The notes beneath the pieces are model-generated. The model was not told the origin of the DNA and searched no databases. It worked only from the letters and a program-made list of their open reading frames with translations. Shown piece by piece: positions 1 to 27,723 of a stretch of 27,723 nt of DNA; the stretch's first letter is position 1; each line of letters starts with the position of its first letter. The stretch is taken from the NCBI GenBank assembly GCA_031367385.1, contig JANLPS010000260.1:1-27723 (forward strand), given 5' to 3'. The stretch is from Archangium sp. GTDB taxonomy: Bacteria; Myxococcota; Myxococcia; Myxococcales; Myxococcaceae. Position numbers and translations under genes: made by a program.

Positions 1-1390
1 CGGCCAGGTGGTGGTCGACGTCTTTCCGGCGACGGTGTTCGATAAATTGCTGCTCAGTGGCTACACCGCCGAGGTGTGGATGCAGCCCTCGGTCACGAGC
101 TCGAACGTGACCAACCACATGGCCGTCGCGTATGCGAAACCCGATACGACGGGGGGCCTGGCTTTGGTGCTCGGTGCCGGCAACATCGCCTCGATTCCTC
201 CGCTCGACGTCATCTACGAGCTGGTGGCCGAGAACCGGGTCGCGCTGTGCAAGATGAACCCGATCAACGACTACCTGGGCCCAATCTTCGAGCGCATCTT
301 CGCTCCGATGATCGAGCAGGGCTTCGTGGCCTTCGTTTACGGTGGCGCCGAGGTCGGAGCGCCGCTGGTGAACGACGCCCGGGTCAGCAAGGTGCACATC
401 ACCGGCAGCGCCAAGAGCCACGACACCATCGTCTACGGCCCCGGAGAAGCAGGTGCCGCACGCAAGGCCAAGAAAGACCCGCTGCTCACCAAGCCAATCA
501 CCAGTGAGCTGGGCGGCGTGGGCCCGGTGATCATCGTGCCCGGCCCGTGGACCGACGCGGACCTGCAGTTTCAAGCGGAGCACGTGGTCACGCAAAAACT
601 GCACAACAACGGCTTCAACTGCATCGCGGCCCAGGTGATCGTGCTGCATCAGGAGTGGGAGCTGCGGGAGAAGTTCTTGAGCCGGGTCGAGGCGACGATG
701 CGCACCATCGCTCCGCGGCCTGCGTACTACCCGGGGGCCAAAGATCGGCAGACCGAGGCGGCGGCGGCCCACAAGACCGTCGAGCTCATTGGCAGTGGCG
801 AAGTGCCGATGACCCGCATTCAAAACGTCGACTCGCGCTCGAACGACTCGGCGTTTCAAACCGAGTACTTCGGCTCGACCTGGGCCGAGACGACCATCTC
901 AGCGAGTGATGCCGCTGCATTCTTGAAGGCCGCCGTCACCTTCGCGAACGAGAAATTGATGGGCACGTTGGGCGCTCAGATCTTGATTCACCCGATCACC
1001 GCGCATGAGCTGGGGCCCAAGCTCGAAGAGGCGATCGCCGAGCTCAAGTACGGCACCATCGGCATCAACGCCTGGAGCGGCGTCGGGTTTCTGCTCTCGA
1101 ACGCGGCCTGGGGCGCGTACCCCGGCCACCCGCTCGAAGACATTCAGAGCGGCCGCGGCGTGGTGCACAACGCGTTCTTGCTCGATCAGACCCAGAAAAC
1201 GGTGGTCCGTGCCCCGTTCGCGCCCTTCCCCCGGTCGGTCACGCTGGGAGAGCTGCACATGTCGCCCAAGCCGCCCTGGTTCGTGACCAACAAGAACGCG
1301 GCGACGTTAGGCAGGCTGTTGTCGCAGTTCGAGGCGGCTCCAAGCTTTCTGAAGCTGCCAGCGATCTTCGCCGCGGCCCTCACCGGCTAG
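1..1390 (+). CDS. Aldehyde dehydrogenase family protein (probably 5'-truncated by the window edge)
   Basis: ALDH motifs GAGN (usual PWN position), HITGS, SELGG (catalytic Glu) and NNGFNC (catalytic Cys), plus a TEYFG-like motif. The frame is open from the window start. Confidence 0.9.
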   Translation, partial: GQVVVDVFPATVFDKLLLSGYTAEVWMQPSVTSSNVTNHMAVAYAKPDTTGGLALVLGAGNIASIPPLDVIYELVAENRVALCKMNPINDYLGPIFERIFAPMIEQGFVAFVYGGAEVGAPLVNDARVSKVHITGSAKSHDTIVYGPGEAGAARKAKKDPLLTKPITSELGGVGPVIIVPGPWTDADLQFQAEHVVTQKLHNNGFNCIAAQVIVLHQEWELREKFLSRVEATMRTIAPRPAYYPGAKDRQTEAAAAHKTVELIGSGEVPMTRIQNVDSRSNDSAFQTEYFGSTWAETTISASDAAAFLKAAVTFANEKLMGTLGAQILIHPITAHELGPKLEEAIAELKYGTIGINAWSGVGFLLSNAAWGAYPGHPLEDIQSGRGVVHNAFLLDQTQKTVVRAPFAPFPRSVTLGELHMSPKPPWFVTNKNAATLGRLLSQFEAAPSFLKLPAIFAAALTG

Positions 1391-2243
1391 CGGTGAACTG
1401 CCGAATCAGCGCAGCGAGCTCGAGCGGCTGCTCCGCCGGTATGAAGTGCCCGGCATCGGGGATGATCGCGCCCTCGACGTGTTCGAGGCCCGCGGCTGTG
1501 AGCCCCTTGAGGTAGACGTCGAGCTCGACCGGCTCGCGTTCACCCCGCACATAGAGCACCGGCGTGCGAACGGGCACGCTTTGCGCCGCGCGGTTGTCTT
1601 TCGCGTCTTGCTCGAGGGCCCGGTACCACTCGAACCCGGCGTGCAGCGCCGAAGGCCGTGCGTACGCCTTGACGAACTGGTGCCGAAGCTTGTCGCTCAC
1701 ACCTGCGGGCCCACCGAGCGTGTCGTAGAAATACGCGAAGTACTCAGCCGCCTGCGGGCTGACGAGCTTCTCAGGCAGCTCTGGCACTGCGTGAAACCCG
1801 AAGTGCCAGATGTGGGGGTTCGAGACCACTGCGTCCCACGGGGCAACGCCGGGGATCACGGCGTTCATGATGGCAGCTTTCGAAAGCAAACCCGAGTACG
1901 CGCGCAGGGTGGCGTAGGCTATCTGGGCTCCGACGTCGTGGCCGACCAGGGTCACGTTCTGCAAACCCAGTGCGTCGATGGCGCCTTTGACGTACCGGGC
2001 GAGCGTCAGCTTGTCGTACGCCGCGACCTTGCCTTCTGACCAACCGACGCCTGGCAGATCGATGGCCACGACGTGCATCGAATCGGCCAGCTGCAACATG
2101 GTCTGCTCATACGCGGCCCAGCTCTCGGGCCAGCCGTGCAGAAACAAGACCGAGCCCCTTGACCGCAACGGGTCTCCGCCTTCGACGACGTGAAGCGAGA
2201 CGTTTTCGACCCCCACCTGGCGATGCCGCAATTCGCGAAACAT
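1380..2243 (-). CDS. Alpha/beta fold hydrolase, epoxide hydrolase-like
   Basis: HGWPES oxyanion motif, DLPGxG, GHDVG nucleophile Asp and C-terminal AGHF catalytic His. GGAG-type RBS upstream of the ATG. Confidence 0.9.
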   Translation of the reverse strand: MFRELRHRQVGVENVSLHVVEGGDPLRSRGSVLFLHGWPESWAAYEQTMLQLADSMHVVAIDLPGVGWSEGKVAAYDKLTLARYVKGAIDALGLQNVTLVGHDVGAQIAYATLRAYSGLLSKAAIMNAVIPGVAPWDAVVSNPHIWHFGFHAVPELPEKLVSPQAAEYFAYFYDTLGGPAGVSDKLRHQFVKAYARPSALHAGFEWYRALEQDAKDNRAAQSVPVRTPVLYVRGEREPVELDVYLKGLTAAGLEHVEGAIIPDAGHFIPAEQPLELAALIRQFTASR

Positions 2244-2474
2244 GCGCTACTCCTTCCGCAGCCAACCCCTCGCCCCGAACCCCATTCCGAAGCAGTAACG
2301 TGCGCCGACCCCGAAACGGTTTTAACAAATCGTCTCTGGTGGGTCGTTCTGTTTGTGCTCGGTCTGCCGACACGCACCTACCGACAAAAACGAAGTGGCA
2401 AAGCGCTGAAACTCCGATAGGCCTCGCGTCATTGCTGTCGGGCCCCCTTTCTCAACCGTGAAGGTCAATTTCGA

Positions 2475-4049
2475 ATGAAACAGTTTCTCTTTGTTCTCTG
2501 TGTCGTCTCGATGTTCGGTTCGCTTGCCTGCAACAAGTCGGCTGATGGTGCCGCTGCCAGCGCGACCACGGCTGCGGTGGCGAAGAGCGCCAACGCAGTG
2601 AAGGTCGAGTTCTTCGTGATGTCGCAGTGCCCGTACGGGGTGCAGGTCGAAAACGGAGTGCAAGACGCTGTCGCCGCCCTCGGCCCCGACGTCGACTTTC
2701 ACTTCGATTTCATTGGTCAAAAGGGCGCCAACGGCGAATTGACCTCGATGCACGGCCCCAATGAGGTCACCGGCGACATCGTTCAGCTCTGCGCGGCCAA
2801 GCAGGCCCCCGGCGCGGTCGTGAAGCTGATCGGCTGCCAGAACAAGAAGAATGCCGAAGTCGCCACCAACTGGGAGGCCTGCGCGAAGGAGGTCGGCATC
2901 CCCGTCGAGCCGTTGCGTGCGTGCCTGACTGGTGAAGAAGGCAAGACCTTGTTGACCCAGTCGTTCGACCGCGCCTCGGCCCGTGGAGCGCGAGGCAGCC
3001 CGACGATGTTCATCGCCGACAAGCCGTACAACGGCCGCCGGGGCCCCAAAGACTTCATGCGCGCCATCTGCGGCGAGTTCAAAGGCGCGGTGCCCGCGGC
3101 CTGCGCGGCGTTGCCCGAGCAGCCGAAAGTCAACGTCACCGTGATCAGCGACAAGCGCTGCGCCGATTGCCAACCCGACCGCGTCGTCGGCATGGTCAAG
3201 AACCAGGTCGGCAACCCGATCGTCTCGCAGCTCGACTACGCCGATGCCGAGGGCCGCAAGCTGTACGACTCGGTGTCTCCGAATGGCGACGCGATGTTGC
3301 CGTTGGTGCTGTTCGACGACACGATCAAGGCCGACACCGACGCGCAAGCCGCGCTGGGCCGCTACCTGAAGCCGATGGGCACGATGCAGATGCTCGCGAC
3401 CGGGGCGTCGTACCAGCCTACGTGCGCCAATGAGGGCGGCTGCGGGCTGCCGCAATGCAAGAACACCCTCGCCTGCCGCAAAGACGAGCCCAAGAAGCTC
3501 GACGTGTTCGTGATGTCGCAGTGCCCGTACGGCGTTCAGGCGCTCAACGCGATGCAAGAGGTGCTGACCAACTTCGACGACATCGATTTCAACGTGAACT
3601 ACATCGGCTCGGGCGACGCGAAGTCGGGCTTTCAGTCGATGCACGGCCCGGGCGAGGTCGCTGAAGACCTCCGAGAGCTCTGCGCGATCAAGAAGTACCC
3701 GAAAAAGGCCAAGTTCATGGAGTACGTGCTCTGCCGCAACAAAGAGATTCGCTCCAATGACTGGGAGAAGTGCGCGGTCAACGGCATCGACGCCAAGGTC
3801 ATCAAGGCTTGCAGCGAAGGTGAAGAGGGCAAGAAGTACCTCGAAGAAAATATGAAGGTCGCCAACAGCATGGCCATCGGCTCGAGCCCGACCTGGCTTG
3901 CGAACAGCAAGTACAAGTTCTCAGGCATCGACGCGCAGACGATCAAGACCAACCTGTGTGCGCACAACCCGACCTTGAAGGGCTGCGACAAGACCCTCTC
4001 GGCCAACACCCAGGGCGTGCCCGCGGGCGGTTGCGGCCCGACGAAGTAA
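2475..4049 (+). CDS. Cys-rich lipoprotein with two GILT/thioredoxin-like domains
   Basis: Signal peptide ending in lipobox SLAC. Internal duplication FVMSQCPYGVQ...SMHGPxEV...LCA...GSPT/SSPT occurs twice, with a central CADC motif. Confidence 0.75.
   Translation: MKQFLFVLCVVSMFGSLACNKSADGAAASATTAAVAKSANAVKVEFFVMSQCPYGVQVENGVQDAVAALGPDVDFHFDFIGQKGANGELTSMHGPNEVTGDIVQLCAAKQAPGAVVKLIGCQNKKNAEVATNWEACAKEVGIPVEPLRACLTGEEGKTLLTQSFDRASARGARGSPTMFIADKPYNGRRGPKDFMRAICGEFKGAVPAACAALPEQPKVNVTVISDKRCADCQPDRVVGMVKNQVGNPIVSQLDYADAEGRKLYDSVSPNGDAMLPLVLFDDTIKADTDAQAALGRYLKPMGTMQMLATGASYQPTCANEGGCGLPQCKNTLACRKDEPKKLDVFVMSQCPYGVQALNAMQEVLTNFDDIDFNVNYIGSGDAKSGFQSMHGPGEVAEDLRELCAIKKYPKKAKFMEYVLCRNKEIRSNDWEKCAVNGIDAKVIKACSEGEEGKKYLEENMKVANSMAIGSSPTWLANSKYKFSGIDAQTIKTNLCAHNPTLKGCDKTLSANTQGVPAGGCGPTK
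2613..3532 (+). repeat. 26-nt exact direct repeat (2613-2638 and 3507-3532) marking the intragenic domain duplication
   Basis: ttcgtgatgtcgcagtgcccgtacgg is present at both positions and encodes FVMSQCPYG. Confidence 0.9.
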
Positions 4050-4055
4050 GAGGTT

Positions 4056-4949
4056 TTAGAGCGACGTGACCCACCGGGCGACGATTCGCCCGGCCTCGGC
4101 CAGCACCGCCTGGTCTTCATCGCGCATGTCGTCGGTGGGGGCCGCGGTCTCGAAAAACGCGGCGATGACGAGCAGTTGGCGCCCCGGGGGCCAGCCGAAG
4201 GCCAGGTCATTGTATTTGTCGTGCAGCGGCACTCCGGCGGTGCCGGTCTTGTCTCCGGCGCGCCAGTCGGCCGGCAATGAGGCGCGCAGCCGCTTCTTGC
4301 CGGTCTCGGTGGCTCTGCCCCAGTCGATCAGCAGGGCTCGAGAGGCGGGGCTGAGCACGGTCGGACCGAAGATGGCGGCCACCGACCGAGCCATCGCCGC
4401 GGGCGTGGTGGTGTCGCGCAGCTCACCGGGTGACCAGAGGTTGAGCTCGGGCTCGTAGCGGTCGACGCGGCTGGTCTCATCACCAACCGAGCGAAAAAAC
4501 TGGGTCAAGGCTTGCGGCCCGCCCAGCTGCCGCAGCAACAGGTTCGCGGCGGTGTTGTCACTCTGCGTCTGCGCCGCCTCGGCCATCGCCGAGATGGTCA
4601 TCGAGCCCTGCTCGAGGTTCTTTTCAGCCGCGGGAGCGTGCGCAACGAGGTCGGCCTTTGTGTAGGCGATGGCTTGAGTGAGCGAGAGGGCTCCCCGGTC
4701 GACTTGCTGCAGCACTGCCGCGGCCAAGGGCAGCTTGAAGGTCGAGCACATCGTGAATCGCTCGCCCATGCGATGACCGAGCAGTCGATTCGAGGCCAGA
4801 TCAAAGGCGGCCACGCCGAGCCGGCCGCCTGACGAGGCTTCAAGTTTGGCCAGGTCGCCCTGGAGGGCACCGGTTCGAGCGATGTGGGTGCAGCGGGTGA
4901 GCACGAGCGCGCTCGCGCCAGCCAAGACTGCTCGTCGAGAGGGGTTCAT
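4056..4949 (-). CDS. bla: Class A serine beta-lactamase with a Tat-type signal peptide
   Basis: STFK (SxxK), SDN, DRYEPELN (Glu166 omega loop), RDTTTP and GDKTG motifs. Start re-assigned to MNPSRRAVLAG (twin-arginine); the ORF-track extension to 5363 overlaps the neighbouring kinase. Confidence 0.93.
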   Translation of the reverse strand: MNPSRRAVLAGASALVLTRCTHIARTGALQGDLAKLEASSGGRLGVAAFDLASNRLLGHRMGERFTMCSTFKLPLAAAVLQQVDRGALSLTQAIAYTKADLVAHAPAAEKNLEQGSMTISAMAEAAQTQSDNTAANLLLRQLGGPQALTQFFRSVGDETSRVDRYEPELNLWSPGELRDTTTPAAMARSVAAIFGPTVLSPASRALLIDWGRATETGKKRLRASLPADWRAGDKTGTAGVPLHDKYNDLAFGWPPGRQLLVIAAFFETAAPTDDMRDEDQAVLAEAGRIVARWVTSL

Positions 4950-5103
4950 CGTCACGACCATGGCCCAGGTGACGCGTGGGCCGAAAGAAATCTGCCCTGC
5001 CCCACTGCGCTGCGCCAGACGTCGCGCCGGGTGCGAGCGCCGAGATCGCCAGGCGCAGAAACACAACGTCGATGACCCGAAGCGCCGCGCGACCTGACCC
5101 TCG

Positions 5104-6822
5104 TCAGTCGTAGGTCTTGGGCCAGGTGAACAAGAACGTGGCACCCTCGCCCAACTTCGACGCGATCCAGCTCCGGCCGCCGCGGTGCTCGACGATTTTT
5201 CGAACCAGAGAAAGCCCAATGCCGGCACCCTCGACCTTGTCGCGGGCCTCGAGGGTCTGAAAAATACCCCACACGCGCTCGTGGTACTCGGGCTCGATGC
5301 CAGGGCCGTTGTCTTTGACTGAGAACTCCCACTCGGTGCCCAGATCTCGACCGCTGATCTCAACGACCGGGTCAGGCCGCCGGCTGTGCTTCATGGCGTT
5401 GCCGACCAGGTTCATGAACACCTGCTGCAACGGCGCGAACTCGGTCTTGAGCTTCGGCAGGCCCGGCGCGATGACGATGCGAGCGGCTTTGGGTGGCGAC
5501 ATCAGCTCTTGCATCTGCACCAGCAGCTCACCGACGTCGACCAGCTCGCGCTTCTCAGCGATTTGCCCCGCGCGCGAGTAGCTCAAGATGCCGTCGATCA
5601 ACCCCTGCATTCGCTGCACGCGTGACTGCAACAAGGTCATGTGCTTCTTGCCCTCGGGGCTGAGCTTGTCGCCCAGGTCTTCTTCGATGAAGTGAGAGAG
5701 CGAGACGACCGCGCGGAGCGGGGCCTTTAAGTCGTGCGATGCCGCGTAGGCGAACTGGTGCAGCTCGCTGTTCGACCGTTCAAGCGCCACGATCAGCTTT
5801 TCGCGCTCACGTTTCTCGAGCTCAGCGTGATGCAGCGCCTCTTGAGACGCTTTGTAGAGCGCCTGGTTGTCGAGCAAAAGCGCCGCGCGGTTGGCGAGCT
5901 CCTGGGCGAACAAAACGTCGGCTGGCTCGAAGACTCTACGTGAGCGAACGAGCGACACCGCACCGAGAATTCGGCCCCGCGCCTGCAAGGGCACGACGAT
6001 GTACGAGCGCATCTCGAGCGAGAGAATCAGCCTGAGGTGTTCGGCGTCCTTCGCGCTCCTGATCAGCAACTCCTCGGGGATCTCGCGCACATACTCCGTC
6101 GCGCCACTGCGCAGCACGTTCGGTACGCCCGTCGCCGAGTTCGGGTCGCTGGGGTACCGCTCTTCGATCTCCTGCGCCCACTTCACCATCTTCGGGTCGG
6201 CGTGCTCGACCGCCACCCGCTGAACGCGGCCTTGTTCGTTCAAGACGTCGACGGCGCTCCAGTCAGACAACCCAGGCACGCACAGCTTGGCCAGCCTGGC
6301 GAGCATGGTGGTCGACTCGAGGCCCTCGGAGACGAGGGTGCCGACGTCTGCCATCAGCCTCAAGCGCTCGCTGGCTTCGGTACGACCCGCTTCTGCTTCT
6401 CGCAGCCTGGTGACGTCGGCGAAGATCGACACCGCACCGAGCAGCTCGCCCGTGGGGCCCAGAATCGGTGACGCGCCACCGAGCAGCACACCATGGGTGC
6501 CGTCGAAGCGCTGAAAATGGGTCTCGGTGGCTTCGGTGACCTTGAGTTCTCTCAAGCTCTTCGCCATCGACCAATCGCCGGGCTCGTAGGGCCGACCGTC
6601 GGGGTGAAACGCGCGGTACTGCCCCCAGCCTTCGACGGTCTCAGCGATCGCTGAGCCCGCCCAGATCTTGGTCGCCGCGGCGTTCTGCAAGATCAACCGG
6701 CCATCTGGGTCGCTGACGATCACGCCATACGGGCTTTGGGTGACGATCGCCGACAACAGGCTCTCATGCCCTGCCGCCAGCAACGCTTCGATGTTCGTCT
6801 TGGGGTCGTGCACGGGTGCCAT
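5104..6822 (-). CDS. PAS-GAF sensor histidine kinase
   Basis: N-terminal PAS (SPYGVIVSDPDGRLILQN), GAF (SYIVVPLQARGRILG), HisKA ASHDLKAPLR and HATPase boxes (NLVGNA, DNGPGI, GAGIGL). Start uncertain (6822, 6840 or 6885). Confidence 0.9.
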   Translation of the reverse strand: MAPVHDPKTNIEALLAAGHESLLSAIVTQSPYGVIVSDPDGRLILQNAAATKIWAGSAIAETVEGWGQYRAFHPDGRPYEPGDWSMAKSLRELKVTEATETHFQRFDGTHGVLLGGASPILGPTGELLGAVSIFADVTRLREAEAGRTEASERLRLMADVGTLVSEGLESTTMLARLAKLCVPGLSDWSAVDVLNEQGRVQRVAVEHADPKMVKWAQEIEERYPSDPNSATGVPNVLRSGATEYVREIPEELLIRSAKDAEHLRLILSLEMRSYIVVPLQARGRILGAVSLVRSRRVFEPADVLFAQELANRAALLLDNQALYKASQEALHHAELEKREREKLIVALERSNSELHQFAYAASHDLKAPLRAVVSLSHFIEEDLGDKLSPEGKKHMTLLQSRVQRMQGLIDGILSYSRAGQIAEKRELVDVGELLVQMQELMSPPKAARIVIAPGLPKLKTEFAPLQQVFMNLVGNAMKHSRRPDPVVEISGRDLGTEWEFSVKDNGPGIEPEYHERVWGIFQTLEARDKVEGAGIGLSLVRKIVEHRGGRSWIASKLGEGATFLFTWPKTYD

Positions 6823-6987
6823 CGCGCATACATATGCCATGCAACCTCCGCCCAATCCCCTGTGAATCAGCGGTGTGCGCGGCACTCAGCGACCGCCTGT
6901 GCCGACTTGCAATTTCGCCACACGCCGCGGCTTCGCACCGCGGGGTGACCCCCGGGGGCGAGGGGCAAGCCTCTTGAATTTCGAGTG

Positions 6988-7003
6988 TGGCACCTCATTT
7001 GCT
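6988..7003 (+). promoter_or_regulatory. Sigma-54 (-24/-12) promoter
   Basis: TGGCACCTCATTTGCT has GG-N10-GC spacing and closely matches TGGCAC-N5-TTGCW. It is intergenic, about 45 nt upstream of the ATG at 7048. Confidence 0.7.
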
Positions 7004-7047
7004 GAACGGGTTGGCAACGTTTTTCAAGCGCAGAGGAGACCCAGTTC

Positions 7048-7347
7048 ATGACGCTCATCACGATCATCACCATCGGCCTCCTCGCGGCGTTGGCAGCGCG
7101 CTCCATCTTTCCTGGCAGCGACTTTTTGGGCTCGCGAGGCCTGCTGAGTCAATCGATGGTGGGCGCTTGCCTTGGTGCATGTGTCGCTGTGTTCACGCAC
7201 GGTCACGGCGCTCGGTTCGCCTTCATGCCGATTGATATCTGGTGGTCGACACTCGGCTCAACGGTCGTCATTGCGAGCGTCTCGGTCGTTCGCCGAGCGC
7301 ATTTCGCGCAGCTGCTTCATCGCGCCGGGCCGCCCGACATCGAGTAG
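7048..7347 (+). CDS. Small membrane protein, GlsB/YeaQ/YmgE (transglycosylase-associated)-like
   Basis: Three hydrophobic segments with the pattern IGLLAALAARSIFPG...VGACLG...TLGSTVV. GAGGAG RBS upstream. Confidence 0.6.
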   Translation: MTLITIITIGLLAALAARSIFPGSDFLGSRGLLSQSMVGACLGACVAVFTHGHGARFAFMPIDIWWSTLGSTVVIASVSVVRRAHFAQLLHRAGPPDIE

Positions 7348-7473
7348 TGGCCGCGAGTTTTGAAAACCTGTGACACGAGGCTGACGAAGTCAGGTTGACG
7401 CGACACGACCGCGTCGCATCCTGCTCCGGCCACCGAGATGAGCGCGATGCTCATCAGTAAGGGAGAGGGAATC

Positions 7474-9057
7474 GTGGATTCCGTTGACTACAAGCGCGCG
7501 TTCGAGTCTTCGACCAACGCGTACATGGTGTTGAATCGAAAGCTTCAATACGTCGCAGCGAACGCGGCGTATTTGAGAGCGACCGGGAGCACGCTCGAGC
7601 AGCTCCTCGGGCGCTACGTCTTTGATGCTTTTCCGAACGAGCAAGACGAAGCGGCGAAAGCCAACCAACGGCAGCTCTTGGACTCATTCACGCGCGTTCT
7701 CAAGACTGGTACCGCCGATGTGATCGCCTCGATCGTCTACACGGTCGCTGAAGAGGGTCGCGCGCCCTATGAGCGCGTCTGGAGTGCGACGCACACGCCC
7801 CTTCACGATGCGAGCGGAGCGGTTGAGTTCATCATGCAGCACACCGTTGATGTCAGTGAGAGCCCGCGCACGGTGTCGAGCGACTCTGGCGTCATTCATC
7901 AGCAGCTCCTCAACCGCGCGAAGAGCGTTCAAGAGGCCAACCGTGGCCTCGATCTCGAGCGAACGTACCTGCTGCGGCTGTTCGATCAGGCGCCGATCTT
8001 CGTGGCGTCGTTGCGCGGGGCAGATCACGTGTTCGAGCTGACCAACCCGGCCTATATGCAGCTGATCGGTCACCGCGACGTGATTGGCAAGACCGTTCGG
8101 CAGGCGTTGCCCGAGCTCGAAGGCCAGGGCTTCTTCGAGATACTCGACACCGTGTATCGCACCGGGCTGCCGTTCGTCGGCTCAGGCATGAAGGTTCAGG
8201 TGCATCGGGTGAAGAGCGGCGGGGCTGAAGAGCGGTACGTCGACCTGGTGTACCAGCCGGTCAAGAGCGCCGAGGGTGTGGTGACCGGGCTCCTCGCGAC
8301 GGGCAGCGACGTCACCGAGCTCAAGCTCGCAACCCTCGAGAGAGAGCGGCTCATCGCCGTGCTCAAAGAGAACAACGCCGAGCTCGACCGGTTCGTCTAC
8401 GTGGCCTCGCACGATCTCAAATCACCCCTGCGCGGCATCGCGACGACGGCGCTGTTCATCGCCGAAGAGATCGGTGCGACGGCCTCGCAACCCGTGAAGG
8501 AGTACCTCGGGCTGCTGCAAAGCCGGGTCGCGCGGATGGACGCGCTGATCGATGGAATTCTCAGCTACGCCCGAGCTGGCGAGCACGACGTCAGGGCGAG
8601 GGTCGAGGTCGGCAAGCTGCTGCACGAGTCCTTCGAGCTGCTCTCTCCAGCCGAGGGTGTGAAGCTGCAGGTGGGCGACGGCATGCCATCGCTGGTGACG
8701 TCACCGGTGCCGCTGCAGCAGGTGTTCATGAACCTGATCGGTAATGCGATCAAGCACGCCCGGCGCCAAGACGTCGAGGTGCGGGTCGAGGTGAAACACG
8801 AGGGCGATTGGTACATTTTCTCGGTGAGTGACAACGGCCCCGGCATCGCTCCGCAGTTTCACGAAAGGGTGTGGGAGATGTTTCAGACGCTCGGCTCTCG
8901 AGACGAGGTCGACGGGAGCGGCATCGGGCTCTCGACGGTCAAGAAGGTGGTCGAGGCTCGCGGTGGCATGGTCGCGATCGATTCAGACGTCGGTCGCGGC
9001 GCGCGGTTCATCTTTTCCTGGCCGGCACGCGAGCACTCCGCGGAGGCTAGCGTTTGA
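7474..9057 (+). CDS. PAS-PAS sensor histidine kinase
   Basis: Two PAS domains (YVAANAAY...LLGRYVFDAFP; FELTNPAY...IGKTVRQALPE), HisKA ASHDLKSPLR and HATPase boxes. GTG at 7474 follows a GGAGAGG RBS; alternative ATG at 7438. Confidence 0.9.
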   Translation: MDSVDYKRAFESSTNAYMVLNRKLQYVAANAAYLRATGSTLEQLLGRYVFDAFPNEQDEAAKANQRQLLDSFTRVLKTGTADVIASIVYTVAEEGRAPYERVWSATHTPLHDASGAVEFIMQHTVDVSESPRTVSSDSGVIHQQLLNRAKSVQEANRGLDLERTYLLRLFDQAPIFVASLRGADHVFELTNPAYMQLIGHRDVIGKTVRQALPELEGQGFFEILDTVYRTGLPFVGSGMKVQVHRVKSGGAEERYVDLVYQPVKSAEGVVTGLLATGSDVTELKLATLERERLIAVLKENNAELDRFVYVASHDLKSPLRGIATTALFIAEEIGATASQPVKEYLGLLQSRVARMDALIDGILSYARAGEHDVRARVEVGKLLHESFELLSPAEGVKLQVGDGMPSLVTSPVPLQQVFMNLIGNAIKHARRQDVEVRVEVKHEGDWYIFSVSDNGPGIAPQFHERVWEMFQTLGSRDEVDGSGIGLSTVKKVVEARGGMVAIDSDVGRGARFIFSWPAREHSAEASV

Positions 9058-9322
9058 GTGAGCCGGCGATGTCGAAGCCGTCGTCGTGCGCCTCGACTCG
9101 AGTCACCTGAAGCCGTGCGCGAAGCTTCGGAGAAGCCGGGTGCTCGAACTTGAGCTCCATGTCAGCGCCCACCACCGGTTGCATGTGCGCGTGAAAGAGG
9201 AGCCCCGCGAGCGACACATTGCGCACGTCGCCGCTGAACTCGACTCCACTCTCGAGGTCGATCACCGAGACGTTGGTGTTGCTGGCTTGCCGCTTCGTCT
9301 GGCGCTGTTCATGAGTGGGCAT
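9047..9322 (-). CDS. Stand-alone PilZ domain protein
   Basis: 91 aa with RQTKR (RxxxR) and NVSLAG (D/NxSxxG) c-di-GMP-binding motifs. Confidence 0.8.
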   Translation of the reverse strand: MPTHEQRQTKRQASNTNVSVIDLESGVEFSGDVRNVSLAGLLFHAHMQPVVGADMELKFEHPASPKLRARLQVTRVEAHDDGFDIAGSLKR

Positions 9323-9390
9323 TCTGAAATGCTACAGGCCGCAACAGGCAGGTCAAAAAAAGTGGCACCGGCCGTGGCATCATCATCGGC

Positions 9391-9810
9391 ATGATCACCT
9401 TCTCCCATGTGGGCATCGCGGTCTCGAAGGGCTCGCCGCTGCGTGCGCTGCTGGGCCTGCTCGAGGTGCCCACGCACGACACCACGGTGCCCCGCGAGAG
9501 CCTGGCGGTCACGATGGTGCCACTTGGTGCGCGATCGGCGCGGTTGGAGCTGCTCGAGACCGAGAACCCCGATTCGACCGTGGGCCGGTTCTTGGCTCGC
9601 CACGGGCCGGGCATTCACCATGTGTGTCTGGGTGTGCCGCACGGGGCGCTCGATGCGATCTGCGAGCGGCTTCGGGCGAACGGCTATCGGCTCCTGCTCG
9701 AGAAGAACGAGCTTGGTGCCGAGGGGGCCTTCGTGAATTTCGTGCACCCCAAGTCAACCGGGGGCGTGCTGCTCGAGCTCCAGGAGCAGTCGCGCGATGG
9801 CGAGCCGTGA
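9391..9810 (+). CDS. mce: Methylmalonyl-CoA epimerase (VOC family)
   Basis: HVGIAV, LELLE, FLARHGPGIHHVCL and FVHPKSTGGVLLEL signature segments. Confidence 0.88.
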   Translation: MITFSHVGIAVSKGSPLRALLGLLEVPTHDTTVPRESLAVTMVPLGARSARLELLETENPDSTVGRFLARHGPGIHHVCLGVPHGALDAICERLRANGYRLLLEKNELGAEGAFVNFVHPKSTGGVLLELQEQSRDGEP

Positions 9811-11061
9811 GCGGCCGGCATAGTCCATCACGTTGCCCAGCCCGAGCTGTTCGGCCACGAGCTGGTACGCGGCGGTGCCGATGGTCATGCCGACCTTGGC
9901 GCGAAACGCGAGGGCCTCGGTCAGCCAGCCCCTGCTCACCGCGAGCTGTCGGAGCGGCACTTTTTCGTGCGTGCCATCGAAATGAATCGCCGGGTCGAGC
10001 CGCAGCGCCGCGCGAATGACCGCGGGAGACCAAAACACGGGGTGCACCGCGACGCCGTAGCGCCAGGCGTAAAACGGGCTGAGCTCTCCGGTCCAGATCG
10101 TGCGGGCGATGAGCGCGGCGGTCGATGAGACGCCGACGGCTTGCATGTAGGCGTCGTGGCGCAGCATGCCGCCGAATAAGAGATCTGCGCCGTAGCCGGT
10201 GACCACTCCGGTGCCGGCGTGTCGCACCAGGGCCGCGAGCTGAAGCACGATCTCGGCGGTCATGCCGTCGGAGATCTCATTGGCTTTGATCACGTCGTTC
10301 CACAGCTTGAGAATTTCGTCGTCGCGCAGCTGCAGCTCGCGGTGATCACTGCCCAGCGAGCGGGCCAGGTCGGCTGCCTGGGCGAATTCATTGCCCACGC
10401 GGGTGCCCAGGCTCCAGGTGCTGAGCTTCACTGGAAATTTTCGGCCCAGCAGCGCGGAGGCGATCGACGAGTCGATGCCTCCTGAGATGAAGGCACCGCG
10501 GGTCGCATCGGCGCCGTCGAGGGAGTGCTCGAGTGCGTCTCCGAGCTCGCGGGTGTCGGTGGAGGTACCCGTCGTTGCCAAGAGCTCGGGCCAGATCGAG
10601 GGCATTTCTTCGTGAAGAACCCCGGCGTGGTCGATGGAGAGGGTGGCCCCGGGTGAGAGGCGCTCGACGTTCTCGTAGGGGGAATACGTGAGGCTTCGCT
10701 CGCCGGCCGCAGTGAGGCTCGCCGCCGGTTTCAAACGAGGTTGAAAACCGGCGATGGCGGCGAAGGCTTTCACTTCGGGGGAGACCGCGATGAAGCCTGG
10801 GCCGTTGATCTGCCACAGAGGGAGCGTGCCGAGGGCGTCAGTGGTGAAGCGCGTCGCCGCGGGGAGCAGGTCGACTCGGCCATGAGCAGAGCAGGCGGAG
10901 CGAGCGAACGAGGTTTCGAGGGTCGTTGGCTTGGTGAAGCGTGCCAGCGGCGTGTGGTAGAGCGTGCCGGTCTTGGTGACGGTAGTGCCGTACGGGCAGA
11001 GTCTCTTGGCGAGCTCGACTTCATCGACCTCCGCCCTGCCCTGAACCCAGAGAAATGGCAT
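9754..11061 (-). CDS. carA: Carbapenam synthetase-like ATP-dependent beta-lactam synthetase (asparagine synthetase superfamily; carbapenem CarA/ThnM type)
   Basis: SGGIDSS PP-loop plus segments matching the recalled Pectobacterium CarA: SLGTRVGNEF~SIGTELSNEF, NEISDGMTAEI~NEIFDGLSAEI, TGYGADLLFGG~TGYGSDLLFGG, RTIWTGE~RTRWTGE, VFWS~PFWS, RAKVG~RKKIG. No N-terminal glutaminase Cys. The symbol refers to carbapenem carA, not carbamoyl-phosphate synthase. Confidence 0.85.
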   Translation of the reverse strand: MPFLWVQGRAEVDEVELAKRLCPYGTTVTKTGTLYHTPLARFTKPTTLETSFARSACSAHGRVDLLPAATRFTTDALGTLPLWQINGPGFIAVSPEVKAFAAIAGFQPRLKPAASLTAAGERSLTYSPYENVERLSPGATLSIDHAGVLHEEMPSIWPELLATTGTSTDTRELGDALEHSLDGADATRGAFISGGIDSSIASALLGRKFPVKLSTWSLGTRVGNEFAQAADLARSLGSDHRELQLRDDEILKLWNDVIKANEISDGMTAEIVLQLAALVRHAGTGVVTGYGADLLFGGMLRHDAYMQAVGVSSTAALIARTIWTGELSPFYAWRYGVAVHPVFWSPAVIRAALRLDPAIHFDGTHEKVPLRQLAVSRGWLTEALAFRAKVGMTIGTAAYQLVAEQLGLGNVMDYAGRSRLAIARLLLELEQHAPG

Positions 11062-11064
11062 CGG

Positions 11065-12492
11065 CTAGCGCTCCGTGAGCTTGGGCTTGAGCACTTTGCC
11101 CAGCGGGCTCTTCGGCAGCGACTCCCGAAAGTGCCAGTGCCTGGGTATTTTGAAGTCGGCCAGTTGCTCTCGCAGTACGGGCATCGCCGATTTCTTCAAC
11201 GCCGCGTCATCGAGGCCAGTCGGGCCGCGGTCGGGCACCAGGTACGCCGCCACGCACTCTCCGGTGAGCTCATCGGCTGCACCGATCACCGCGCATTCTT
11301 TGACCCACGGCAGGTTTCGCAAGGCCGTCTCGACCTCAGCTGGGTTCACCTTCTGCCCTGCGACGTTGATGAATTGATTCATTCGGCCGGTGATGAAGAA
11401 TCGACCCGCTTCATCGAGCGACACCAGGTCACCCGTTCGCAGCTCATGGTTCGCGAAGGGCGCTGCATCGACCGCTCCGTCGATGAGGTAGCCACTGCAG
11501 AGGGCCTCCGATGAAACCACCAGCTCTGCGTTGTCGAGCCGCCATCGAATGGGCGCCATCGGCTTGCCGACCGTCTCGAAAAGATACGGAGGTGCGCCAT
11601 GCTGGTGAATGCAGATCACACCAATTTCGGCCAGCCCGTACCCTTGTTGGAGTGGGCGACCGAAGCGCTCGAGAAACCCTTCGGCCACCGTTCGCGAGAG
11701 GGCCGCGCTGCCGCAAAACGGGCGCGACAACGCCGACAGGTCGTACTTTTCGGGGTGTTGCAATCGGTTACACACCGCGAAGAACGAAGGCACCGAGCTG
11801 AAAAAAGAGATTCGAGACTCGGTCAGCACGTTGAGCACGCTCATCGGCGTCGCAGCCTGGGGCGGCATCAGCCACAGCGTGCCTCCACCCAGCAGCGTGG
11901 GAAAAGCGAGACAATCGAGGCCATGCGAGTGCGTGAGCGGCACGGCACAGAGGGTGCGCTCATCGTCGGTGAGCGTCACGGCTCGTTGAATGTGCTGCGC
12001 GCGGGCCCACAGCGCCTCCGCGCCGATCAAGATCCCCTTGGGGCGGCCGGTGGTGCCTGAGCTCCATTGAATGAACGCGGTGCCCTCGATCAACGGGTGG
12101 CGAGCGTTGTAGCCCTGCCCTTTCGCGGTCACCCCGCCCACGTCATCGAGCTGCCAATGCGCCACGCCAGCGACGATCTCAGCCGCCGCCTGGGTCAGCA
12201 CCAGACTGGGGTTCAGCGCCGAGACCAGCGCGTCACGTTCACCCTTGGGGAGCATCGGGTCGAGAGGCATCACGGTGCCTCCCAGCTCGGTGACCGCGAG
12301 CACTGAGACCAGAAATGTCGGCACGTTCGTCAAGTGCAGAGCCACAGCCGAGCCTGGGCCGACCCCAGCGAGCTCACGCTTGAGTGAGTCAACCCGGGCG
12401 ATCAGCTGCGAATAGCTCAGCTCGCGATTGCCCCCCCACTTGATCGCCGCGGCGTCACCCCGTCTGGCGGCGACGTCACGAAGGCTGATCAC
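11065..12492 (-). CDS. AMP-dependent acyl-CoA/acyl-ACP ligase (ANL superfamily)
   Basis: SSGTTGRPKG, GYGLAE, RTGD, GR...INVAGQKVNPAEVE and LPKSPLGK motifs. Likely GTG start at 12492 overlapping the upstream stop (GTGA) with a GGAG RBS; the ORF track starts at 12546. Confidence 0.9.
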   Translation of the reverse strand: MISLRDVAARRGDAAAIKWGGNRELSYSQLIARVDSLKRELAGVGPGSAVALHLTNVPTFLVSVLAVTELGGTVMPLDPMLPKGERDALVSALNPSLVLTQAAAEIVAGVAHWQLDDVGGVTAKGQGYNARHPLIEGTAFIQWSSGTTGRPKGILIGAEALWARAQHIQRAVTLTDDERTLCAVPLTHSHGLDCLAFPTLLGGGTLWLMPPQAATPMSVLNVLTESRISFFSSVPSFFAVCNRLQHPEKYDLSALSRPFCGSAALSRTVAEGFLERFGRPLQQGYGLAEIGVICIHQHGAPPYLFETVGKPMAPIRWRLDNAELVVSSEALCSGYLIDGAVDAAPFANHELRTGDLVSLDEAGRFFITGRMNQFINVAGQKVNPAEVETALRNLPWVKECAVIGAADELTGECVAAYLVPDRGPTGLDDAALKKSAMPVLREQLADFKIPRHWHFRESLPKSPLGKVLKPKLTER

Positions 12493-13616
12493 AACCCCGA
12501 CTCCGGCAACCGAATGACCCAGCTGCCGACGGCCTGGTTCTGCCACATCAGCTCGTGCGCTTCGGCGGCCTGCTCGAACTCGAACGTGCGGGTGAGCGTC
12601 GACTTGATCACGCCTGAATCGATCAGCAGCTGCGCTTTGGTCGCCTCATGAATGTTGCTGCCATGCGAGCCGATGATCTGCTTCTGCAACGTCCACAAGT
12701 AGCGAACGTCGAATGACAGCTGGTACCCGGTGGTCGCTCCGCAGATGACGACTTTGCCCTGCGGCTTGGCCACATAGACACTCGCGGGAAAAGTGGCCTG
12801 CCCGGTGTGCTCGAAGACCACATCGGGGTCGCGCCCGTGGGTGAGCTCTCTGATCGCGTCGCGAAATCGCCGAAGCTCGCGCTCGTTCGCCAGGCCTTCG
12901 TTCAACGCGGGAAACTTGCGGCGATCGATGATCAGATCGGCGCCGAGGTCGTGGCAGAACGCCCGGCGTTCATCGCTCGAGACCACGCACACCGGTCGGG
13001 CGTTCGCCGCCTGGCAGAGTTGCACCGCGTAGCTGCCGAGGCCGCCCGCCGCGCCCCAGATCAGCACGACGTCTTGCGGCCCGATGCCGGTCTGCATGAA
13101 CAGCATGCGATACGCGGTGAAATACTTGAGGCTGTAGCTGGCGGCGGCCTCCCACGAGAGTGATTTGGGCTTGGGCAGCAGCTGGGTCGAGCGCAGCAAC
13201 GCGTATTCACCGAACGCGCCATAGCTGGTCTCGTAGCCCCAGGCTTTTCGCTTCACGCAATGGAGCGGATCGCCGCCATTGCACTCAGGGCACTCGCCGC
13301 ACGCCCACAAGGGGTGGGAGATCACCTCGTCGCCGACCTTCCACCGTTTGACGCCGACGCCGACCTGCTCGATGACGCCAGCGGCGTCGCTGCCACCGAT
13401 GTGAAACTGCACCGCCGGGTTGAGCTTCGAGAGCGGCACGGGTTTGCCGAGGCACGCCCAGATGTGATTGTAGTTGATGCCCGCTGCGCGCACACGAACC
13501 ACGACATCTCCGGGGCCGGCCACCGGTCGCTCGACCGTCTCGATCTGCATCGCCTGCATCGGAGGCCCGTGGCGCTCTTCTCGAACGACCCACGCCTTCA
13601 TCATCGATGAGCTCAT
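12489..13616 (-). CDS. ccr: Crotonyl-CoA carboxylase/reductase family (enoyl-thioester carboxylase/reductase)
   Basis: ECR-specific segments GINYNHIWA, HIGGSD, ECNGGDP, WGYET, TAYRML, IWGAAGGLG, VFEH and RYLWTLQKQIIGSH. The Asn, Glu and His CO2-site residues appear retained. Confidence 0.85.
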   Translation of the reverse strand: MSSSMMKAWVVREERHGPPMQAMQIETVERPVAGPGDVVVRVRAAGINYNHIWACLGKPVPLSKLNPAVQFHIGGSDAAGVIEQVGVGVKRWKVGDEVISHPLWACGECPECNGGDPLHCVKRKAWGYETSYGAFGEYALLRSTQLLPKPKSLSWEAAASYSLKYFTAYRMLFMQTGIGPQDVVLIWGAAGGLGSYAVQLCQAANARPVCVVSSDERRAFCHDLGADLIIDRRKFPALNEGLANERELRRFRDAIRELTHGRDPDVVFEHTGQATFPASVYVAKPQGKVVICGATTGYQLSFDVRYLWTLQKQIIGSHGSNIHEATKAQLLIDSGVIKSTLTRTFEFEQAAEAHELMWQNQAVGSWVIRLPESGL

Positions 13617-14794
13617 GGAGCACCTTTTACAAAGCTCGCCGGGATTCGCGTCAACCCACCGCGAGAAGCGGCGAGAATTTGATCGAACTCAGCGGGCACG
13701 TGGTGAATCAAGTTGGGGTTCAACACATGCGACCCGGAGGGGATGGCCTCGCCAGGGCTGAAGAGCAGCCCCGCGCCAATGAAGCAGGTGTCGCCGACGC
13801 CGCTGGCCAAGAAGCGCTGGTTCGACGAGACGGTGCCGGTGGGTAAGCGCAGCTCGACGTCACGGTTGGCGTTGAGGTAGTCGGCGAACCCCGCGCCCCC
13901 GCCGATGAACGTGTCGTTGCCGATGACCGCGTTGAAGATCATCTGCGTCGCGACCACCGTGCCCGCCCCGATGGCGGCGTTGGCGACCTCGCAGCGCATC
14001 AGGTAGCTGCCAGGCCCGATCACGGCGGCCTGCACGCTGCTGCCTTCGCGAATGACAGCGCCGCTGCCGATGATGGCCCCGCGCATGTAGACGTGTGCGC
14101 CGACCTCGACGTCGTCGCCGAGTACGCAGCCCTCGAGCACCGCGGTGGGGTGCACCCTGCAGCGGCGGCCCGTTCGATTGAACAACCCGGTCAGTCGCGG
14201 CGATGAGAGGGCCCACCGCAGCACTGGCACGGGCAGAAAATGGGCAAAGAAAACATAGAGCTTCGCACCGAGCTCCCTCGCGACGAGCGTCGATGCGTTG
14301 AGCACGTCGGGCCACCGTTCAATCGCCACCGCGAACTCGTGCAGCGCCGCGACCCGCACGTTGCGCAGCCCAAATACCGCTGAGGGAAAGCCCACTGGCA
14401 GCTCGAACAGTGGCGCGATCGGCAATTGCTCGAGCGTGCCTTGGCCGAACCGTGAGCCGAAGACCCAGACCGGCAGGGCCTGAACCCGCTCCGTCAGCCC
14501 GTCGGCACGCACGGTGTGCATCGCAGTGGTGTCGACCGAATACTGCACCGTGCCTTGCCCCTGTCTTCGCGCATGCGAGGCCAGCCGCTTCACCGTCGCG
14601 TCAGCAAGCACGACGTTGTCGTGAACGACGACCCCCGGGCCCTCGTTCGCGGGGCCTTCGATGACCTCGAACCCGGCTTGCGTGAGTTGCCGACGAAGCC
14701 GAGCACCCACCGTTTCGTCGCCCAGCAGAAAGGTCGACGCTGCCCTCCGAAAGGGAAACACCGGTGCGGCCTCGGAGACGACGTACGCTTTCAC
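13613..14794 (-). CDS. Left-handed beta-helix (hexapeptide repeat) protein, putative acyltransferase
   Basis: C-terminal hexapeptide repeats (VHPTAV LEGCVLGDDVEVGAHVYM RGAIIGSGAVIREGSSV QAAVIGPG...VGDTCFIGAG). The N-terminal half is not confidently assigned. 4-nt overlaps with both neighbours. Confidence 0.7.
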   Translation of the reverse strand: MKAYVVSEAAPVFPFRRAASTFLLGDETVGARLRRQLTQAGFEVIEGPANEGPGVVVHDNVVLADATVKRLASHARRQGQGTVQYSVDTTAMHTVRADGLTERVQALPVWVFGSRFGQGTLEQLPIAPLFELPVGFPSAVFGLRNVRVAALHEFAVAIERWPDVLNASTLVARELGAKLYVFFAHFLPVPVLRWALSSPRLTGLFNRTGRRCRVHPTAVLEGCVLGDDVEVGAHVYMRGAIIGSGAVIREGSSVQAAVIGPGSYLMRCEVANAAIGAGTVVATQMIFNAVIGNDTFIGGGAGFADYLNANRDVELRLPTGTVSSNQRFLASGVGDTCFIGAGLLFSPGEAIPSGSHVLNPNLIHHVPAEFDQILAASRGGLTRIPASFVKGAP

Positions 14795-15030
14795 GGCCGC
14801 GCTCCGACGTGCTTGGCGATGTCTGCGACGGTCACGAAGGGCTCGCCCTGGTTCGCGAGCTGCCCCAGGTCGACGCCGAACGACTCGTGCACCAGCACCG
14901 CGAGCTCCATCAAGCGAAACGAATCGAGCTCGAGGTCATCGCGCAGCGAATCGCTGGGGGTGATGGCCCTTGCCTGCCCACTCACCCGCTTCAGGAGCGC
15001 CTCGAGTGCCGACCAAGACCCCTCACCCAT
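14791..15030 (-). CDS. Acyl carrier protein
   Basis: 79 aa with DDLELDSFRLMEL phosphopantetheinylation motif and FGVDL...TVADI tail. Overlaps both neighbours. Confidence 0.88.
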   Translation of the reverse strand: MGEGSWSALEALLKRVSGQARAITPSDSLRDDLELDSFRLMELAVLVHESFGVDLGQLANQGEPFVTVADIAKHVGARP

Positions 15031-15784
15031 CGAGAGGACCGATCACCTTCTCGAAGTGCGGCACGTTGGCCCTGGCCGAGAACGATTGCACGTGGGCCTC
15101 GGCGGCGGGCTCTCGAATCGCGTCGAGCTGCGCGATGAAGCGCGCGTTGTGAATGTGCTTGGTCAATGAAAACGGAGTCGCGTGAAACCCGGCGAAGCGT
15201 TTGGCCTGCTTCAATGCCGTCGCGAAGACCTCGTTGTCGACTTGATCGACCAGCCCGAAGTCTTTGGCGCTCTCGGCATCGAAGCTGGCGCACCCCACCA
15301 CTGCGTGCATCATGCGCGCTCGCCCCAGCAGCACTTCGAGCATCAGCGACCCGAGTGGGCAGGCAACGCCGTTCTGCAATTCGGGCATCGCGACCACCGT
15401 GCCCCCACTGGCGACCCGCCAATCGGCGCACAACGCGACTTGCAGGCCCTGGCCTATCGCGTGGTGATCGATCGCCGCGACGACCGGTTTGTCGATGCGC
15501 AAGATCGCGATGTACAGATCGATGATCTCGAGCAAGTAGGCCCGCATCTCGCTGTGGGTCTTGAGTGCGGCGATGTCGCGAAAATCTCCGCCGACGCTGA
15601 AAGATCGATCTGCACCGCCCCACAGCACCACGGCCTTGACCGCCGCGTCGGCATTGAGCTCGGGCGCGAGCGTGATCAACCGCTGGGTCATCGCCCGCGA
15701 GAACGGGTTCTTCGGGTTCTCATGGCTCAGACGAAGCTCGCAGATGCCGTCTTCGACCCGAGCCTGAATACTGCCGTCACCCAT
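15023..15784 (-). CDS. carB: Carboxymethylproline synthase-like crotonase (carbapenem CarB/ThnE type)
   Basis: 253 aa from the ATG at 15784, co-linear with recalled CarB: NPFSR, GGADRSFSVGGDF~GGAERSFSAGGDF, IDLY, MPELQNGVAC~MPELKHGIGC (catalytic Glu131), EAHVQSF~AVHKAAF, HFEKVIG~HFKNVLG. The symbol refers to carbapenem carB. Confidence 0.85.
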   Translation of the reverse strand: MGDGSIQARVEDGICELRLSHENPKNPFSRAMTQRLITLAPELNADAAVKAVVLWGGADRSFSVGGDFRDIAALKTHSEMRAYLLEIIDLYIAILRIDKPVVAAIDHHAIGQGLQVALCADWRVASGGTVVAMPELQNGVACPLGSLMLEVLLGRARMMHAVVGCASFDAESAKDFGLVDQVDNEVFATALKQAKRFAGFHATPFSLTKHIHNARFIAQLDAIREPAAEAHVQSFSARANVPHFEKVIGPLDG

Positions 15785-15824
15785 CGTCGTGCCCCCGGGC
15801 AAAAAAGCCCTGCGAACGGTAGTC

Positions 15825-15852
15825 AAAGATCGACCGGCCGGGGTTGATTTTT
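15825..15852. promoter_or_regulatory. Imperfect inverted repeat in the divergent carB/SIMPL intergenic region (possible operator)
   Basis: aaagatcgacc-N6-ggttgattttt, with 9 of 11 arm positions complementary. Confidence 0.3.
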
Positions 15853-15895
15853 CGGGTGGAACACGCGGGTCGCGGGCAGAGTCTGAGCGCCCCCA

Positions 15896-16612
15896 ATGCT
15901 CCTGCTCCTCACTCTCCTCGCCGCGAACCCTCCCCCTATGCAAACTCGAAGCATCACCGTCAGTGGCAGTGCTCAGGTCCGCGTCGCTCCCGACATCGTG
16001 CAGCTGTTGATGGCCGTTGAGACCGCTGACAAGTCGTTGAGCAAAGCCAAGAGCTCGAATGACGACCGTATGACCAAGGTGCTCGCCGCGGCGAAGAAGT
16101 TCGGCGTCGAGCCCAAAGATCTCCAGACCGACCGAATCACCATCGAGGCCCGGCGCGACAGCAGCTACTCTTCGAACCCCTCGCAAGAGCCCGACGCTTA
16201 CGTGGTTCGCCGTGCGTTGGTGGTGACCTTGCATGATCTCAAGCGCTTCGAAGACCTGCTCTCAGTGCTGCTCGAGGCCGGCGCGAACCGCACCGATGGC
16301 ATTGAATTTCAGACCTCGGCGCTCCGCAAATATCGCGATCAGGCGCGGGTCGAGGCGATGAAGGCCGCCTTCGAAAAAGCGACCGCGCTGTCCAAAGAAG
16401 CGGGGCTCAAGGTGGGCAAAGCGCAGAGCATCTCCGAGGGCAGCTCCGGGTTCGGCATGTGGAGCGCCGCTCCGAGGTACGGCGGAGGCATGCAGCAGAA
16501 CTCGTTTCAGGCCCCAAGCCCGGGCGGTGAGGGCCAAGAGGGCTCGGCCGGGTTCGCGCCGGGCCAGATGCTGGTCAACGCGAGCGTGTCGATCACCTAT
16601 GACCTCGAATAG
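15896..16612 (+). CDS. SIMPL (DUF541) domain periplasmic protein
   Basis: Short hydrophobic N-terminus, ITVSGSAQVRVAPD, ARVEAMKAAFEKATAL and PGQMLVNASVSITYDL. Confidence 0.88.
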   Translation: MLLLLTLLAANPPPMQTRSITVSGSAQVRVAPDIVQLLMAVETADKSLSKAKSSNDDRMTKVLAAAKKFGVEPKDLQTDRITIEARRDSSYSSNPSQEPDAYVVRRALVVTLHDLKRFEDLLSVLLEAGANRTDGIEFQTSALRKYRDQARVEAMKAAFEKATALSKEAGLKVGKAQSISEGSSGFGMWSAAPRYGGGMQQNSFQAPSPGGEGQEGSAGFAPGQMLVNASVSITYDLE

Positions 16613-16619
16613 ATGACCC

Positions 16620-16931
16620 ATGTCGAGGCGCTGCACCGCGTGCGGCCGGGCACCATCTGACCCCGCGGCACGCCATGATTTTTGCGAGTATTGCGCCGCG
16701 CCGCTCGAGGTGATCGGCGGGCCTTCGCTCGTCAGCCTGGTCTGTGACCGCTGCGGTGCCACCTTCGAAGCCCCCGCTGACCTCGCCACGGTTCTGCCCG
16801 ACGTGCCAGAGCTTCGGCCCTATTCCCACTCGATGGTGGCCGGCGGCTTCGACGAGATGTCGTACACCACGCGGTTGATGCCCCGCACCTCGTTGGTGAT
16901 GCGGCTCGAGATCTTGCCCAGCACGTCGTAG
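16620..16931 (+). CDS. Small hypothetical zinc-ribbon-like protein (possibly a truncated remnant)
   Basis: CTAC, CEYC and CDRC motifs in the non-overlapping part. Starts 7 nt after the SIMPL stop; the last 112 nt overlap guaA on the opposite strand. Confidence 0.4.
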
Positions 16932-18373
16932 GGCAAGCGCGCCCAATCGGCGGTCATGCCGTCGACCGAAGTCACCGCGCGAATCGCACAGGTGCACTCA
17001 TAGGTTCGCTCGTCGCCCATCACGCCCACGCTCTGCACCGGCAGCAGCACCGCAAAGGCCTGCCACAGCTCCCGGTACAGGCCTGCGCTGCGAATCTCCT
17101 CGTTGACGATCGCCTCGGCCCTGCGCAACAACGTGAGTCGGGCCTCGGTGATGTCGCTGATCACCCGAATCGCCAACCCCGGCCCGGGGAAAGGCTGGCG
17201 GCTGACCATCTCGTCGGGCAGCCCGAGCTCACGGCCGAGCACGCGAACCTCGTCTTTGAAGAGCTCACGCAACGGCTCGAGCAGCTTCAGGTTCATCTTC
17301 TCGGGCAAGCCGCCGACGTTGTGGTGGCTCTTGATCATCGCCGAAGGGCCCTTGGTCGAGACCGATTCGATCACATCGGGGTAGAGCGTGCCCTGGGCGA
17401 GAAACTTGGCGTCGGTGAAGGTGCGCGCGGCCTCTTCGAAGACCAGAACGAACTCGTTGCCGATGATCTTGCGCTTCTTTTCGGGGTCGCTGACGCCGGC
17501 CAGCTTTTCGAGAAACCGGGCCCGCGCGTCGATGGTCTTGAGCGGCACGTGAAAGCGGCCGGTGAAGAGCGCCTCGACCTGCGCTCGCTCGCCTTCACGC
17601 AGCAGCCCGTTGTCGACGAAGATGCACTGCAGGCGTTCGCCGATGGCGCGGTGAATGAGCAACGCGGCGACCGAGCTGTCGACTCCGCCAGAGAGGCCGC
17701 AGATCACCCGGCCACCCTCGCCGACCTTGGCGCGAATCTCGTTGATCGCCTCTTCGATGTAGCCCTTCATCGTCCAGTCGCCGGTGACGCGGCAGTCATT
17801 GAACAAGAACGACTGGAGCATCTCGCGGCCGTTGACGGTGTGTACGACCTCGGGGTGAAACTGGAGCCCGTAGATGGGCTTGTGCTCGTGCGCGGCGGCG
17901 GCCAGCGGCGCGTTCGACGAGCGACCGATGGCGACGAAGCCCTCGGGCAGGCGCTCGACGCGATCGCCATGGCTCATCCACACCTTGAGCGGAGTGCCCT
18001 TGGCGAACGAGGCAAAGGGCCCGCGGGAGGTCATCACCTCGACCTCAGCCGGGCCGAACTCGCGGTGCGCGGAGCGATCAATCGAGCCGCCGAGCATTTT
18101 CGCCAGCAATTGCAAGCCATAGCAGATGCCCAAGACCGGCACGTTCAGCTCGAAGACCTCAGGCACGCAGCGCGGAGACCCCGGTGCCTCGACCGACGCG
18201 GGGCCACCCGACAGAATGATGCCTTTGGGGGCGTATTTCTGAATGTCCGCGAGGGGCAGATCGGGGCGGTGAATCTCGCAATAGACGCCAAGCTCGCGAA
18301 CCCGGCGGGCAATGAGCTGGGTGTATTGGCTCCCAAAATCGAGAATCAGAATTTTTTCGTGCGTGGCCTGCAC
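16820..18373 (-). CDS. guaA: GMP synthase (glutamine-hydrolysing)
   Basis: [43 protein letters not shown] and KPPATIEWE. Confidence 0.99.
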
Positions 18374-18406
18374 CGTTGCCTCCGAGAGCGTGCTGCATGT
18401 CTTGCG

Positions 18407-18435
18407 TTGACATGGGGCTCTACCCCTTCAAGACT
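18407..18435 (+). promoter_or_regulatory. Possible sigma-70-type promoter for the lipoprotein gene
   Basis: TTGACA, a 17-nt spacer, then AAGACT in the guaA/lipoprotein intergenic region. The -10 match is weak. Confidence 0.3.
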
Positions 18436-18445
18436 CCAGCCCGCA

Positions 18446-19036
18446 ATGAACAAGCGAACTCGGGCGGCGATGTCTGCAGCACTTCTTCTCGCTGCATGTG
18501 CGCATGAGATTACGTCTGACGAGCGACTCGACCGTGAGACCACCCACACCGACTCGCTCAAATCGAGCACGGCGGCTGAGCTGGGCAAGCTGCGCTGCGA
18601 TGACATCGGCACCGACTTGACCAAGGCCCGCGATGCCAACCGTACAGAAGAAGAGCGGTTGGGCGCCTACACCGAGCTGTATTCGCAGCTCAAAGGGCGC
18701 ACCGCGAAGTTCGACGAGGCGATGTCGAGAAACCCCGACCTCGCCTTTCAGGAGGGCAGCCAAGACCTGGTCGCCTCGCGTGACGGGTGCATTCAGTCAG
18801 CGGCCGATGTGCGCAATGAGCTCGAGACGCTGGTGCGAGAGATCATGCAGGTGCTGGTGGTCGAAGACGTTCGCTCAGGCCAGCAGGTCAAGGTGGCGCG
18901 CATCGATTTCGCACCGTTGCGCACGGCAATTGACAGGCTCGAGCTCGATGACCGCGAAGTGATGCTCTCGAAGATCACGACGGCCGAGAAGCAGGTCGAC
19001 TCGAAGCCCGAGGGCCGCGGCAAGCGCCCGAAGTGA
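18446..19036 (+). CDS. Hypothetical lipoprotein (helical)
   Basis: MNKRTRAAMSAALLLAAC lipoprotein signal. This is the 3' part of ORF 17321..19036, whose upstream part is antisense to guaA. Confidence 0.75.
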   Translation: MNKRTRAAMSAALLLAACAHEITSDERLDRETTHTDSLKSSTAAELGKLRCDDIGTDLTKARDANRTEEERLGAYTELYSQLKGRTAKFDEAMSRNPDLAFQEGSQDLVASRDGCIQSAADVRNELETLVREIMQVLVVEDVRSGQQVKVARIDFAPLRTAIDRLELDDREVMLSKITTAEKQVDSKPEGRGKRPK

Positions 19037-19088
19037 TCCGGGAACGCGAAGTCTCGCGTGAGGGGTGAGAAGGTGAAATCCCCCCCCC

Positions 19089-19164
19089 GTGAGCCCGCCC
19101 ACTCATGATGTGCCCGCCCGCTCATGATGAGCCCGCCCTCTCATGGTGAGCCTGTCGAACCATG
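19089..19164. repeat. Tandem 19-nt repeats (3 degenerate units) running into a REP-like element
   Basis: gtgagcccgcccactcatg / atgtgcccgcccgctcatg / atgagcccgccctctcatg / gtgagcctgtcgaaccatg. Positions 19139-19162 are the exact reverse complement of 19504-19527. Confidence 0.85.
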
Positions 19165-19213
19165 GGGAGTCCAGTCACCTCAACTTGTCAGCCCCGCAGG
19201 GTAAACGCCTCAG

Positions 19214-19525
19214 GTGGGCTTTTACATCTACATTCTTCGATGCGCCGACGGCTCCTTCTACGTCGGTCACACGCGAAACCTCGAGCACCGCGTTTGGCGA
19301 CATCAATCGGGTCAGTTCGGCGGCTACACGGCGACGCGCCTGCCGGTCGAGCTGGTGTTCTGCGAAGAAATGATGAGTGTCAAAGAGGCGTTCGAGCGCG
19401 AAGTTCAAATCAAACGCTGGAGCCGAGCGAAGAAGCTTGCCCTCATCGCGCGGGACTGGGCCTTGCTGTCGAGGCTCGCGCGAAACCGCAGTGACCAAGG
19501 GCGTGGTTCGACAGGCTCACCATGA
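19214..19525 (+). CDS. Small GIY-YIG nuclease (UPF0213/YhbQ-like)
   Basis: YIYILRCADGSFYVGHT, RVWRH and AFEREVQIKRWSRAKKLALI. Confidence 0.9.
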   Translation: MGFYIYILRCADGSFYVGHTRNLEHRVWRHQSGQFGGYTATRLPVELVFCEEMMSVKEAFEREVQIKRWSRAKKLALIARDWALLSRLARNRSDQGRGSTGSP

Positions 19526-19568
19526 GAGCTCGTTCGCTCGCCCGTGGTTCGACAGGCTCACCATGAGA
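19502..19568. repeat. Two direct copies of a 26-nt REP-like repeat (19502-19527, 19543-19568)
   Basis: cgtggttcgacaggctcaccatgaga occurs twice with a 41-nt period and is inverted relative to the copy upstream of the nuclease gene. Confidence 0.9.
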
Positions 19569-19616
19569 TTCCCCTCCCTCCCGTCCCCTCTCTCCCGTGC
19601 ACTCATTTCCCCGGCC

Positions 19617-21089
<1,473 letters not shown>

Positions 21090-21191
21090 CTAACGGAATT
21101 GTCGCGCACCTTCAACAACCACCCAGCGCCCCGTCAACGACCTCAACTGAGTGCTGGAAGTTCGCAGAATCCGGACGTATTGCCGCACGGC

Positions 21192-23342
21192 GTGGCAGAC
21201 CCCAAACAGCCTGCTGGCCTCGCGGTTCGACTGCCCTTCGCGTCGGCTGAAGAATTCTTGCAGCGCTACGGCGCCATGGTCACCCGCGGTGGCATCTATC
21301 TTCGCGCGAAATCGCTGCGGGCCCCCGGCACCGCGGTGGTGCTCGAGATCAAAATCGAGACCGGCGAGCGCATCATCTACGCCAACGCCGTCGTCGCCTA
21401 CGTCACCGGTAACGCCGGGCAGGGCGTCGCTGGCATGGGGTTCAAGTTCATCACCCTCGATGGCGCCAGCCGCCGCTTCCTCGACTCGGCCTCGGCTGCC
21501 ATGCCCCATGTGCGCTCAGATGAGCCGCCGGTGCCCAAGAACGTCGGGCCGATCGATTCACGGCCTGAAGCGGTCGAGCCGCCGGCGCCTCCACCTTCGC
21601 AATCGCAGGCCGAGCTGCCCTCTGAACAGAGCGGCCGCCTGTTGGTCGAGAGCGCCCCTCAAGGCGGTGAGCTCCACGCCCCCGCGTTCGAGCCCGCCCC
21701 CGAGCCCGAGCGCACCGGGCCCGTCATCGGCATCGACCTGGGCACCACCAACTCCTGCGCGGCCATCGTGCGCGACGGCAAGGCCCAGATTCTGCGTGGC
21801 AAAGATGGGCAGTCGCTCATCCCCTCCGTCATCGCGCTCACCCCTCGCGGTCAATTGCTAGTCGGCGGAGCGGCCAAAGCACAGGCCCAGAAGAGCCCGA
21901 AGCTCACGGTCTCGGGCTTCAAGCGGTTGATCGGCCGTTCATTCGAGGCGCCCGAAGTGCAAGACGTGCTCAAGCGCTTCGCCTTCGACGTCGTGCCGAC
22001 CGACATCGGCGAGTGCGGCGTCAAGCTCGGCGATCGCGTCTATCTGCTCGAAGAGCTCTCGGCTTTGGTCTTGCGCGAGGTCAAACAGCTCGCTGAAACG
22101 CAGCTGGGCACTGCGGTGAACCGAGCGGTGATCACCGTGCCCGCCTGGTACACCGAGCGCCAACGCCAGGCCGTGCGTGAAGCGGGCCGGCTCGCGGGTC
22201 TGCACGTCGAGCGCATCGTCAACGAGCCCACCGCCGGTGCCATCGCCTACGGCTACGGCCGTCACCTGAACCAGCGCCTGCTGGTGTACGACCTGGGAGG
22301 CGGCACCTTCGATGCCTCGGTGCTCGAGCTCAACGACACGGTCTACGAAGTCGTGTCCACCGGTGGAGACAACTTCCTTGGCGGTATCGACTTCGACAAT
22401 GCGATCATCGGCTGGCTGCTCGGCGAGTTCGAAAAGAAGAACGACACTCTCTTTCACGATCGAATCGCGTTGCAGCGGGTGGGCGACGCGGCCGAGCGGG
22501 CGAAAATTCTGCTCAGCGATCGCAATGAAGCGCGCATCAACGTGCCCTTCGTCACGATGGTGAACGATCAGCCCATCGATCTCGATGTGGTGATGCCCAG
22601 GTCACGCCTGGTCTCCCTCACCCGCCACCTGGTCGATCGCACCATGGAGGTCTGCCAAGAAGTGCTGCACGCCCGCGACATTCGCGCCGACCAGATCGAT
22701 GAAATTCTGCTGATTGGCGGCCAGAGCCGCGCGCCCCTCGTGCAAGAGCGCATCACCTTGCTGTTCGGCAGGTCGCCACTGGTCGGCGTGAACCCCGAAG
22801 AGGCGGTGGCCTTGGGAGCGGCGCTCCTCGCCCAGGCCCTCGAGCAGAAAGAAGGGCTGCTGCTGATCGACGTGCTGCCGATGTCGATTGGCGTTGGCCT
22901 GCCGGGGGGCCGGTTCTACCCGGTGCTCCAGCGAAACACCGCGCTGCCCACCACCCGAAAGCATCGCGTCGTCACCACGCGCGACGCCCAGACCGATCTC
23001 GAGATCACCGTGTTTCAAGGTGAGTCGGTGTACGTGCGCGATGACACGTACCTCGGTGCGTTCAAGATCTCGGGTCTGCCCGCCGCCCCCAAAGGCACCG
23101 TGGCGATCGAGCTCACCTTCGAGCTCAACAACGAATGCCTTCTCAAGTTGACCGCGTTCGAAGAGACGACCGGGCAAGAAGTCATCGCAACCTTCGCGAC
23201 CAGAGACACCCCGGCAGAGGTCAAGCGCCGGCTGGCAGCGCTCGAGGCTGAGCCCGATGAGCACGACGATGATGCGTTTCTGCGCCGAGGGTTCTGGGGC
23301 TGGCTCAAGGGCCTGTTCACCCGCCGTCGGCGGCGGCGATGA
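21192..23342 (+). CDS. Hsp70/DnaK-family protein with an N-terminal myxobacterial PilZ-like domain
   Basis: N-terminal RGGIYLR...GMGFKFITLD domain, Pro-rich linker, then GIDLGTTNS, ITVPAW, NEPTA and DLGGGTFD. The C-terminal lid is short or absent. Start uncertain (21099 or 21192). Confidence 0.88.
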   Translation: MADPKQPAGLAVRLPFASAEEFLQRYGAMVTRGGIYLRAKSLRAPGTAVVLEIKIETGERIIYANAVVAYVTGNAGQGVAGMGFKFITLDGASRRFLDSASAAMPHVRSDEPPVPKNVGPIDSRPEAVEPPAPPPSQSQAELPSEQSGRLLVESAPQGGELHAPAFEPAPEPERTGPVIGIDLGTTNSCAAIVRDGKAQILRGKDGQSLIPSVIALTPRGQLLVGGAAKAQAQKSPKLTVSGFKRLIGRSFEAPEVQDVLKRFAFDVVPTDIGECGVKLGDRVYLLEELSALVLREVKQLAETQLGTAVNRAVITVPAWYTERQRQAVREAGRLAGLHVERIVNEPTAGAIAYGYGRHLNQRLLVYDLGGGTFDASVLELNDTVYEVVSTGGDNFLGGIDFDNAIIGWLLGEFEKKNDTLFHDRIALQRVGDAAERAKILLSDRNEARINVPFVTMVNDQPIDLDVVMPRSRLVSLTRHLVDRTMEVCQEVLHARDIRADQIDEILLIGGQSRAPLVQERITLLFGRSPLVGVNPEEAVALGAALLAQALEQKEGLLLIDVLPMSIGVGLPGGRFYPVLQRNTALPTTRKHRVVTTRDAQTDLEITVFQGESVYVRDDTYLGAFKISGLPAAPKGTVAIELTFELNNECLLKLTAFEETTGQEVIATFATRDTPAEVKRRLAALEAEPDEHDDDAFLRRGFWGWLKGLFTRRRRRR

Positions 23343-26032
23343 CCGACGGCTCGACGGCACACACCGACGATCAAGCGCACGTCGACGGGTGCGAGCTCTG
23401 TCAGCAGAAACGGCTCTTCGCCCCGGGCAGTGAGCCCACCGGCGAGCTGCGACCCGAAGGGGTTGACCTCACCCCCACCCTCAAGCGAGGCAGTCTGATC
23501 GGCCGCTACGTGGTGCTCGAGGTGCTGGGCGCGGGCGGCATGGGCGAGGTGTACACCGCGATCGACCCGGAGCTCGATCGCCGGGTCGCGCTCAAGCTCG
23601 TGCGCAGCGACGCGAGCAGATCGGCCGACGAACGGCAAACACGGCTGCTCCGCGAGGCCCAGGCGATGGCCAAGCTCTCGCACCCCAACGTGGTCTCGAT
23701 CTTCGACGTCGGCGTGGTCGATGGCCGGGTCTTTCTCGCGATGGAGCTCGTCACCGGCAGCACCCTCACCGCCTGGCTGGCCGCCTCGCCCAGAACCTGG
23801 CGGGAGGTGCTCGAGATCTTCAAGCAAGCCGGAACCGGGCTCTCGGCCGCGCACCGGGCGGGCATGATTCACCGCGACTTCAAGCCCGACAACATCTTGA
23901 TCGGGCACGACGGCCGGGTTCGCGTCTCTGACTTCGGCCTGGCACGCGCCGCCACCTCGCCCGAGCAGCCAGTGGTCGTACCCCTCGTCGCCGAGGGAGA
24001 CCCGACCGCCGAATCGAGCTCGAACCTGCTCGGCACGCCGATGACCCAGGGCATCTTGGGTACCCCGGGCTACATGGCGCCCGAGCAACTGCTCGGTACC
24101 AACACCGACGAGAAGAGCGATCAATTCAGCTTCTGCGTCTCGCTCTACCGAGCCCTCTACGCCGGAGCCCCGTTCAACCCGGGCCCGATGCACGCCACCC
24201 TCGCGGCGATCACCGCGGGCGAAGTTCGGCCTGCGCCCCAGGGCACGGCGGTGCCGATGTGGGTCAGAAAGATCGTCGTCAAAGGCCTGAGCGCAGCGCC
24301 CTCCGGCCGGTACGGTTCGATTGACGAGCTGATCTCGGCGCTCGGCGATGACCCGGTCAAGCGGCGAAACCGGCTCTTGGTTTTCGGCGCCGCAGCGCTG
24401 CTGATCGCGGGCCTCATCGCCTCCGCGGTGGTCATCGTTCGCCACCAGAGTCAGCGCTGCAGCGGCGCAGATGAAGCGCTCGCCGGGCTGTGGGACGACT
24501 CGGTGCGCTCGAGCGTGCATCTGGCGTTCGGCGCCTCGGCGCTGCCCTACCGAGACGAAGCCTTCAGCGCGGTCAAAGCGCAGCTCGATCAGTACGCCAG
24601 CGCCTGGGTTCGGCAGAAGACTGAAGCCTGTGAGGCCACCTGGGTTCGCGGAGACCAGTCGAACGCGATGTTGGGCCTGCGCACCCGCTGCCTCGCTGAC
24701 CGCGCCGAGGCGCTTCGAGCACTCACCGGCGTCTTGACCCACGTCGATGCGGCCGGCGTTGAAGCCCTCTCTCGACGCGCGCAGCTGTTGCCCGGGTTAG
24801 ATCAATGCGCCGATGCCGCGGCGTTGGAGCGTGCCCCGGCCACTCCGCCTGCTGACGCAATGAGCGCGAGGCTGCACCAGGCCGCTGCGCTGCTGCTCAT
24901 CGGGCAATCACACGAGGCGCTCCCCAAGCTCGAGGCCCTCGACGCTGAGCTCAAGACGCTCGCGGCCCCCTCGCTTCGCGCGCATGGGCTGCTGCTGCTG
25001 ATCAACGCGCGGCTCGCTGAAGGCCAGCACGAGGGCGTGAGGGCCTTGGTGCTCGAGCAAATTCACCAGTCGGAGCTCGCCTTCAACGATTCGCTGCGAT
25101 TCCAAGGCTTGCTGCTCCTCGCAGGAGAGAGCAGCACCTTCGACGAGGTGCTCACCTATGGCCGAGTGGCAGCGGCCGCGCTGGCCCGGGTCTCCGACGT
25201 CGACTGGCATCAGGTTCAGCTGCAGCGGTTGCTCGGCCGGCAAGCCCTTGCGCACCGCACCCTGACCGATGCGCTCGCGGCCTTCGAACGCGGGCTCGAG
25301 CACGCGCACCACGATCGAGATCGCTACGAGCTGACCCGCGGGCTGGCCGATACCTCGGCTGCCATGGGCCACTTCACCCGGTCGCTGCAGGAGCACGCCG
25401 CCGCGCGCGACCTGCTCGTGGCCTCTCTGGGCCCGCATCACCCCGATCTCGCTGATGATTTCGAAGCGACGGGCGAGCTGCAAGCGAAGGCCGGCCGGCC
25501 CCGCGAAGCAGTGGTGTCATTCGAGGCCGCTGAGCGCATCGATCGTGAGAACCACCGCCCCACCGTCGAGGCTGAGATCGCAACCGCCGACGCGATGCGG
25601 GGCATGGGCCGAATTAGCGACGCTTCGACGCGTCTGCTGGCCCTCGAGACCGCCGCCACCGGCAGTCAGCGCTATCAGCTCGCGATGGCTCGGCTGCGCT
25701 TGGCGCAGAATCAACCGCAAGACGCAGTGACCCGGTTGCAAAACCAAACAGCTCCAGAGGCGCTGGTGGTGCTCGCGCAGGCGTTGCGAAAGACCAACCA
25801 CCTCCCCGAGGCCATCACTGCGCTCGAGTCGGCGCTGAAGACGCTCGATGACCCGATGCTCCGTTCAGAGGCCCACTTCGAGCAGGCTCAAGCGACCGCC
25901 GCGCTGAAGCAGCCACCGGCTCAGGCCCGCGCACTGGCCGAGCAAGCCATCGCTGACCTTCAGAACGTCGAGGGCCCCGCGCTCGAGCGAATCGACGCGA
26001 TCAACGCCTGGCTTACGACACACCCACCGTAG
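23339..26032 (+). CDS. Eukaryotic-like Ser/Thr protein kinase with a TM segment and TPR-like helical C-terminus
   Basis: GAGGMGEV, VALK, HRDFKPDN, DFG and GTPGYMAPE motifs; TM segment LLVFGAAALLIAGLIASAVVIV; LGPHHPDLA TPR-like motif. ATGA overlap with the upstream gene. Confidence 0.92.
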   Translation: MTDGSTAHTDDQAHVDGCELCQQKRLFAPGSEPTGELRPEGVDLTPTLKRGSLIGRYVVLEVLGAGGMGEVYTAIDPELDRRVALKLVRSDASRSADERQTRLLREAQAMAKLSHPNVVSIFDVGVVDGRVFLAMELVTGSTLTAWLAASPRTWREVLEIFKQAGTGLSAAHRAGMIHRDFKPDNILIGHDGRVRVSDFGLARAATSPEQPVVVPLVAEGDPTAESSSNLLGTPMTQGILGTPGYMAPEQLLGTNTDEKSDQFSFCVSLYRALYAGAPFNPGPMHATLAAITAGEVRPAPQGTAVPMWVRKIVVKGLSAAPSGRYGSIDELISALGDDPVKRRNRLLVFGAAALLIAGLIASAVVIVRHQSQRCSGADEALAGLWDDSVRSSVHLAFGASALPYRDEAFSAVKAQLDQYASAWVRQKTEACEATWVRGDQSNAMLGLRTRCLADRAEALRALTGVLTHVDAAGVEALSRRAQLLPGLDQCADAAALERAPATPPADAMSARLHQAAALLLIGQSHEALPKLEALDAELKTLAAPSLRAHGLLLLINARLAEGQHEGVRALVLEQIHQSELAFNDSLRFQGLLLLAGESSTFDEVLTYGRVAAAALARVSDVDWHQVQLQRLLGRQALAHRTLTDALAAFERGLEHAHHDRDRYELTRGLADTSAAMGHFTRSLQEHAAARDLLVASLGPHHPDLADDFEATGELQAKAGRPREAVVSFEAAERIDRENHRPTVEAEIATADAMRGMGRISDASTRLLALETAATGSQRYQLAMARLRLAQNQPQDAVTRLQNQTAPEALVVLAQALRKTNHLPEAITALESALKTLDDPMLRSEAHFEQAQATAALKQPPAQARALAEQAIADLQNVEGPALERIDAINAWLTTHPP

Positions 26033-26981
26033 GCAACCGCCGCAGCTTTTTCTCGCGCTCGCCCAGCGCGGCCTGCAGGTACTTGCCGCTCAGCTTGCGG
26101 CCGATCAGCTCCTGCGCGAGGGCACCCGCTTCGACCAGTTTGTGCAAGTCGATGCCCGTCTCGATGCCCATGCCATCGAGCATGAACACCAAGTCTTCAC
26201 TCGCGAGATTTCCCGCCGCTCCCGGGGCGTAAGGGCAACCGCCGAGACCACCGATGCTCGAATCGAACGTCGTGATGCCCATCGACAAGCCGACCAGCGC
26301 ATTCGCCAGCGCCGTGCCGCGTGTGTCGTGCAAGTGCAGCGCGATCTGCTCGAGCTTCAAGTACTTCGACACCGCCGTGACGATCTCCGCCGTCTGCGAC
26401 GGAGTACCCACGCCAATCGTGTCACCCAGCGACAATTGATACAGCCCGATGTCAGCCAATTGCTTCACCACTTCAACGACTTGCGAGACCGCCACCTTGC
26501 CCTCATACGGGCAGCCCCACACGGTCGACAGGTAGCACCGCACCCGCATGCCCGCAGCCAGTGCCGCCGCCGCCACCTCCCGCGCGGTCGAGATCGCCTC
26601 CCGCACCGACTTGTTGATGTTCTTCTTCGAGTGCGATTCGGTCACCGACAAGAACACCGCCGCCTCGTGCAGGCCCACCTGCTTGGCTCGCTCGAGGCCC
26701 TTCAAGTTGGGCACCAACGCGGTGAAGGTCACGCCCTCGGGCCGCTTGAGCAGGCTCAGTAATTTCTCGGCATCGGCCAGCTGCGGTATCCACCGGGGAG
26801 AGACGAAGGAGCTCACCTCGATGCGCCGCTCGCCCGCATCGATCAAGGCCTCGATCAACCGGGCCTTGTCGGTGGTCTGAAGCGTGCGCAGCTCATTCTG
26901 CAGCCCGTCACGCGGGCCGACCTCGAACACCTCGACCCGCGGAGGAAAGGTGCTGGCAAATGAGAGCTTCTGATCAGCCAC
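26013..26981 (-). CDS. hmgL: Hydroxymethylglutaryl-CoA lyase (HmgL/LiuE/MvaB)
   Basis: EVGPRDGLQNE, SLGDTIG, HLHDTRG and GGCPYAPGAAGN. Confidence 0.95.
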   Translation of the reverse strand: MADQKLSFASTFPPRVEVFEVGPRDGLQNELRTLQTTDKARLIEALIDAGERRIEVSSFVSPRWIPQLADAEKLLSLLKRPEGVTFTALVPNLKGLERAKQVGLHEAAVFLSVTESHSKKNINKSVREAISTAREVAAAALAAGMRVRCYLSTVWGCPYEGKVAVSQVVEVVKQLADIGLYQLSLGDTIGVGTPSQTAEIVTAVSKYLKLEQIALHLHDTRGTALANALVGLSMGITTFDSSIGGLGGCPYAPGAAGNLASEDLVFMLDGMGIETGIDLHKLVEAGALAQELIGRKLSGKYLQAALGEREKKLRRLPTVGVS

Positions 26982-27693
26982 GTTTCACTGCTCCTACGAT
27001 CAAATCGGGTGACCTCACGGTCGCCGGCTGACCTTCGAGAGTGCCATGCACCCACATCGTTGTGAACCCGGCGTCATCGAGCAACCGCTTCAACGCCTCG
27101 ACCGCATAGTAACGAATGAAGAATGAGGCGGCCATCACCCGACCGTCGGGCAGTTCGAGCCGGCGATCGATTTCGTCGCGCCCCCGCTCGGCGTTGAAGT
27201 GTACATGCTCGGTCAGCCGCGAGCCGTCAGCCAGCGGCACCCGCGTCAACGTCGTGCCCTGCGCCCGGGCCCATTCGCCGTTCGTGCCTTGCAGTATCAG
27301 CAGCCCCCCTGCCCTGACGCAGCGCGCAAGCCCTTGAAGCAACGGAGCGTGCCGTTCATCGTCGACCGTAAACAGGGTGTTGTACCAGGCATAGGCCGCG
27401 GCGAAGGCTCCGTCGCGAAACGGCAGGTCGAAAAAATCGGCCCGAACCGCCGGCGTCTTCACCTCACTCAGAGACAACGCATCAAAGTCGAGCCCCACCG
27501 TGAAGCGCGATGTCTTCAGGGCATTCAAATGCCGGCCATGGCCGCACCCAACATCGAGCACCGGCCCTGGCAACGGCAGCTCGGCCAGCCTGGCGCTCAG
27601 GTAGTCGGCGTCAGCGCGGGTGACGTGGTCGGGGAGAAAAGGCCGGGTCGTTCGAAGATACAGCTCGCCGAAGAGGCCGTTATCCGCCGACAC
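26974..27693 (-). CDS. Class I SAM-dependent methyltransferase
   Basis: VLDVGCGHGRH motif I, GLDFD and DFFDLPFRDGAF. GAGGA RBS before the GTG, although the frame stays open to the window edge. Confidence 0.85.
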   Translation of the reverse strand: MSADNGLFGELYLRTTRPFLPDHVTRADADYLSARLAELPLPGPVLDVGCGHGRHLNALKTSRFTVGLDFDALSLSEVKTPAVRADFFDLPFRDGAFAAAYAWYNTLFTVDDERHAPLLQGLARCVRAGGLLILQGTNGEWARAQGTTLTRVPLADGSRLTEHVHFNAERGRDEIDRRLELPDGRVMAASFFIRYYAVEALKRLLDDAGFTTMWVHGTLEGQPATVRSPDLIVGAVKRG

Positions 27694-27723
27694 CGGAGTC
27701 CTCGTCGAGGTCTCCTTCGACTT

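Follow-up and report, generated by a model that had tools for sequence, protein, structure and literature searches.

Gene content of the locus

The window, that is, the whole stretch of 27,723 nucleotides from Archangium sp. that was analyzed, carries a six-gene operon of ~6 kb on its reverse strand in the order carB-like, acyl carrier protein (ACP), hexapeptide protein, ccr, acyl ligase, and carA-like, with five junctions that are 4–8 nt overlaps or a 3-nt gap. A promoter and terminator scan gave no signal above shuffles. The first gene (15023..15784, reverse strand) encodes a carboxymethylproline synthase (CarB/ThnE-like) whose top PDB match is a ThnE-type synthase (5O34, E 1e-49), with CarB matching at E 4e-46. 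E135 and H231 (CarB E131 and H229) are kept, the former, the catalytic Glu, in all 124 aligned rows, and CarB W79 and M108 are replaced by Y83 and Q112. A Tyr occupies the W79 position in 106 of 120 homologs and in all 11 other cassettes described below; Trp is kept in 11 of the 120. The last gene (9754..11061, reverse strand) encodes a carbapenam synthetase (CarA-like) with an SGGIDSS loop and with Y290, E326, and K389, equivalent to CarA Y345, E380, and K443, which we take to be catalytic; these motif residues are conserved in 10/10 aligned homologs. This protein is matched to CarA in the PDB (E 9e-34) and is ~70 residues shorter, with a reduced N-terminal domain.

The free-standing ACP (14791..15030, reverse strand; PF00550, E 1.4e-6) has its Ser37 in an LDSF motif. 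It is followed by a protein (13613..14794, reverse strand) with a hexapeptide left-handed beta-helix (LbH; Hexapep Pfam) and a degenerate nucleotidyltransferase-like N-terminal domain, predicted to be an ACP-binding acyltransferase. Downstream of ccr lies an adenylate-forming acyl ligase (AMP-binding; 11065..12492, reverse strand) with generic PDB and Atlas matches; neither a malonate ligase of the MatB type nor any named ligase for fatty-acyl-CoA was supported as its identity, all curated-family scores being far below cut-off. A methylmalonyl-CoA-epimerase-like gene (9391..9810, forward strand; TIGR03081 90.7 bits, below the cut-off of 114.95) is convergent with the carA-like gene, overlaps its 3' end, and is a variable accessory part of the cassette. 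A class A beta-lactamase gene (4056-4949) was dropped as a candidate for dedicated self-resistance, having no homolog in 17 queried loci.

Active site of the carboxylase/reductase

The fourth gene (12489..13616, reverse strand; 375 aa) was assigned by profile and alignments to the enoyl-thioester carboxylase/reductases (Ccr/ECR). Its product passes the cut-off of TIGR01751 (crotonyl-CoA carboxylase/reductase) with 420.6 versus 378.55 bits, and its model has the ECR fold, the top Foldseek matches all being ECRs (TMq 0.84–0.91). In alignment, N50, Y128, E129, and H318 form a putative CO2 site equivalent to KsCcr N81, F170, E171, and H365, conserved in 119 of 121 aligned proteins. According to the available text of PMC6628652 and PMC9413435, from which the residue roles are taken, Tyr is tolerated at the Phe position of this site; the same sources assign roles to the putative CoA-site residues R249/R256/Y281 and R305/Y306. 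Judged by residue identity, both the carboxylation machinery and the CoA pocket are intact.

A first-pass annotation of this DNA had singled out three residues of an enlarged pocket, and re-reading of the codons found them as described: Pro102 (CCC, 13311..13313), Ala125 (GCC, 13242..13244), and Gly319 (GGC, 12660..12662), all on the reverse strand, with the Pro and the Ala 23 residues apart. The equivalences that the annotation had given were borne out by HMMER alignment, in which the triad aligns with Cys, Ile, and Phe of a primary Ccr (4GI2 C130/I153/F358) and with Pro, Ala, and Gly of the small-residue, long-chain ECR CinF (4A0S, 2-octenoyl-CoA carboxylase/reductase), where P141, A163, and G362 stand in HP-AHV, RAWGFET, and GSHGAN. 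The corresponding Caulobacter residues are C146, I169, and F373, and an engineered C146P/I169A/F373G variant is described in the available text of PMC8360864. The window Ccr, CinF, and this variant have the same triad and the same CO2-binding residues.

Within the clade of the window Ccr, 49 of 51 members carry P-A-G (the exceptions are one PAA and one PAF) and all 69 of the next-nearest homologs carry CIF, one divergent MAG protein being assigned to neither group; the triad, on this sequence comparison, is therefore not due to chance. It also occurs naturally in CinF, in 3/12 plasmid-borne Ccrs, and in 3/24 ECR-like cluster representatives, so that the triad by itself is a signature already known from nature and no surprise. 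The annotation, which had predicted a lipophilic C6-alkyl product, thus overstated the surprise value of the triad, although the carB- and carA-like neighbors do provide a C6-alkyl destination. Broad-pocket ECRs also carboxylate C4/C5 substrates (available text of PMC8252502), and the triad therefore allows a butyl or hexyl product without fixing chain length. The claim of a butyl- or hexyl-type unit accordingly holds as far as residue equivalence, identity with CinF, and the intact CO2 machinery carry it, but not as to length, C4/C5 substrates being used as well.

Beyond the triad, the P-A-G clade has further changes near the active site: K164 is invariant (51/51), the second-shell Thr82 position is occupied by His or Gln, and a four-member subclade that includes the window Ccr has additional changes at L103/W104, R123 (=Q165), and P285 (=K332). 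An aromatic (AntE-type) specificity was not favored, since the window Ccr has Leu at position 163, where AntE has an Ala that presumably governs that specificity.

The annotation had further noted a zinc motif as absent from canonical Ccr. Cys106/109/112/120 (13257..13301, reverse strand) do form a putative structural-zinc motif that is missing from the solved Ccrs with displayed alignments (including 4GI2 and CinF), but it does not distinguish this enzyme: it is found in 121/121 aligned proteins, 69 Cys/Ile/Phe enzymes among them, and in 24/25 non-cassette Ccr loci from a phylum search. It is ancestral in this Ccr lineage, not cassette-specific, and was ruled out as a special feature. The AlphaFold model is uncertain around it (pLDDT 48–57, residues 101–130).

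Descent and conservation of the cassette

A quick tree places the window Ccr clade within the Cys4/CIF Ccrs, and an AU test on the alignment lacking the triad columns rejected (p 3e-10) a group uniting this clade with the P-A-G enzymes of actinobacteria; the test covered 31 of 55 rows with the long-branch row P0069 omitted, followed inspection of the first tree, and used quick trees only, three plasmid P-A-G Ccrs standing in for CinF, which is absent from the tree. The existence of other P-A-G Ccrs, together with the tree and the AU test, rules out P-A-G as unique or as inherited from CinF-like enzymes. From these comparisons, the putative long-chain P-A-G pocket arose twice in ECR evolution, independently of the actinobacterial P-A-G enzymes.

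Another 11 genomes or contigs contain the cassette, and a CarC homolog accompanies it in six of them. The carB-acp-lbh-ccr order is conserved in ten loci (L002, L004, L079, L086, L123, L125, L127, L128, L129, and L134), and the ligase comes next after ccr in all of them except L127, which stops in ccr; in G525 the cassette is divided between contigs. Within the order of G401, the CarB-like protein, the hexapeptide protein, the P-A-G Ccr, and the CarA-like protein all occur in an identical 7 of 147 genomes, where hexapeptide matches were counted at E<1e-150 (two weaker matches lie in other genomes) and the Ccr G319 position is cut off in one of the seven (G510). No P-A-G/Cys4 enzyme was seen outside a cassette among loci with adequate flanks. 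The main point of interest is the conserved Ccr-CarB-CarA cassette rather than the triad by itself. A housekeeping Ccr of the ethylmalonyl pathway, or a simple enoyl reductase, whose gene only happens to adjoin carB and carA would agree with descent from the housekeeping Cys4/CIF lineage and with the adjacent epimerase-like gene, as at housekeeping loci, but overlap of the ccr reading frame with its neighbors, a gene order fixed in 12 genomes/contigs, the exact 7/147 co-occurrence, the intact CO2 site, and the lack of P-A-G/Cys4 enzymes outside cassettes among loci with adequate flanks make this reading highly improbable.

Two control loci (L087 and L088) encode carA and carB with no Ccr within 16 kb; in these, CarB W79 is kept and a B12 radical-SAM gene is present. 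No radical-SAM gene is among the operon genes, and the radical-SAM query from L087 had no match at any cassette locus or in G000. A second Ccr was found in 6/7 cassette genomes, and the four that were checked have an I/F pocket; ethylmalonyl-CoA is therefore probably already available in those genomes. A genome search found no second Ccr-level match in the window's genome. Sister clusters additionally encode a fatty-acid desaturase (3 loci), a P450, a LolA-like protein (7 loci), and a LolD/FtsX-type ABC transporter, predicted functions that would fit a lipophilic product. The CarC homolog of six sister clusters (E 2e-36) retains Tyr165 and the HxD motif; CarC had no match in the window's genome, in searches that covered G000 (98% complete) and G390 (87%).

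A proposed side-chain-first route

These observations suggest that the P-A-G Ccr probably makes a medium-chain alkylmalonyl thioester that CarB and CarA convert to a 6-alkyl carbapenam, the side chain being installed first and without late radical-SAM methylation. The ligase would activate a medium-chain acid and attach it to CoA or to the dedicated ACP, and the host's beta-oxidation or its fatty-acid enzymes could provide the 2-enoyl form, as with the RevS/RevT pair. With NADPH and CO2, the Ccr would then yield a (2S)-alkylmalonyl-thioester, a chain beyond C4-C5 occupying the space opened by P102/A125/G319; since C4/C5 enoyl-CoAs are substrates of broad-pocket ECRs as well, chain length would depend on supply. 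By analogy with engineered CarB W79 variants, the W79Y/M108Q CarB homolog would decarboxylate this thioester and join it to pyrroline-5-carboxylate (P5C), giving 6-alkyl-trans-carboxymethylproline, and an adjacent epimerase, in clusters that have one, could set the C6 stereochemistry. The CarA homolog would close the beta-lactam. With no CarC in the window's genome, the product there would remain a carbapenam, while the six CarC-bearing sister clusters would produce a 6-alkyl carbapenem. Several observations count against this reading: the ligase has no curated-family match, the cassette no enoyl-forming dehydrogenase, and the window's genome neither a second Ccr-level match nor a CarC match; the Ccr clade has the changes near its active site listed above; 11 of the 120 CarB homologs keep Trp; the CarA homolog is shorter than CarA; and the precedents for Tyr79 CarB and for CarA conversion, described below, concern small C6 groups.

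The Ccr could in principle make mostly ethyl- or propylmalonyl-CoA, leading by early incorporation to a 6-ethyl carbapenam or carbapenem (PS-5-type side chain), with the wide pocket as incidental promiscuity. In the available text of PMC6542682, CarB W79F/A/Y/S variants accept ethylmalonyl-CoA and W79A takes larger chains; Tyr79 is reported there for ethylmalonyl-CoA only, long chains having required W79A. In the same text, the only C6 groups for which CarA conversion is demonstrated are methyl, ethyl, and methoxy, with (6R)-6-ethyl-t-CMP converted at 75%. Acceptance of ethylmalonyl-CoA by W79Y CarB and of the 6-ethyl intermediate by CarA, the continued use of C4/C5 substrates by broad ECRs, and the lack of another Ccr-level match in the window's genome all point this way. 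Against it stand three pocket changes fixed clade-wide after the split from CIF ancestors, the second Ccr retained in 6/7 cassette genomes (I/F-type in the four checked), and the desaturase and lipid-type export genes that accompany several clusters, and a short chain as the main substrate seems quite unlikely.

Among the core genes of the cassettes are those for the ACP, the ligase, and the hexapeptide protein, none of which CarB/CarA chemistry needs. A predicted complex of the LbH trimer with the ACP scored 0.65, versus 0.25 for the best of three controls, passing a mark that 116/157 solved pairs but 2/215 mismatched pairs reach; at least 93% of contacts recur between runs, the partner has a pLDDT of at least 83, and ACP residues 36-49, Ser37 included, lie within the predicted interface. 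Complexes of the LpxA/LpxD-ACP type are already solved structures, and the pass may therefore reflect likeness. The hexapeptide protein itself is modeled at pLDDT 66.7 with weak fold matches (best E 1e-4, ST0452/RmlA-like), and GxGTR, presumably the nucleotidyltransferase motif, is missing from its alignment. In the preferred 6-alkyl route, this predicted ACP binder would likely take an acyl group off the ACP, with CoA or the product as candidate acceptor. The three proteins might instead attach a separate acyl chain to carboxymethylproline or carbapenam, or load and transfer these, with the Ccr supplying a small or functionalized (branched or polar) malonyl unit; the product would then be an acylated conjugate, possibly with no free bicyclic beta-lactam. 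Such a scheme draws on the resemblance of the predicted complex to acyl-ACP-dependent acyltransferases, on a distant LbH homolog that adjoins a PKS, hydrolase, and glycosyltransferase locus, and on the invariant Ccr K164 and CarB Q108, which could bind a polar group. It is nonetheless unlikely, as P-A-G is a hydrophobic long-chain signature, the core cassette encodes nothing that would make a polar enoyl precursor, and all 10 aligned CarA homologs conserve the motif residues.

Relation to known pathways

The components have individual precedents. Relative to CinF, which adjoins a PKS, the window Ccr adjoins CarB, is of separate origin and ~70 residues shorter, and has the Cys4 motif, K164, and H51. 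Pectobacterium CarA and CarB, which with CarC make a simple carbapenem, are best or near-best PDB matches, and CarC has its homolog in sister clusters; the cassette differs in its Ccr, ACP, ligase, and hexapeptide protein, in W79Y/M108Q of CarB, and in the lack of a CarC match in the window's genome. A C6-substituted carbapenam scaffold is predicted here as in the thienamycin-type pathway (ThnE, ThnM, ThnK), where the C6 ethyl is a late addition by the radical-SAM enzyme ThnK (available text of PMC6097109), whereas in the window operon, which has no radical-SAM gene, the side chain would arrive with the malonyl unit. RevS/RevT (reveromycin) likewise pair an acyl ligase with a CCR that supplies medium-chain alkylmalonyl units, the myxobacterial CCRs IcuL, TgaD, and Leu10 include one proposed to use ACP-bound substrate, and MatL/ActF (matlystatin, actinonin) feed non-PKS chemistry with an epimerase, but none of these feeds a carboxymethylproline synthase. 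IcuL is non-canonical and 18% identical to CinF, whereas the window Ccr is a canonical TIGR01751 member.

The closest precedent is the engineered Ccr/CarB(W79x)/CarA cascade of Hamed et al. (2019; available text of PMC6542682), which shares the three enzymes, the class of W79 substitution, and the predicted chemistry; that cascade was assembled in vitro from engineered parts, whereas the cassette occurs in nature as a conserved operon and has additional ACP-linked genes. In the literature searched, where most subscription papers were beyond reach and absence from print is unproven, this route appears only as that cascade and no natural Ccr+CarB+CarA cluster was found; the words "carbapenem," "lactam," and "crotonyl" are missing from the available main text of Myxococcota BGC surveys. 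Tentatively, and with slightly less than even confidence, the cassettes may represent a third natural pathway to beta-lactams of the carbapenem type, in which a Ccr and a co-adapted synthase set a fatty C6 chain before ring closure and the ACP and hexapeptide transacylase channel the chain; the products would be lipophilic 6-alkyl carbapenams, as yet undescribed, in the window's operon and 6-alkyl (hydroxylated/desaturated) carbapenems in the CarC clusters, with Lol-like export.

Clinical carbapenems all bear a C6 side chain and are all made by synthesis. In the known natural route, late addition of the C6 chain hampers the making of engineered analogs (available text of PMC6542682). If the proposed route is correct, it is the natural counterpart of one built by enzyme engineering, and the natural Ccr-CarB-CarA(-CarC) set would offer ready enzymes, among them CarA and CarC forms tolerant of a C6 chain, for the step that engineers have sought to impose, and little-studied myxobacteria would be expected to produce a family of lipophilic beta-lactams. 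With six genes in 6 kb, the operon is small enough for direct expression and assay.

An operon of probable carbapenem type that includes ccr

The ccr gene (12489-13616, minus strand) encodes a 375-aa protein that scores 420.6 bits against TIGR01751 (cut-off 378.55), and the solved structures closest to its AlphaFold model are enoyl-CoA carboxylase/reductases (ECRs). It is the fourth of six minus-strand genes whose ends overlap or abut: a carboxymethylproline synthase (15784-15023; best PDB matches 5O34, E 1e-49, and CarB, E 4e-46), an acyl carrier protein (ACP; 15030-14791), a hexapeptide-repeat protein (14794-13613), Ccr, an acyl-AMP-forming ligase (12492-11065) and a carbapenam synthetase (11061-9754; best match CarA, E 9e-34). 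An epimerase-like gene (9391-9810) converges on the operon end. This cassette lies near guaA and guaB, in an identical location in genome G390 and metagenome contig L002; a small GIY-YIG nuclease gene (19214-19525, plus strand) has guaB on one side and guaA on the other. The window also carries a class A beta-lactamase gene (4056-4949, minus strand; NF033103, 288 bits, cut-off 200), which lies at a distance of 4.8 kb from carA-like and for which no homologue was found near other cassettes. A further gene (2475-4049, plus strand) encodes a cysteine-rich protein of 524 aa, probably a lipoprotein, in which two GILT/DSBA thioredoxin-like domains occur. Judging by how its relatives are labelled, the host is probably a myxobacterium.

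The cassette was also found in genomes G390, G401, G508, G510, G525, G533, G534, G535 and G778 and on metagenome contigs L002 and L004, some copies being interrupted at contig ends. Few genomes have it (2 of 401 in a phylum sample), and a CarB-like gene occurs in 5 of 401 genomes (class of G401). Within the order of G401, the CarB-like gene, a strong hexapeptide match, a Ccr with the Pro-Ala-Gly (P-A-G) pocket and the CarA-like gene all occur in the same 7 of 147 genomes (triads read at the 30 best Ccr loci of 115 genomes). Six of these seven keep a second Ccr; all four second Ccrs checked have an Ile/Phe pocket and adjoin a regulator gene, ScfR-like by typing in one. That the cassette Ccr is a housekeeping bystander is, alongside this pattern, very improbable. 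Paralogous Ccrs of cassette genomes stand behind a regulator of ScfR/RamB type, and likely housekeeping Ccrs in the order of G401 have Gly in place of Cys at the first of the pocket positions (GIF; loci L183-L188, L191, L192 and L194).

Accessory genes vary and include a P450, a fatty-acid desaturase (3 clusters), a LolA-like protein (7), a LolD/FtsX-type ABC transporter and an epimerase (4, the window among them). CarC is present in six clusters, with HxD and Tyr165 retained in the single one aligned; no match to it was found in the window's genome or G390. In G535 just a short P450 fragment lies between carC and the ABC transporter (L125, 13235-13546), which suggests, from the gene remnant, tailoring-gene loss under way. 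In four clusters (L079, L123, L125 and L129) a DUF2505 gene on the opposite strand, between the ABC permease and carA-like genes, lies immediately upstream of the carA-like start or overlaps it.

Pocket and active site of Ccr

The first-pass annotation had picked out three codons as an enlarged-pocket signature. These encode Pro102, Ala125 and Gly319, and HMMER alignments bear out the equivalence, pairing them with C130, I153 and F358 of the primary-metabolism Ccr 4GI2 and with P141, A163 and G362 of CinF, a 2-octenoyl-CoA carboxylase/reductase. The corresponding C146P/I169A/F373G substitutions were introduced into Caulobacter Ccr so that its site would admit large substrates (PMC8360864). By alignment, N50, Y128, E129 and H318 are the counterparts of the CO2-binding N81, F170, E171 and H365 of the K. 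setae ECR, where Tyr at the F170 position is tolerated (residue roles: PMC6628652, PMC9413435). Because R249, R256 and Y281, together with R305 and Y306, match the CoA adenine and phosphate contacts K296, R303, Y328, R352 and Y353, a CoA substrate is still plausible.

Distribution and origin of the motifs

In a set made up of the query and the 120 best homologues listed, a clade of 51 Ccrs has PAG in 49, PAA in one and PAF in one; the remainder have CIF (69/69), apart from one divergent MAG protein. P-A-G also occurs in 3 of 12 plasmid-borne Ccrs and, among 150 listed ECR-like cluster representatives, in 3 of the 24 that cover all positions. A quick tree places the P-A-G clade (SH-aLRT 100) among Cys4/CIF enzymes, distant from actinobacterial P-A-G enzymes, and one common P-A-G clade was rejected by an AU test (p 3e-10; 31 rows, triad columns removed). 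Given this placement and test, on a tree without CinF, the pocket likely arose independently in this clade. The triad is a new, convergent example of an already known signature.

The annotation had also singled out a structural-zinc motif. The four cysteines are present, and the solved ECRs aligned lack this ADH-type motif, but it does not distinguish the enzyme: it occurs in all 121 proteins, which makes the putative zinc site a trait of the lineage, and, outside the cassette, in 24 of the 25 Ccr loci from the phylum search (one row and part of the tallies come from the unpublished genomes G196, G438 and G439, on which the conclusions do not depend). A large Cys/Ile/Phe lineage with the motif (proteins P0051-P0121; loci L091-L114 and L165-L180) may reflect an ancestral state in which ECRs bound zinc.

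Proposed pathway and alternatives

From the directly observed residues, operon, conservation and co-occurrence, we consider the following route, taken as a whole, reasonably probable. Acyl activation would come first. A medium-chain enoyl thioester would then be reductively carboxylated and condensed with pyrroline-5-carboxylate to a 6-alkyl-carboxymethylproline, which on closure of the beta-lactam ring would give a 6-alkyl carbapenam; oxidation to a carbapenem would follow only in CarC-bearing clusters. RevS/RevT provide a precedent for a ligase and a CCR that together supply medium-chain alkylmalonyl-CoA (PMC5187497). As a form of carbapenem biosynthesis, the cassette is new; full-text literature searches and a check for key terms in two Myxococcota surveys returned no natural Ccr, CarB and CarA cluster, only an engineered cascade. 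In that cascade Ccr was coupled to CarB variants and the products were closed by CarA (Hamed et al.; PMC6542682).

The window's CarB homologue retains E131 and H229 and has Tyr for W79 and Gln for M108, as do most homologues (106/120 and 117/120, respectively). CarB W79F/A/Y/S variants accept ethylmalonyl-CoA, and W79A serves for larger chains (Hamed et al.; PMC6542682). The documentation of Tyr79 there is limited to ethyl, and ECRs of broad scope accept C4/C5 substrates as well (PMC8252502), both of which count against a long chain; a 6-ethyl product is, in our estimate, quite unlikely. Further points that may count against a long chain are K164 and His at the second-shell Thr82 site, both changes of the Ccr clade, and W104, R123 and P285, changes of the window's subclade.

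Hamed et al. note that nature probably attaches C6 chains late (PMC6542682), a step ascribed to ThnK (PMC6097109), and ACP-bound CCR substrates were proposed for IcuL (bioRxiv 2022.11.22.517467). In the hexapeptide protein, the N-domain resembles a degenerate nucleotidyltransferase. The protein's trimer in a predicted complex with the ACP scored 0.65 (best control 0.25; 116 of 157 solved pairs and 2 of 215 mismatched ones attain the mark for such scores), with at least 93% contact agreement across runs, partner pLDDT of at least 83 and the ACP Ser37 helix modelled at the subunit interface. As a prediction, the model supports ACP binding by the hexapeptide protein. Acyltransferase-ACP complexes have been solved, and the score may reflect likeness to them. 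A small or polar C6 unit, with a lipid attached via the ACP and the hexapeptide protein, is unlikely, and the 6-alkyl route remains our preferred reading.

A distant hexapeptide homologue (locus L190, G543:C262, 5772-7040) adjoins a PKS/PPTase gene, an alpha/beta hydrolase and a glycosyltransferase, and clusters resembling it occur in Chloroflexota in Atlas; this gene content suggests that hexapeptide proteins which handle acyl groups, as yet uncharacterised, form a broader family.

Two loci of the window's family with carA and carB serve as a control (L087, G356:C6:1-16000; L088, G152:C6:9000-24853); neither has a Ccr within the 16 kb read. They form a second, different beta-lactam-type cluster, with divergent carA-like and carB-like genes, W79 retained and I108 in CarB, and aldehyde-dehydrogenase-like, AMP-binding, B12 radical-SAM, ATP-grasp and EamA transporter genes. 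By gene content, this cluster resembles a myxobacterial pathway of thienamycin style, in which methylation comes late.
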